The translations under genes and the position numbers were made by a program. A stretch of 64,000 bases of DNA from an uncultured Chloroflexia bacterium (GTDB lineage Bacteria > Chloroflexota > Limnocylindria > Limnocylindrales > CSP1-4), in NCBI GenBank assembly GCA_963833225.1, contig CAWHXD010000006.1, positions 288,001 through 352,000 of the forward strand. Reading direction: 5' to 3'. The notes beneath the pieces are model-generated. The model ran no database searches. It was not told the origin of the DNA and was given only the letters and a program-made list of their open reading frames with translations. The first letter of the stretch is position 1, and the number at the start of each line of letters is the position of its first letter. Below are positions 1-64,000 of this stretch, one piece after another.

Positions 1-1122
1 GGCGGTGGTCGACGCCATGGCCGGAACGCCTCGGGCTGCCGCCCGGGACTCACCGGAGCCGGACCACCCCGGTGCTCGCGGGCCTCGGACCGGTGGCGGC
101 GCGGCCGCACGTCGATGCCCAAGGGCGACGGAGATGGGCGCTCGTCGCGGGCGATCGTCGAGACGGCCGGGCGGGTTACAGTACGCGCCGTCGGATCGGT
201 CCCGCCGCTGCGCTCATTGGCGCGGCGTCCGATGGCAGCTCGTCCGGTTGCCCGGGTCGCTCGCGCCGATCGGGGTTGACCCGAATACGCTCAAGGCCAT
301 TCCGGACCCCACCTGGTCGGACGCCATGTACTACGCCGTCGAATGCCAGGACTACGTCTACCAGGGCGACAAGGCGACCGACGCCGAGCGCTGGCCGGCT
401 TCCTCGCCGCTGCCGCGCCGCGGACGCGGAGTCCCGGTTCGGTACCTCTACACTCCGACATGCCGTGCCTGTACTGGCCCGATCGCCCGGCCAAGGACCT
501 GCGCCCGGCCCCGATCGTGGGGGCGCCGTACACCACGATCGTGATGGTGGCCACAACCGACCCCATCACTCCCGTCGCGAATGCCATCCGGCTTGCGAAC
601 CGGCTGCGGAACGGGCACGTGATCATCCAGGACGGCGGGCCGCACGTGATCTTCGGGTGGGGTCTCTCGTGCCCGGACAAGCGCGTGGCCCGCTACATGG
701 TCAAGGGCGAGCGGCTTCCCGGAGTCCTTGTCTGCAAGGGATATGTGATCGACGACTACGTGCCCATCGCGAGGGATGCCGAAGCGGACTATGCGGATGG
801 CTCGGACTTCATGGAGGTGCTGGTTGCGCAGATCCTGAACAGCGATGACTACGTGTACGAGCTGGATCAGGATCCGATCCGCGTCGGCTGCGACTTCGGC
901 GGGGTGCTGGTCTACACCCCGAGCGCGCGAGGGACCACGCTGGAGCTCGACGGCTGCCAGATGACCGATGGCGTGCCCGTGACCGGGAGGGGCTCGATCA
1001 ACGACAGCTCGGGCACGGTCAAGCTGGGCGTCACGCTCCCCGGCGGTGAGCTGCGCACGGGGGGACGGAGCCGGCGAGGCGAGGGTCACGGGGTGTTCCG
1101 CGACAAACCGGTCGGGCCGTAG
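1..1122 (+). CDS. Alpha/beta hydrolase, TAP-like C-terminal part; 5'-truncated by window edge, frameshifted near 390-450
   Basis: AMYYAVECQD (ORF 5..544) continues after frameshift into MPCLYWP...ATTDPITP (acid)...GGPHVIFG (His)...CPDKRVARY (ORF 343..1122), the usual TAP-like peptidase C-terminus. Confidence 0.65.
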
Positions 1123-1323
1123 GGGCCGCCTGGCTGGCACGCGCCGCCCACCGGATCCGAGGCTCCAGGCAAGGTCGGTACGCACGCACTCCGCCCGGTA
1201 GACTTCCCGAAACCGACACCATCGCGAGGGAGGGGCCATTGGCCGAGCCGGAGGAGCAGGAAGAACCGCTTCGGGGGCCGCCGCCCGGCGGGTGGATCGG
1301 TCACGGACCTGGGACGTGGATCG

Positions 1324-3054
1324 GTGCCGGACCCGCGCCGCGGCAAGACCGTCCATGGTGATGCCGCCAACGCCGGCCATCGCGTCCTCGCCCCAGATGA
1401 CGCCGAGGTCGAGGCCTACCTCGAGGTCGCGCTCGATGCCCCCGCGCCGGATCGCGCTCCGACCGATCCACCCGTCGCCGCGGTCGTGCCCGAGCCCGGG
1501 GTGGTGGCGGTCCTGGACTTCGGCTCGCAGTTCGCCCAGCTCATCGCAAGGCGGGTCCGCGAGCTCAACGTCTACTCGGAGCTGCTTCCCCACGACACCC
1601 CGCTCGCGGAGCTGGAGCGCCGCGGGGTTCGCGCGATCATCCTCTCGGGCGGCCCCAACTCCGTCTACGACGAGGGGGCACCGCGGCCCGATTCCTCCAT
1701 CTGGAGCGGCCGTCTCCCGGTGCTGGGGATCTGTTACGGCGCCCAGCTGATGGCGATCGAGCTCGGCGGCGACGTGCTGCCGGCGTCGAAGCGCGAATAC
1801 GGGCCGGCCACGGTCCAGATCACCCGCGACGATGGGTTGTTCGCCGGCATCGACCGCGACCAGCCGGTCTGGATGAGCCACGGCGACTCCATCACGCGGA
1901 TGCCGGAAGGATTCAGCGCCACGGCGCAGACGGAGTCCACGCCCTACGCGGGACTCGCGGCTCCCGAGCGGAACCTGTACGGGATCCAGTTCCACCCAGA
2001 GGTGGCGCACACGCCGCGCGGCAAGGAGATCCTTCGCAACTTCGTGACCGGGATCGCGCACATCGCGCCCGCCTGGACATCGGCCAACTTCATCGAGACC
2101 ACCGTCGTCGAGATCCGGGAGCGTGTGGCGCGGCGCGCACGCGAGACCGGCACCGACGGCAAGGTGATCTGTGCGCTCTCGGGCGGCGTGGACTCGGCGG
2201 TGGCCGCGGCGCTGGTCCATCGGGCCGTCGGCGACCGGCTGACCTGCATCTACGTGGACCACGGCCTGATGCGCAAGAAGGAATCCGAGCTGCTGCGAGT
2301 GACGTTCGAGGCCAACCTCGGCATGAACCTGGTGATGGTTGACGCGCGCGAGCGGTTCCTTGCCCGCCTCGCCGGCGTGACGGACCCGGAGCAGAAGCGC
2401 CGGATCATCGGCGACGAGTTCATCCGCGTGTTCGAGGAGGAGGCGGCCCGGATCGGGCAGATCGACTTCCTCACCCAGGGGACGCTCTACCCGGACGTGA
2501 TCGAGTCGACCACCCCGGAGACCAAGACCGCCCAGAAGATCAAGACCCACCACAACGTGGGGGGGCTGCCCGCGGATCTTCGCTTCCAGCTGATCGAGCC
2601 GCTGCGCTACCTGTTCAAGGATGAGGTCAGACTCGTTGGAGCCGCGCTCGGCCTGCCCGAGGCGATGGTCCAGCGGCAGCCGTTCCCGGGACCCGGCCTG
2701 GCGATCAGGATCCTCGGCGAGGTCACGGCCGAGCGCCTCGACACGCTCCGCGATGCGGACTGGATCGTGATCGACGAGATCAAGGCCGCGGGGCTGTACC
2801 GGAGCGTCTGGCAGTCGTTCGCGATCCTGACGCCAGTCCGCTCGGTCGGCGTCATGGGCGATGGGCGCACGTACGCGAACGTGGTCGCGATCCGGGCGGT
2901 CACCTCGGAGGACGGGATGACCGCGGACTGGGCGAAGCTGCCGTACGACGTGCTGGGCAAGATCTCGTCCCGCATCGTCAACGAGGTCCCGGGAGTCAAC
3001 CGCGTCGTCTACGACATCAGCAGCAAGCCGCCCGCGACCATCGAATGGGAGTAG
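1324..3054 (+). CDS. guaA: GMP synthase (glutamine-hydrolyzing) with N-terminal extension; true start may be TTG at 1239 with an indel
   Basis: [50 protein letters not shown]. Confidence 0.98.
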
Positions 3055-3112
3055 GGGTCCATAGCCCAATCGGGGGAGTTGGCAACCCGGGTCAGGGGTC
3101 CACAATGTGCAC

Positions 3113-3673
3113 ATGGCCGATCCGATGAGCGGTCCCAGCACCCGGTGCCCGTGGTGCTCGGCCGAGCTGCCCGACGCGGGTGTCCCGCAATGCCCCTCGT
3201 GTGGCGCGATGCTGATCTCCGCGCCGGATTCCCCGGGTGACATCAAGGGCGTGACCACCCTGGACACGGAGGCGATCCTCCGGGCCCGCTCCGAGCTGTC
3301 GCGGCCCCGCAGCAGCCGGTTGCTCTCGTTCATCACCGGAGAACCCGCCCAGGCGAACGCCAAGATCGATCCCCAGTCGCTGGCTCGCCCGGACGTCGCC
3401 GTTCGACGCGAGATGCTCCGGCTCCAGATCGAGGCTGAGAAGGCGGACCTCGAGGCGGAATCCATCGCGCTCAAGGCCGACGAGCTTGCCCGCCGGGGGA
3501 TCGACCTCGCCGCGCTCGGCGCTCCTCCCCCGGCAACCGGGAACGACGCAGCCCCGGAGGGTGAGGCCGCGCTTGATCCCCAGGTGGCCACGGAAGGCGA
3601 CGCGGCCGACGCGGGCGAGTGGCCGCCGGAGCTCGATCCGGCCGCTCCGCCGGAGCCCCCGTCCCAGGGCTGA
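3113..3673 (+). CDS. Zinc-ribbon (CPWC..CPSC) coiled-coil hypothetical protein
   Basis: Two CxxC pairs at the N-terminus, helical middle, acidic Pro-rich tail; CACAAT 6 nt before ATG. Confidence 0.7.
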   Translation: MADPMSGPSTRCPWCSAELPDAGVPQCPSCGAMLISAPDSPGDIKGVTTLDTEAILRARSELSRPRSSRLLSFITGEPAQANAKIDPQSLARPDVAVRREMLRLQIEAEKADLEAESIALKADELARRGIDLAALGAPPPATGNDAAPEGEAALDPQVATEGDAADAGEWPPELDPAAPPEPPSQG

Positions 3674-3759
3674 CGCCCGCCCCACGCCTTCCCGTCGCAC
3701 CCCCGCCACCGGCGCCCCACGCCCGGCGTCGCCCGATGGGCCCGGTATGCTCCGTGGCG

Positions 3760-4218
3760 ATGCCCGAACGACTCTCGCACCCCGGCCCCTCCTTCATCAG
3801 GGAGCAGGAGGTCCGCGTCGGGGATCGCCGGCTCAGCGCCGGGATGACCAGGCCCGTCGACGGACCCGACGACTGGTGGCTGGCCGTCCTGTGGGTTGTC
3901 GATGACGAGGGCGTCGTCAGCTTCCGCGAGGTGGGTCCCACCGCCGGCCCTCCACCCGAGCCGCCGCTGGCCCACCTCGGACCGTCGTTCGCCGGGTCGT
4001 TGTCCGGGCTGATCCGCGAGGAGGACGGCCGCCTGGCGATCCGCCTGGTTCCGCTTGCCCCGCCCGAGGACGACTCACGGCCGTGGCGCTGCCCGCTGGC
4101 GATCCGGGCGGCGTTTCGCTGGGAGCCGGCGCTTGCCCAGACGATGCGCCCCAACCAGCTGGCCGAGCGCGTGCTGACCGGTTTCGGCCGGGCGGTGGAG
4201 GGTCTCCAGCACCGCTGA
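3760..4218 (+). CDS. Hypothetical protein
   Basis: Globular-looking ORF (WWLAVLWVVDDEGVV...) in operon orientation; TATGCT just upstream of ATG 3760. Confidence 0.65.
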   Translation: MPERLSHPGPSFIREQEVRVGDRRLSAGMTRPVDGPDDWWLAVLWVVDDEGVVSFREVGPTAGPPPEPPLAHLGPSFAGSLSGLIREEDGRLAIRLVPLAPPEDDSRPWRCPLAIRAAFRWEPALAQTMRPNQLAERVLTGFGRAVEGLQHR

Positions 4219-4291
4219 TGGGACGGTCGTCCCCGTCGTGCGCGACGTCCAGCCCGCGCCAGTTGCTCCAGTCTCCCCTAGACTCGTCGCG

Positions 4292-7200
4292 ATGGGTGAC
4301 CTGTTCGACGAGTTCATGCGGGATCTGGAGCGCCGCCGCGCCGAGGCTGAGGGCGGCTCCCCTCCCCACGATCCGGATGCCGACGGCGACGCCACGGACG
4401 GCACCGCGGCCGACGACGGCATCGAGGCACACGGTGATTCCACGCCCGAGGCGGACGACGCCAACGACGAGCCCGCCCACGACGAGCCCACGCCGATCCG
4501 ACGCCGGCGGTCAGGCAGCCGCGAGCGATCAGCCGGCGCCACTCCGAGACACGCCGCCGGATCAGGCGCCCCGCCGCGTCGGCCCGCCAGGAAGCCGGCC
4601 GGCGGCCCTAACGATGGCGGTGACCTGACGCTGGGCGGGATCCTGCGCCGAGTTGGCATCGGCGCGATCCTGGTCGTGGTCGCGCTGGTCGTGTTCCTGG
4701 CCGGCATCGGCATCGAGCTGTGGACCGACGCGATCTGGTACCAGAGCGTCGGCTTCGACTCGGTGTTCTGGACGCGGCTTGGTGTCCAGGTGGCACTGTT
4801 CGCCGCCGCCCTCGCGGTCTCGCTCGTGGTCCTCCTGTTCAACTTGTGGCTGGCCGGCCGGTTCGCGCCGCCACCCAACCCCGAACGACCCGGCCGCATG
4901 CGCGAGGTCGCCCAGCGCATCGGCGATGCCCAGCGGCAGGCCGAGCGAGCTGCCCGGATGGGAGCCGGTCCCACGGGTCGCGGACCCGCCGGCGGCTTTC
5001 CGGGCCGTGGCGCCGACGTCCCCGGCACGTTCGACATGGACGACATCCCCGACCTGGTGCCGATCGCGCGCTGGGCCATCGCCGTGGTCGCGGTGTTCAT
5101 CGCGCTCGGGATCGCCGGCAGCGTGTCGGGCGCCTGGACCACGCTCCTGCTGTGGATCAACCGCGTCCCATTCGATCCCAGCCAGACCGTGGCGGACCCG
5201 ATCTTCAATCGTGACGTCAGCTTCTTCCTGTTCGACCTGCCGACCTTCCGCTGGGCGCAGTCACTGTTCAACGGGCTGCTCCTGGCGTCGCTGCTCGTCG
5301 CCGGCGCCCGCTACCTCGCGCAGGCAACACAGGGCGGCGAGGTGTTCATCACCCGGGTCCGCGTTCACCTCGCGGTCCTTGGCGGCCTGTACCTGCTCTC
5401 GGTCGCCCTCGGCTACCAGCTCGACAAGTACGAGCTCGTGTACAGCACCGCGGGGTCGACGGTTGGCGTCGGCTTCACCGACTTCAATGCCCGGTTCCTG
5501 GCCTACGACGTTCTCACCTTCCTGTCCGGCATCGCCGGCGCGCTCCTGATCGCGGGCGCGTTCACGCGCTGGATGTGGCCGCTGGGCGCCATCGTGATCA
5601 TCTGGTTCAGCGCGAGCATCGTCCTCGGCCGCCTGTACCCCGAGGCGATCCAGCGCCTGACCGTGGATCCCAACGAGTTCGCCCAGGAGGAGCGGTTCAT
5701 CGCGAACAACATCGGGATGACCCGGCTCGCCTATGGTCTCGACAAGTGGGAGACAAAGTCGTATGCGGGGACGGCGCCCCTCACACGCGCGGCCGTCGAG
5801 GCCGAGGCCGACACCTTCACCAACGCCAGGTTGTGGGACTACCGGCCGCTGGGCACCACCCTCGACCAGCTCCAGACCGTGCGCCAGTACTACGACTTCG
5901 TTGACGTGGACACGGACCGCTACATCGTGGACGGGGACCTGCGCCAGGTCATGCTTTCCGGCCGCGAGCTCGCGATCGAGAAGAACCCGCAGGCGTCGAG
6001 CTGGGTCAACCAGCGGATCATCTATACCCACGGCATCGGCGTCGCCATGGTGCCGGTCAACGAGGTGACCCAGGAGGGCCAGCCAAGGCTCTGGATCCGG
6101 GACCTTCCGCCCGTGTCGTCGCCCGGTGTGCCCGAGATCACCCAGCCCCGGCTCTACTTCGGCGAGGCCGACGACCACTACGTCGTCACCGGTGCCCGCC
6201 AGCCGGAGTTCGACATCCCGGGCAACGGCACGACCGAGGATCTCACCTACTCCTGGACCGGCACGACGGGCATCAAGCTGGACTCCACCCTGACCCGGCT
6301 CCTGTTCTCGCTCCGCTTCCGGGACTTCGACCTGATGATCAGCGACCAGGTCACCGCCGACAGCCAGCTCCTGTTCCACCGAACGCTGCGCGACCGAGTG
6401 ACCCGGATCGCGCCATTCCTGCGGTTTGACAAGGACCCGTACCTCACCGTCGACCGAGGTCGCCTGGTCTACATCCAGGACGCGTACACGATCAGCGATT
6501 CCTTCCCGCAGTCCACGTGGTTCAACGCCGGCGACCTGGCGCCCGAATCGGGCCTGGCCGGCGAGTCGTTCAACTACGTGCGCAACAGCGTCAAGATCAC
6601 GATGGACGCCTACGACGGCACCATGACCTTCTACGTGGCCGACGAGGCCGATCCCCTGATCCGCGCCTGGCAGGGCGTGTTCCCGGACCTGTTCCATCCG
6701 CTGTCCGAGATGTCCTCGGACCTGCGTGACCACCTGCGCGTGCCCGAGGAGCTGTTCAACGTCCAGACGCGGATGTACGGGCAGTACCACGTCACCCAGC
6801 CGCTGACGTTCTTCAACAACACCGACCGCTGGACGGTCCCGCAGCCGCAGTCGAACACCCAGTCGCTGCCGCCCGAGGCGTACTACGTCGTGATGCGCAT
6901 GCCGGGTGAGCCCAAGGCCGAGTTCCTGCTCCTGCAGCCGATGATCGCCCAGAACCGCCCCAACATGATCGCGTGGGTGGCCGCCCGGAACGATCCGGCC
7001 AACTACGGGACGGTCCGCGCCTATCGCTTCCCGTCTGACACGACCATCTTCGGGCCCGCCCAGATCGAGTCCCGGATCGACGCCGACCCGGTGATCAGCT
7101 CCCAGGTGACGCTCTGGGACCAGGCCGGTTCGGACGTGATCCGGGGCAACCTGATCGTCGTGCCGGTCGGCGAGTCGCTGCTGTACCTGCAGCCGGTCTA

Positions 7201-7588
7201 CCTCCAGTCGTCCTCGGCGGCGTTCCCGGAGTTCCAGAAGATCGTGGTCGCCAGCCCCACGACCATCGTGTGGGGTGACACGCTCGGCGAGGCGCTCAAC
7301 GAGCTGCTGACCCAGCAGGGGCAAGGGCCCACGCCCACGCCAGAACCCACACCCACTCCGGGGCCCAACGCCACGCCCAGGCCGTCGGTCTCGCCGGGTC
7401 CGGGCGACCAGCTGCCGAGTGACGTCAACGGCCTGATTGCCTACGCCAGCGCGCACTACGACCTGGCGCAGGCCGCGCTGCGGAGTGGCGATCTCGCGAC
7501 GTACGCCGACGAGATGAACAAGGTGGGGTCGGCGATCAGCCGGCTTACCGAGCTCACCGGCTCCCCGGTCCCGACCACCGCGCCGTGA
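4292..7588 (+). CDS. UPF0182 family membrane protein
   Basis: WTDAIWYQSVGF, DPIFNRDVSFFLFDLP, NARLWDYRPL, YYDFVDVDTDRY, FNYVRNSVK, VIRGNLIVVP; start ATG 4292 or GTG 4238. Confidence 0.92.
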   Translation: MGDLFDEFMRDLERRRAEAEGGSPPHDPDADGDATDGTAADDGIEAHGDSTPEADDANDEPAHDEPTPIRRRRSGSRERSAGATPRHAAGSGAPPRRPARKPAGGPNDGGDLTLGGILRRVGIGAILVVVALVVFLAGIGIELWTDAIWYQSVGFDSVFWTRLGVQVALFAAALAVSLVVLLFNLWLAGRFAPPPNPERPGRMREVAQRIGDAQRQAERAARMGAGPTGRGPAGGFPGRGADVPGTFDMDDIPDLVPIARWAIAVVAVFIALGIAGSVSGAWTTLLLWINRVPFDPSQTVADPIFNRDVSFFLFDLPTFRWAQSLFNGLLLASLLVAGARYLAQATQGGEVFITRVRVHLAVLGGLYLLSVALGYQLDKYELVYSTAGSTVGVGFTDFNARFLAYDVLTFLSGIAGALLIAGAFTRWMWPLGAIVIIWFSASIVLGRLYPEAIQRLTVDPNEFAQEERFIANNIGMTRLAYGLDKWETKSYAGTAPLTRAAVEAEADTFTNARLWDYRPLGTTLDQLQTVRQYYDFVDVDTDRYIVDGDLRQVMLSGRELAIEKNPQASSWVNQRIIYTHGIGVAMVPVNEVTQEGQPRLWIRDLPPVSSPGVPEITQPRLYFGEADDHYVVTGARQPEFDIPGNGTTEDLTYSWTGTTGIKLDSTLTRLLFSLRFRDFDLMISDQVTADSQLLFHRTLRDRVTRIAPFLRFDKDPYLTVDRGRLVYIQDAYTISDSFPQSTWFNAGDLAPESGLAGESFNYVRNSVKITMDAYDGTMTFYVADEADPLIRAWQGVFPDLFHPLSEMSSDLRDHLRVPEELFNVQTRMYGQYHVTQPLTFFNNTDRWTVPQPQSNTQSLPPEAYYVVMRMPGEPKAEFLLLQPMIAQNRPNMIAWVAARNDPANYGTVRAYRFPSDTTIFGPAQIESRIDADPVISSQVTLWDQAGSDVIRGNLIVVPVGESLLYLQPVYLQSSSAAFPEFQKIVVASPTTIVWGDTLGEALNELLTQQGQGPTPTPEPTPTPGPNATPRPSVSPGPGDQLPSDVNGLIAYASAHYDLAQAALRSGDLATYADEMNKVGSAISRLTELTGSPVPTTAP

Positions 7589-8583
7589 CCGCCGTCCCCG
7601 CTGCCGGGGGCTCGTTGGTACGGAAGCCGCCGAGCCGGCTCGGCTGGGGGACGGTCGCCACCGGGGCAATCGCCGTCACGCTGCTCCGCCCCGCATCCTG
7701 GGGGCTGGGTCTGCTCGGCTTCCTCGCCGGGGGCGGGATCCTGCTGGTTGCCTGGCCGATCCTCGTCCTGCCGACGCCGCCGGGCCTCCAGAACCTGCTC
7801 GCCGGGCCAATCAGCTCGCTGGTGTTCGGCACGCTGTCCCCGTCGCTCGTGGTCCTGGCCATCGGTGGGTTGGTCGGATCGGTGGCCGTGGTCGTCGCGG
7901 CGACGCTCCTGGGCGCCTGGGCCGAACGCCAGGGGATCGCGCTCGTGCTCGAGGCCGCCGCGGATGACGGGCTGAAGCTGCCGCCAACAGCGCCCGACGG
8001 GGCTCCGGGCACCGGGCGCGTTGCGCTGGTCCGACTGCTCGCGCTGGTGCCGGTCATGGTCGCCGCGGGCCTCGCCTGGGGACCTGTCTATGGCGCGACC
8101 TACCATGAGCTGGTCCTCCCCCGCGACCTCGTGACACCGCTTCCGCTTCGCGTGCTTGCCCAGGTGCCGTGGCCGGTGCTGGGGGTGGCGATCACCTGGC
8201 TCCTTGCCGATGCTGCCGCCGCGATCGGGGTGCGCCGCCTGGTGCTTGACCGCCGTCCGGTGCTCGCCGCATGGCTGCTGGGCTGGGCGGACCTGGTGCG
8301 CCGGCCCCATCGGGTGATCGCGACCGCGCTGCTCGGCGTTGGCGTGCTGGTCGCCCTGCTGGGACCGTCGATGGCTGCCGCCGCCATCGGATGGGGGCGC
8401 GTCCGCGACATCCTCGAGGCGGGAGGCGACCCAGTCACCGTGGTCGGCGCGACGCTGGTCTGGGTGGCCATCTGGCTGGGCGGCCTGGTGCTCGCGGGCG
8501 TCGGCGCCGCCGTCCGGGCCGCGGCCTGGACGCTGGAGGTCCCGGCGCAGACCGTGCCCCCGCAGGAGTCGTCACCCGCCTGA
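7585..8583 (+). CDS. Multi-pass membrane hypothetical protein
   Basis: About 6 hydrophobic segments; GTGA overlap with the UPF0182 stop. Confidence 0.7.
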   Translation: MTAVPAAGGSLVRKPPSRLGWGTVATGAIAVTLLRPASWGLGLLGFLAGGGILLVAWPILVLPTPPGLQNLLAGPISSLVFGTLSPSLVVLAIGGLVGSVAVVVAATLLGAWAERQGIALVLEAAADDGLKLPPTAPDGAPGTGRVALVRLLALVPVMVAAGLAWGPVYGATYHELVLPRDLVTPLPLRVLAQVPWPVLGVAITWLLADAAAAIGVRRLVLDRRPVLAAWLLGWADLVRRPHRVIATALLGVGVLVALLGPSMAAAAIGWGRVRDILEAGGDPVTVVGATLVWVAIWLGGLVLAGVGAAVRAAAWTLEVPAQTVPPQESSPA

Positions 8584-8627
8584 CGCTCCGAGCGTCACGT
8601 GCTCGGCCCGGTCGGGCCGCGCACCCC

Positions 8628-8636
8628 TGTTACACT
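8628..8636 (+). promoter_or_regulatory. Extended -10 promoter element (TGtTACACT)
   Basis: TGnTAnnnT about 60 nt upstream of ATG 8694, which has a GGAGG RBS-like sequence. Confidence 0.45.
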
Positions 8637-8693
8637 GCCGCTCGCTGCGCGCCGGCGGGCGCGCTCCTGCCCACGGAGGCGACACTTCAGCTC

Positions 8694-9353
8694 ATGCCCG
8701 ACGAGATTCTCCAGGCGATCGGCGACACGATCGGCGGCTTCTTTGGAAACCCGGTCGTCCAGCTCACGATCCAGGCCCTCATGGTCTATGTCGCCATCCT
8801 GTGGCTTGCCGCCGCGTATTGGGCCTTCCGCGACATGCAGCTGCGGAGCGAGAACCCTGTTCTGCCGTACCTCGCCGCCGCGCTGATCGTGCTGTTCACC
8901 CCCGTCCTGTTCGCCTTTGGGGTGATCGTGTACCGGATCATCCGGCCGCAGGAGAAGATCGGCGAGGTCTACGAGCGGAACTTGGCCGAAGAGGCGCTCC
9001 TGGCCGAGGTCGAGCAGATCAAGACCTGCCCGGGTTGCCACCGCCGGATCAGCGACGACTGGATCATCTGCCCCACCTGCCGCACCCGCCTCAACCGCGT
9101 GTGTGCGAACTGCGGGCGGCTGGTCGGCCTCGACTGGTCGCTGTGCGCATGGTGCGGGAAGGACTTCGAGCGGGGTGACATCGCGGCCTACGAGCCGATT
9201 GCCAGCGGCCTCGGGGACCTCGACCGGATCACCGCCCCGGCTGCCCGGACGGCCCGCCCGCGAGCCCGCACCGGAGCGGCGCGGCAGGCGCCGCCGGCGC
9301 CACAGCCTGCGCCCGGCGGGGCGAGCGCGTCCGAGCCAGTCGCCGAATCTTGA
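8694..9353 (+). CDS. Membrane-anchored double zinc-ribbon protein
   Basis: Two TM helices, then CPGC/CPTC/CANC/CAWC. Confidence 0.85.
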   Translation: MPDEILQAIGDTIGGFFGNPVVQLTIQALMVYVAILWLAAAYWAFRDMQLRSENPVLPYLAAALIVLFTPVLFAFGVIVYRIIRPQEKIGEVYERNLAEEALLAEVEQIKTCPGCHRRISDDWIICPTCRTRLNRVCANCGRLVGLDWSLCAWCGKDFERGDIAAYEPIASGLGDLDRITAPAARTARPRARTGAARQAPPAPQPAPGGASASEPVAES

Positions 9354-10384
9354 CCGGGGGCCCCGGCGGGGGCGAACGTCCGCCCATCGATCCCGACCGG
9401 GGCGCACGCTCCGCGGATGCTGCTCCGCCCGGTGGGCCTCCGCGACCCCCGGGCGTCTTCAGCCTCGAGGGTCGTGCCGTTCCCGCGGTCTACGTCGTGG
9501 GCTGGATCGGGACCCATTCTCGGTGGCGGCATCCTGTTCGTGTCGTTCGCGGCCACGTCGCTCGGTCGCGGCCCCATGGCTGTTCCTCGCCGGGCTGGTC
9601 TTCCTCGCGATCGGGGTCGTGTCCGCGACCGGCTCCCAGGCAATCGAGCGCGGCCGCCGCGCTCGACCTCGCCTACCGGGGTCCATCTCCCGTCCTCGCG
9701 TTCCTCGTCGTCGTGGTGCTCACGCTCCTCGTCCTGATCGTGATCCTGGCGCCGCTGTCGACCCTGGGGCTGGATGCCACATCGCCGCTCGCCACGACGC
9801 TCAACCTTGCGCTCACCACCGCGCTCTACATCGGTGTCATCCGCCTGCTGGTGGTTGGACCAGGCTCGCTCTCGTGGGGTGAGATGGGCGTCGTGCGACC
9901 GAGCATGGGCGCCGTCCGTGACCTGGCCGCTGGAGCGCTGCTCGCGGTCCCGGTGCTCGTTGTCACCTTGGCCCTCGGGGCGATCCTGTCCCGATTCCTG
10001 GAGCCGTCACCGAGCCCGCTCCCAGGGGCCGGCAATGCCGCCGGCCTCATCGCCAACCTGCTGTCCGCAGCCATCCTGGCGCCGATCGGCGAGGAGCTGT
10101 TCTTCCGCGGCTTCGCCACCACGGCCTGGGCGCGGGCGGCCGGTCCCGCGGCCGCGATCCTGCGAGGCGCCGTGTTCTTCGCCCTCGCTCACGTGGTCAC
10201 CGTGGTCGACGCGTCCTTTGGCACCGGCGCTCAGCGGGCGCTGTTCTCGTTCCTCGCCCTGATGCCGGTGGGTCTTGCGTTGGGCTGGCTCTACCTGGGA
10301 CGGCGCTCGCTGTACGCCGCCATCGGGCTGCACGCGGCGTTCAACGCGATCCAGGTGCTGCTCCTGGCCATCGGCACGTCCTGA
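9350..10384 (+). CDS. CPBP (CAAX/Abi) intramembrane metalloprotease; N-terminal part frameshifted (about 9520-9660)
   Basis: APIGEELFFRG, FFALAH, AIGLHAAFN motifs. Confidence 0.88.
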   Translation: MTGGPGGGERPPIDPDRGARSADAAPPGGPPRPPGVFSLEGRAVPAVYVVGWIGTHSRWRHPVRVVRGHVARSRPHGCSSPGWSSSRSGSCPRPAPRQSSAAAALDLAYRGPSPVLAFLVVVVLTLLVLIVILAPLSTLGLDATSPLATTLNLALTTALYIGVIRLLVVGPGSLSWGEMGVVRPSMGAVRDLAAGALLAVPVLVVTLALGAILSRFLEPSPSPLPGAGNAAGLIANLLSAAILAPIGEELFFRGFATTAWARAAGPAAAILRGAVFFALAHVVTVVDASFGTGAQRALFSFLALMPVGLALGWLYLGRRSLYAAIGLHAAFNAIQVLLLAIGTS

Positions 10385-10573
10385 GGCCCTTGTCCACAAA
10401 GCCCTCGCCAAGACGCGGATGAGCGGCCGGTAAGGGGCGGCCCCTAGCCTTCGTCGTGTTCCCGGGTCCGGACGGCGGGGGAAATCGGCGGGCTCCCGTC
10501 GTCCGGGCCCCGGGGACGCCTCTCCCGCGGGCGCGCAGCGGGCGGCCCGCCGGCCAGTCGGAAGGGCAGGTGG

Positions 10574-11350
10574 GTGATGGCGATCGGCAATGGCCTCGTC
10601 GATGACGCTCCGGAGCACCGCCGGGCGTCACGCTCCGTGCGCGACCTGCCCGCCGCCGAGCGGCCCCGCGAGCGGCTCGCCCTGCGCGGGCCTGCGGGGC
10701 TCTCGGCGGCGGAGCTCATCGCGGTGGTCTGGGGCACTGGCAGCGCCGGACGGAGCGCCCTGGACCTCGCGGGGGAGGCGATCGCCCGTCACGCCGGTGT
10801 TGGGGCGCTGGCCCGGGCGACCGACGTGGAGCTGGCCGCGATCCCGGGCGTCGGCGTGGCCAAGGCCGCGCAGCTTGCCGCCGCCTTCGAGCTTGGCCGG
10901 CGGTCCGTGGCGGACTGGCCGGCCGGGAGCTGGACGATCCGGTCGCCGGGGGACGTGGCCGGCCGGATGCTGCTGGAGATGGGCCGCCTCGAGCGCGAGG
11001 AGCTGTGGGTGCTGGCGCTCAACGCCAAGAACGTGGTCCAGCGGGTGTCGCACGTGTACGCGGGCAACGTCAGCGCAAGCCTCGTCCGGGTCGGCGAGCT
11101 GTTCCGGGATGCGGTCAGGCTCGACGCGAGCGGGTTGATCCTGGTCCACAACCACCCGTCTGGCGACCCGACGCCCTCCCCGGACGACCTCCATCTCACG
11201 GCCGAGGCGATCGCCGCCGGGAGGCTGCTGGACGTGGATGTCCTGGACCACGTGGTGATCGGCCACGACATCTGGATCTCGCTCCGGGACCGCGGCGTGA
11301 CGTTCGATCGGCCGGGAAGCGGCCGGCGCGGAAGCGATCGGGCGGCGTGA
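10574..11350 (+). CDS. radC: RadC family JAB/MPN protein
   Basis: ERPRERL, HhH motif IPGVGVAKA, LILVHNHPSGDPTPSPDD, VLDHVVIG. Confidence 0.95.
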   Translation: MMAIGNGLVDDAPEHRRASRSVRDLPAAERPRERLALRGPAGLSAAELIAVVWGTGSAGRSALDLAGEAIARHAGVGALARATDVELAAIPGVGVAKAAQLAAAFELGRRSVADWPAGSWTIRSPGDVAGRMLLEMGRLEREELWVLALNAKNVVQRVSHVYAGNVSASLVRVGELFRDAVRLDASGLILVHNHPSGDPTPSPDDLHLTAEAIAAGRLLDVDVLDHVVIGHDIWISLRDRGVTFDRPGSGRRGSDRAA

Positions 11351-11463
11351 GCCCCGTGCCACCCACATCGCCCGGGGGCCCCTGGCGGGGTTGCGGCGGA
11401 ACCACGCACCAACGCGGACGACCGACCATCATCCTGGTCACAGCGTGCGTCGTGGAGGACTGG

Positions 11464-12054
11464 ATGGATCGACTGCTCGATCGCGGCGACTCGGTGCTGG
11501 TGGTGATCGACGCCCAGCCCGGGTTCTTCCAGGCGTCCTCCACCCGGGCCGACATCGACAGCGAGGCGATCGTCGCCCGGATCGCGTGGCTCGCCGGCGT
11601 CGCGGCCGCGCTCGGGATCCCTGTCGTCATCACCGAGGAGGACCCGGACCATAACGGGCCGACGGCTGCCGACGTGCTGGAGCGGATCCCGCGGGACACG
11701 CCGGCCCCGTTTCGCAAGTCGGTCTTCGGGTTGGCCGATGCGCCGGAGATCCTGCGCGCCATCGAGGTCACCGGTCGGCGCACGGTGGTCCTGGTGGGCT
11801 TCGAGACTGACGTGTGCGTGACGCAGTCCGCGCTCGGGCTGCTCGATCGTGGGTTCCGGGTCGCGGTCGTGGTCGATGCCACGGGCTCGCCGGGGAAGAT
11901 GCATCGCCATGGCCTGCGCCGGATGCGGGATACGGGCGTCACCCTGGCGCACGCGAAGGGCATCTACTACGAGTGGGTCCGTACGCTCGCCGCGGCGCGG
12001 GCGTTCGAGGACCAGCACCCGCAGCTGGCCGACCCGCCGGGGTTCTCCCTGTAG
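11464..12054 (+). CDS. Isochorismatase-like cysteine hydrolase
   Basis: LVVIDAQ...RKSVFG...VGFETDVCVTQSA (D-K-C triad pattern). Confidence 0.88.
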   Translation: MDRLLDRGDSVLVVIDAQPGFFQASSTRADIDSEAIVARIAWLAGVAAALGIPVVITEEDPDHNGPTAADVLERIPRDTPAPFRKSVFGLADAPEILRAIEVTGRRTVVLVGFETDVCVTQSALGLLDRGFRVAVVVDATGSPGKMHRHGLRRMRDTGVTLAHAKGIYYEWVRTLAAARAFEDQHPQLADPPGFSL

Positions 12055-12150
12055 GCGGCCGCGTGGGTGCGCCCAGCGCACGACCGGACCCGACCACGCG
12101 GCAGGTGACCGATACTCGGCTCCTTCGCGGCACTCGTACAGGGGACGGTC

Positions 12151-13317
12151 ATGAGCGACACCGCCGACGTCATCATCATCGGCGCGGGCGTTCAGGGTGC
12201 CAGCCTCGCGTTCCACCTCGCATCGCGCGGCGCGCGGATTGTGGTGCTCGAGCGGACGACGGTGGCCGCCGGCGCCACCGGCCGGTCGAGTGGCCTGGTC
12301 CGGATCTACTACGACCTGCTCGCGGAGGCGAGGCTGGCGTGGGAGAGCTATGGCTGGTTTGCCGACTGGGATGCGCGGGTCGGCGGCGAGTGCGGGTTCA
12401 CGCGGACCGGCTTCGTGTGGATCGAGCCCGCGACGCGGGCGGAGCGGGTGCGTGCCAACTCGGCCTCGCACCGGGCGATGGGTGTTGATTCGTCGGTCCT
12501 CGACGCCGACGCGATCCGCAGTCTGTTCCCGGGGCTCGAGATCGGCGACGAGGTCGCAGCGTATGAACCCGGCTCCGGGTACGCGGACCCGTTCATGACG
12601 GCGGCCGGGTTCCTCGCCGCGGCGAAGCAGCGCGGTGCCCGGCTCGTCCCGGGAGCTGGGGTGACCGCGATCCGGACGGCGGGTGGACGGGTCGAAGGCG
12701 TCGACACTCGCCGGGGCAGCGTCGATGCGCCGGTCATCGTCAATGCCGCCGGGGGCTGGGCCGGCCGGGTGGCGGCGCTTGCCGGGCTGGACATTCCGAT
12801 CACCGTCTGGCGCCACGACACCGGATACCTGGGCGTGCCGGCCACGGTGACCCGGCCGATCCCGGTGATCATCGACCTCGCCAACTCGATGTACCTGCGG
12901 CCGGAGGGCGCGGACATGATCCTCGTTGGGCTCGAGGACGACAACCAGATGGGCGGTTCGCCGGACCGCGACACCGGCGACGCGAAGCCGGACTTCCGGG
13001 ACCGCGCGGCGGAGCGCGTGATCCAGCGGATCCCGGGGCTCATCGACGGCACGTTCCGTGCCACGCACAGCGGACAGGACGGCCTGACGCCCGACCAGCG
13101 CCCAATGCTCGGGGCGATGGGGCCCGACGGATTCTTCCTGGATTGCGGGCATAGCGGGATGGGGTTCAAGACGGCGCCGGCGATCGGTCTCGCGATGGCC
13201 GAGCTGATCCTCGACGGCGCACCCGCGAGCGTGGACATTGCGCCATTCGCGCCGAGCCGGTTTGCCGAAGGCCGGCACCTCGTGGGCGAGCACGGCGAAG
13301 AGAAGATCTGGCGCTAG
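12151..13317 (+). CDS. FAD-dependent oxidoreductase (DAO / sarcosine oxidase beta-like)
   Basis: IIIGAGVQG, GATGRSSG, VNAAGGW, TPDQRP, GHSGMGFKTAPAIG. Confidence 0.9.
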   Translation: MSDTADVIIIGAGVQGASLAFHLASRGARIVVLERTTVAAGATGRSSGLVRIYYDLLAEARLAWESYGWFADWDARVGGECGFTRTGFVWIEPATRAERVRANSASHRAMGVDSSVLDADAIRSLFPGLEIGDEVAAYEPGSGYADPFMTAAGFLAAAKQRGARLVPGAGVTAIRTAGGRVEGVDTRRGSVDAPVIVNAAGGWAGRVAALAGLDIPITVWRHDTGYLGVPATVTRPIPVIIDLANSMYLRPEGADMILVGLEDDNQMGGSPDRDTGDAKPDFRDRAAERVIQRIPGLIDGTFRATHSGQDGLTPDQRPMLGAMGPDGFFLDCGHSGMGFKTAPAIGLAMAELILDGAPASVDIAPFAPSRFAEGRHLVGEHGEEKIWR

Positions 13318-13446
13318 GGCGATCCCGGCAGCGACGGCGGCGCTCGCCCTGGCTGCGATGGTCCCCGGGTTCGGGCGGGCCGCGACGCCAGCTCAGGATC
13401 GAGCTCCGGGTCTGGTCTCGGATGCGGAGCCCGGGACGGGTGCCGC

Positions 13447-13452
13447 TATACT
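13447..13452 (+). promoter_or_regulatory. -10 element (TATACT) upstream of mreB
   Basis: Near-consensus hexamer in a GC-rich intergenic region. Confidence 0.5.
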
Positions 13453-13574
13453 GCTCGCGCCCGCCCGCAGACCGTCGCGCGCGGCCCATCGACCCGCTCT
13501 CCCCGCGGCTATCGCCGCTCTCCCGCCGGGCCTCCGCCGGTCCGCCCAGTCAGCAAGGAAACGGCTCCCTCCTC

Positions 13575-14633
13575 ATGTTCGACCGACTCCTCGGCCTCTT
13601 CTCCCGCGACATCGGGATCGACCTCGGCACGGCGAACACCCTCGTCCACGTGCGCGACCGGGGAATCGTGATCTCCGAGCCGTCGGTCGTCGCCATCGAT
13701 GCCAGGACCAAGCGCGTCCTGGCGATCGGCGCCGAGGCCAAGCGGATGGTGGGCCGGACGCCGGCCTCGATCATCGCGGTCCGACCCCTGCGTGACGGCG
13801 TGATCAGCGACTTTGACGTCACCGAGCAGATGATCAAGTACTTCGTGAACAAGGTGCACGACCGGGTGGGCCTGATCCCGCGGCCCCGGATGCTGTTGGG
13901 CATCCCGTCAGGCGTCACCGAGGTCGAGAAGCGCGCTGTTCGCGATGCGGCCCTCAACGCGGGCGCTCGCTGGGCCCGGCTGATCGAGGAACCCATGGCG
14001 GCGGCGATCGGCGCCGGGTTGCCGGTGAGCGAGCCGTCGGGGTCGCTGATCGTGGACATCGGCGGCGGGACGACGGAGGTGGCCGTCCTGTCGCTGGGCG
14101 GGATCGTGGTCAGCCGGTCGATCAGGATCGGTGGCGACGAGATGGACGTCGATATCGTCAACTACGCGCGGCGTGAGTACAACCTGTTCCTGGGCGAGCG
14201 CACGGCCGAGGACATCAAGATCGCGATCGGGTCCGCCTATCCCGGTGAGTGGGACAGCCAGCGCGTGACCCTTCGCGGTCGGGACCTGCTCACCGGCCTG
14301 CCCCGCTCGGTGGAGGTGGGCGCGGACCAGATCCGCGAGGCGATCGAGGTGTCCGTGAGCCAGATCGTGGACACCATCAAGGACACGATCGAGGAGACGC
14401 CGCCCGAGCTCGTGGCCGACATCATGGACCAGGGCGTGGTGCTCGCCGGCGGCGGGGCGCTGCTTGCGGGGCTGGACCGGCGCGTGGCAGAGGCCACCCA
14501 GATGCCGGTCCACGTCGCCGACGACCCGCTGACGTGCGTGGCCCGCGGCACCGGCGTCGTGCTCCAGCAGCTCACCAACACCAACATGGAGCGTGTGCTC
14601 GTCGCGGACACCTACAGCCGCCCGCCGCGCTAG
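13575..14633 (+). CDS. mreB: Rod shape-determining protein MreB
   Basis: IGIDLGTANT, EPSVVA, EEPMAAAIGAGLP, VDIGGGTTEVA, LAGGGALL. Confidence 0.97.
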   Translation: MFDRLLGLFSRDIGIDLGTANTLVHVRDRGIVISEPSVVAIDARTKRVLAIGAEAKRMVGRTPASIIAVRPLRDGVISDFDVTEQMIKYFVNKVHDRVGLIPRPRMLLGIPSGVTEVEKRAVRDAALNAGARWARLIEEPMAAAIGAGLPVSEPSGSLIVDIGGGTTEVAVLSLGGIVVSRSIRIGGDEMDVDIVNYARREYNLFLGERTAEDIKIAIGSAYPGEWDSQRVTLRGRDLLTGLPRSVEVGADQIREAIEVSVSQIVDTIKDTIEETPPELVADIMDQGVVLAGGGALLAGLDRRVAEATQMPVHVADDPLTCVARGTGVVLQQLTNTNMERVLVADTYSRPPR

Positions 14634-14684
14634 GAGCAGCTTCCTGGGGTCCGGCCGCCGGAGCCCGGATGCGGAGCCCGAGCC

Positions 14685-15644
14685 ATGACCCCCAACGTCG
14701 CCAGCAAGCAGAACCGCCGCCGCGGCATCGTGTTCACGGTGCTGATCGCGATCACGCTGCTGCTCATGGCCTTCTCCGGGAACCCCTACCTCCGCGAGGC
14801 CCAGCGCGGCTTCCAGTTCGCGCTCACGCCGTTCCAGGAAGCGCTCGCCTCGTTCGCCGATGGCGTCGCGGGGGTCGCCACGGCGATCACCGAGATCGAT
14901 CAGCTCCGGACGGACAACACGGGCCTGCGCGAGGAGAACGAGCGGCTCGCGAACGAGAACGCCCGGCTCCGCGCCCTCAAGCAGGAGAACGACGCGCTCA
15001 CCGCGCTCCTCCAGCTCCAGGGCGGCTTCGACCACCAGACGGTGGCTGCCAGGGTGATCGGGCGCGAGACGCTCGACACGCGACGGGTCGTGACCCTGGA
15101 CAAGGGCACCGACGACGGGCTCGCGATGGGCGACGTGGTGGTCGTCCAGGGCAGCGCGCTGGCCGGCAAGATCACCGACATCGGGCCGACGTTCGCCAAG
15201 GTCACGCTGATCAGCGATTCGACCTCGACCGTCGTGGGCAAGCTGCTCAACTCGGGCGAGACCGGCGACATCGTGGGGCAGGCGGGCGGCGTCCTGATCA
15301 TGCGCAACGTCGACTCCGGGGTCGAGGTCGGGATCGACGAGGAGGTGTTCACCGCGGGCCTGGAGCTTGCGGGTGGCATCCGGTCGCCGTATCCGCCGGG
15401 ACTCATCATCGGCTCCGTGGTGGACGTGGAGCGCGACGTCAACGACGTCGTCCAGACGGCCTTCCTGGCTCCAGCCGCCAATCTCGACTCGTTCGAGCTG
15501 GCGCTGGTCATCACCGACTACGAGGGCGGACTGCCGCCGATCGACGAGCAGGCTGTCCCGTGCGGCGAAGGGGGCACCGTGCCCGATGGCGAGGTTCCCT
15601 GCTACACGCCGCTGCCGACGCCCAAGGCGACCCCGAAGCCCTGA
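14685..15644 (+). CDS. mreC: Rod shape-determining protein MreC
   Basis: N-terminal TM, coiled coil (LREENERL), ARVIGR, LDKGTDDG, YPPGLIIG; follows mreB. Confidence 0.92.
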   Translation: MTPNVASKQNRRRGIVFTVLIAITLLLMAFSGNPYLREAQRGFQFALTPFQEALASFADGVAGVATAITEIDQLRTDNTGLREENERLANENARLRALKQENDALTALLQLQGGFDHQTVAARVIGRETLDTRRVVTLDKGTDDGLAMGDVVVVQGSALAGKITDIGPTFAKVTLISDSTSTVVGKLLNSGETGDIVGQAGGVLIMRNVDSGVEVGIDEEVFTAGLELAGGIRSPYPPGLIIGSVVDVERDVNDVVQTAFLAPAANLDSFELALVITDYEGGLPPIDEQAVPCGEGGTVPDGEVPCYTPLPTPKATPKP

Positions 15645-15662
15645 CCGGCACGCCGGCGAGCG

Positions 15663-16238
15663 TTGAGCGTGGACCCGGTCGTTGCGCTGGTCGGCCTGTA
15701 CCGGGTCGCCGGGTCGCTGCTGGTCCTGCGCTGGCCGTTCTGGGGCGGGGTCGCGGCCGTCGTGTGCGACCTGTTCGACCTGCTGCTGTTCGATGTCGCC
15801 GTCCAATACGGCGGCTGGGCGGGCTTCACCGGCTACCAGGCGTTCGACAAGTGGGCGGACCAGGTCTATCTCGGGGCGTTCCTCGTGGTGGCGCTGCGGG
15901 TGTTCCCGCGCGGTCCCCGGCTGGTGGCGGCCGGGCTGTGGGCGTTCCGGCTCCTGGGGTTCGTCGCGTTCGAGGCTGGGCTGGCGCCGAGGGAGGCCCT
16001 GTTCCTGGTGCCGAACGTATTCGAGTTCTGGTTCCTCGCCGTCGCGTTCACGATGCGCTACCGGCCGGCGTTCGCGTGGACTCCCGCCCGCATGCTGCTC
16101 GTCCTGTCGATCCTCCTCGCCGCCAAGCTGGTGCAGGAGTGGGCGCTGCACGTGGGGCGGTTGTTTGACTCGATGACCTTTCTGGGTGCGATCGGCGCGA
16201 TCTGGGAGACGCTCACCCTGCCGTTCCGGGGTCGATGA
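15663..16238 (+). CDS. Membrane hypothetical protein at the position where mreD usually lies
   Basis: About 5 hydrophobic segments with CDLFD and FDKWADQ acidic motifs; not recognisably MreD. Confidence 0.65.
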   Translation: MSVDPVVALVGLYRVAGSLLVLRWPFWGGVAAVVCDLFDLLLFDVAVQYGGWAGFTGYQAFDKWADQVYLGAFLVVALRVFPRGPRLVAAGLWAFRLLGFVAFEAGLAPREALFLVPNVFEFWFLAVAFTMRYRPAFAWTPARMLLVLSILLAAKLVQEWALHVGRLFDSMTFLGAIGAIWETLTLPFRGR

Positions 16239-16244
16239 GCGGCG

Positions 16245-17225
16245 TCAGCGCGGGGCCGGGGCGCCGCCGTCCGTCGGCTCGTAGCCCCAGCGCGCGGCGA
16301 GGTCCTCGGCCAGGCGGAGGTAGTGGGCCTCGAACGCCACCCGCTCGTCCTCGGGCACGTCCGTCCGCCAGCGCCCGATGTGGGCGCCCCCGGCGGCCGC
16401 CTGCTGGTCGAAGAACGTGCGGATCGCGGGGTGGTCGTCCAGGCCGGCGAACGCGAGCAGGTCCGTGTACCGGGTCTCGCGGTCGGTCGCCAGCAGCGAT
16501 TCCATGCGCACCGTGTGGATCCGTTCGCAAGGGGCCGACGCGACGGCCGTGTACGCCCTGTCGAGCCGCATCGCCCACCAGTCGAGGGCCGTATCCAGGT
16601 CGTCCGGACCCCAGTCCAGCGGCGTCACCGAGCAGGCGACGTCGCGACCATCACGGATGCTGTGGATCAGTCGGGCGTCACCGAGGATGCCCAGCAGCTC
16701 AGGCGCCACGTTGACCACGCGAGGGGTCATCTCGACCCAGCCCCCCGCACCGGCGGCGATGGCGACCGGGTCGAGCAGGCGGTGGACGAACCGCTCGGCG
16801 GCGGCCACGCGGTCCGTCCGGAGGCCGGAGCTGAGCTCGCGCAGCGCTGCCCGGAGCGTCGGCCGGTCGATGATGGTCTTGAGCCCGATGTCTGCTCCGC
16901 GATCCCACCACCGCCCGAACAGTCGTTCCTCGAACTGCATCACCGTGGCCCGCCCGGCCACGACGTCGCACAGGCCGCCCGTGTCGGACAGGAACCAGCA
17001 TTCGAACGGGATCATGTGGTAGGCGGGGTGGGCGCCGAGGAGCTGGCCTGTGATCGTGGTGCCGCTGCGACCGGTCCCGCCCACCAGCAGCGGCGGCAGC
17101 GAGGTGGCTGGCCCCGTCCATGCGGGCAGCGAGGGCGGGCGGCCCGGCGGAAGCGCGAGGCGAAGCTCCCACAGGCGCCGCCGGAATCGTCGCCGACGGC
17201 GTGCCAGGCTCCTGGGCAGTCTCAC
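16245..17225 (-). CDS. Sulfotransferase family protein
   Basis: PAPS-binding GGTGRSGTT and IHSIRDGRDVACS; start uncertain (GTG 17225). Confidence 0.88.
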   Translation of the reverse strand: MRLPRSLARRRRRFRRRLWELRLALPPGRPPSLPAWTGPATSLPPLLVGGTGRSGTTITGQLLGAHPAYHMIPFECWFLSDTGGLCDVVAGRATVMQFEERLFGRWWDRGADIGLKTIIDRPTLRAALRELSSGLRTDRVAAAERFVHRLLDPVAIAAGAGGWVEMTPRVVNVAPELLGILGDARLIHSIRDGRDVACSVTPLDWGPDDLDTALDWWAMRLDRAYTAVASAPCERIHTVRMESLLATDRETRYTDLLAFAGLDDHPAIRTFFDQQAAAGGAHIGRWRTDVPEDERVAFEAHYLRLAEDLAARWGYEPTDGGAPAPR

Positions 17226-17350
17226 CGGATCAGGCTGGGGGGTGGGGTCATGAGAAGCGGCGGATCGCGCCGCGGGGCGCCGGGCTCGTTGCATCGGATC
17301 GGGATGGTAGCAGGCCGTCGACCGTGCGGCCCCCTGCTACGCTGTCGCCG

Positions 17351-18112
17351 ATGAAGGGGCTCGTCCTGGCCGGCGGTACCGCGACCCGGCTGTTCCCGCT
17401 CACGGCCGTGACCAACAAGCACCTGCTGCCGATCTACGACCGGCCGATGGTCTACTACCCGCTTCACACGCTGGCGAGCATGGGGATCCGGGAGGTCATG
17501 ATCATCGTCGGCGGCAAGAGCGTCGGCGACATCGTGGAGCTCCTGGGCGACGGCCGGCACTTCGGCCTGGAGCTCACCTATCGCTATCAGCGTGGCGCCC
17601 TGGGGATCGCCCATGCGATCGGCCTGGCGCGCGACTTCATCGGCGACGAGTCGTTCTGCGTGGTCCTTGGCGACAACATCCTGCGTGGCGACGCCCTCGC
17701 CGAGACCGCGCGGACGTTCGAGACGGGCGCGTATGGCGCGGGCACGCTGCTGTACCGGGTGCCGGACCCGGAGCGGTTCGGGGTCGCGGAGCTGGACGCG
17801 GAGGGCAGAGTCGTCGGCTTCGAGGAGAAGCCTGCCGAGCCGAAGAGCGACCTGATCCCGATCGGCGTGTACTTCCTCCGGCCCGATGCCTTCGACGTCA
17901 TCGCCTCGCTGGCGCCGTCCGAGCGCGGCGAGCTCGAGATCACCGACGTCCTCAATCACTACGTCCCCGGCGGCGGCCTGTTCGCGCCGGTCTACGAGGG
18001 CCACTGGGCAGACGCCGGCACGGTCCCCAGCCTACTGCGGGCGGCCGAGCTCGCCGAGGCGGACGACCACGCCGGTCGCCTCGCGCCACCGGTGGAGCGC
18101 CCACACGAATGA
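17351..18112 (+). CDS. rfbA: Glucose-1-phosphate thymidylyltransferase (short form)
   Basis: MKGLVLAGGTATRLFPLT, NKHLLPIYDRPM, FEEKP, SERGELEITD. Confidence 0.9.
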   Translation: MKGLVLAGGTATRLFPLTAVTNKHLLPIYDRPMVYYPLHTLASMGIREVMIIVGGKSVGDIVELLGDGRHFGLELTYRYQRGALGIAHAIGLARDFIGDESFCVVLGDNILRGDALAETARTFETGAYGAGTLLYRVPDPERFGVAELDAEGRVVGFEEKPAEPKSDLIPIGVYFLRPDAFDVIASLAPSERGELEITDVLNHYVPGGGLFAPVYEGHWADAGTVPSLLRAAELAEADDHAGRLAPPVERPHE

Positions 18113-19206
18113 CCGATCCGTCCGGACCCGCGACGCACCTGCTCGTCACGGGCGGCGCCGGGTTCATCGGCTCGGAGCTGGTCCGCCAGGTGATGGCGCG
18201 CCGGGACGGGACGCGCGTGACCGTTCTCGACGCCCTGACCTACGCCGGCAATCGCGCGAACCTGGCCACGGTCGAGGCCGACGAGGAGCAGGCGGGGCGG
18301 TTCGCCTTCGTCCACGGAGACATCGCGGACCCGGAGGTCGTGGGTTCGCTGGTCGAGCGCGCCGATGCCGTCATCAACGCCGCCGCCGAGACCCACGTCG
18401 ACCGCTCGATCCTCGACCCGGAGGCCTTCCTGCGCACGGGCGTGATCGGCGTCCACGTCCTGCTCGAGGCCGTGCGGCGCGAGACGGAACGAGCGCGAGC
18501 GGGGGGCCGCCCGGCGGTCCCGCGCTTCCTGCAGGTCAGCACGGACGAGGTCTATGGCGACGTCCCGGACGGCACGAGCGTCGAGTCGGACCCGCTGGCC
18601 CCGCGCAGCCCGTACGCGGCGGCCAAGGCCGCGGGTGAGCTGCTGGTCCGGGCCTATGGCGTCACCTACGACCTGGACACCGTCATCACCCGTGGCTCCA
18701 ACACGTATGGCCCGCATCAGCACCCCGAGAAGCTGGTCCCGCTGTTCACCACCAACGCCATGGCAGGCGAGCCGCTGCCGATGTACGGCGATGGGATGCA
18801 GGTCCGCGACTGGCTCCACGTGGCCGACCACGCGGCCGGGATCGCCTTCGTGCTGCAGCACGGCCGGTCAGGCGAGGCCTACAACGTCGTCGGCGGGCAC
18901 CTGCTGACCAACCGGGACGTGATCGGCGCCATCCTCGCGGCCACCGGCCGCGACTGGTCGCTGGTCCGGACCGTCCCGGATCGCCCCGGTCATGACCGTC
19001 GCTACGCCATGGACGGCGCCAAGCTCGCCGCGCTCGGCTGGCACCCAACGCGCACCTTCGAACAGGGGCTGCCGGAGACCGTCGCGTGGTATCGCGACCA
19101 CCGCTCGTGGGTGGAGAGCGCCCGCAGCGGTGACTGGGACGGCTACTACCGGCGCCAGTATGCGGGGCGTCTGGCCGCGGGTCGCACCGTGGACCGGACC
19201 TCCTGA
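18109..19206 (+). CDS. rfbB: dTDP-glucose 4,6-dehydratase
   Basis: TGGAGFIG, LTYAGN, AAETHVDRSI, VSTDEVYG, YAAAK, DRPGHDRRY. Confidence 0.95.
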   Translation: MTDPSGPATHLLVTGGAGFIGSELVRQVMARRDGTRVTVLDALTYAGNRANLATVEADEEQAGRFAFVHGDIADPEVVGSLVERADAVINAAAETHVDRSILDPEAFLRTGVIGVHVLLEAVRRETERARAGGRPAVPRFLQVSTDEVYGDVPDGTSVESDPLAPRSPYAAAKAAGELLVRAYGVTYDLDTVITRGSNTYGPHQHPEKLVPLFTTNAMAGEPLPMYGDGMQVRDWLHVADHAAGIAFVLQHGRSGEAYNVVGGHLLTNRDVIGAILAATGRDWSLVRTVPDRPGHDRRYAMDGAKLAALGWHPTRTFEQGLPETVAWYRDHRSWVESARSGDWDGYYRRQYAGRLAAGRTVDRTS

Positions 19207-19210
19207 AGAG

Positions 19211-20137
19211 ATGCGCGTCACCGTTACCGGCGCACGGGGCCGTCTCGGCCGGGCGCTGATCACCGCCCTCGAGGACGCGCCGTTCACCGGCCCATTCGGC
19301 CCGATCGCGTGGTCGCGGCCGGACCTGGATCTCGACACCCTCACCCCGGGCTCCGTGGCCGCGCTGATCGCCAGGGACCGGCCGGAGCTGGTCCTCCACA
19401 CCGCGGCCTGGACCGACGTCGACGGCTGCGCCGGTGACCCTGCGCTCGCCACCCGCCGCAACACGGTCGCCGCGGCCGTGATCGCCGAGGCGTGCGCCGA
19501 TCGTGGCGTCGCGTTCGCCCACGTCTCGACCAACGAGGTGTTCGACGGCACCCGGACCGACGGGCGTGGCTATCGTCCGGACGCCGAGCGCCACGCCGTC
19601 AATCCCTACGGCGCGAGCAAGCTGGCCGCCGAGCTCCGGATCGAGACGCTGGCCGCTTCACGCCCCGGGGTCGGGTTCGCGATCATCCGGACGGCCTGGC
19701 TCCACGGTCCGCCCGGCAACGACTTCCCGGCCAGGATCTGCGCGGCGGCGCTCCGCGCACGGGCGGCCGACGAGGCCCTGCGCGTGGTCTCGGACGAGAT
19801 CGGCACACCGACGTACGCCCCCGACGTGGCCGATGCCGTCGCGGAGCTGATCGCCGAGGACGCCCTCGTGGGCACGGGTCGCGCGCCGGCCGTCCACCAC
19901 CTGGTCAACGGCGGTCGCGCGTCGCGCGCCGACTGGGCCCGCGAGGTGCTGCGGGTGACGGGCCTGGAGGTCGAGGTGGTGAACGTGCCGGCGAGCACCT
20001 GGCGGCGCGCCTCCACGCCACCCGCATGGGCCGTCCTGGAGCCCACGGCCCTCCCGTCTGGGGAGCCGATGCGTGACTGGCGCGAGGCCGTTGCCCACGC
20101 CGCTCCAGCGCTCGTGCACGGCCTCCCCGGCGCCTGA
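19211..20137 (+). CDS. rfbD: dTDP-4-dehydrorhamnose reductase-like SDR
   Basis: TGARGRLG, AAWTDVDGC, VSTNEVFDG, NPYGASK, GTPTY. Confidence 0.88.
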   Translation: MRVTVTGARGRLGRALITALEDAPFTGPFGPIAWSRPDLDLDTLTPGSVAALIARDRPELVLHTAAWTDVDGCAGDPALATRRNTVAAAVIAEACADRGVAFAHVSTNEVFDGTRTDGRGYRPDAERHAVNPYGASKLAAELRIETLAASRPGVGFAIIRTAWLHGPPGNDFPARICAAALRARAADEALRVVSDEIGTPTYAPDVADAVAELIAEDALVGTGRAPAVHHLVNGGRASRADWAREVLRVTGLEVEVVNVPASTWRRASTPPAWAVLEPTALPSGEPMRDWREAVAHAAPALVHGLPGA

Positions 20138-20312
20138 CCCCACCGTTCCCGACCACACCCGTCCGGGCCGCACCCGGGCCGGGTCGAAAGGGCCACGCCG
20201 ACCCTGACCTTCCCCTGATAGCAGCCGGGTGCGCACGCGACGATGCTGGACCCAACGTCACCCAACGCTGGGCGAAGACCCGCCCGGCGGCCCTGGAGGA
20301 GCTCAAGGTCCC

Positions 20313-22607
20313 GTGCGCAAGATCCTCGTCGCCCTCGCCGTCGCGCTCCTCGCGGGTCTGGGCGCCTTCGCACCCGCGGGGGTTCCGGTCGCCCATGCCG
20401 CATCGGGCGTCAAGGTGGCGATCATCGTGGGCGCCACCCACTCCACCACGCCGCGCTATCGCGATGATGCCAACGAGATCTACGCGGAAGCCATCAAGTA
20501 CACCGACAACGTGGTCAAGGTCTACAGCCCCAAGGCGACGGCCTCCAAGGTCAAGGCCGCCGTCAGCGGCGCGTCGATCGTCGTCTATCTCGGTCACGGC
20601 AACGGCTGGCCCAGCCCGTACACCTACGACCCGAAGTACACGACCAAGGATGGCTTCGGGCTCAACGCGGACCTCAACGGCGACGGCAAGACGACGGACT
20701 ACGAGAACAAGTACTACGGCGAGCCGTGGATCCGCGATCTCAACTTCGCCCCCAACGCCGTCGTCCTCCTGTTCCATCTCTGCTACGCGTCCGGCAACTC
20801 GGAACCCGACCGTGCCGACCCGTCCCTGTCCACGGCCAAGAAGCGGGTGGACAACTACGCGGCGGCCTTCCTCCAGGCGGGTGCCCGAGCCGTCATCGCC
20901 TCGGGTCACAGCCAGGACCCGTACTACATCCGGGGCCTGTTCACCACGCGCCAGACCATCGAGGAGTACTGGCGGGCCTCGCCCGACGCCAACGGCCACT
21001 TCGCCGAATACCCGTCTGAGCGCAACCCGGGCCTCACGTTCCAGATGGACCCCGATCGGCCCGGCAGCTACTACCGCTCGATCGCGGGGAAGATGTCGCT
21101 GCGCACGCAGGATGTGACCGGCGCCCCGTACGCCGACACCTCGCGTGACCCGGACACGATGGTCGTCCCCGGGAACGCCAACCCCGCGTTCGACGGAGCG
21201 CCGGTCTACGGATCGGTGGACGCGGCGGTCGCAGGCAGCGAGGCCGTGACCACCCTGGCGGTCGGTGCGCGGGTGCGTGTGGTGGCGCGTGAGTCGGCGA
21301 CCAGCGCCGCGGACGGATCCCCGATCTACCAGGTCACCGCCGGCCCGGCCGAGGGCTGGATGACCGGCTCCTCCCTGGTCCCGCGTGACAGTGCCGCGCC
21401 CCAGGTATGGGAGGTCGATGACGGCACGGGCGCGTTCTCGCCTGACGGCGACGGCTCCGGTGATTCCCTGCACCTGGCCATCCGCCTGTCGGAGACGGCC
21501 TCGTGGACGGTGCGGATCCTGGCCGATGGCGGTGCCGAGCTGCGCCGCGCCGACGGTCTCTCGGACGAGGCGGCCCTGACCTGGGCGCCGGCCCCGGGAA
21601 GCGTCGCCGAGGGCACCTACCGGTGGACCCTCGAGGCGACCGACGGCTGGGGCAACGGCCCGCTTCTCGACGAGGGAACCGTCACGGTTGACCTCACGAG
21701 CCCGGACGCGGTCGTGGCCGAGGCCGAGGACGTCGTCCCGGTGTTCTCGCCCAACGGCGACGGCACGGGTGACAGCGTCGGTTTCACCGTCGGCGCCAAC
21801 GAGCCCGGGACCGTTGTCGCGACCGTTCGCAACCAGGCGAACGAGATCGTGGATCGCCTGTCGGCGTCGCTCGGCTCCTCGGCGGCGGCGATCGCCTGGG
21901 ACGGCCGCGACGACCACGGCGCCTATGTGCCCGATGGCGAGTACCGGGTCGCGTTCGTTGCCATGGATCGGGCCGGCAACGAGAGCGCGGCGCAGGTCCG
22001 CACCGTGGCCGTCTATGCGGCGCTCGGCAACGTGGCCACCTCGAAGTCAGCCTTCTACCCGCAGGACGGCGATTCACTTGGGCGGAGGGTCAGCCTCTCC
22101 TTCCGCCTCCGAGATGCCGCGCTGGTCGGGTGGACGATCCAGGACGACGACGGTGCGGTCGTGCGCACGGTCAAGGCCGACGAAGCGCTCGACGCCGGGA
22201 CCTATGCCTTCACCTGGGACGGTCGGAACGACGAGGGCTCGTTCGTCCCGCGCGGCACCTACCGCAGCGTCGTTACGGCCACCGATGGCACGTACGGCTC
22301 CGTCCAGCACGCAACCGTCGTTGCCGACGCCTTCAAGATCGCGGTCAGCGATGCGACCCCGGCTCGCCGCCAGAAGCTGAAGGTGACGGTCACCAGCGCC
22401 GAGCCCCTCGGCCAGCTGCCGAGGCTGCGCATCTACCAGCCCGGTGTGAAGGCCTGGAACGTGACGATGAAGAAGGTCAGCGGCAAGGTGTACCGGGTCA
22501 CGGTCACGCTCAAGGGCGGCGACGCCGGAACGCTGCGCCTGCGCGTCACTGCCCGTGACAAGGACGGATCCAGGCAGCGGTCCAACCGCTACCTTCCGAT
22601 CCACTGA
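20313..22607 (+). CDS. Secreted multidomain protein: clan CD-like His/Cys domain, SH3-like domain, FlgD-Ig repeats
   Basis: GGAGG RBS, signal peptide ending AHA, VVYLGHG...LFHLCY, repeated FSP(D/N)GDG and WDGR. Confidence 0.8.
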   Translation: MRKILVALAVALLAGLGAFAPAGVPVAHAASGVKVAIIVGATHSTTPRYRDDANEIYAEAIKYTDNVVKVYSPKATASKVKAAVSGASIVVYLGHGNGWPSPYTYDPKYTTKDGFGLNADLNGDGKTTDYENKYYGEPWIRDLNFAPNAVVLLFHLCYASGNSEPDRADPSLSTAKKRVDNYAAAFLQAGARAVIASGHSQDPYYIRGLFTTRQTIEEYWRASPDANGHFAEYPSERNPGLTFQMDPDRPGSYYRSIAGKMSLRTQDVTGAPYADTSRDPDTMVVPGNANPAFDGAPVYGSVDAAVAGSEAVTTLAVGARVRVVARESATSAADGSPIYQVTAGPAEGWMTGSSLVPRDSAAPQVWEVDDGTGAFSPDGDGSGDSLHLAIRLSETASWTVRILADGGAELRRADGLSDEAALTWAPAPGSVAEGTYRWTLEATDGWGNGPLLDEGTVTVDLTSPDAVVAEAEDVVPVFSPNGDGTGDSVGFTVGANEPGTVVATVRNQANEIVDRLSASLGSSAAAIAWDGRDDHGAYVPDGEYRVAFVAMDRAGNESAAQVRTVAVYAALGNVATSKSAFYPQDGDSLGRRVSLSFRLRDAALVGWTIQDDDGAVVRTVKADEALDAGTYAFTWDGRNDEGSFVPRGTYRSVVTATDGTYGSVQHATVVADAFKIAVSDATPARRQKLKVTVTSAEPLGQLPRLRIYQPGVKAWNVTMKKVSGKVYRVTVTLKGGDAGTLRLRVTARDKDGSRQRSNRYLPIH

Positions 22608-22687
22608 CGCACCCGGACCGGACGCGCCGACCCGGCGCGCTCGACCGCCCGACGACCGCACCAGAGCCCTCTCAACTCCACCGTACT

Positions 22688-22718
22688 GGGCCGTGCCCGG
22701 ACCTTCGGGCACTGGCCC
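22688..22718 (+). terminator. GC-rich hairpin after the 22607 stop
   Basis: GGGCC-GTGCCCG / CGGGCAC-T-GGCCC; no U-tract. Confidence 0.35.
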
Positions 22719-22844
22719 GCTCGCGCACAAGCGCCTAGGATGACGCTCCTGCTGCCGCCGGTTCGCTCCGCTGATCGAAGCCCGGTGGCATGCCTCGTGA
22801 CCAGCGCCCAGGCGACGGCTCGAGGTGGCATACGAGGAGCACCG

Positions 22845-25800
22845 TTGCCCGGATCGCCCATCGCGCACCGCCGCGCCGCCCCGCTTGCCGTCGCGGCGCT
22901 CGCCGCCTCGTTGCTGGCCGGTCTGCTGCCGCTCACGGCGGCCGCCTCTGGACCTGACCCGGAGGCCGGCCCGGTTGCGCAGCCGTCGATCGCCTACCTC
23001 GAGGCCATGGCCCACGAGCAGGACCAGATCGAGTTCGATCCGGGCAGCCTCGTCACCGTCCCGTTCACGCCCCGCGTCGACGACCGCTGGCCAGTCGACG
23101 GCCGTCGCCCGGTCGCCCTGCCCGCGGGCCGGATGACCGGTCGCGAGATGGTGTCCGCCCCCAATCCGGTGCCCTGGGCGGCGATTGGCCCGCGCGGCCG
23201 GGCGGGGGATCCCGTTCCACAGCCCGGGGCCGCGGCCCACGACGCTCCCGTTGATCGTGCCGCGGGTGACCCGGCGGTCGCGGCGCAGGGTGCCGTGTTC
23301 GTCAACCCTGCCGAAGCCCCGCTCGGATCTCGCGGCCGCGTCCGGGCTGCGCCGCCAGGTGTTCGGGTTCCTGCCGTACTGGGAGCTCTCCGGGGCACAG
23401 TCGAGCCTGAACTACGACGTGCTCTCGACCATCGCGTACTTCTCCGTGGGTGCCAACGCCCGGGGTGACCTCCGCAAGCGGAGCAACGACGGCTCGACCA
23501 CCACCGGGCTGGGGCGGCTGGACGAGCTCGTCCATGACCCGCGTGATTGACGAGGCGCACCGGCACGGGACGCGGGTCGTGCTCACGATCTCCGTGTTCG
23601 CCTGGACCTCCAGCCAGGCCGACGTCCAGCGCTCGATCCTGGGCAGCGCGACGGCCCGCCGGAACCTCGCCCGCCAGGCCGCCGCCGCCGTCCGGGACCG
23701 CGGCGCCGACGGCATCAACCTCGACTTCGAGCCGCTCGCCTCAGGCTACGCCGACGAGTTCGTGGCCTTCCTCCGGACCCTGCGCGCCGAGCTCAACAAG
23801 GTCCGCAAGGGGTATCAGCTCACGTACGACACGACCGGCTTCATCGGCAACTACCCGCTGGAGGACTCCGTCGGATCGGGCGCCGCCGACGCCATCTTCG
23901 TGATGGGCTATGACTACCGGACGGCCGGCTCGTCGAGCGCGGGCTCCATCGACCCGCTCAGCGGGCCGCGGTACGACCTTACCGACACCGTCCGTGCCTA
24001 CACCGCCCGGGTCCCGTCGTCGCGGCTGATCCTCGGTCTCCCCTGGTACGGGCGAGCCTGGTCCACCACCACCGAGTGACGTCCGCTCGAAGACCCGGAC
24101 GGGGGCCAAGTACGGCTACAGCACGGCCGTCACCTACGAGAACCTGCCGGGCCTGATCGCCGACTACGGTCGTCGATGGGATCCGGTCGAGCAGAGCCCG
24201 TACGTCGCGTACCGCCGGGAGAACTGCACCAGCACCAACGGCTGCGTGACCAGCTGGCGCCAGGTCTACTACGACGACAAGGCCTCGCTCAAGGCGCGCC
24301 TCTCGATGGTCAACGACTACGGGCTGCGGGGTGCCGGCATGTGGGCGCTCGGGTACGACGGCGGGCACAGCGAGCTCTACCGGGCGTTTGCCGAGTCCTT
24401 CCTCGTCGACAAGTCCGCGCCGCAGGCGGGGATCCGGATCCTTGCCAGGACGCAGCGTGACGAGGGGTTCGTGGTCAGCTGGGCCGCGACCGACACCAGC
24501 CGCATCGTCTCCTACGACGTGCAGGTGTCGAGAAACGGCGGGGGATGGGTGAGCTGGCTGACGGGCACCAGGGCGACCTCCGATGTCTGGCTGGGCGCGT
24601 CCGGCGACGGCTATGCGTTCCGGGTTCGTGCCCGCGACAGCAAGGGCAACACGGGCAGCTGGAACGTGTCCTCCACCTGGGACGGCGCGCCGGCCCTGGC
24701 TAGGGGTGGGTTTGGGCGCGTCACGCTCGACGGCCTCTCGTACCGGACCGGCCCGGACACCTCGGCTGGACGGCTGGGCAGGCTCGACGCCGGCACGATC
24801 GTCGCCATCACCCGCGGTCCCGTGACCTCCGATGGGTACACCTGGTACGAGGTCACCACCCCGATCCGGGAGTGGAGCCCCGTCACCTTCGTCGAGCGCG
24901 GCGTGTGGATCGCCGTGGCCTCTTCCAGGGACACGTTCGTCGCCCCCTACCGCGCCCCCAACAGCACCACCGTGGACGCGGGCCTCGCCGGCCTCGACTT
25001 CGGGACCGGGCCAACGGCCCTGGGCACCGCGCCCGACGCTCTCGCACGACGCGTCTTCTCCCCGAATGGCGATGGCTCGGGAGACACGATCCGGCTGCGC
25101 TGGACGAGCTCGACCGCGATGGATGCCCTGGTCGTGAACGTGATGCGGCCCGGTGGGAAGCAGGTCGGATCGGTCAAGGTGCCGGTCACCGGCGCCGGCG
25201 CGCGCGCCTGGGAATGGGACGGCCGCGTGGGCGGCTCGCGCGTGGCAGATGGCCGCTACGTCCTCCAACTGGCCGGGCGGGTGGGTAGCCGGACGTACAC
25301 CGCCCCGTCAATCCGCCCGACCACCGCCGTCCAGGTCGTGCGCTACGCGGTGACGGTGGACACGGTTGCGCCCGTCCTGACCTCGAAGTCCGTGTCGACC
25401 AGGCTCATCTCGCCCAACGGCGACGGGACGCTCGATTCGACGAAGCTGACCCTGGCGGCGACCGGCGCCACGCGCTGGACCGCGCGCGTCACCGACGCGG
25501 CCGGCAGGACAGTCCGGTCGAGATCCGGCGCGGGCGGCAGCGCGCGGCTGACCTGGAAGGGCACCGACAACGCTGGCGCGCTGCTCCCCGACGGGCGCTA
25601 CACCGCGACCCTGGCCGCGTGGGACGATGCCGGCAATGCCGCGACGAGGTCCTGGACCATCACCCTGGACACGACGGGGCCCCGGATCAGCGCCGGTCGT
25701 CTCCCTGCCGGTCTTCTCGCCCAACGGCGACGGCGTGTCGGACCGCTCGCTCCTCGGCTGGACGGCCGACGAGCCCGGCAGCGGCACGGTCCGGCTGAAG

Positions 25801-26571
25801 AAGGGCTCCACGGTGGTCCGCACCTGGCACGTGTCGGCGGCGACGTCGTGGTCGGTCGCCTGGGATGGCCGCCGCGCCGACGGCTCCCGCGTTCCCGATG
25901 GGCGATATACCGTCCGCGTGCGGCTGCTGGACGCGGCCGGCAACAAGCGCACGGCCAAGACGACCGTGATCGTCGATCGAACCGCCTCGTCGCTGCGCTG
26001 GTCGTCGGACTTCTACCCGCAGGACGGCGATGCGTTGCGCCCGACGGCGAAGCTTGGCTGGCGCCTGACCCGCGACGCGACCATGACCCTGCGCCTGTAC
26101 GACGAGCGGGGTGCGCTCGTCCGGACCGTGTGGACCGATCGAGCGAAGAAGGCCGGGACGCGCGGCTGGACGTGGAACGGGCGTTTGGCGGATGGGACCT
26201 TCGTCCCGCAGGGCCGCTACACGGCACGGCTCACCGTGACCTCGTCGCTCGCGACGCAGGACCTGACCCAGACCGTCCTCGTCGCTGGGTTCCTGGTCGC
26301 GCCCTCGGCCTCGAAGGTCTACCCGGGCCAGACGCTCACCATTCGCGCAGCGTCCGTTGAACCGCTCGACGGCCGGCCCGTGGTCACCTTCAAGCAGCCC
26401 GGGCTGGCAGCGGTCCGGGTCACCGCCACCCGGCTCGCCAACGGCACCTATCGCGCCGTGTTCACCGTCAGGTCGGGCTCGACCGGGGACGCGAAGGTGA
26501 AGGTGAGCGCGACGGACAGTGGCAGTGGGTACAACACGACGCTGATCACGGTGCGAGTCGGCGCGCGCTGA
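22845..26571 (+). CDS. Secreted GH18 glycoside hydrolase with FN3/SH3-like domains and FlgD-Ig repeats; frameshifted at about 23310, 23507, 24075 and 25690
   Basis: VFGFLPYW, GADGINLDFEP, VMGYDY, LILGLPWYGR, GAGMWALGYD; three SPNGDG repeats; pieces lie in ORFs 22740, 23185, 23450, 24246 and 25627. Confidence 0.82.
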
Positions 26572-26629
26572 CCGCCGTACGCCGATCACGCCCGACGGCA
26601 CTCCACCGTCCTCGTACACTGGTCCCGAG

Positions 26630-27456
26630 ATGCGCGAGCCCGTCGATCCCCAGGACGCCCGGGACCCGGCCGCCGCCGCGACCGCGGCCGCACGGTCGTC
26701 GGCCGGCGTGCCCCCCTGGGTGCCGGCGCCTGGGTCATCCTGCCGACGTACGACGAGCGCGAGAACCTTGAGGGGATCTCGGCCGCCATCCTCGAAGCGC
26801 TTCCGGGAGCCACCCTGCTGGTCGTCGACGACGCGTCGCCCGACGGCACCGGCGAGATCGCCGAAGCGCTCGCGGCCGCCGACCCGCGGGTCATGGTCCA
26901 TCACCGGCCCGGCAAGCAGGGCCTGGGCCGGGCGTACCTCGACGGCTTCGGCGTCGCGCTTGGCGCCGGCGCGGCCGCCGTGATCCAGATGGATGCCGAC
27001 TGGTCGCACGACCCGGCGGCCCTGCCCGCACTCCTTGAGCCCGTCACGGCGGGCCGTGCGGATCTCGTCATCGGCTCTCGCTACGTTGCCGGCGGTGGGG
27101 TCGAGGACTGGGGCATCATGCGCCGGTTCATCTCACGCGGCGGCTCGACGTTCGCCCGGATCGTGCTCGGGCTCGGCCCGCGCGACCTGACCGGCGGGTT
27201 CAAGGCCTGGCGGGCGGCGACGCTGGCCACGGTCCCGTTCGACGGAGTGCGGGCGGGCGGGTACGTGTTCCAGATCGAGATGACCTACCGGGCGTCGCGT
27301 CTGGGGGCGCGTGTGGCGGAGGTGCCGATCACGTTCCGGGATCGCCGGCTCGGCCAGTCCAAGATGAGCCGGCGGATCATTGTCGAGGCGCTGTTCGTGG
27401 TGCTCCGCCTGCGCCTGGACGAGCTGCGCGGCCGCGGACCCGCCCGGCCGGCATGA
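26630..27456 (+). CDS. Polyprenol monophosphomannose synthase-like GT2 (indel near the 5' end)
   Basis: WVILPTYDERENL, VVDDASPDGTG, GLGRAY, QMDADWSH, VIGSRY, DLTGGF. Confidence 0.9.
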
Positions 27457-28778
27457 CGGCGGATCGCGCGGTGGCCGGTGATGCCGGGCAGGGCGCGATG
27501 GCCCGTGATGCCAGTCCCGCCGTCTGGAGGCCGGGGGCCGCCGCCGATCAGCGAGAGGCGGCACGCGGAGTGCGCATCGTCCTCGACGCCCGGCCGCTGC
27601 AGGATCCCGAGCGCGCCCCGCTGACCGCGATCTACCTGGGCGAGCTGCTGACCGCGCTGGACGCCGATCCGGTCCCCGGTGAGTCCTACGCGTTCCTGAT
27701 CTCCGTGGACCGTGATGACCCCACCGAGCGCCTCGCGAATCTCGAGGTCATCGGCCGCCGCCTCCTGCCACCCACGCGTCTGCTCCGGTCCGGGTCGTTG
27801 ACCGTGGACCCGCTGCTCCTGCGGGGTGCATCGGCGGGTGCCGGCTGGCGGGCGGAGCGTGGGGGCGCCGCCGGGAGCGTCTACCACGCCGCCGCGGGGG
27901 GCCTGCCGATCGCGTCCCGGATCCCGGTGGTCGCGGCATTGCTGGACCTGGCGCCGTGGGCCATGCCAGATGCCTTCCAGCGCGGCGCGGCGGCCCGGTT
28001 CGGCCAACGGCTCCGCGCCCGGATCCTCAAGGATGCGGCGGCCGTGCTGGTCCCGGGCGCCGCCGCGGCCACGGACGCCCGCAGGCTGCTCCACCTCCGC
28101 CGCAGCCGGCTGCGCGTGGTGCCGCTTGCCCCGCGATCGGCGTTCCGGCCCCAGGCCCGAGCCGACTCGCTCGGCGAGCGCACGCGGCTGGGTCTCGGGG
28201 CCCGCTACGCCGTCTACACGGGCCGGTACGACGCCCGCCAGGACCTGCCAACGCTCCTCGACGCTCTCGCCCGGCTCGCTGCTGCCCCCGCCCCCGACGG
28301 CGTCCCCGCGGGCGCCTGGCCGCCGAGGGTGTGCCTCGTCGGTGCTTCACCCGACGACCGGGCCGCGCTGTCGCGAGCTGCCGGGCGGGCCGGCGCGGCC
28401 GAGCTCATCGTCTACGCCCCCGCGCTCCCCGATGAACGGCTGGCCGCGTTGGTCGCCGGAGCCCGCGTCGCGCTGCTCCCCGTCCACTCCGATTCGGCCG
28501 GCCTGGCGGCCCTCGAGGCGCTCGCCGTCGGGGTGCCCGTCATCGCGAGCGCGGTCGGGACGTTGCCCGAGATCGTCGGCTCGGCCGGCATCCTCGTCGA
28601 ACCCGGCGACCCGGGGCGCCTGGCGACCGCGATCGCAGCTGCGTGGGGGGAGGCGGATCCGTATCCGGGTCTCGTGATCGCCGCCGGCGAAGGCGCCGGC
28701 GGCCGCACTTGGGCGAACGTGGCGCGCGAGACCCGCGCCGTGTGGGCGGAGGTGGCCCGGACGGCCCCGCTCCTGTAG
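27453..28778 (+). CDS. GT4 family glycosyltransferase
   Basis: IVLDARPL, YTGRYDARQDL, GLAALEALAVGVPVIAS, LPEIVG. Confidence 0.85.
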   Translation: MTADRAVAGDAGQGAMARDASPAVWRPGAAADQREAARGVRIVLDARPLQDPERAPLTAIYLGELLTALDADPVPGESYAFLISVDRDDPTERLANLEVIGRRLLPPTRLLRSGSLTVDPLLLRGASAGAGWRAERGGAAGSVYHAAAGGLPIASRIPVVAALLDLAPWAMPDAFQRGAAARFGQRLRARILKDAAAVLVPGAAAATDARRLLHLRRSRLRVVPLAPRSAFRPQARADSLGERTRLGLGARYAVYTGRYDARQDLPTLLDALARLAAAPAPDGVPAGAWPPRVCLVGASPDDRAALSRAAGRAGAAELIVYAPALPDERLAALVAGARVALLPVHSDSAGLAALEALAVGVPVIASAVGTLPEIVGSAGILVEPGDPGRLATAIAAAWGEADPYPGLVIAAGEGAGGRTWANVARETRAVWAEVARTAPLL

Positions 28779-28802
28779 CGGGCAACCACTCCTGTAGCGG
28801 GC
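28770..28802. repeat. 14-bp direct repeat CTCCTGTAGCGGGC x2 (19-bp period) spanning the GT4 stop
   Basis: Copies at 28770-28783 and 28789-28802; the second is flanked by GGCAACC/GGTTGCC. Confidence 0.7.
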
Positions 28803-28886
28803 GGTTGCCGCTGGCGGGCGGTCTGCCCGTCCGGCAAGGATCTGGGCGCCCGACGACCCCCCCGCCGCCCGGCAACCCGGGAGCGA

Positions 28887-31004
28887 CTACCGCGGCTCGT
28901 CCCCGATCGGCAGGGCCGGACCGAGCCAGCCGGCGAGCGCGGAGGCGAACGGGCCCGCCATGTGGTGGTAGTCGCGGAACACCAGGAACTTGCCGATCAC
29001 CGCGGGACACGGACTCGAGGGACAGACCCAGGAGGTCGGGTCCACGAAATCGGCCTGGCCCAGCTCGGCCACCTCGCGCTCAAGCTCGGTCCACCCTGCG
29101 TCGACTGCCCTGTCGAACGGCGTCGCGCACTCGAGCACGTCGTCCTCGTGCGCCGACACGCAGCTCGGCAGGTCGAACGCCGATTGAGGCGTGTCGCCGA
29201 GGACGACGACGTGGTCCGCGATGGGCGCGAGGCGAGCGAGCGTCCGGGCCATGCCGGCGCGCCAGCGATCGATCCGGTCGGTTCCGGTCGCCGGTGCCGA
29301 CCCGTCGGCGTTTGCCGCCTTGAACCCCCGGTAGCCCGCCACGATCACCATGGCCGGTCGCTCCTGTGCGATCCGCTGGAACGCGGCTTCCCGCCACGAG
29401 GCACATTCGACGTACTCGCGGTTGAGGGCCTTGTCCCACATGGCCATGTCGGCCGGCTGGCAGCCGACCTTCCCCAGCATCACGAGCTTCCACGAATGGT
29501 CCGTTGCCAGGCGCTCGACGGCAGGGAACCATGCCAGCCCGTGGCTGTCCCCCAGCAGGACGACGGTCGTTGGTGACTGCTCGTCGCCGTAGACGCAGGG
29601 GGCCACCACGGTCTCGGCGCGATCAGCCTCACATCCATCCGTGTAGGGCCGCGGCACGCTCCTCCGGGCGACATCGAGGGCGGGTCGCAGCCCGGGCGGC
29701 AGCGGACCTGCCTGCGTGGCCGGCCGTCCCGGCGCCGCGGCGAGGATCTGGTTGAGCTCCGCCTCATCGTCCGCAAGCGAGGTGATCGCGCCGCTTCCGT
29801 GGAGCGCGATCGTCGTCTGGGCACCCACGCCCAGCGACACCGTCGCCACGACGAGCGACAACGCCCCCGCCATCGCGAGGTTTCGCCGCGGCACCGTGCC
29901 GATCCCGCGTCCGTGGCGGATGGGATCCTCGACCCAGCGCTGGGTGACGGCCGCGAGGCCGATCGCGACCAGGACGAGGGCCCCTCGGGCCCACCAGGGA
30001 AGCCGCGTGTCGAGGGCGAACGCGGGCAGGATCAGCAGTGGCCAGTGCCAGAGATACAGCGAGTACGAGATCCGACCGAGGAAGCGCGGGATCGCCATCG
30101 AGAGCCAGCGTCCGGGAGCCAGGGCGGTCTGCCTGAAGCCGCCCGCGATCACCAGGGCGCTCCCGATGGTCGGCAGGAGAGCGGCGACGCCCGGGAATGG
30201 CGTCTCGGTGCCCAGGATGACGCCCGAGATGGCAACCATGGCGAGGCCAGCCCACGCGGCGATCGCGGCGGGTAGCTCGGGGATCCGGCGGAGCCGCGCC
30301 GCGCTGATCGCGAGACAGGCGCCCAGCCCAAGCTCCCAGGCCCGGGTGGGCAGGGAGAAGAATGCCCACGGCTCGTTGGCATGGGTGAGCCAGATCGAGA
30401 GCGCGAGCGAGACCACGGTGATGCCCACCGCGACGATCCCGATGCGCCGGTCGAAGTTGCCTCGAACCCTCGCGACCAGGAGGACGATCGCGGGCCAGAA
30501 CACATAGAACTGCTCTTCGACGCTCAGCGACCAGAAGTGGAGGATCGGCGACGGAGCCAGGTCCGACTGGAGATAGTCCGTCGCCTGGAAGGCGAAGCGC
30601 AGGTTGGACACGTAGAGCGCGGCGGACGCGGCATCCCCTGCCACATCCGGCACGCTCAGCGCCGGCATCACGAGCACCGCGGCAATGAGCGTGGCCAGGA
30701 GCACGAGGGCCGCCGCGGGCAGCAGACGCCGCGCGCGCCGCGCATAGAAGGCCGGCAACGAGATGCGACCGGTGCGCCGGACCTCGCGCAACAGGAGCCC
30801 GGTGATCAGGAACCCAGACAGGACGAAGAACACGTCCACGCCGACGTAGCCGCCAGCAAACCCGGGAACGGACGCGTGGTAGAGAAGGACGAGGACGACC
30901 GCGACAGCGCGAAGGCCCTCAAGATCCGGGCGGAAGCCTTCGGTCGGATCTCCGGGGCGAGGGCTCGTTTCGGTCAAGAAGGCGCTGGCCTCCAGCTTCG
31001 ACAT
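28887..31004 (-). CDS. Acyltransferase-3 plus SGNH domain (OafA/OatA-like O-acyltransferase)
   Basis: FRPDLEGLRAVAV, GVDVFFVLSGFLIT, HFWSLSVEEQFY, SYSLYLWHWP, LGDSH, DYHH. Confidence 0.93.
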   Translation of the reverse strand: MSKLEASAFLTETSPRPGDPTEGFRPDLEGLRAVAVVLVLLYHASVPGFAGGYVGVDVFFVLSGFLITGLLLREVRRTGRISLPAFYARRARRLLPAAALVLLATLIAAVLVMPALSVPDVAGDAASAALYVSNLRFAFQATDYLQSDLAPSPILHFWSLSVEEQFYVFWPAIVLLVARVRGNFDRRIGIVAVGITVVSLALSIWLTHANEPWAFFSLPTRAWELGLGACLAISAARLRRIPELPAAIAAWAGLAMVAISGVILGTETPFPGVAALLPTIGSALVIAGGFRQTALAPGRWLSMAIPRFLGRISYSLYLWHWPLLILPAFALDTRLPWWARGALVLVAIGLAAVTQRWVEDPIRHGRGIGTVPRRNLAMAGALSLVVATVSLGVGAQTTIALHGSGAITSLADDEAELNQILAAAPGRPATQAGPLPPGLRPALDVARRSVPRPYTDGCEADRAETVVAPCVYGDEQSPTTVVLLGDSHGLAWFPAVERLATDHSWKLVMLGKVGCQPADMAMWDKALNREYVECASWREAAFQRIAQERPAMVIVAGYRGFKAANADGSAPATGTDRIDRWRAGMARTLARLAPIADHVVVLGDTPQSAFDLPSCVSAHEDDVLECATPFDRAVDAGWTELEREVAELGQADFVDPTSWVCPSSPCPAVIGKFLVFRDYHHMAGPFASALAGWLGPALPIGDEPR

Positions 31005-31073
31005 CCGGCCTCGCGCCGGAGGGCACCCCGGCCTCGAGTATATGTCGGCTCCGGATCTGGCCCCCCCAGCCCC

Positions 31074-32252
31074 CTAGGCGACCGGGACCTTGCCGTCCTT
31101 GACGGTGATCACCGTGGACTTGATGACAACCTGGATGAAGGTCTGCCCGATCGTGAGCGTGACCTGCTTGCCGTCGGGTCCGAAGAAGCGCGTCGGCGAG
31201 TCGAAGCTCTTCTTCTTCCAGGTGCCCTTGATGGTGATGCCGTTGGTCGCGATCCAGGCCGGCCCGGTCCCCGTGATGTGCCCGTCGAGGCGATGCTTCT
31301 TGTCGCCGATCGGGACGAACGCGACCTTCATGATGACCACGTTCTTGGGCGCGATCCGGGTCTTGGGCTTCGTCCCGACGTCATACTGCTTGCCCTCGAC
31401 CGAGACCGAGCGCCTGTAGGTGTTGGTGGCCCGGTCGTACTTGTAGGTGATCTTGTTCCAGGTGTACGGGACCTTGATGGTCCCGCCCTCGGGTCGCAGC
31501 TCGAGGGGCGCGTCCGGGGCGAAGTTCCACACCGGCTTCTGGTCCTTCACCGGCTTGGCGCCGACGGATTTCGGGATCTTCTTGACGTTCTTCTGGTCGC
31601 TGTAGAGGTTGTGCGGCGCCGTCCGGAACTTCACCCGGTACAGGAAGCGGCTCCAGTCCGCGTTGTACACGGCCTGGCCATGACCCTGCGCGCGCAGGAA
31701 CGCGATCGCCTGTGGCGAGCCGCCCGCGTGCACGTACACCGACGTCCACTCTGACGCCCATCCGACGTAGTACAGCCGCGAGCTTCGCACCGGTCCGAGC
31801 CGGGTCGGGAACGTCGTCTGGAACAGGGCCATGTAGCGCGGGATGCCACCCTCCGCGGGGGCGTGCCACACGACATCGGCCTGGGACAGGCCCATCTGCG
31901 GCCGGGCCGCCCACAGGTCGTCGATCATGACCGCGATGACGGGACGGCTCGCCACCTTCTCCGTGACCGGTGCGCCGGTGAGCGGCGCGGGAACCAGGAC
32001 CGGCGTGGGCTCCGGCGTCGGGGTGGGGACGGGCGTTGGCGTCGGGGCGACCGACGGCGAGGCGGAGCCGGTTGGAGCCGTGGGCTGCGAGGTCCCGGCG
32101 GCGCCGGTGTCGGCCGGTGCGGGCGTGGGGCTGGCCACCGCGACCGGCGAGGAGGACGCGTTGGGCTGGGCCAGCGCTCCGGCCCCGATGCCCAGGGCCA
32201 CCCCGATGACGAGGGCGAGGACGGCGAGGGTGGCGAGGACGGGTCGGCTCAT
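31074..32252 (-). CDS. DUF3048 domain protein with Pro/Thr linker
   Basis: IAVMIDD..AARPQ.GL..ADVV, EGGIPRY, GPVRSSR, HAGGS, APHNLY. Confidence 0.88.
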   Translation of the reverse strand: MSRPVLATLAVLALVIGVALGIGAGALAQPNASSSPVAVASPTPAPADTGAAGTSQPTAPTGSASPSVAPTPTPVPTPTPEPTPVLVPAPLTGAPVTEKVASRPVIAVMIDDLWAARPQMGLSQADVVWHAPAEGGIPRYMALFQTTFPTRLGPVRSSRLYYVGWASEWTSVYVHAGGSPQAIAFLRAQGHGQAVYNADWSRFLYRVKFRTAPHNLYSDQKNVKKIPKSVGAKPVKDQKPVWNFAPDAPLELRPEGGTIKVPYTWNKITYKYDRATNTYRRSVSVEGKQYDVGTKPKTRIAPKNVVIMKVAFVPIGDKKHRLDGHITGTGPAWIATNGITIKGTWKKKSFDSPTRFFGPDGKQVTLTIGQTFIQVVIKSTVITVKDGKVPVA

Positions 32253-32419
32253 GAGGGCTCCGGTGCGGCAAGTCGCCTGGCGGTCGTTGGCCCCGCGGAA
32301 CCCGGGCGGCGGCAGGGGCGACCGCCGGGACTCTACACCACGGGACCTCCGGCCGTGGGCGCGGGCGGGTGAGTGGGGTAGGCTGCTTGGACTGCCGCGC
32401 CGCATGCTCGAGGACAACG

Positions 32420-33028
32420 ATGAACGAAGACACGCCCCCCGCCACGAAGCGAACGCCCAGGAGGGCGGCACCGACCGCGCCGGCTGCCGATGCCTCGTTC
32501 GAGGCCGCCGAGGTCGCGGCCGCGCAGGAGGCGCAGGTGGAGATCGCCGCCCCGGCCGCCCCCGAGGGCGCCCGACTCGCGGACAGGATCGACGTCCCCG
32601 CTCTGCACATCGAGCGCGGTGGGATCAACGAGGCCACCGCCGGCTCCGTCGAGGTCCGGATGGGCGGGATCGGGACCCTCAACGCCGAGGAGGTCTTCGT
32701 CCAGTGGGGTGGCGTGGGCGCCGCCCGGGCCGAGAAGGTCGGGGTGGAGTTCGGCAGCGTGGGCGCCGCCCTTGCCGGCGAGCTCAACGTCAGCCAGGGG
32801 TTCGCGAACACCCTCGTCGCGCGCAGCGCAACGATCGAACAGGGGATCGTCAGGACCGTCATCGCCCAGCGGGTGTCGTTCAGCCGGCCGTCCGCGGTGC
32901 TGGTGCTGATTGCCGCCAAGGTGGAGGGCGAGGTGCGGCCCCTGCTCGACTGGCGAGGCGCGCTGGCGGCCGGCGCGGCGTTCGGACTGATCTCCGTGAT
33001 CGCGAAGGCGGTGCGCGGGCGCCGCTGA
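32420..33028 (+). CDS. Hypothetical protein with 15-aa repeats (predicted beta-solenoid) and C-terminal hydrophobic helix
   Basis: Periodic units ALHIERGGINEATAG / SVEVRMGGIGTLNAE / EVFVQWGGVGAARAE ... Confidence 0.75.
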   Translation: MNEDTPPATKRTPRRAAPTAPAADASFEAAEVAAAQEAQVEIAAPAAPEGARLADRIDVPALHIERGGINEATAGSVEVRMGGIGTLNAEEVFVQWGGVGAARAEKVGVEFGSVGAALAGELNVSQGFANTLVARSATIEQGIVRTVIAQRVSFSRPSAVLVLIAAKVEGEVRPLLDWRGALAAGAAFGLISVIAKAVRGRR

Positions 33029-33051
33029 GGCGAACGGCCGGACCGCGCCGG

Positions 33052-33954
33052 CTAGCGCTGCCGCCGTCGTCGGCCGCGCCCGCGACCGGGGGCCTTGGGC
33101 TCCTTGCCCGCGGCGCCGAACACGCCGGCCGCCTTGGCAGCGGCGCGGCGCTCCGCGGATCGATCCTGGTGGAGCGCGACGACATCGGCCGGCGAGCCTT
33201 CGGCCACGATCCGGCCCTGCTCGATCAGCATCGCGTGGTTGCAGTACTCGCGGACCCAGTTCATATCGTGGGTCACCAGCACGATCGCCTTGGCATCCCG
33301 CACCAGCTCCGCCACGCGCTGCTTGGACTTCTCGCGGAACGCCGCATCGCCGGTCGAGAGGACCTCGTCGAGGATCAGGATGTCGGGCTCCACCGCGGTC
33401 GCGATCGCGAACCCGAGCCGCGCCCGCATGCCGGAGGAGTAGGTCTTGATCGGGACATCGATGAACTCACCGAGCTCGGCGTAGTCCACGATCTCGGGCA
33501 GCTTCTCCTCGACCACTTGGTGGTCGAGGCCCATGAACGCGCCGGCGAGCCGGATGTTGTCGATGCCGCTGAGATCCGCGTCGAACCCCACGCCGAGCGT
33601 GAGCAGGCTGGAGACGTGGCCGTCCACCTCCATCGAACCCTCGGACGGCGTGATGATCCCGGCCATGACCTGCAGGAGCGTGCTCTTGCCCGCCCCGTTG
33701 GGCCCGATGACCCCCAGGGACTCACCGTGACGGACGCTGAACGAGACGTCGCGCAAGGCCCAGAATGCCTTGCCCGTGTTCCGCCGGAGGCGCTGCGAGA
33801 GCGAGGCCCGCATGGTGGGCTTCTTGGTCAGCTGCAGCGTGTAGCGGACGCCCAGTCCGTCGGCCCGGATGGCGACCCGAGCGTCCGCCGCGGGCGCGGG
33901 GCGCGCCTGCGTGACCGACTCCTCGCCCGTCGCGAGCGTTTGCGACTCGCTCAC
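33052..33954 (-). CDS. Polysaccharide/teichoic-acid export ABC ATPase (Wzt/TagH-like)
   Basis: FWALRDVSF, GPNGAGKST, YSSGMRARLGF, ILDEVLSTGD. Confidence 0.93.
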   Translation of the reverse strand: MSESQTLATGEESVTQARPAPAADARVAIRADGLGVRYTLQLTKKPTMRASLSQRLRRNTGKAFWALRDVSFSVRHGESLGVIGPNGAGKSTLLQVMAGIITPSEGSMEVDGHVSSLLTLGVGFDADLSGIDNIRLAGAFMGLDHQVVEEKLPEIVDYAELGEFIDVPIKTYSSGMRARLGFAIATAVEPDILILDEVLSTGDAAFREKSKQRVAELVRDAKAIVLVTHDMNWVREYCNHAMLIEQGRIVAEGSPADVVALHQDRSAERRAAAKAAGVFGAAGKEPKAPGRGRGRRRRQR

Positions 33955-34832
33955 AGGACCTTGGCGAAGTTGGGCTCGACCCGCTTGAACAGCAGGATGG
34001 CGAGCGTGAGCAGCACCAGCGACACGATCCCCACGTTGACGAGCCCGCCCCAGTGCGGTGCCATGCCCTCGTAGATCACGTTTCGGTAGGCCCCGATGAG
34101 GTAGGTGAAGGGGTTGATCGAGTACCAGGTCTCGATCGCAGGACCCAGCCCGTTCTGGCGGGCGGTGATCTCCTTGACCTGGTCCATCCCGTACAGCGTG
34201 GGCGACAGGTAGAACCAGAACCGCATCAGGTGGCGGGCGACGTTCCCGATGTCACGGTAGAACACGTTGAGGGCCGACACGGCGATCGCGACCGCCGTCG
34301 AGAACACCAGCTGGACGATCGCGATGACCGGGATCAGGACGATCCACAGCGTCAGCCGGTGCGGATAGAACAGGATCATCATGAATATGAGCGGGATCAG
34401 ACCGAACAGGAAGTTGACCACGCCCGAAGCCGAAACCGCGATCGGCAGGACGAGCTTGGGAAAGTAGATCTGCTTGATCAGGCGCTCCGACCCCACCACC
34501 GTCTGGAGGCCGGCCTTGACCGTGGCGTCGAACCATTTCCAGGGCAGGATGGCCGCGAAGATGAACAGGGGGAAATCTGCGTATCTGTTGCGCCCCAGGA
34601 TCACCCCGACCAGCAGGTAGTAGACGAGCATCTGGAGCAGCGGATCGACGATCCACCAGATGTTGCCCAGCAGGGTGTCGGCGCCGGTCTTCTTGAGGTC
34701 GGCGCGCACAAGATAAGCGATGAGCCGTCGTCGGGACAGCGTTTCGGTGATGCCGATGCGGATCAGCGCCAGCGGGCCGGGACGTACCGACGACGACCGG
34801 AACGAGGACGGCACCTCGGATCTGGCAGTCAC
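33951..34832 (-). CDS. Polysaccharide export ABC-2 permease (Wzm/TagG-like)
   Basis: LLGNIWWIVDPLL, LIKQIYFPK, FYRDIG, WFYLSPTLY, INPF. Confidence 0.93.
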   Translation of the reverse strand: MTARSEVPSSFRSSSVRPGPLALIRIGITETLSRRRLIAYLVRADLKKTGADTLLGNIWWIVDPLLQMLVYYLLVGVILGRNRYADFPLFIFAAILPWKWFDATVKAGLQTVVGSERLIKQIYFPKLVLPIAVSASGVVNFLFGLIPLIFMMILFYPHRLTLWIVLIPVIAIVQLVFSTAVAIAVSALNVFYRDIGNVARHLMRFWFYLSPTLYGMDQVKEITARQNGLGPAIETWYSINPFTYLIGAYRNVIYEGMAPHWGGLVNVGIVSLVLLTLAILLFKRVEPNFAKVL

Positions 34833-34991
34833 GGCCGGGAGAGTAGCACGCTGCCCCCGCGCACCGGCCGCGCATGCCGCGCACACCGGCCGCGCGCGCG
34901 CATGGGGTACCATCCGCCCCGCACCGTCCGCCGTCCGGACTGACGTCGTGGCCGGCAGCGACAGACACCACTTGAGGAATCTCCGACCATC

Positions 34992-36704
34992 ATGACTCCA
35001 CGCCCCAAGCCGACGCCGCGAGCTCGCACCTGGGACGACCGCGAGCGGCGCAACATGCTGCTCAACTTGGGCTTCGGCTTGACCGTCGTGGCAGCGCTGT
35101 TGCTGCTGCTCCTGGCCTGGGGGGTCTCCTGGTACACGGACCACCTCGCCGCCGCCGGATCCGTCAACGGCACCACCATCACTCGCGACGAGTTCATGAA
35201 GCAGGTCGCGATCAACCAGTTCCGCGCCAGCTACCAGCAGAGCCGGATCCGGACGCTGCTGGTAGCTGGCCACATCGGGGCCGCGGATGCCACGGCTCGC
35301 CAGAACGTGATCGACCAGCGCCTGCAGCAGCTCGGCTCCCTTTCGCTCGAGCAGCTGATCGACGGCACGCTCCAGGCGAGCCTCGCCGTCGACCAGGGCG
35401 TCACCGTCACGGCCGCCGACGTGGACGCCCGCCTCAAGGAGGAGGCCACGACCCCCGAGCTCCGCCACGCCTGGGTCATCGAGGTCAAGCCGGAGGTCGT
35501 GGCCGGCGCCACCGGTCCCACCGACGAGGCCGTCGCCGCCGCCAAGGCCACCGCGGACACGGCGCTCGCGGACCTGCGCTCGGGCCAGGACTGGGAGACC
35601 GTCGCCAAGGCCGTGTCCACGGCGGCCAGCAAGGACCAGGCGGGTGACCTCGGCTTCATCGACGAGAACACCACGCTCGACGCCTCCTTCCACGAGGCGC
35701 TGCAGGCCGTTGCCGTGGACACCCCCACGGACGTCCTGGCCGGGTCTGACCAGATCTTCCGCATCGGACGGGTGACCGAGATCATCGCCCCGGTCGAGGA
35801 CGCGACGTTCACGACCCAGATCACCGAGGCCGGCATCTCGCTCGACGACTATCGCGCTGCCGTCCGGCGGGACGTGACCCGCACCAAGCTCAACGACGTC
35901 ATCGTTGCCCAGTACCTGGCGCCCTCGCCGCAGCGCGAGACGTCAGAGATCTTCATGCAGCAGAGCAACAGCGAAACCGGGCCGTCCGCCGTCCGCGTCC
36001 GGCACATCCTCTACTCGCCCAACCACGACCCGCAGGGGGCCGCGGCCCTCGCCGATGACGATCCCGCGTGGGTCGCCGCGAAGGCGGATGCCGACGCCGC
36101 ATACGCGAAGATCGAGGCAGACCCGTCGCTGTTCGACTCGATCGCCAGGACCGAGTCCGATGACACGGCCTCGGCGCCCTATGGCGGCAAGCTGGGCTAC
36201 GTTGCCGACGATGGCACGATGGTCCAGGAGTTTGCCGACGCGATCTTCGCTCCCGGCCTGACGGCCGGCCAGCTGCTGGCTCCCGTCAAGACGGCGTTCG
36301 GCTGGCACCTGATCCAGATCATGAGCTATCCGACGGACGTGGAGTGGATGACCATCCTCCGGAACCGCATCGAGTCGGGTGAGCTCACGTTCGCCGATGC
36401 GGCCCGCGACAACTCGGACACGACCGAGTCCGCGGATGGCGGCTCCCTAGGCTGGATCGGCAGGGGCCAGCTCCCGCAGGTCCGCGAGGACGCGATCTTC
36501 GCGGCGCCGATCGGCAAGCCCAGCCAGACGCTGGTCGTGGACGGCGAGGGGATCTACATGTTCCTCGTTGCCAAGGAGGAGACGCGCGCGCCGGATGCCG
36601 AGCAGAAGGCGACGCTCGAGGTCTCCGCGTTCTCGATCTGGTATGCGAAGGAGAAGGCCAACGCCGTGATCGAGCGCGACAGCCAGATCACCGGCGGGAT
36701 CTGA
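34992..36704 (+). CDS. Membrane-anchored SurA/PrsA-type peptidyl-prolyl isomerase with several parvulin domains
   Basis: N-terminal TM; AGDLGF, VRVRHIL, GGKLGY, VKTAFGWHLI, GGSLGW. Confidence 0.88.
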   Translation: MTPRPKPTPRARTWDDRERRNMLLNLGFGLTVVAALLLLLLAWGVSWYTDHLAAAGSVNGTTITRDEFMKQVAINQFRASYQQSRIRTLLVAGHIGAADATARQNVIDQRLQQLGSLSLEQLIDGTLQASLAVDQGVTVTAADVDARLKEEATTPELRHAWVIEVKPEVVAGATGPTDEAVAAAKATADTALADLRSGQDWETVAKAVSTAASKDQAGDLGFIDENTTLDASFHEALQAVAVDTPTDVLAGSDQIFRIGRVTEIIAPVEDATFTTQITEAGISLDDYRAAVRRDVTRTKLNDVIVAQYLAPSPQRETSEIFMQQSNSETGPSAVRVRHILYSPNHDPQGAAALADDDPAWVAAKADADAAYAKIEADPSLFDSIARTESDDTASAPYGGKLGYVADDGTMVQEFADAIFAPGLTAGQLLAPVKTAFGWHLIQIMSYPTDVEWMTILRNRIESGELTFADAARDNSDTTESADGGSLGWIGRGQLPQVREDAIFAAPIGKPSQTLVVDGEGIYMFLVAKEETRAPDAEQKATLEVSAFSIWYAKEKANAVIERDSQITGGI

Positions 36705-36721
36705 CGGGCGGCGACGAGCCG

Positions 36722-37887
36722 ATGCTGGACGCGCTCCTCGCCGAGGCCCGGGTTCGCTGGAGCCTGGATCCGGCGGCCGGCGTGTCGGTGGTGGTCGCCG
36801 AGCGCCTCGTCGCCACCCCGATCGAGCCCTCGCTGCCGGTGATCGTGGTGCCGGCCGTTCGCCTCCGGGCGCCCCTCGCGGGCGATGAGCCCGCGCCGGG
36901 GCCGCTGCCGGGGCGCCACGGTGCGACGGGTCGTGATCCGGTCGAGGTCCTGCGCCGCCTGTACCCTCCCGGCCACGCCGTTGGACGGTTTGGCAACCCG
37001 GACGGCACCACCATCGGTGCGCTGACCGCCAATGACCTGGAGGTCCCGCTGTACCTGGCACCGGTCGAGCCGGTGGCAAACCATGCCTCGCCATGGGGCA
37101 TGCCCTGGATCTCGGACCGTCTCCGGGCGCCCGACGGGTGTCCGTGGGATCGCGAGCAGACCCACCAGTCGCTGCGCGGCCATCTGCTGGAGGAGGCCTA
37201 CGAGGTCTACGACGCGCTCGAGTCGGGCGCCACCCCGGAGCTGGCCGGCGAGCTGGGAGACCTGCTTCTCCAGGTCGTCCTCCACGCGCAGCTCGCCGCG
37301 GAGCAGGGCGTGTTCGACATGACCGACGTGTGGGCCGCGATCACCACCAAGATCGTCCGCCGGCATCCCCACGTGTTCGGCGAGTCCGAGGCGCGGACCG
37401 CATCGGACGTGAACCGCCAGTGGGAACGGATCAAGCAGGGCGAGCGTGCCGCCGCCGCGGAGGCGGACGGCGGCGAGGCGCCGGCCAAGAGTGCCCTCGA
37501 CGGCATCAGCCGCTCGCTGCCGGCGCTCGCCGCCAGCCAGGAGATGCAGGAGCGGGCCGCGCACCTGGGCTACGACTGGCCGTCCATCGACGGCGTCCTC
37601 GACAAGGTGCGCGAGGAGGTCGGCGAGCTCGTCGAGGCGGACAGCGACGCGCACCGCGCGGAGGAGCTGGGCGACCTGCTGTTCGTGCTGGTGAACGTCG
37701 GACGCAAGACGGGCGTCGAGGTCGAGTCGGCCCTGCGGCCGCCAATGACAAGTTCCGCCGGAGGTTCCGGCACGTGGAGCTCGACGCCGCCGCGCGCGGC
37801 ACGGCGCTCCGCGACATGACCTTCGAGGAGCTGGACGCGCTCTGGGACGCCGCCAAGGCGACCGAGCGCGGGGAGGCGACAGCATGA
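36722..37887 (+). CDS. mazG: MazG nucleoside triphosphate pyrophosphohydrolase with N-terminal extra domain; frameshift at about 37737
   Basis: [35 protein letters not shown], then [10 protein letters not shown]...[10 protein letters not shown] in the shifted frame. Confidence 0.92.
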
Positions 37888-38618
37888 GCATCGGCAACCG
37901 TGGACACGTGCGCGCGGATGGGCGCGGACCGAGCGAGATCCGCCCGATCTCCATCGAGCTGGGCGTCCAGAAGTGGGCCGAGGGCTCGTGCCTCATCCGG
38001 TTCGGCGACACCCAGGTCCTGTGCGCGGCGACCATCGAGGACCGTGTCCCGCCCCACCTGCGCGGCAAGGGGACCGGCTGGGTCACCGGCACCTACGAGA
38101 TGCTGCCGCGGGCCACCGCCGAGCGCTCCGAGCGTGAGAGCGCGAGGGGACGGATCGGGGGCCGGACCCATGAGATCCAGCGGCTTGTCGGGCGGTCCCT
38201 GCGCGGCATCGTGGACCTCTCCCGGCTCGGCGAGCGGACGGTCACCGTGGACTGCGACGTGATCGTGGCCGATGGCGGCACGCGCACCGCGTCGATCACC
38301 GGCGGCTTCGTGGCCCTCGCCGCGGCCCTGATCACGTACGGCATGGACCGCCACCTCGTCGGGCACGTCGCGGCCGTGAGCGTGGGGATCATCGAGGGCG
38401 TCAACATGCTGGACCTCGACTACAGCGAGGACTCGCGGGCCGAGGTGGACTTCAACGTGGTCGGCACCGATGCCGGCAGCTACGTGGAGCTCCAGGGGAC
38501 CGCCGAGGGCAAGCCATTCGATCGGGCGCGGCTCGACGAGCTGCTCGACCTCGCCAATGTCGGCCTCGCCCGGCTGTTCGAGGCCCAGGCGCAGGCGATC
38601 GCCACGGTGAGGCGCTAG
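37884..38618 (+). CDS. rph: Ribonuclease PH
   Basis: [48 protein letters not shown]. Confidence 0.97.
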
Positions 38619-39271
38619 TGCCGGAGGCCCCCGCCGCCGCCCGGCTGCTCGTCGCGACCCGCTCGCGTCACAAGCTCCGCGAACTGGGCGAGCTGCTCGA
38701 CCTGCCGCCGGGCGTGGAGCTGCTCTCGCCCGACGACCTGGGAATCGAGGGCGAGCCGGACGAGACCGGGCGCACGTTCGAGACGAACGCGAGGATCAAG
38801 GCCCGCTACTACGCTGTCCGATCCGGCCTGCCGACGCTGGCCGACGATTCGGGCCTCGAGGTGGACGCCCTCGGTGGCGGTCCCGGCGTGTATACGCGCC
38901 GGTACGCGGGACCCGACGCGAGCGACGCCGACAACAACGCCAAGCTCCTGGACGAGCTTGCTGGCCTCCCGCCGGAACGGCGCGGGGCCCGCTACGTGTG
39001 CGTGCTCGCACTGGCGCTCCCGGATGAGGCCGGGCCACGCGGGGCCGTCCGGATCCTGGCCCGGCGCGGGACGTGCCGTGGCCGCATTGCCACGGGCCTC
39101 CGCGGCGACGGCGGCTTCGGGTACGACCCGTTGTTCGAGCCATCGCAGGAGCCGCCCGGCGGCCGGACGCTCGGCCAGTGGTCGGCGGCCGAGAAGCACG
39201 CCATCTCGCACCGGGCGCGCGCTGCTCGGCGGATGGCCCCGGTCCTGCGCGAGGTCCTGGCGCGGCGCTGA
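38618..39271 (+). CDS. rdgB: Non-canonical purine NTP pyrophosphatase (Ham1/RdgB)
   Basis: ETGRTFETNARIKA, ADDSGLEVDALGGGPGV, GFGYDPLF, KHAISHR. Confidence 0.95.
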   Translation: MPEAPAAARLLVATRSRHKLRELGELLDLPPGVELLSPDDLGIEGEPDETGRTFETNARIKARYYAVRSGLPTLADDSGLEVDALGGGPGVYTRRYAGPDASDADNNAKLLDELAGLPPERRGARYVCVLALALPDEAGPRGAVRILARRGTCRGRIATGLRGDGGFGYDPLFEPSQEPPGGRTLGQWSAAEKHAISHRARAARRMAPVLREVLARR

Positions 39272-39290
39272 GGTCGGGCGCGGGCCCCAC

Positions 39291-39833
39291 CTATGACGCG
39301 CGGTACTCCGCGGAGGCCATGTCCGAGTCCAGGAAGACCGAGGAAATCGACTCCCCCAGACTCAGGTCGTTGATGACGACCCCCCGCAGCGTCAAGGTCC
39401 CGGCGGCGCTGGACACCATGACGACGTCAAAGTGGGCGCCCGTGGCGCTGGCCTCGATCACGCGCGGGTCGAGCGCGTCGGTGGCGAGGGTGACCTCGAT
39501 GATGGAGGCCGACGCCCGGCGCTCCAGGGAATACGAGTTGATCTCCATCAGGGACGCGATCTCCGGGATGGCCATCGTCGGTCCGGCCGTGGCCTTTGGA
39601 GCGGCAGCGGGTTTGGCCGCGGGCGAAGCCGGCGTGCCACCCTCGCGCTGGACGGGCGTCCGTAGCGCAACCGGTCCCCGCCCGGCCAGGAGATCCACGA
39701 CCGAACGATTGCCCGATGCCACCTGAAGACCGAGCAGTACGTCAGCGGTGGTCTGCGGGCCGCCGTCCCGGGGCGCGATCCTTCGCTCCTGCTCGCTCGT
39801 GTCTTCCCGCGGGCGGGGCCGATGGGACTTCAT
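39291..39833 (-). CDS. Hypothetical protein: LQxxxGN..VQR leader plus Hcp/tail-tube-like C-terminal domain
   Basis: 3' part of ORF 39291..40586 from ATG 39833; see findings for the motif alignment. Confidence 0.65.
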   Translation of the reverse strand: MKSHRPRPREDTSEQERRIAPRDGGPQTTADVLLGLQVASGNRSVVDLLAGRGPVALRTPVQREGGTPASPAAKPAAAPKATAGPTMAIPEIASLMEINSYSLERRASASIIEVTLATDALDPRVIEASATGAHFDVVMVSSAAGTLTLRGVVINDLSLGESISSVFLDSDMASAEYRAS

Positions 39834-39883
39834 TGCTGGCCGCGGTGCATGCCCCGGACCGTACGGCCGCGCGGACGCCGGAG

Positions 39884-40999
39884 TCAAGGGACCCGGGCTG
39901 GCCGATGTTGCGACGGCTCGTGCTGGATTGGCTCCCCGTACCAGCGCCGGCCCAGCCAGAACGCGACGTTGACGAGGGCGATCATCACCGGGACCTCGAC
40001 CAGCGGTCCGATGACCGCGGCGAAGGCCGCCCCGCTGCCGATGCCGAACGTCGCCACGGCGACCGCGATCGCCAGCTCGAAGTTGTTGGACGCCGCCGTG
40101 AACGAGAGCGCCGTGGTCTGCCCGTAGCTGGCCCCCGCCCGGACGCTCATGGCGAACGTGACCAGGAACATGACCACGAAGTAGATGAGCAGCGGGATCG
40201 CGATCCGGACCACGTCCAGGGGCAGCGCGATGATGTTCTCGCCCTTGATCGAGAACATCACGACGATCGTGAACAGCAGGGCGATCAGCGTCACCGGGCT
40301 GATGCGCGGGATGAAGGTGCCCTCGTACCAGGCCCGGCCGTTGCGGCGAATCAGCAGGATCCGGGTCAGGAACCCGGCGATGAACGGGATGCCGAGGTAG
40401 ATGAACACGCTCTGCGCGATCTGGCCGATCGTGATGTCGACGGCCAGTCCCGGCAGCCCGATCCAGGTCGGGAGCACGGTGATGAACACGAACGCGAACA
40501 CGGAGTAGAACAGGACCTGGAAGATCGAGTTGAACGCGACCAGCGCGGCCGCGTACTCCGGATCGCCGCGCGCGAGGTCGTTCCACACGATGACCATCGC
40601 GATGCAGCGCGCAAGGCCGATCAGGATCAGCCCGGCCATGTACTCGGGCTGGTCACGCAGGAAGACCACCGCCAGCCCGAACATCAGCAGCGGGCCGATG
40701 ACCCAGTTCTGGACCAGCGACAGGGCGAGGATCCGCGTGTCCCGGAACACGCGCCCGATCTCCTCGTACCGCACCTTGGCCAGCGGTGGGTACATCATCA
40801 GGATCAGGCCCAGCGCGATCGGGATCGAGGTCGTCCCGACGCTGAGCCGGTCCAGCAGCGGGACCACGCCGGGGACCAGCGCGCCGAGCGCGATGCCGCC
40901 GGCCATCGCCGAGAAGATCCAGACCGTGAGGTAGCGATCCAGCAGCTTGAGGCGGCGCGCGGGTGCCACCGGCGCCGTGGGGGCCGTGACGGGGGTCAT
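39884..40999 (-). CDS. acr3: Acr3 family arsenite efflux transporter
   Basis: [54 protein letters not shown]. Confidence 0.96.
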
Positions 41000-41838
41000 C
41001 GTGCCGGCCGCTCGGCAACGACGGACGGCCGTGCCCGGCCCGCCGCGCGGAGCGCCACCTCGATGAACGGCCGCAGGCGGCCGGCAACCTCCTGCTCCGT
41101 TCTTCGGAATGCGGCCAGCTTCTGCTCGTCCGTGCCCTCGACCTCGGACGGATCGTCAAGGCCCCAGTGCAGCGTGTTGGTGGACCCGGGGAACACCGGG
41201 CACGTCTCGCGGGCCCGGTCGCACACCGTGATCACGTAGTCGAACCGCTGGTCAAGGAACTCGGTGATCACCTTGCTCCGGGCACCGGACCAGTCGATGC
41301 CGGCCTCGCCCAGGACGCGGATGGCGAACGGGTTCACCCGGGTCGCCTCCGTGCCCGCCGAGTGGACCTCGAAGTCCGCGCCGCCGTAGCGCGCGAGCAG
41401 CGCCTCGGCGATCTGGCTGCGCGCCGAGTTGTGCGTGCACACGAAGAGCACACGGATCGGATCGGCCACCGGGTTCATCCTCCTTGCGCGGCCACCGGCC
41501 GCGATCGTCTGCTCCAGGTCGACGAGCTCCCCCTCGAGCCGGTCGAGGTCATCACGCTGGCGCGCGATGGCGGCCCGTTGCTCGGCCAGCATCGGCCCCA
41601 GCCCGAGGTCCACGGCGCCCAGCTCCAAACACAGGCTTGCGAGCCGCCCGGCTTCTCGCGGGGCCACGCCCAGTCGCCGCAGGGCGACGACGAGCCGGAG
41701 CCGAGCCACATCGACATGCGCATAGCTGCGGTAGCCATTATCCCGCCGGTCCGGGACCGGCAGCACGCCTGCCCGCTCGTACCAGCGGACAGCTGACGGG
41801 GCAATCCCGACGCGGTGGGCGAGCTCGGCAATGCGCAT
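40996..41838 (-). CDS. MerR-family HTH fused to LMW-PTP-type arsenate reductase (ArsC)
   Basis: [22 protein letters not shown], then [32 protein letters not shown]. Confidence 0.85.
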
Positions 41839-41844
41839 GTCCGT

Positions 41845-41875
41845 AGCCTAGACCTTCAAGTGACTCGAAGGTCAA
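41845..41875 (-). promoter_or_regulatory. MerR-type promoter: TTGACC, 19-bp spacer, TAGGCT, with dyad GACCTTC-N9-GAAGGTC
   Basis: -35 at 41870-75, -10 at 41845-50, inverted repeat at 41851-57 / 41867-73. Confidence 0.85.
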
Positions 41876-41894
41876 GCCACTTGCCGAGGCAGCC

Positions 41895-42737
41895 TCAGCG
41901 ACCGAAGCGGCGTGCCCGTTGCTGGTAGGTGCGGATCGCCCGCAGGAAGTCGATCTCCCGGAACGCCGGCCAGTAGACGTCGCAGAAGTGGTACTCGCTG
42001 TAGACACTCTGCCAGGGCAGGAATCCCGACATTCGGATCTCGCCGGAGGTCCGGATGATCAGGTCCGGATCCGATGAGCCGTGGGTGTAGAGGTGGGCGG
42101 CGAGCGCCTCGGCGGTGATGCTGTCGGCAAGCCCGGCCGGTGGCGTGCCCGCCGCGACGGCGTCCCGGACCGTGGCCCGGAAGGCCTCGAGGAGCTCGTC
42201 CCGGCCGCTGTAGGCGATCGCCACCGTCACCGAGATCGCGCCGTCGGTGTGGGACAGCGTCCCCGCCCGTTCGACGGCTTCGGCGAGGCCGGCCGGGAGG
42301 ACGTCGCGCCGACCGATCACGTGCAGCTCCACCGGGGCGCTCGTCCGCCGCCGACCCGACGCAAGCGCGCTGATCGCCTCGCTGGCGACATCGGTGATCG
42401 TCGTCACCTCGTCGGCCGGCCGCTCGAGATTCTCCATCGACAGCGCCCACAGCGTGACCTCGTGGATCCCGAGTTCAACGCACCAGTCGATGAGCTCGAG
42501 GGCCTTCTCGGCGCCTCGCCGATGGCCCTCCCCGAGGTCGGGGTACCCCTCCGCCGTCGCCCATCTGCGGTTGCCATCCATGATCAGCGCGATATGGCCG
42601 GGCCGTGGCCTCGCGCACACGGCCGCTCGCAGGCGGGCAACGTAGAACGCGTAGGCCGGGGCGAGGATGACGCCGACCGCGCGCCGGTAGGCGCGGCCGA
42701 AGCGTCCGTTGGCGAGCGTCGTGAGCGGATCGGCCAT
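41895..42737 (-). CDS. uppS: cis-Prenyltransferase (polyprenyl diphosphate synthase, UppS family)
   Basis: HIALIMDGNRRWA, GHRRG, SMENLER, PDLIIRTSGEIRMSGFLPWQ, RRFGR. Confidence 0.9.
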   Translation of the reverse strand: MADPLTTLANGRFGRAYRRAVGVILAPAYAFYVARLRAAVCARPRPGHIALIMDGNRRWATAEGYPDLGEGHRRGAEKALELIDWCVELGIHEVTLWALSMENLERPADEVTTITDVASEAISALASGRRRTSAPVELHVIGRRDVLPAGLAEAVERAGTLSHTDGAISVTVAIAYSGRDELLEAFRATVRDAVAAGTPPAGLADSITAEALAAHLYTHGSSDPDLIIRTSGEIRMSGFLPWQSVYSEYHFCDVYWPAFREIDFLRAIRTYQQRARRFGR

Positions 42738-43156
42738 CGGGTCTCCCTGGGTGCAGGACGCAGACAAGACGGTAGCCGCCCGCCTCGCGTGGCGTCCCGA
42801 TCAACGAGGGCTCGATCGGCGACGGCTCGCTCGTTCGACACCGGCGCGTCCGGACAGCGGACCGGGCATGGTCCGACGAGCTGGGCGCGCGCCACCCTGC
42901 GAGCACGCCGCCCGGGTCACCACCGCAGAACCCGGTGTGATCGCATGGCCTGTGGTCATTCCCGGCGAGTGCGGGCGGCGAGCCCGATCCGATCCGGCTT
43001 ACGGAATCGGCAAACCGCCCGGGGTCTCCGGGCGGTCTGCTCGACACGGGATGGACCCGCTGGGCCGGGGAGTCGACTGCCGACAGGGACGTGCGATGTC
43101 AGTGACGTTCCGACGCGGCCGGCCCGGCACGCAGGTGGATGGCAGGTGGTGGGCCT

Positions 43157-43720
43157 CTACGGCTTGAACTTGAGGTCGTCTCCGTTGAAGGTGCTGACCA
43201 TCGAGACCAGCAGCCCATCGTCGGTGATATAGGCGTCCGAGCCCCGGTAGGGCTCGGCCAGGAACGGGGCGTCAGCCTCCCAGAGCACGGCGATCGTGCC
43301 ACCGGTCACCTGCCGGGAGATCTCCGTGAACTGGATCCCGCACAGCCCTCCGTCGGCGGGCGTCAGGCTCACGAACCCGGCGAACGTCGCGGCGGCTTCC
43401 GTCCTGCCCTTGATGAGCGATGCGACGTCCCGGAGCTCGTAGCTGTCCGGGTACTGCTGCATCAGCCCCTTCCAGTCACAGGTGTTGAGGGCCGTCAGGT
43501 GCTGGGCGAGCACGGCATCCGGTGTCTTCTCCCGGACCAGGCCCGGCGACACCTCGCCCGTGATGGGGTTCGTGACGGCGCTCGCCGTGTACTTGTGGGA
43601 GTTGCTGTTCCACCCGGGTGGGGTCTTTCCATTGCCCGCGACGACGATCGCGGCGCTGGCGAGCAGTGTGAGCGCCATGAGCGTCACCAAGCCGACTCGG
43701 AGTCTGCGCACTTGGTCCAC
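43157..43720 (-). CDS. Secreted SnoaL/NTF2-like protein
   Basis: AAGGAG RBS, signal peptide, pattern VLAQHLTALN.CDW...IKGR...WEAD...SDAYIT.DG. Confidence 0.6.
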   Translation of the reverse strand: MDQVRRLRVGLVTLMALTLLASAAIVVAGNGKTPPGWNSNSHKYTASAVTNPITGEVSPGLVREKTPDAVLAQHLTALNTCDWKGLMQQYPDSYELRDVASLIKGRTEAAATFAGFVSLTPADGGLCGIQFTEISRQVTGGTIAVLWEADAPFLAEPYRGSDAYITDDGLLVSMVSTFNGDDLKFKP

Positions 43721-44043
43721 CTCCTTGGGCGTGATCGTGCGGGTCGGTCTCGCCAGTGGCTCGGCACGGTCCCGGCGGCCGGGGTTGTGGACCGCGTGTC
43801 AGCGCCTCCCGCAGCACGGCAACCTTGGCAGATCCGGTGCCGGTTGACAATAGATAACCGATTCTCGATTCTCGATGATCTTGCTTCCGGGCGCGACGCG
43901 CGGGAGGGGTCACCGTGGATCCCCCTGTGCGCTTGGGCTACCATGTGCGCCTTGGAACGCTGAGGCGCGCAGCGGAGCAATCCGCTTCGCCACCAGCGTG
44001 GCCGATCCACGAGGCACCGATGTTGGGTGCGCGTGAGACCTGT

Positions 44044-44118
44044 CGGGGCGTGGCGCAACGGTGGCGCACGTGCTTTGGGAGCACGAGGATGTGGGTTCGA
44101 ATCCCACCGCCCCGACCA
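44044..44118 (+). tRNA. tRNA-Pro(TGG)
   Basis: Acceptor CGGGGCG/CGCCCCG plus ACCA; anticodon arm CGTGC-TT-TGG-GA-GCACG; T arm GTGGG-TTCGAAT-CCCAC. Confidence 0.95.
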
Positions 44119-44184
44119 CTATCGCAAGGCGTGTTGGCGCGCTGTTCCCGGGCCGGCCTTGACCGCGCGGAAAGCGCCGTCAAC

Positions 44185-44217
44185 CCGGCGTGTCACGTGG
44201 TCGAAGTAACACGCCGG
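44185..44217. terminator. Hairpin between convergent tRNA and CDS
   Basis: CCGGCGTGT / ACACGCCGG stem. Confidence 0.5.
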
Positions 44218-44227
44218 TGTGTGGCGG

Positions 44228-45253
44228 TCAGCGGGTGACGGCGATCACCACGGTCTTGCGCGCGCGGTGACCGTGCCTGTCGGTGACAGTCGCAGTTACC
44301 TTCCTGGTGCCGACGGTCGTGAACAGGAGTCGTCCCGAGCAGCCCCTGAGGACGTTCTTGTGGTTGATCGAGATCACGCAGGTCACCCTGCCCCTGAAGC
44401 CGGTCGCGACCACCTCAAACGGAACGAAGTGCTTGCGTCGAACGCTCTTCTGCAGCCTGAGCTTGACCGACTGGGCGGCCCGACGCACGGCAGGGTCGAC
44501 GCCGGCGCCGGCGAACTGGGGATCCCCCGCGTCGTTGAACCAGGCCGACCAGTTGCCTGGCGTGTGCGGGACGAAGGAGAAGGTCATGCTCCGGGTTCCC
44601 TGGATGCCGTGGTACTCGCTTTCGTCGCCCGGTCCATACGCCATCCATGTGATCCCGCCCTCGGGAATGACGTAACCACCAAAGGGGTGGGCTGTTGCCG
44701 TGACGGTCTTCTCAACCATCATGTTGGCGCTGAGCGACGCCCACACGCCTGGCAGCGTGCTCTCGGTGATCCCGGTTCCGGCTGGCACGCCGTTGGTCCC
44801 GGTGAAGAGCGGATACTCGTCGGAGAGCCAGTCGCTGGGCATGTTCTCGATGAGCGGATTGGACTCGGAGTCAACGATGCCGTAGGTCCACTGCCACTGG
44901 CTGGCGGAGCTGTACGGCAAGGTGAAGGTCCAGCCATGGCAGTAGCCCTGCTCATTCGTCCCGCGCAGGACGACGGCCCCGAAGCTCGAGTTCCATACGT
45001 TGTTCAGCAGCGAGGCGTCATCGCCCCAGCGCAACTCGTACTGGCAGACGGCGTCAGCCGGCACCGTGAAGTCTTCCGGGTATTGCGGGCTGAACGTGAA
45101 GTCCTGGCCACTGACCGGGTTGGCGGTCGTGTCCATCGTCCACGGGACGGGGACCGGCTGCTCGAACGCCATGGCGGACGTTGGCATCACGCCGACGGCC
45201 ATCGCCGCGGCGATGCCGAGACCGGCGAACCGGGCAAACATGGATCGGATCAT
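44228..45253 (-). CDS. Secreted hypothetical protein: acidic beta-rich body and strongly basic C-terminal domain
   Basis: Signal peptide ...TSAMA-FEQP; K/R-rich final roughly 85 aa. Confidence 0.72.
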   Translation of the reverse strand: MIRSMFARFAGLGIAAAMAVGVMPTSAMAFEQPVPVPWTMDTTANPVSGQDFTFSPQYPEDFTVPADAVCQYELRWGDDASLLNNVWNSSFGAVVLRGTNEQGYCHGWTFTLPYSSASQWQWTYGIVDSESNPLIENMPSDWLSDEYPLFTGTNGVPAGTGITESTLPGVWASLSANMMVEKTVTATAHPFGGYVIPEGGITWMAYGPGDESEYHGIQGTRSMTFSFVPHTPGNWSAWFNDAGDPQFAGAGVDPAVRRAAQSVKLRLQKSVRRKHFVPFEVVATGFRGRVTCVISINHKNVLRGCSGRLLFTTVGTRKVTATVTDRHGHRARKTVVIAVTR

Positions 45254-45454
45254 CTGGGGTGTGGTTCCTCGGGCGCGGCGGGCCATGGACGGGGATCGAC
45301 GGTCAACCCATCCGGACGGGGTGTGCACCCTGGAACGAGGGTGAGTCTCGACCACAGTTGCGCCGCGACTGTCCGTCGCGCAATAGGCGCAGAAGCGCAA
45401 CGGAGACCACCATTGGTACGGGCAGTGTTCCACGCAGGTATTCGATCCGCCGCC

Positions 45455-45473
45455 TCTTGAGGGGATCTTGACG
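45455..45473 (+). promoter_or_regulatory. Putative OmpR-family direct-repeat site TCTTGAGG-N3-TCTTGACG
   Basis: 11-bp period; matches sites at 48954 and 54070. Confidence 0.55.
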
Positions 45474-45585
45474 TTGGGCTGAGGCGCCCTGCATCGACTC
45501 CTGGCCGTGTATCGGGGACGATGGTGTCCGGACCGTGCCGCTGCTCGCGACACATCTCGACGCCGACGAAGACCAGGAGCGCCCC

Positions 45586-46173
45586 GTGTCCACCCCCCGA
45601 ACCCGAGCCATCCGCATCGCGGGGCTCCACCTTCGCGTCTTGCTGCCCGTGTTCATCGTGACCGCCGCCCTCGGTGGTGCCGTCGCCGGCTGTTCGACCG
45701 GTGCGGCGGGATCGATGGAGGCCCAGCCAACGGCCGTGACCGGTGGCGGGGTAACCGCGGCCGGCGGGGTGAGCGTCCCGATGGGCTCCATGACCATGCC
45801 CACGGCGCAGGAGATTGACGCCGCCTGGGACGCCCGCCCGGCGTACGTCACGGACCTCCCCGCCGAGTGGCAGGCGGCCTATGCCTTCGCGCTGGCGAGG
45901 CCCGACGTCCTGCAGTGGCTGCCTTGCTACTGCGGCTGCGCCGGCATCCCGCATCGCAGCAACCTCGACTGCTTCTTCGGGCGCCGCGAGGTCAAGGGCA
46001 CGTTCTCGTACGAGGAGCATGCCTCGTACTGCGATGTCTGCATCAGGACCGCGAACATGGCAAGCGACATGCTCGGACAGGGCCAGACGATGGTGCAGAT
46101 CCGGGCAGCCGTGGATTCGACGTTCAGCGGCGGTGCGGCGCCCGGTACCGACACGCCGATGCCGCCCGCGTGA
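45586..46173 (+). CDS. PCYCGC-motif lipoprotein
   Basis: Lipobox VAGC, LPCYCGC, HRSNLDCF, HASYCDVC; AGGAG RBS before GTG. Confidence 0.88.
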   Translation: MSTPRTRAIRIAGLHLRVLLPVFIVTAALGGAVAGCSTGAAGSMEAQPTAVTGGGVTAAGGVSVPMGSMTMPTAQEIDAAWDARPAYVTDLPAEWQAAYAFALARPDVLQWLPCYCGCAGIPHRSNLDCFFGRREVKGTFSYEEHASYCDVCIRTANMASDMLGQGQTMVQIRAAVDSTFSGGAAPGTDTPMPPA

Positions 46174-46212
46174 CCTGGCACGGGCCCCGTGGGCAGGTGT
46201 CCCCGCGGGGCC

Positions 46213-47325
46213 TCACGCCAGCGGCAGCCGGACGCTGAAGGTGGATCCGCCGCCAGCGCCGGGGCTGCTGACCGTGATGGATCCACCCATCGCCGCCACG
46301 AGGGACTTGCTGATCGCGAGGCCCAGGCCGCTTCCCCCTGCCTCGCGGGAGCGCGATGGATCTGCCCGGTAGAAGCGGTCGAACACCCTCGCCGCCTGCT
46401 CGGGCGCCAGGCCGGCGCCGTCGTCGCCCACCGAGAGGATGATCATTGGCGACTTCACGGCCGACGCGAGCTCCACCCAACCGCCGGTCTTGCCGTAGCG
46501 GAGCGCGTTCCCCACGAGGTTGTCGAGGACTTGGGCCACGCGCACCCGGTCCCCGCGGAAGGAGGCTTCCTCGACGGGGCCAAGGGTGAGGACCACGGAT
46601 CCTGCCGCGGCCGCGGCCCCATGCCGCGCCACGGCATCCTCAAGCACGCTCCGGGCGTCGAGCGTCTCCACGGCGAGTCGCAGGTCGCTCGACTCCGCGT
46701 GCCACAGGACCGCGAGGTCATCGACCAGGCGCTCCAGGCGGGCCGTCTGCTCATCGAGCACGCGCCAGGTCTCGGGCCCGGGCGCGAACACGCCGGCCTG
46801 GAGGCCCTCCACGTATCCGCGAACGGAGGCGATCGGCGTCCGCAGCTCGTGGGTGACGTCCCCGATGAGATCACGGCGGCGCTGCTCGTGCTCCCCAAGG
46901 GCAGCGGCCATCTCGTTGAACGAGGAGGCAAGATCCCCGAGCTCGCCATCGGCCGCGGACACGCGCTGCGCGTAGTCGCCGCCGGCCACCTGACGGCTCG
47001 CCGCGGCCAGCTCGTCAATCGGGCGGGACAGCCGCGTCGCGAGCAGGACCGATGCCCCCACGGCCACGACGACCGCGGCACCGAGGCCGAGGGCCAGGGC
47101 CGATCCGACGGCGTCGCCGAACGCCGCGCGCAGGGCGGGATCCATCATCCCGGCGCCTCTCCCGCCCATCATCTCGCCGGATCCGTTCATGCCCATGGCA
47201 TCGTCGAAGGCGAGCGGCGCGGCGAGCCACACGCCGATCGCCACGGCGGCAACCCCGGCCGTGGCGACCGCCAGGTTGGCCGCCAGCAGGCGCCAGCGGA
47301 GCCGCCCGAGGTCCGGACCGGTCAT
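46213..47325 (-). CDS. HAMP sensor histidine kinase with Met-rich extracytoplasmic loop (CopS-like)
   Basis: HELRTP, NLVGNALRY, DDGAG, FYRADPSR, GSGLGLAI; loop AMGMNGSGEMMGG..GMM. Confidence 0.93.
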   Translation of the reverse strand: MTGPDLGRLRWRLLAANLAVATAGVAAVAIGVWLAAPLAFDDAMGMNGSGEMMGGRGAGMMDPALRAAFGDAVGSALALGLGAAVVVAVGASVLLATRLSRPIDELAAASRQVAGGDYAQRVSAADGELGDLASSFNEMAAALGEHEQRRRDLIGDVTHELRTPIASVRGYVEGLQAGVFAPGPETWRVLDEQTARLERLVDDLAVLWHAESSDLRLAVETLDARSVLEDAVARHGAAAAAGSVVLTLGPVEEASFRGDRVRVAQVLDNLVGNALRYGKTGGWVELASAVKSPMIILSVGDDGAGLAPEQAARVFDRFYRADPSRSREAGGSGLGLAISKSLVAAMGGSITVSSPGAGGGSTFSVRLPLA

Positions 47326-48032
47326 CGACCTGGTTCCCGCAGGCGGTACCCGATGCCCCGGACGGTCTCGATGAACCGCGGATGTCCCGGGTCATCGCCG
47401 AGCTTGCGGCGAAGATTCCCGACATGAACCTCGAGGACGTGCTCGTCGCCCATGAAGTCGATCCCCCACGCCGCATCGAGCAGCTGCTGACGGGTCAGCA
47501 CAACCCCGGGGTCACGACCCAGCGCCTCGAGGATCGCGAACTCGAGCGCCGTCAGCTCCACCGCTGCGTCGCCCACCGTCACCTCGCGGCGGGCCGGGTC
47601 AATGGTGAGGTCGTCCACGCGCATCACGCCGTCGCGGCGGGGATCCGGCGCGGGACGCCGCCGCCGCTGGAGCGCCTCGACCCGCGCGACGAGCTCACCC
47701 GGGGAGAATGGCTTGGTGAGGTAGTCGTCCGCCCCCACCTTGAGGCCCACGATCCGGTCGATCTCGTCGGTGCGCGCGGTGAGCAGGATGACCAGAGGGT
47801 CCGCGAAGGTTCGGACGCGGCGGAGCACCTCCAGCCCGTCGAAGCCCGGCAGCATGATGTCGAGCACGACGATGTCGGGCGCAAAGCCGCGGACCTGCTC
47901 GACGGCCGAGGGTCCGTCGGCGGCTTCGGCAACGATCATGCCCTCTCGCTCGAGGAATCCCCGCACGATCGCGCGGATCGGCGGCTCGTCGTCCACGACG
48001 AGGACTCGGGTCGGGTTGCCCGGGGTGGCCAT
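47322..48032 (-). CDS. OmpR-family response regulator
   Basis: VLVVDDE, LDIMLP, GADDYLTKPF, VHVGNLRRKL, ETVRGIGY. Confidence 0.95.
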   Translation of the reverse strand: MATPGNPTRVLVVDDEPPIRAIVRGFLEREGMIVAEAADGPSAVEQVRGFAPDIVVLDIMLPGFDGLEVLRRVRTFADPLVILLTARTDEIDRIVGLKVGADDYLTKPFSPGELVARVEALQRRRRPAPDPRRDGVMRVDDLTIDPARREVTVGDAAVELTALEFAILEALGRDPGVVLTRQQLLDAAWGIDFMGDEHVLEVHVGNLRRKLGDDPGHPRFIETVRGIGYRLREPGR

Positions 48033-48088
48033 GCGCTCCTCGATCGGATGGCGGCCGTCGCGGCCACCTGCGGGCATCGTACGGTGGC

Positions 48089-48613
48089 TCATTCGACGAC
48101 GGTGATGATCCCCCGCATGCCCGCCTCGTAGTGGCCGGGCTCGTGGCAGGCGAAGGCGTACGGCCCGCTGCCATCGAACGTGTAGGTGACGGCCTTCGTT
48201 TCCATCATGCCGATGTCCGCCGCCTCGGGCGTGCCCTCCGCGTCGGTGGCGACCGCGTCTGCCGGACCCACCATGAACTCGTGGACCAGGCGGCCCATCG
48301 AGGTCACCTCGAAGGTGATGGTCTCGCCCTTCGCCACCACGATGGCCGATGGGTTGAACGTGTAGCCGGGACCGGCGATGACGCGCACGACGCGAGGGCG
48401 AGCGACGGTGCCCGCCACGAAGCCCGCCTGGCCCGGCCCCGGGGAGATAAACCCGGTTGACCCGGTTCCGCCCATCATCCCGCCAGGTCCGCCGGCGACG
48501 GGACCGATCGTGCCCAGCGGACCGAGGCCTCTGCCCACGACCGTCCCGGCGCCGATCAGCAGGATGCCGGCCAGCACGAGGGCGACGCCCAGCAGCCCAA
48601 GCCGTCCCCTCAT
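48089..48613 (-). CDS. Cupredoxin (type 1 blue copper) protein
   Basis: VHEF...FACHEPGHYEAGM (His/Cys/His/Met ligands); N-terminal TM and GMMGG. Confidence 0.9.
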   Translation of the reverse strand: MRGRLGLLGVALVLAGILLIGAGTVVGRGLGPLGTIGPVAGGPGGMMGGTGSTGFISPGPGQAGFVAGTVARPRVVRVIAGPGYTFNPSAIVVAKGETITFEVTSMGRLVHEFMVGPADAVATDAEGTPEAADIGMMETKAVTYTFDGSGPYAFACHEPGHYEAGMRGIITVVE

Positions 48614-48873
48614 CCCTCGGATTCCAGCGTCTGCTTCGCCGCGAGGTACTCATCTCTCGTGATCTCGCCCTTGGCAAACCGGAGTCGCAGCACGTCCACC
48701 GCGTCGCCGACCGGCGGCCGCAGCACGGCCGTCGAGGAGGCCGGCGTACCGGCTCCGAGCCTGCCGATCGCCCAGGCGACCAGCAACACGGCACCCACGC
48801 CGAGCAAGACCAGTCCGATGAGGGCCAGCAGCCCTCCCAAGCCGAACCCAAGGCCGGCGCCGTACTCCATCAT
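48610..48873 (-). CDS. SHOCT-domain small membrane protein
   Basis: TM helix, then VLRLRFAKGEITRDEY. Confidence 0.85.
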   Translation of the reverse strand: MMEYGAGLGFGLGGLLALIGLVLLGVGAVLLVAWAIGRLGAGTPASSTAVLRPPVGDAVDVLRLRFAKGEITRDEYLAAKQTLESEG

Positions 48874-48953
48874 CTCGATCGCTCCATCTTCACGCGGCCC
48901 GCTTGGGGCACAACCTCACGATGGGGCACGTGGCTCAGGGGGGCCGCTCGACA

Positions 48954-48973
48954 GCCTCAAGATCGCCTCAAGA
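48954..48973 (-). promoter_or_regulatory. Putative OmpR-family direct-repeat site (GCCTCAAGA x2 on the + strand)
   Basis: Exact 9-mer repeat with 11-bp period in the divergent SHOCT/ATPase intergenic region. Confidence 0.65.
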
Positions 48974-49057
48974 CGCCGTTGCTCGGACCGTGGACGGGGT
49001 CGGCGACCGATGCCTGCCCTTGCAGGCGGCGGGCGACCGGCCCACGATGCCGGTGAC

Positions 49058-51107
49058 ATGCACGAGATGCACGACATGCCCGCGGCCCCGGCGCCCGACG
49101 GCGGAACCCACGACGAGCACGCCGGCGGACACGACAAGCACGCGGGCCACTCGGTCTCGATGTTCCGTGACAAGTTCTGGCTGAGCCTCGTCCTCACGAT
49201 CCCCATCGTGCTGCTCAGCCACGATGTGGCGGGATGGCTCGGGTACCGGCTGCCCGTGTTTGCCGGTTCGAGCGTGCTGCCGGCGGTCCTGGGCACGGTC
49301 GTCTTCCTGTACGGCGGCCTGGTGTTCCTCCGGGCCGCGGCGGGCGAGCTCCGGGAGCGCCAGCCGGGGATGATGACCCTGATCTCGCTCGCGATCGTCG
49401 TGGCGTTCGTGACGAGCTGGGCCGGCACGCTCGGCTGGTTCGAGATCGAGATCTGGTGGGAGCTCGCCAGCCTGATCACGATCATGCTGCTGGGCCACTG
49501 GCTCGAGATGCGCTCCATCGCCCAGGCTCGTGGCGCGCTAGCCGCGCTCGCCGACCTGTTGCCCGATACCGCAGACCGGGTCACGGCTGATGGGACCGAG
49601 GCTGTCCCGCTGGCATCGCTCGTCGTGGACGACATCGTCCTGGTGCGGCCGGGTGCCCGCGTGCCGGCCGATGGTGCCGTCGTCGATGGCGTTGCGGACG
49701 TCGATGAGTCGATGCTCACGGGCGAGTCCCGGTCGGTCGCCAAGCAGCCGGGCGACCAGGTGGTCGCGGGGACGGTGACCGCCGGTGGATCGCTGCGCGT
49801 CCGCGTGACGGCCAGCGGTGACGCAACGGCGCTGTCGGGGATCATGAGGATGGTGGCGGCCGCGCAAGCCTCTGCCTCGCGGGCGCAGGCCCTGGCCGAC
49901 CAGGCCGCCGCGCTCCTGTTCTACGTCGCGCTCAGCGCAAGCGGCGTGACCTTCCTGGTGTGGTGGCTCCAGGGGGACTCCAAGGGCGCCCTGGTGCGGA
50001 CGGCGACGGTCCTCGTGATCGCCTGTCCGCACGCGCTCGGCCTGGCGATCCCCCTGGTCATCGCGATCTCAACCTCGCTCGGGGCGCGGAACGGCCTGCT
50101 CGTGAAGGACCGGATCGCCCTCGAGCGGGCGCGCGAGCTGGACATGGTGATCTTCGACAAGACCGGCACGCTCACCAAGGGAGAGCCGGCGCTGGTTGCC
50201 GTCGCCGTGACGGACGGCATCGAGAAAGGCGAGCTCCTCCGCCTCGCGGCGTCTGTCGAGGCCGACTCGGAGCACCCGCTCGCCCGGGCGATCGTCCGGG
50301 GGGCGGCGTCGCGCGGGATCCCGCCCGAGCGCGCGTCGGGGTTCGAGGCGCTCGCCGGCCGGGGCGCCCAGGCCCGGGTCGGCGATGTCGACGTCCAGAT
50401 CGGCGGCCCGCGCCTGCTCTCGGATCTCGGCCTCAAGGCCGAGGGAGGCCTGGCCGATGCCATGGACGCCTGGGCGACCCAGGGGCAGACGGTGCTGGCC
50501 GTGGTGGCGGACGGGCACCTGGTCGGCGCGGTCGCCCTCGAGGACGAGATCCGCGCCGAATTCGGCCGAGGCCGTGGACCGTCTCCACCGCTCGGGCCTC
50601 CGCGTTGCCATGATCACCGGCGACGCGCAGGCCGTGGCCGACTCGGTTGCCCGGCGCCTCGGGATCGACGAGGTCGCCGCGCAGGTCCTTCCCGCCGACA
50701 AGGCCGACGCCGTCCGCCGGTTCCAGGCGGGCGGCCGATCGGTGGCGATGGTGGGCGACGGCGTCAATGACGCCCCGGCGCTGGCCACCGCGGACGTGGG
50801 AATCGCGATCGGCGCCGGCACGGACGTCGCCGTTGAGGCAGCAGGGATCGTGCTCGTCCGGAGCGACCCGCGCGACGTGGTTGCCGCCATCGACCTGTCG
50901 CGTGCGACCTACCGGAAGATGGTGCAGAACCTCGTCTGGGCCACCGCCTACAACCTGGTGGCGATCCCGATCGCGATGGGGGTCCTCGTCCCGTGGGGCT
51001 TCGACCTGCCGATGGCGGCGGGCGCCGTCGCGATGAGCCTGTCGACGATCATCGTGGCCGCCAACGCGCAGCTTCTGCGGCGCCTCCGGCTGCGACCGGC
51101 CGGCTGA
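49058..51107 (+). CDS. Copper-translocating P1B-type ATPase, CopB-like; frameshift at about 50560
   Basis: His/Met-rich N-terminus, [43 protein letters not shown]; start 49010 or 49058. Confidence 0.92.
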
Positions 51108-51108
51108 C

Positions 51109-52368
51109 CTATGCGGGCGGGGATCCCGCACGCGTGGCGTCGCGCGCTGCCTCCTCCGGCGCGGGCATCGACCGGAAGCTTCGGTACAGCAGCAGGTCGT
51201 ACGCGATCTTGAGGCCACCGCCGATCATGAACGGCAGGCCGGCGACGGCGGCGCTGCCCATGAGCGGGGCCGACAGGATCGGTGCCACCGCTGCCCCCAC
51301 GCTGCGCGCGATCCCGGTGACGCCGGCCGCCGCGGAGCGCTCGTCGGGATCGACCACGGCCATCGTGTACGACTGGCGGGTGGGGACGTCCATCTGGCTG
51401 ATCGAGTACCGCACCAGCAGCACTCCGGCCGCGAGCGGCAGGGAGGGCATGAGCGGCACCAGGATCAGCAGCACGTTCGAGGGCAGGTGGGTGAACACCA
51501 TCGTGCGAACGAGACCGATGCGGGCCGCGATCCTCGCCGCGAGCAGGGCGGAGATCCCCGCCAGCAGGTTGGCGCCGAACAGGATGCCGCCGATCAGCGC
51601 CGGGCTGGCCCCGAACCGGACGTGGAACCAGTAGGCGATCAGCGTCTGGACGATGAAGCCCCCGCCGAAGGCGTCGAGCGCGAACAGCGCCGACAGGCGG
51701 GCGACGGTCCGCTGCGAACGGTGGAGGCCGAGGCGGCGCGCCACGGAGACATCTGTGGCGTTGGGGACCTCCACGGCGCTCGACACCCGCGTGAACAGCG
51801 CCCCGAGCGCCAGGCCAAGCAGCGCGTAGCCCACGATGACCTCGCGGTAGGCATCGGCCGGACCCTGGCCGATGGCGATCAGGACCGCGGCGAGCGAGCC
51901 GCCCACGAGGGCGCCGGCCGCGGTGGAGAAGGACGCCACGAGGTTGAACCAGGCGAACACCCGCGTCCGCTGCCGGTCCTCAACGGTCTGCGCGAGCGCC
52001 GCCTGCTCCACGGCAAGGAACGGGCCCACCTCGTTGCCGCTGGGGCTGATGACCCCGATGGTGGCGGCGACGGCCAGCAGCGCGAACAGGTCCGTGGTCG
52101 AGAACACGATGCCGGCCCCGACCATCAACAGCGCGCCGACGAGGAGCACCCGCCGCCGCCCGACCCGGTCGGCATGCGTGGTCAGCCACAACGAGATCAC
52201 CGCGTCGCCGGCCAGCGTCAGGCCAAGCAACAGCCCGATGGCCGGGGTGTCCAGCCCGAGCGCGGCCAGGTACAGCACCAGCACCACGGACACCAGGCCG
52301 TACCCGAACATCCGCAGCGACCGCGTGGCGAACAGCAGGCGAGCGTCGCGACCCAGCGATGGTGTCAT
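51109..52368 (-). CDS. MFS transporter
   Basis: ADRVGRRRVL, about 12 TMs, ARIGLVRTMVFTHLPSN, SQMDVPTRQSY. Confidence 0.9.
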   Translation of the reverse strand: MTPSLGRDARLLFATRSLRMFGYGLVSVVLVLYLAALGLDTPAIGLLLGLTLAGDAVISLWLTTHADRVGRRRVLLVGALLMVGAGIVFSTTDLFALLAVAATIGVISPSGNEVGPFLAVEQAALAQTVEDRQRTRVFAWFNLVASFSTAAGALVGGSLAAVLIAIGQGPADAYREVIVGYALLGLALGALFTRVSSAVEVPNATDVSVARRLGLHRSQRTVARLSALFALDAFGGGFIVQTLIAYWFHVRFGASPALIGGILFGANLLAGISALLAARIAARIGLVRTMVFTHLPSNVLLILVPLMPSLPLAAGVLLVRYSISQMDVPTRQSYTMAVVDPDERSAAAGVTGIARSVGAAVAPILSAPLMGSAAVAGLPFMIGGGLKIAYDLLLYRSFRSMPAPEEAARDATRAGSPPA

Positions 52369-52393
52369 CGGGCAAGTGTGCCGCGTGCGACCA

Positions 52394-53905
52394 CTAGTCC
52401 GTGTGGCGGAAGTCGCTCCACATCTCGGACCACGGGCGCAGCGTTCGGCAGACGGCCACGCTGGCGCCCTGTTCCTGATTGGGCATTCCGGCCGCGTTGT
52501 CGATGGTGGCTATTGGCTCGCACGAGCCCAGGCGGCCACTCCACCACGGGGAGCTCCACCAGCCCACGAGGACGACGACGTCGTGATCGTCCGGCGGCGG
52601 CCCGAGGTCCGCGAGGCTGTTGTGCCCCGAATACGCTGCGGGCAAGTCCGGCCCCAGGAGCTCCAGCGCCCCCTGTTCGCCATAGTTGGCCGTGAGGATG
52701 ACCGCGCGGTCGCGCTCGTCGGACGGGAGCGCCTCGACCACCTTGCGAACGGTCGCCACCAGATCCGGCCAGCCCACCTGCTCCGCGTTCTCAGGATAGA
52801 TGTCGGGGATCGGCGTCGTGGCCAGGGTGGTAGCTGGGAGCACGGGGAGGGTCAGCAGCGCGACGATCGCGAGCGACCCGGCAGTAGCCACGCCGAGCAC
52901 CGGCGCCCGCCAGCCACCACGCCGCAGCCACGTGTCCGCAGCGATCGCCCCCGCAGCCATCAGGATCGGCAATGCGCCAGCGACGTAATAGCTCTTGCCG
53001 CCGGACACCAGCACCACGCCGAGGATGGCCAGGAATGCCGTGGAGAGCGTCCGGAACGGTCGCAGCTCCGGTGCACGGGCCAGACGCCACAGCCCGCCGA
53101 GCGAGATCGGGAACAGGAGCGGGCCGGCCAGCAGCAGGAGCTGCGGGAGGAGCATCACCCGGTTCTCGATCCCGTTGCCGGCGATGCGGCCGGCCATCGT
53201 GAGCTGCGGGAAGCCGTTGGCCGCCTGCCACGCGAGGTTGGGTGACCAGACCAGCAGCGCCACGAGTGCCCCCAGCCAGGGCCAGCGGGTCCGGAGCAGG
53301 TCCCGGCGATGGACCACCAGGCCGACGAACAGCCCGCCGACGAGGAACAGGACGAGGTGCTTGTTGAGCAGCCCGAGTCCTGCCACCACCCCGACTACCA
53401 GCCACAGGCGGGGATCCCCGCCGCGGAGCAGCCGGGTCACGAGCCACAGGATCAGCGCCCAGAACCCGAGGTCGTAGGTGGCGGTCACGCCGATATGGCC
53501 GGCGGCGAGGTAGCCGGACACGGCGGTCACGACCGCCGCAAGGACCTGCGCGCGACGCGACCCTCCCATCTCCCGGGCGATCGCGGCGACCAGCAGCACG
53601 CAGACGCCGATCGTCAGCGCGGGCAGGATCCGCAGCGCGAACGGCTCCAGCCCAACGAGGGTGACGGCGGCCGCCGAAAGGAGCGGGGTCAGCGGCGGCT
53701 GGTCCACGTATCCGAGGGAGGGGTGCCGGCCGACCACGATGAAGTACAGCTCGTCCCGGTGGAACCCGTACGCGGTAGCCAGGGCGAGTAGACCGATCAC
53801 GGCGACCAGGGCCACCGCCGCCACGAGGGGCACCGGAAACGCTGATCGAGATGCGTGCACGGGCACGACGCTCGGGCGATGCGCGTGGGCGTTCATGGAG
53901 GTCAT
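52394..53905 (-). CDS. GT-C fold (family 39/ArnT-like) membrane glycosyltransferase
   Basis: YGFHRDELYF, GYVDQPPLTP, GLLNKH, PNLAWQ, GKSYY, NYGEQGA, SGHN. Confidence 0.85.
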   Translation of the reverse strand: MTSMNAHAHRPSVVPVHASRSAFPVPLVAAVALVAVIGLLALATAYGFHRDELYFIVVGRHPSLGYVDQPPLTPLLSAAAVTLVGLEPFALRILPALTIGVCVLLVAAIAREMGGSRRAQVLAAVVTAVSGYLAAGHIGVTATYDLGFWALILWLVTRLLRGGDPRLWLVVGVVAGLGLLNKHLVLFLVGGLFVGLVVHRRDLLRTRWPWLGALVALLVWSPNLAWQAANGFPQLTMAGRIAGNGIENRVMLLPQLLLLAGPLLFPISLGGLWRLARAPELRPFRTLSTAFLAILGVVLVSGGKSYYVAGALPILMAAGAIAADTWLRRGGWRAPVLGVATAGSLAIVALLTLPVLPATTLATTPIPDIYPENAEQVGWPDLVATVRKVVEALPSDERDRAVILTANYGEQGALELLGPDLPAAYSGHNSLADLGPPPDDHDVVVLVGWWSSPWWSGRLGSCEPIATIDNAAGMPNQEQGASVAVCRTLRPWSEMWSDFRHTD

Positions 53906-54069
53906 CGGGTCGTTTTCAACCTCGCGCGGCAAGGGATCGATCGGCGGCGGGCGACGCGTGAAGCGCAGCCAATCCTCCCGGTGTGGATGAGGGCGGCGAA
54001 GGGTCATCCGGCACGTCATCCCGTTCCCTCCTACCCATCCGCTGCCCTCCGCCCAGGTCAGACGGCCCG

Positions 54070-54099
54070 GCTTGAGCCGTTTTTGAGGAACGCTTGCCC
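54070..54099 (+). promoter_or_regulatory. Putative OmpR-family direct-repeat site GCTTGAGC / TTTTGAGG / GCTTGCCC
   Basis: Three degenerate units with 11-bp period upstream of the 54194 gene. Confidence 0.5.
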
Positions 54100-54193
54100 C
54101 GCGCTGGATTGGCGGAGCAGGTCGGTTCATGCACCCTGTTCCCAGCACCCGGTTTCCCGACTGGTGTGCGCCGGAACAGGAGCCAGCGTTCCG

Positions 54194-55771
54194 ATGTCCC
54201 GCCCGAAACGGGCCCGCATTTACCCGGAAGCCGCCGCCGTCCCCCCGGCGGTGGCTTCCATTGCGTCCGACGACGCGGACGAGCTGCATCGCCGCGCAAC
54301 CGAGCTCCGCGAATACCGGATGGGTCGCGGCGCCCGGCCGGCCGGGTTCGAAACACCGGTGGTGCGCACGACCGGTACGGGCACGACCGCCGTCACCTTC
54401 CCGGTGCTGGGCATGACCTGCCGCGCCTGTGAGGTCCGGATCGGAAAGCACGTTGGACGGCTGCTGAACGTGGAGCGAGTCACGGCCTCAGCCGTCCGCG
54501 GCGAGGTCATGGTCGAATGCGCCGTGCCGGTCTCGGCGGCCGCCATCGAGCAGGCGATCAACAAGGCCGGCTACGAGATCGGGCGGACGTCGTGGCTCGC
54601 CCGGGACGCGAAGGTGTGGGGAACCGCGGGCGCGGGGCTGTTGTCCGTTGCTGCCGTGGCGGTCATCGCCCAGGTCACGGGCATCGGGGATCTTGCCGCG
54701 GGCGCCGGCGACCTCGACAGCGGCGGTCTCCTGGTGGCCCTCCTCCTTGGGCTAGCCGCCGGCGTGTCGACCTGCCTGGCCATGGTCGGCGGCCTCGTGC
54801 TGGGCCTGTCCGCCTCCTTCGCCGCACGGCGGGCCGCGCGAGGAGAGGAGACGGGAGCAGCAACCGCGCTGCGTCCGACCCTCGTGCTCGTGCTCGGCCG
54901 GATCGTGGGCTACGCGGTGTTCGGTGCGGCGCTCGGGGCCGTCGGAGCGAGCCTCACGATGCCGCCACTCCTCACGGCCGCTTTGATGATCGGGGTCGCG
55001 CTCGTGATGACCATCCTCGGCACGCGTCTCACGGGGGTGTCCCCAAGGATCGCGGGCTGGTCGCCCACGCTGCCGATGGGCGTCGGCTCGAGGCTCGGCC
55101 TTGGGCGAGACGCCGGCGGCACCGCCTACTCCGACACCCGCGCCGCCACGCTCGGTGCCCTCACGTTCGTGCTGCCCTGCGGCTTCACCCAGGCGGTCCA
55201 GATCTATGCGCTGTCAACGGGCTCGCCGGCGTTCGCCGCGGCCTTGTTGGCCACCTTCGCGTTGGGGACCGCTCCTGGGCTGCTGGCCCTTGCCGGTCTC
55301 CCGGTCGTCGTGCCCAGCGCGGCTCGGCCCACGCTCCTGCGGCTGGTGGGCGTCATGGTGCTTGGCTTCGCGCTCCTGAACCTCACCGCCGGTCTCCGCC
55401 TGTCGGGGATCGGCCTGCCGTCGCTGGCCGGCATCGCGTATGCGGCACCCCTGCCCGGGACGCTAACGGCGGTCGGCGTCCAGGCCATTACCACCTACCA
55501 GGACGCCGATGGCTACAGCCCCGCCAACATCGTGATCTACGCGGGCTATCCCACCATCTGGACGATCCAGTCCTCGACCACCGCGACCTGTGCAGCCTCC
55601 CTGTGGGCGCCTGGGGTCGACATCCGGGCGCGGCTGGAGAAGGGTGAGAACACGTTCGAGCTGCCACCGCTCCAGGCCGGCACCCTCAACTACACGTGCG
55701 CCATGGGGATGTATGCCGGGAGGATCACGGTCGTGGATCCGCCGGCCGCCGAGGCCGGCTCGGGCGGATGA
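54194..55771 (+). CDS. HMA, DsbD_2/TauE-like membrane domain and cupredoxin-like fusion
   Basis: GMTCRAC; GVSTCLAMVGG; LPCGFTQ; C-terminal YTCAMGMY; start uncertain. Confidence 0.85.
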   Translation: MSRPKRARIYPEAAAVPPAVASIASDDADELHRRATELREYRMGRGARPAGFETPVVRTTGTGTTAVTFPVLGMTCRACEVRIGKHVGRLLNVERVTASAVRGEVMVECAVPVSAAAIEQAINKAGYEIGRTSWLARDAKVWGTAGAGLLSVAAVAVIAQVTGIGDLAAGAGDLDSGGLLVALLLGLAAGVSTCLAMVGGLVLGLSASFAARRAARGEETGAATALRPTLVLVLGRIVGYAVFGAALGAVGASLTMPPLLTAALMIGVALVMTILGTRLTGVSPRIAGWSPTLPMGVGSRLGLGRDAGGTAYSDTRAATLGALTFVLPCGFTQAVQIYALSTGSPAFAAALLATFALGTAPGLLALAGLPVVVPSAARPTLLRLVGVMVLGFALLNLTAGLRLSGIGLPSLAGIAYAAPLPGTLTAVGVQAITTYQDADGYSPANIVIYAGYPTIWTIQSSTTATCAASLWAPGVDIRARLEKGENTFELPPLQAGTLNYTCAMGMYAGRITVVDPPAAEAGSGG

Positions 55772-55822
55772 GGGCTACGATCACGTTCGACCTGTGACGC
55801 AACCGCGCACCAAGGAGACCAG

Positions 55823-56020
55823 ATGACCGAGCAGCGTACCGTCGCCCCCAACGAGGATCCCGTCTGCGGCATGACCGTGGACCTCGAGCAGGCTCGCGCC
55901 AAGGGCCTCGTCCGCGAGCACGGCGGCCGCGAGTACGGGTTCTGCGGCAAGGGCTGCTTCCTTGAGTTCGGCGACGATCCCGAGGCGTTCCTGAAGGCCG
56001 ACTACAAGCCCGCGATGTAG
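55823..56020 (+). CDS. YHS-domain protein
   Basis: DPVCGMTVD...YGFCGKGC...DPEAF; AAGGAG RBS. Confidence 0.9.
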   Translation: MTEQRTVAPNEDPVCGMTVDLEQARAKGLVREHGGREYGFCGKGCFLEFGDDPEAFLKADYKPAM

Positions 56021-56073
56021 CGCCGATCCCGGGGCAGGCGGGCGCGTGCCCGTGTCGGTGGCACACTGCACCG

Positions 56074-56784
56074 ATGGAGCTGCGTCCCCACCGGGTCCTT
56101 GTCGTCGACGACGAGCCGCCCATCGTCGAGCTGCTGACCGGCTACCTCGAGCGCGAGGGCTGGCTCGTGCGGAGCGCCCCTGACGGCCCGACGGGGCTCG
56201 AGGAGGTGCGGGCGTTCGAGCCGGACGTGGTCGTCCTCGACGTCATGCTCCCAGGACTCGACGGGGTAGAGGTCTGCCGCCGGCTCCGGGCCTTCTCCGA
56301 CGCCTACGTGCTCATGCTCACGGCGCGCGGCGAGGAGATCGACCGGATCATGGGTCTCACCGTCGGAGCGGACGACTATCTCGTCAAGCCGTTCTCGCCG
56401 CGCGAGGTTGTGGCGCGGATCAAGGCCCTGCTCCGGCGCCCGCGTGTCTCGGGAGCGGCGACCGCCGGCACCCCGCCGGCGCGATCCGCCGCGGCCGGCC
56501 TGGAGATCGACGAGGGGCGTCGCCTCGTGCGCGTCGACGGTATCGCGGTGGAGCTCACGGCACTCGAGTTCAACCTCCTCGCGCTCCTTGCCCGGGAGCC
56601 GGGCATCGTCGTCTCCCGCCAGGCGCTCCTGGACTCGCTGTGGGGGCCGGAGTTCGTCGGCGACGACCACCTGGTTGACGTCCACATCGCCAACCTCCGG
56701 CGGAAGCTGGGCGACGGGCCCGCCAGCCCGCGGTTCGTGGAGACGGTGCGTGGCGTGGGATACCGGGTGCGAGAGTCGCCCTGA
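56074..56784 (+). CDS. OmpR-family response regulator (paralog of 47322..48032)
   Basis: VLVVDDEPPI, LDVMLP, GADDYLVKPF, VHIANLRRKL, ETVRGVGY. Confidence 0.95.
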   Translation: MELRPHRVLVVDDEPPIVELLTGYLEREGWLVRSAPDGPTGLEEVRAFEPDVVVLDVMLPGLDGVEVCRRLRAFSDAYVLMLTARGEEIDRIMGLTVGADDYLVKPFSPREVVARIKALLRRPRVSGAATAGTPPARSAAAGLEIDEGRRLVRVDGIAVELTALEFNLLALLAREPGIVVSRQALLDSLWGPEFVGDDHLVDVHIANLRRKLGDGPASPRFVETVRGVGYRVRESP

Positions 56785-57871
56785 TGCCCCGCAGCCTCCG
56801 CGCCCGACTCCTGCTGGCGTTCCTCGTGGTCGTCGCGGCAGCCCTCGGGACGGTCGGGATCGCCGTGCTGCTCGTCGGACCGGGCTACTTCGCCGAGGCG
56901 ATGGGCCACCTGCCCGGCGACCCGATGGGTGACGCCATGGCCGAATCGACCCAGGTCGCCTTCACGGATGCAATGCGCCAGGCCCTGGTGGCCGCCACGA
57001 TCATCGCGGTGGCCACGGCGACCGTCGTGAGCATCGTCGTGGCTGGGCGGATCGCCCGCCCGGTGGGCGCTCTGGCGCGGGCGGCCCGCCGGATCGCCGG
57101 CGGCGACTACCGCGATCGCGTCCGGGTCAGCGAGCCCGGCGAGCTGGGTGAACTGGCGGCGTCCTTCAACGACATGGCGGGCTCGCTCGAGGCGACCGAG
57201 CGGCGTCGCCTCCAGCTCGTCGGCGACGTGGCCCACGAGCTGCGGACGCCGCTGACGACGCTGGATGGCTACCTCGAGGGGCTCGAGGACGGCGTGGTCA
57301 CGCCCTCGGCCCAGACCTGGCACCTGCTGCGGGCCGAGACGTCAAGGCTCACCCGCATGGTGAACGAGCTGTCGGAGCTGTGGCGCGCCGAGGCGCATCA
57401 GCTCCCGCTCCAGATTGCCGCGGTGGACGTCGCCGAGGCGGCGCGCGAGGTCGGCGAGCGCTTCGCGCCGCAGGCTGCGGCCCGCGCGATCACGCTGGCG
57501 CTGCCGAGCGGCCCCCGCGATGGCGATGGCCGACCGGGATCGTGTCGCGCAGATCATCGCAAACTTCCTGTCCAATGCCCTGCGTCATGCGCCGGACGGC
57601 TCCCGCGTGACGGTATCCGCCGGTCGCAGCGGGAGCTGGATCCGTGCTGCCGTCGCGGACGAGGGGCCGGGTCTCGCCACGGATCAGCTCGAGGCCGTGT
57701 TCGAGCGCTTCTACCGGGTGGACGCGGCGCGAAGCCGCGCGGCCGGGGGATCCGGGAATCGGGCTGGCGATCGTGCGCGCGCTGGCCGGCGCAATGGACG
57801 GCGTGGCCTGGGCCGAGAGCGATGGTCCGGGCCGGGGCGCGACGTTCCTCGTGGAGCTCCCGGCTGCCTGA
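56784..57871 (+). CDS. HAMP sensor histidine kinase, Met/His loop; frameshifts at about 57512 and 57757
   Basis: HELRTP; NFLSNALRH, DEGPG, FYRVD, then GIGLAIV in shifted frames. Confidence 0.9.
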
Positions 57872-57930
57872 CGGACGCCCGGGCGGGCTCGCCTGCGGGG
57901 ATGCCCCCCCGGGGCTACTCGCCCCTGAGG

Positions 57931-59406
57931 CTACTCGCCCTGGGCCTTGCTGTAGCCGGGTTCCCCGTCGAACGACTGCAGCCGCTCCACGTGGTTCCAG
58001 CGGTAGCCGGCCCCGGTGATCCGCCCGAGGAGGTCGACCAGGTCGCTGTCGCGGACCACGGCACCTTCACGGGCGACGAAGCGCAGCCGCCACCAGCGGA
58101 CGTGATCGCTGGCCGCGATATCGGTGGCGGGGTACACCTTCGTACCCCGGGAGCCGACCATCTTGAGCATCAGCCGATCACCGGCCAGGTCCTCCATCAC
58201 CGGTCCGATCACGGCCGCGTCCCGGTCGTCCTCCACCATCACGTCCATGCCCACCAGCACGCGATCGATCGCCGCGTACCGCGAGGGCTCGTAGGACCAG
58301 CGAGGCAGCGGGGCCGCGCTCGACGGCGCCCGTCGCGTCCGGCCGGGGATGATCGGGCCGCGCTGGCCCAGGTTCGCGATCACGGCGTCGGTGAACGCGG
58401 TGGTCGAGGCGGCCTGCGCCGCGTCGCCGCCGGTCTGGCGCGCGAGGTCCTGCGTCATCACGGTGCCCGACGCCAGCGTGGCGAACACGGCGTTCTCGAC
58501 GGTATCCGCGACCTGCGGCTCACCGATGTGGCGCAGCATCATGACCGCCGACAGGATGAGCGCGGTCGGATTGATGACGTCCTTGCCGGCGTACTTGGGC
58601 GCCGAGCCGTGGACGGCCTCGAAGATCGCGACGTCGTCGCCAAAGTTGCCTGACCCGGCAAACCCGAGCCCGCCCACCAGCCCCGAGGCGAGGTCGCTCA
58701 GGATGTCGCCGTTCATGTTGGTCATGACCAGGACGTCGAATTGCGCCGGGTCCTTGGCCAGCTGGTGGGCGGCGTTGTCCACGATCACGTGCTGGGCGGT
58801 GATGTCCGGGTAGTCGCTGCTGACCTCCTCGAACACCCGCTTGAACATGCCCTCGGTGAGCTTGAGGATGTTGGCCTTGGTTGCGCAGGTGACGGTCTGG
58901 CGGCCCTCGCGGAGGGCGAGCTCGAAGGCGTAGCGGATGACCTTCTCGGAACCCTTGCGGCTGATGACCTTGAGGGCCTGGGCGACATCGGGCGTCTGCA
59001 TGTGCTCGATGCCCGCGTACAGGTCCTCGATGTTCTCGCGGACCAGCACGAAGTCGATGCCTTCACCCGCGTAGCGGGTTGGGACGCCGGGCAGCTGCCT
59101 GGCCGGGCGGATGTTGGCATACGTCTCGAACAGCTTGCGCAGGGTGACGTTGGCGCTCTTCTCCCCGAAGCCGACGGGGGTTTCGAGGGGGCCCTTGAGC
59201 ACGACGCGCGTGCGCTCGATGGAGTCGCGAGTTGCCTGGGGGACGCCCGACGGATCGCCGCGCTTGAACACCTCCGCGCCGGCGTCGGCCTCCTCCCACT
59301 CGATCGCGAGGCCGGCGGCGGCGATGATCCGCTGGGCGGACCGGACGATCTCCGGGCCGACCCCGTCGCCGGGGATGAGCGTGATCCGGTGCGGAAGGCC
59401 TGGCAT
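57931..59406 (-). CDS. icd: Isocitrate dehydrogenase, long form with C-terminal extension
   Basis: IPGDGVGPEI, LKGPLETPVG.GEKSANVTLRK, RENIEDLY, NMNGDILSD, FEAVHGSAPK, YSKAQGE. Confidence 0.9.
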   Translation of the reverse strand: MPGLPHRITLIPGDGVGPEIVRSAQRIIAAAGLAIEWEEADAGAEVFKRGDPSGVPQATRDSIERTRVVLKGPLETPVGFGEKSANVTLRKLFETYANIRPARQLPGVPTRYAGEGIDFVLVRENIEDLYAGIEHMQTPDVAQALKVISRKGSEKVIRYAFELALREGRQTVTCATKANILKLTEGMFKRVFEEVSSDYPDITAQHVIVDNAAHQLAKDPAQFDVLVMTNMNGDILSDLASGLVGGLGFAGSGNFGDDVAIFEAVHGSAPKYAGKDVINPTALILSAVMMLRHIGEPQVADTVENAVFATLASGTVMTQDLARQTGGDAAQAASTTAFTDAVIANLGQRGPIIPGRTRRAPSSAAPLPRWSYEPSRYAAIDRVLVGMDVMVEDDRDAAVIGPVMEDLAGDRLMLKMVGSRGTKVYPATDIAASDHVRWWRLRFVAREGAVVRDSDLVDLLGRITGAGYRWNHVERLQSFDGEPGYSKAQGE

Positions 59407-59504
59407 CGGGGATCTCCTGTTCGAGGTTGCGGGCTGCGTGCAGGTCACGGTGGCGGAGGGGCGCGGGCTGATTCTGCCGCATGCACCCACCCGGTGCCGA
59501 GAGC

Positions 59505-60809
59505 CTACGGAGCGCGGTCCGCGAAGCGCTCGATCGTGCCCCGGTAGCAGGACACCCAGACCGTCCGGGTGGCGGCGTCGTAGTCGACGCCGATGGGGTG
59601 CACGCCCTTGGTCACCAGGCGCTGGAGCACGACCATGTCGCGTGTCCGCACCTTGACCAGGGTCTGGCTCTCGTAGTTGACGACGTACAGGCTCCGGCCG
59701 TCCGGCGCAAGCACGATCGTCCGTGGGTTTCGACCCGTTGTCACCCGGTCCACGACCCGCTTGGCCCGGATGTCGATCTTCACGACCTGGCCGCCGGTGT
59801 TGAGCGACGCGTAGAGGTACCTGCCGGTGGGGTCGATGACGAGATGGCGCGGCTCACCGTTGAGATACGGGATCAGCGTCCTGAGCTTGCCAGTCGCGAA
59901 CGTGTACACGAGCACCCGCTGCCCGGACTCCGCGGACAGGTAGACCTTCGACGAATCCGGCGCGAAGGCGATGCCGCGCGGGTTTCCGCCCACGACGATT
60001 CGCTTGATCTGGCGTCCCTTGCGCAGGTCCACCAGCGAGACGTCGCGGTTCGTCCAGTTGGCGGCCAGGAGCCAGCGGCCGTCGGGGCTGACGCCCACCG
60101 CCTTGGGCACCGGGCCCACGCGGAACACCCGCGTCTTGCGGAACGTGGACAGGCTGATCTCGTACACGAACGACCGGTCGATCGTGTCGTCCACCCAGCC
60201 CGTGTCCCAGCCGGGGTGGTTGAAGCCGGGTCCGTACATCGAGTACTGCGAGACGTAGATGTGCTTGTGGTCGGGGGCAACGGCGGCTTCCACGGGGGCC
60301 CCGTTCACCCGGCTCGGCCAACGATCGAATCCGAAGCGCGAGAGGTTGACCCGGTCCGAGATCGTCTTCACGAGCTCGCCCTTGCGGTTGTACACGGTCA
60401 TCGTGTGCCGGTACATCATGTTCTGGGCGAAGAACAGGCCGGTGCCGGTGGCGACCACGGACTTGGGCGAGATGTTCCCGCGGATCACCGGCAGGCGGCG
60501 CAGCCGCAGGGAGTCGGATGGTGGCGTTGTGGGGCTCGGGGTGGGGCTCGGCGTCGGTGAGGCGGTCGCGGTGGGCGCGGGTGTGGGGGTTGGCGACGGT
60601 GTGGTGTCCGGCGTCGCAGTCGGCTCGGGCGTGGGGGTCGGCGCGAACGTCGGCGTGGGATCCGCCGCGAGTGTGAGCTCCGGCTCCGGCCCGGGTCCAG
60701 CGGCGACCGCGTGCGCAGGCCCGACGGGCGCGGGCGCAAGCGTGCCGGCGATGAGGCCGGCCATCAGCAGCGCGAGAGATGCCACCCTGGGCGTGGGTCG
60801 CGTGGGCAT
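59505..60809 (-). CDS. Secreted YVTN/YncE-type beta-propeller with Pro/Thr linker
   Basis: Signal peptide, (PT)n linker, repeats such as VGPVPKAVGVSPDG..LAAN, VGGNPRGIAFAPD, TGRNPRTIVLAPDG. Confidence 0.85.
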   Translation of the reverse strand: MPTRPTPRVASLALLMAGLIAGTLAPAPVGPAHAVAAGPGPEPELTLAADPTPTFAPTPTPEPTATPDTTPSPTPTPAPTATASPTPSPTPSPTTPPSDSLRLRRLPVIRGNISPKSVVATGTGLFFAQNMMYRHTMTVYNRKGELVKTISDRVNLSRFGFDRWPSRVNGAPVEAAVAPDHKHIYVSQYSMYGPGFNHPGWDTGWVDDTIDRSFVYEISLSTFRKTRVFRVGPVPKAVGVSPDGRWLLAANWTNRDVSLVDLRKGRQIKRIVVGGNPRGIAFAPDSSKVYLSAESGQRVLVYTFATGKLRTLIPYLNGEPRHLVIDPTGRYLYASLNTGGQVVKIDIRAKRVVDRVTTGRNPRTIVLAPDGRSLYVVNYESQTLVKVRTRDMVVLQRLVTKGVHPIGVDYDAATRTVWVSCYRGTIERFADRAP

Positions 60810-60840
60810 GAGGTCCTGGGTCCTTGGTCCGCCATGGGCG

Positions 60841-60872
60841 CGGCGGGAGCGGCGGGAGCGGCGGGAGCGGCG
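60841..60872. repeat. 9-bp tandem repeat (CGGCGGGAG) x3.5
   Basis: Read directly in the divergent intergenic region. Confidence 0.85.
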
Positions 60873-60927
60873 CCATCATCGCCGATCCGCGCCCGGGCCG
60901 GGTACCGCCAGAAAGTACGATGCCACC

Positions 60928-61218
60928 ATGACCCCCGACGCCACGCTACCCGCGATCGTGATGACGTTCCCCACCCTGGACCAGGCCGAGTCCGCCCTGG
61001 ACTGGATCGGGCTGGAGTTCGTCGAAGGCGAGGACCCGGGCGGCGGCTGGTTTGCGGGCGAGCTGGACGAGGACGCCGCCGAGCGGCTCGCCGCCATCTC
61101 CGGGGACGGCGACACGCCGCCGGAGGTGCAGGCGCTGGCCGTCATCCTCCGTCAGCGCTGGCTCGACCTGGCAGCGGACCGCGGCTGGCGGGTCACCTTC
61201 CCGCGTCTCCCGGACTAG
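60928..61218 (+). CDS. Small acidic hypothetical protein
   Basis: ATG 6 nt after TACGAT; coding-like composition. Confidence 0.6.
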
Positions 61219-63938
61219 GTGCAGGGCAGGCTCGCCACCAGCACGCCGTCGGCCTCGCTGAACGTGAACCCCTCCTCCTCGAGGAGCTCCCGCATGCCCT
61301 GGTTGGCAGGGTTCAGCTCGGACACCAGGTGCCCGACGCCCTCACCGCGCGCGACCTCCACCGCCGCTCGCAGCAGGTGCGCTCCCACGCCGCGCCGCTG
61401 CCAGGCATCGGCCACGGTCATGGTCAGCTTCCGGTCCGTGGAGGCATGCACCCGCGTGACCCGCGCGATGCCCGCGAACTCCGGCGTCTCGTCACCCTCG
61501 ATCTCGGCCACGATCGCGAACTGGCGGTCGTAGTCGGCGAAGCAGATTCGCTGGAGGCGGGCGTGGGCCGCCCGCTCCTCGAGGGGCCGGTGCACGCCGT
61601 ACCGCGAGAACACGGTCTCGGGCGACAGGCCGGCGTGGAACCGGGCGGCCGTCGGCTCATCCTCGGGGCGGACGGGCCGGATCAGGAGCTTGGCTCCGTC
61701 GTCGGTGACAGCTTCGTGCTCGTACTCGTGCGGGTACGGCCGGATCGCGAACCGCGGCAGCTCCGCGTCCGGGATCGAGGACGGGTGGAGCATCACCCGC
61801 GCGTCGAGAGCGATGATCCGCTCCGGCGATGCGAGCAGCGGGTTGATGTCGATCTCCGCGATCCGCGGCTGCTCGGCCACGAGCTCGCTGAAGCGCACCA
61901 GGAGCGCGGCGAGGACCTCCTCGTCGATCGCCTTGCGGCCACGGACGCCCTTGAGCGCGTGCGAGATCATCGTCTCGTTGATGAGGCCCAGCGCGAGCGT
62001 GGTGTTGAGCGGCGGCAGGGCCAGGGCGCGGTCCCGGAAGATCTCGACCAGCTGCCCACCCATCCCGAACAGCAGCACCGGCCCGAACTGCGGGTCCGGC
62101 GAGGAGCCCACGATCAGCTCGTAGCCGGACCAGTTGATCATCGGCTGGATGGTGACGCCCTCGAAATGCTCCGCGCCGACCTTCTCGGTGACCGAGTCGC
62201 GGATCTTGGCGAACGCCTCGCGGACCGCCTCCGGGTTGCGCAGGTTGAGGACCACGCCGCCGACGTCGGTCTTGTGGGTGACCGTCCGGGACAGGAGCTT
62301 GGCGACCACCGGGTAGCCGATCTCGTCGGCGGCGGCGACGGCCTCATCCTCGGTCTGGGCAAGCTCGGTGTCCGTGATCGGGATTCCGTAGGCGGCCAGG
62401 ACCTTCTTTGACTCGTACTCCGTGAGCAGCGTCCGGCCCTCGGCGCTGACCTCGGCAATGATGCGGTCCACTTCCTCGCGGAACTCGCCGCGCTCCGGCG
62501 CGACGGGCAGGCGGGGCGTCTCGTACAGGGCCTGGAGGTTGGTGTCGTAGCGCCACAGGTGGTTGAACAGGATGCAGGCCGTGTCCGGGTAGGCGAAGGT
62601 CGGGATGCCGGCCTCGCGCAGGATCCGGGCGCCCTCTTCCACCTCTTCGCCACCCATCCAGGAGGCGAGCACCGGCTTGCCCTCGATGTGGGCGTGCTTG
62701 ACGAGCGCCTTGGCGGTCTCGGTCGGGTCCGTCATCGCCTGCGGCGTCAGGATCACCAGCAGCCCGTCCGTCTCGGGGTCCGCGGCCGCAACCTCGAGCG
62801 CCTTCGCGTAGCGGTCGGGCGGGGCGTCGCCGATGATGTCGATCGGGTTGTTGTGGCTCCACACCGCGGGCAGGACGGCGTTGAGCGACTCCATGGTCTC
62901 GGGGCTGATGGCGGAGAGCTCGCCGCCCCCGCCGATCAACGCGTCCGTGGCGATGACGCCCGGGCCGCCCGCGTTGGTCACGATCGACAGCCGGCGCCCC
63001 TTGGGCCGGGGCTGCTTGGCCAGGATCTCCGAGATCTGGAACAGCTCGCTGATCTTCTCGACCCGCAGCACGCCGGCGCGGCGGAAGGCCGCGTCCAGGA
63101 CGTCGTCGGAGCCCGTGAGCGAGCCGGTGTGGGAGGCGGCCGCCTTTGCCGCCTGGGCGGTTCGCCCGGGCTTGATCACGATGATCGGCTTGGTCAGGGC
63201 GACCTCGCGCGCCGCGGACAGGAACGCCCGCGCGTCGCCGATGGTCTCCATGTAGATCACGATGGAGTCCGTGTGGGGGTCGTTGCTCATGTAGTCGATG
63301 ACGTCGCCCCAGCCCACGTCGAGCATCGAGCCCAGGGACACGATCGAGCTGAACCCGACGTCCTCGTGCGCCGCCCAGTCCAGGACCGCCGTCAGCAGGG
63401 CGCCCGACTGGCTGACGAAGCCGACTCGGCCAGGATTCGCGATGCCCGCGGCGAACGTCGCGTTCAACCGGCCGACCGGGTTCATCACGCCCAGGCAGTT
63501 CGGGCCAACGACGCGGATCCCCCATTTCCGGGCGGCCGCGAGGACCTGGCGCTCGAGCTCCATCCCCTCCGGGCCGACCTCCTTGAACCCGGCGCTGATG
63601 ATGATCACGCCCTTGATGCCGGCCTGGCCGCACTCGTCCACGAGCCCGGGGGCCGTCTTGGCCGGGGTGACGATGACCGCCAGGTCCACCGGCTCGCCGA
63701 TCGCGCCGATCGACGAATATGCCTTGACGCCGAGGATCGCCGGGCGGGTGGGGTTGACCGGGTACACGGTGCCGCCGAACGGAGACGACAGCAGGTTCCA
63801 CAGGATGGTGCGGCCGACGGAGCCTTCCTTCTCGGTCGCGCCGACAACGGCGACGGAGCGCGGGTGGAAGATCGCGTCGAGCGGCTCGCGCTCGGGCGTA
63901 TGGGTGGTGGCGTCGGTCGCCGGTGAGGTGGCGGTCAT
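61215..63938 (-). CDS. Bifunctional ADP-forming acyl-CoA ligase-like / GNAT protein (Pat-type lysine acetyltransferase)
   Basis: [50 protein letters not shown]-terminal GNAT WQRRGVG. Confidence 0.92.
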
Positions 63939-64000
63939 CAGGATCCTCGGATCAGGGTTCGGGCGCAGACATGCGGGCGCACGGAATGCGTATCCGTAGG

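Follow-up and report, generated by a model that had tools for sequence, protein, structure and literature searches.

A predicted minimal Hcp-fold protein in a Chloroflexota genome carries a leader that co-occurs with one type of extracellular contractile injection system

Locus, reading frame and homologues

The window analyzed here, a 64,000-nucleotide stretch of one contig (C6) of an uncultured Chloroflexia genome (GCA_963833225.1; G000), carries on its reverse strand an open reading frame, P0001 (39291..39833), of 180 codons followed by a TGA stop at 39291-39293. The translation falls into four segments, each of which had been described in the sequence-only reading: a hydrophilic, Arg/Asp/Glu-rich N-terminus (residues 1-28; 39750..39833, reverse strand), a leader core with LLGLQVASGNRSVVDLL and, further on, PVQR (residues 29-66; 39636..39749, reverse strand), an Ala/Pro-rich linker (residues 67-85; 39579..39635, reverse strand), and a ~95-aa C-terminal domain with a predicted minimal Hcp fold (residues 86-180; 39294..39578, reverse strand). 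The N-terminus has no predicted secondary structure (pLDDT 47-58), and the first 35 residues, including 8 basic and 6 acidic ones, average -1.47 on the Kyte-Doolittle scale. Conserved alignment columns mark the leader core, in which two short helices (residues 29-39 and 43-49) are predicted with low confidence; the linker corresponds to gapped, non-conserved columns, varies in length within the family (pLDDT 48-53), and is part of a stretch with 8 Ala and 5 Pro (residues 64-86). Eight strands and one helix are predicted for the C-terminal domain.

Third-position GC in P0001 is 0.86 overall, as against 0.56 at second positions, and rises to 0.95 over the last 94 codons; in this genome such a pattern is to be expected of coding sequence, and the ORF was thus taken as coding. 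The public gene call at the locus, P0003, is only 94 aa long and begins at Met87. Alignments with homologues begin at residues 4-25, however, and the N-terminal stretch 'M.DRRHRR.DED' is conserved across them; the start was therefore placed at the ATG at 39833. This ATG is separated by a 50-bp spacer (39834..39883, reverse strand) from the stop codon of an SBF-family permease gene that runs in the same direction (39884-40999; PF01758, E 1.3e-59), in agreement with the earlier placement of the ORF 50 bp behind acr3. We presume the permease to be Acr3-like, in view of the adjoining gene, which precedes it and encodes a fusion of a MerR-HTH with a low-molecular-weight phosphatase (ArsC-like). On its other side P0001 is convergent with rph-rdgB (RdgB being of the Ham1 family). 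A scan of 39100-40100 returned 0 promoter-like and 0 terminator-like sites, no phage genes flank P0001, and DUF4157 is absent from P0001 and from its neighbors (Ham1/RdgB, the SBF permease, and the MerR-LMWPc fusion).

The ORF proved to be conserved in relatives: HMMER over 1.84 billion representatives recovered 30 proteins at E ≤ 1e-3, 11 of them at E ≤ 1e-10, and the single match at E ≤ 1e-30 was P0003, the shortened call of the same gene. A word-indexed database yielded 1 match with the single sequence and 16 with a profile. The homologues, mostly 180-200 aa, share the module order of P0001, and in the two family alignments (A1, 31 sequences; A2, 37 sequences) the architecture is uniform, consisting of a charged N-terminus, LxLQxxAGNxAVxxLL, a spacer, [VL]QR, a variable Ala/Pro/Thr linker, and a domain of ~100 aa that opens with 'TMSIP.L'. 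Q62 and G132 are invariant in A2, and L36, Q37, G41, N42, V45, L48, R63, P90, S100, V152, and L168 are kept in ≥90% of its rows. P0001 is the most divergent copy in the family and sits on a long branch in the tree; it has Ser where the Ala of 'AGN' is near-invariant, and its hairpin loop is the shortest of all. Pfam gave 0 matches to P0001 even at E ≤ 10 and NCBIfam likewise none, so that neither collection revealed a recognizable toxin domain; NCBIfam also returned nothing for two homologues.

Full-length homologues are rare. They were found in 2 of the 25 genomes of the genus sample (this one included), in 3 of 401 in the class sample (a fourth, counted at E ≤ 1e-10, matched in the leader only), and in 4 of the 301 genomes of the family sample; altogether five genomes in three genera carry the full-length gene (G000, G015, G170, G411, and G551). 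Additionally, a profile search of a named genome collection with a narrower alignment (A4) found one related locus, on a contig of G170. In all five genomes the Hcp-like gene lies at the tail of an unrelated gene: in G015 and G170 it immediately follows one for an ABC-F ATPase, in G411 a split ABC-F precedes it by ~1.4 kb, and it follows pntB in G551 and the Acr3-like gene here. No conserved partner gene adjoins it in any of the five. The location of P0001 is unique among the six same-genus genomes compared: rph-rdgB is kept in five same-genus relatives but lacks there any Hcp-like, Acr3-like, or ArsC-like neighbor up to 1.5 kb away, and the ABC-F orthologue of this genome, on contig C8, is not followed by an Hcp-like gene. 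Vertical orthology with the same-genus copies was rejected, since P0001 is only ~33% identical to them, differs in location, and has a long branch, whereas Rph is ~90% and RdgB 75-88% identical to the relatives' copies.

Fold of the C-terminal domain

An AlphaFold2 model built with the 37-sequence alignment A2 reached a mean pLDDT of 76.9, with values of 89-98 per ten-residue block from residue 81 on; single-sequence AlphaFold2 gave a pLDDT of only 33.7. When the model was compared by VIA-align with 48,161 PDB representatives, the 11 best rows were all T6SS entries (Z 11.7-13.3, rmsd 1.8-2.5, 81-99 residues, model residues 82-180), including Hcp1, Hcp2-3, Hcp3, Hcp5, and Hcp fusions. Below these came a Staphylococcus hypothetical protein and the PVC tube, both at Z 10.6, and phage, GTA, AFP, and AlgoCIS tubes at ~8-10; models without a true match usually peak at Z 7-8. 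Foldseek returned 19 matches at E ≤ 0.001, of which the top one was Salmonella Hcp2 (E 1.8e-4) and the first 11 among the listed rows were Hcp. In a structural search of a viral library (BFVD), the best matches were tail tube proteins.

Profile comparisons point in the same direction. The A1 profile had 12 marginal matches at E ≤ 10 among PDB sequences (best 0.0055), and 10 of the 12 were Hcp or Hcp fusions; the other two were 4tv4, an unnamed Burkholderia protein matched over the same region, and one unrelated sequence at E = 4. With PDB chain 1y12, HMMER aligned the profile in the blocks that surround 'DKSTPNLMMACSSGKHY', 'ITLKEVLVSSVSTG', and 'NVTLNFAQVQVDY', which essentially reproduces the block-by-block likeness to Hcp1 proposed in the sequence-only reading. 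PF05638 was matched at E ≤ 1 by 25 of the 37 family members (best 2.7e-7), P0001 not being among them; the three same-family copies scanned scored 24.6 (G411), 23.0 (G015), and 22.5 bits (G170) against a cut-off of 23.5. The proposal of a minimal Hcp/tail-tube-like domain is thus borne out by the fold searches, the family profile, and the Pfam matches of relatives, and by these predictions the C-terminal domain of P0001 is a minimal Hcp fold. In the superpositions its ~95 aa correspond to ranges such as 2-159 of the Hcp chains, and the domain thus lacks some 40-60 residues of a usual Hcp. An atlas search for look-alikes pointed to Hcp clusters at 0.92 for the whole protein and at 0.83-0.84 for the C-terminal domain; both serve as leads only.

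The likeness to T6SS Hcp (PF05638; 8z7k, 1y12, 5xeu) extends over the whole domain, with 8z7k superposing at Z 13.3 and rmsd 1.8 over 99 residues, and the conserved blocks of the P0001 family line up with Hcp1, with relatives reaching or approaching the Pfam cut-off. P0001 differs in having ~95 aa instead of ~160 in the domain, in which loop and tail segments are missing, in carrying 85 aa of N-terminal leader and linker, in having no PF05638 match of its own, and in belonging to a genome in which no T6SS sheath was found. The short Hcps of Bacteroidales T6SS (9vnd, 7yw0; 87-120 residues) align over most of their length at Z 11.8 and 12.3 and show that a functional tube unit can be made from a reduced Hcp; they are, however, encoded in T6SS loci and have no leader. 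With eCIS and phage tubes (PF06841 gp19 and PF19266; PVC 6j0b, AFP 6rao) the domain shares the superfold at lower Z (9.9-10.6), T6SS Hcp entries scoring clearly higher, and there is no sequence relation to the eCIS tube of the same genome. A Pfam search found no match of P0001 to PF06841 or PF19266, and the possibility that P0001 is a paralogue of the genome's own eCIS tube was rejected after hhalign of A2 against that gp19 tube gave a probability of 0.2%. An origin inside a T6SS was likewise rejected, as the genome (86% complete) has no match to PF05638 or to PF05943 (VipB/TssC).

The leader module and its association with an eCIS

The ORF had been called an orphan, which holds for the window, there being no sheath, tube, Pvc16_N, or DUF4157 match on its contig, but not for the genome: all such matches lie on contig C8, which holds what is, by predicted gene content, a complete eCIS locus. 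In order, its genes encode a LuxR regulator, a DUF4157 protein, a WHD+AAA ATPase, Pvc16_N, the sheath, a gp19 tube, two unassigned ORFs, a second gp19 tube, CIS_tube+LysM, a Phage_base_V spike, gp25, Baseplate_J, and Tail_P2_I. We take the WHD+AAA ATPase to be Pvc15-like. A search of the rest of the genome for eCIS and T6SS loci thus succeeded for the former, whereas no T6SS sheath was detected in the 86% complete assembly.

The search for further LQxxxGN proteins in the genome recovered six besides P0001. A six-frame motif scan gave eight matches, seven of which lie 14-102 residues from a candidate ORF start; the eighth, at position 441 of an ORF on contig C19, looks like chance. The lengths of these six lie between 125 and 1233 aa. 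Pfam domains are absent from five of them, and the other is a 202-aa DUF4157/eCIS_core protein (PF13699, E 6.8e-35) encoded inside the eCIS locus. NCBIfam returned nothing for five of the six and, for the one left, only a DivIVA-like match at 18 bits against a cut-off of 260. Across the 22 sequences of a leader alignment (A3), which come from 13 genomes, L, Q, G, and N are invariant. The second element of the leader, [VL]QR, sits 10-25 residues past LxLQxxAGNxAVxxLL. A search of a wider database with A3, limited by its word index, found 26 proteins at E ≤ 1, comprising 6 with PF13699 (one of them this genome's own protein), 7 with PG_binding_1, and 2 with annexin, PG_binding_1 being present in one of these two as well; 12 had no domain. 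Against PDB sequences the leader profile gave chance matches only. Judged by the motif, the leader heads many otherwise unrelated predicted proteins in this bacterial family.

In the genus sample, A2 matches occurred in 16 of the 25 genomes and were leader-only except in G000 and G015, while Pvc16_N was present in 13 and DUF4157 in 14. All 14 genomes positive for an eCIS marker had leader matches, as did 2 of the 11 marker-negative ones, with a single match each. For the class sample, in which the leader search scored 17 candidates per genome, 36 genomes were leader-positive and 42 Pvc16_N-positive: 34 had both, 2 (G003 and G005) had the leader without Pvc16_N, 8 had Pvc16_N without the leader, and 357 had neither. 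All 36 leader-positive genomes belong to the family of this genome (f1), and none was found among the 263 genomes of the other four families. The leader also clusters with the locus, as 49 of 119 matches, in 32 genomes, lie within 10 kb of a Pvc16_N gene and the other 70 are dispersed. Three genomes (G409, G185, and G274) have only a second, higher-scoring Pvc16_N subtype and no leader, which fits a system-specific signal. The genomes are kin and their counts not independent, so Fisher values overstate the association; part of the co-occurrence is built in because the DUF4157 protein itself carries the leader, and A3 was partly made from sequences of the tested genomes. With counts thus drawn from related genomes, the leader co-occurs and clusters with this eCIS type, and the motif tracks one eCIS type across 11 genera. 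The designation of the segment as an eCIS-type leader is therefore upheld within this bacterial family by the same motif on the DUF4157 protein and by its co-occurrence and clustering with Pvc16_N.

The full-length Hcp-like gene occurs in genomes with the eCIS marker but lies away from the locus. Pvc16_N is present in all five genomes that carry it, as compared with 40 of the 138 family genomes in the class sample, yet in each of the five it is remote from the eCIS locus: the distance is at least 618 kb in G170, it is 647 kb in G551, and in the others gene and locus are on different contigs. Here, with P0001 on C6 and the eCIS on C8, the gene is not within about ten genes of the operon.

Proposed function and alternative explanations

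Since the leader travels with the eCIS in this family, the Hcp-fold protein is probably recruited to it. We propose, with a probability of about 0.58 and from sequence comparison, that P0001 is an Hcp-fold protein encoded in trans and addressed to the eCIS by its leader, loading itself being the inferred step. The leader would act as an address specific to the system and direct proteins to the phage-tail-like contractile injection machine of contig C8, and its recognition would probably fall to the Pvc15-like AAA+ ATPase of that locus, by analogy with the N-terminal loading sequences of AlgoCIS and PVC. P0001 would then be a passenger or accessory of the machine; its Hcp-fold module could be a payload held unfolded in the lumen, could form a ring attached to the tube or inserted in it, or could carry other proteins. 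Speculatively, the conserved [VL]QR might contribute to recognition as a second element, or mark a site of processing. Since a folded ring of the Hcp type exceeds a tube lumen in width, a lumen cargo would need unfolding.

A precedent is AlgoCIS, the cargo of which (Cgo1/Cgo2) has the order disordered N-terminal domain, DUF4157, C-terminal domain, and in which loading is described as needing the cargo N-terminal domain and the AAA+ ATPase Alg15, DUF4157 being dispensable; loading sequences are reported there to be alike within a system and not between systems (10.64898/2026.05.27.728243). DUF4157 is a core marker of eCIS (PMC8213781), and in Streptomyces CIS the DUF4157 proteins contact the spike or the tube initiator (PMC13277306; PMC11126660). 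As in AlgoCIS Cgo1/Cgo2 and PVC Pdp1/Pnf, a hydrophilic disordered N-terminus is common here to the proteins of one system; as in Cgo1/Cgo2, the leader precedes DUF4157 in this genome, and a Pvc15-like AAA+ ATPase is present. The leader differs from those of such cargo in its sharply conserved motif, with invariant L, Q, G, and N, whereas two accounts of eCIS loading signals report no conserved sequence (10.64898/2026.05.27.728243; PMC11297309). P0001 further differs in its payload, a predicted tube-fold domain and no enzyme or toxin, and in its distance from the operon; known eCIS toxins have hydrophilic disordered N-termini and are, in 88% of cases, encoded within ten genes of the operon (PMC11297309). 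The remoteness of the gene in five of five genomes, together with the lack of DUF4157 in or beside P0001 and of a toxin domain, weighs against an eCIS address, as does the divergence of this copy within its family. P0001 is neither a T6SS Hcp proper nor a typical operon-linked eCIS toxin.

A bolder version of the proposed recruitment, drawn by analogy and rather unlikely in our estimate, would have a minimal Hcp ring with the toxins' address leader loaded onto or into the eCIS particle, where it would ferry leaderless partners or form a specialized ring of the stack with the leaders in the lumen. Just as doubtful is the supposition that the leader is a module for another export route, for envelope targeting, or for a regulatory interaction, with genes that merely travel with the eCIS and an Hcp-fold protein independent of the particle. 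The dispersed majority of leader matches, the two leader-positive genomes in which Pvc16_N was not found, the constant position of the Hcp-like gene behind housekeeping genes (ABC-F, pntB, Acr3-like), and the lack of any PDB match to the leader profile beyond chance are consistent with such a module; the presence of Pvc16_N in 34 of 36 leader-positive genomes, 32 genomes with a leader gene within 10 kb, the absence of the leader from genomes with only the second Pvc16_N subtype, and the placement of the leader before DUF4157, which is that of the required loading region in AlgoCIS cargo, argue for an address instead. Alternatively, much as Hcp serves as a chaperone in T6SS, a putative Hcp-fold ring could bind leader-bearing effectors in the producer cell and hand them to the ATPase or spike, not being ejected itself. 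Hcp rings are known to carry small effectors (PMC8262886), and the fold of the C-terminal domain and the lack of a toxin domain would suit this role, which nonetheless seems unlikely given a domain some 40-60 residues short of a normal Hcp, a ring that is only putative, and the lack of a conserved adjoining partner gene in the five genomes.

That P0001 is a decaying or functionless copy, the relic of a family active elsewhere, appears improbable. Its divergence, its singular location among the same-genus genomes, the empty promoter scan, and a public gene call that keeps only the last 94 aa would all fit a relic; the frame is intact, however, with a third-position GC of 0.95 in the C-terminal domain, all but one of the near-invariant family residues are kept, and the fold is confidently predicted. 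That P0001 is a genuine Hcp of a T6SS, or what is left of a prophage tail tube, is very improbable indeed: the fold is common to both, yet the 86% complete genome has neither VipB/TssC nor a PF05638 match, phage genes do not flank the ORF, the sequence bears no likeness to the genome's own gp19 tube, and a leader and linker are foreign to both kinds of protein.

Full-text searches of the literature found no description of an Hcp-fold protein with an eCIS-type leader, nor of this motif, and 'Hcp' occurs 0 times in PMC8213781, PMC11297309, and PMC13277306, the supplementary tables of which may list such proteins. A tube-fold passenger in a lineage with no T6SS in the genome searched would be an unexpected pairing of two branches of contractile injection systems, and a ring, if one forms, would point to a new structural or carrier role. 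Should such a leader-bearing ring indeed be loaded onto or into the particle, the delivery logic of T6SS and eCIS would be joined, and LxLQxxAGNxAV...VQR would be the first sharply defined eCIS loading motif. In each genome a whole set of proteins bears the 17-residue motif, in which L, Q, G, and N are invariant, and because this motif is sharp and tracks one eCIS type, the question of recognition by the ATPase is directly testable. The motif would also allow trans-encoded eCIS passengers to be found genome-wide, 70 of the 119 matches lying away from the locus, and it would be of interest for engineering, as a short and transferable tag for addressing proteins to this eCIS clade.

Possible internal start and second conserved element of the leader

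The public gene call for the ORF, P0003, begins at Met87 (window 39573-39575) and leaves out the leader. Across the family, the residue found here, where the Hcp-fold domain begins, is conserved as hydrophobic, mostly Met and otherwise Leu, Ile, or Val; it may be structural, may be a relic of the start of an ancestral Hcp, or may serve as an internal start that yields a protein lacking the leader. Within the leader, alignment of the ORF family (A2) and of leader-bearing sequences (A3) placed a second conserved element, [VL]QR, 10-25 variable residues after the leader helix in most leader-bearing proteins; in the ORF this is VQR (window about 39645-39653), and its glutamine, Q62, is invariant in A2. 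The DUF4157 protein of the genome's own eCIS locus also terminates in an element of this type (SSVQRQ). Either cleavage or recognition could take place at [VL]QR.

Leader-bearing genes on contig C7

Outside the window, contig C7 of the same genome carries a pair of neighboring genes in the same orientation (C7:417120-421195; L021:7121-11193), whose products measure 125 aa in one case and up to 1233 aa in the other. The LxLQRxAGNxAV leader is present in both products, neither of which contained a Pfam domain, and the start of the second gene overlaps the stop of the first; the two look like a trans-encoded cargo pair. A further leader-bearing protein of 571 aa is encoded at C7:502752-504467 (L022:7753-9465); it matched no Pfam or NCBIfam entry, the C-terminal part of its translation includes the HExxH-type motif HEFGH, and it may be a metalloprotease-like effector.

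Pvc16_N subtypes and neighboring genes

A second subtype of the eCIS marker domain Pvc16_N, scoring 164-175 bits as against about 130-150, was recovered from five related genomes (G170:C1:822358, G305:C6:745650, G409:C2:66343, G185:C48:6713, and G274:C8:246434); it marks another eCIS type within the class. No leader match was obtained in genomes with this second subtype only.

Some gene matches in related draft genomes were split. The rdgB match on G015:C22 (L035) consists of two overlapping pieces in different frames, and the ABC-F gene match on G411:C1 (L030) falls into several pieces; both splits are probably frameshifts or assembly errors of the draft genomes. In the window itself, the Acr3-like permease gene is preceded by a gene (40996-41838, minus strand) that encodes a MerR-type HTH fused to a low-molecular-weight, ArsC-like phosphatase, a single fusion as opposed to separate ArsR and ArsC.
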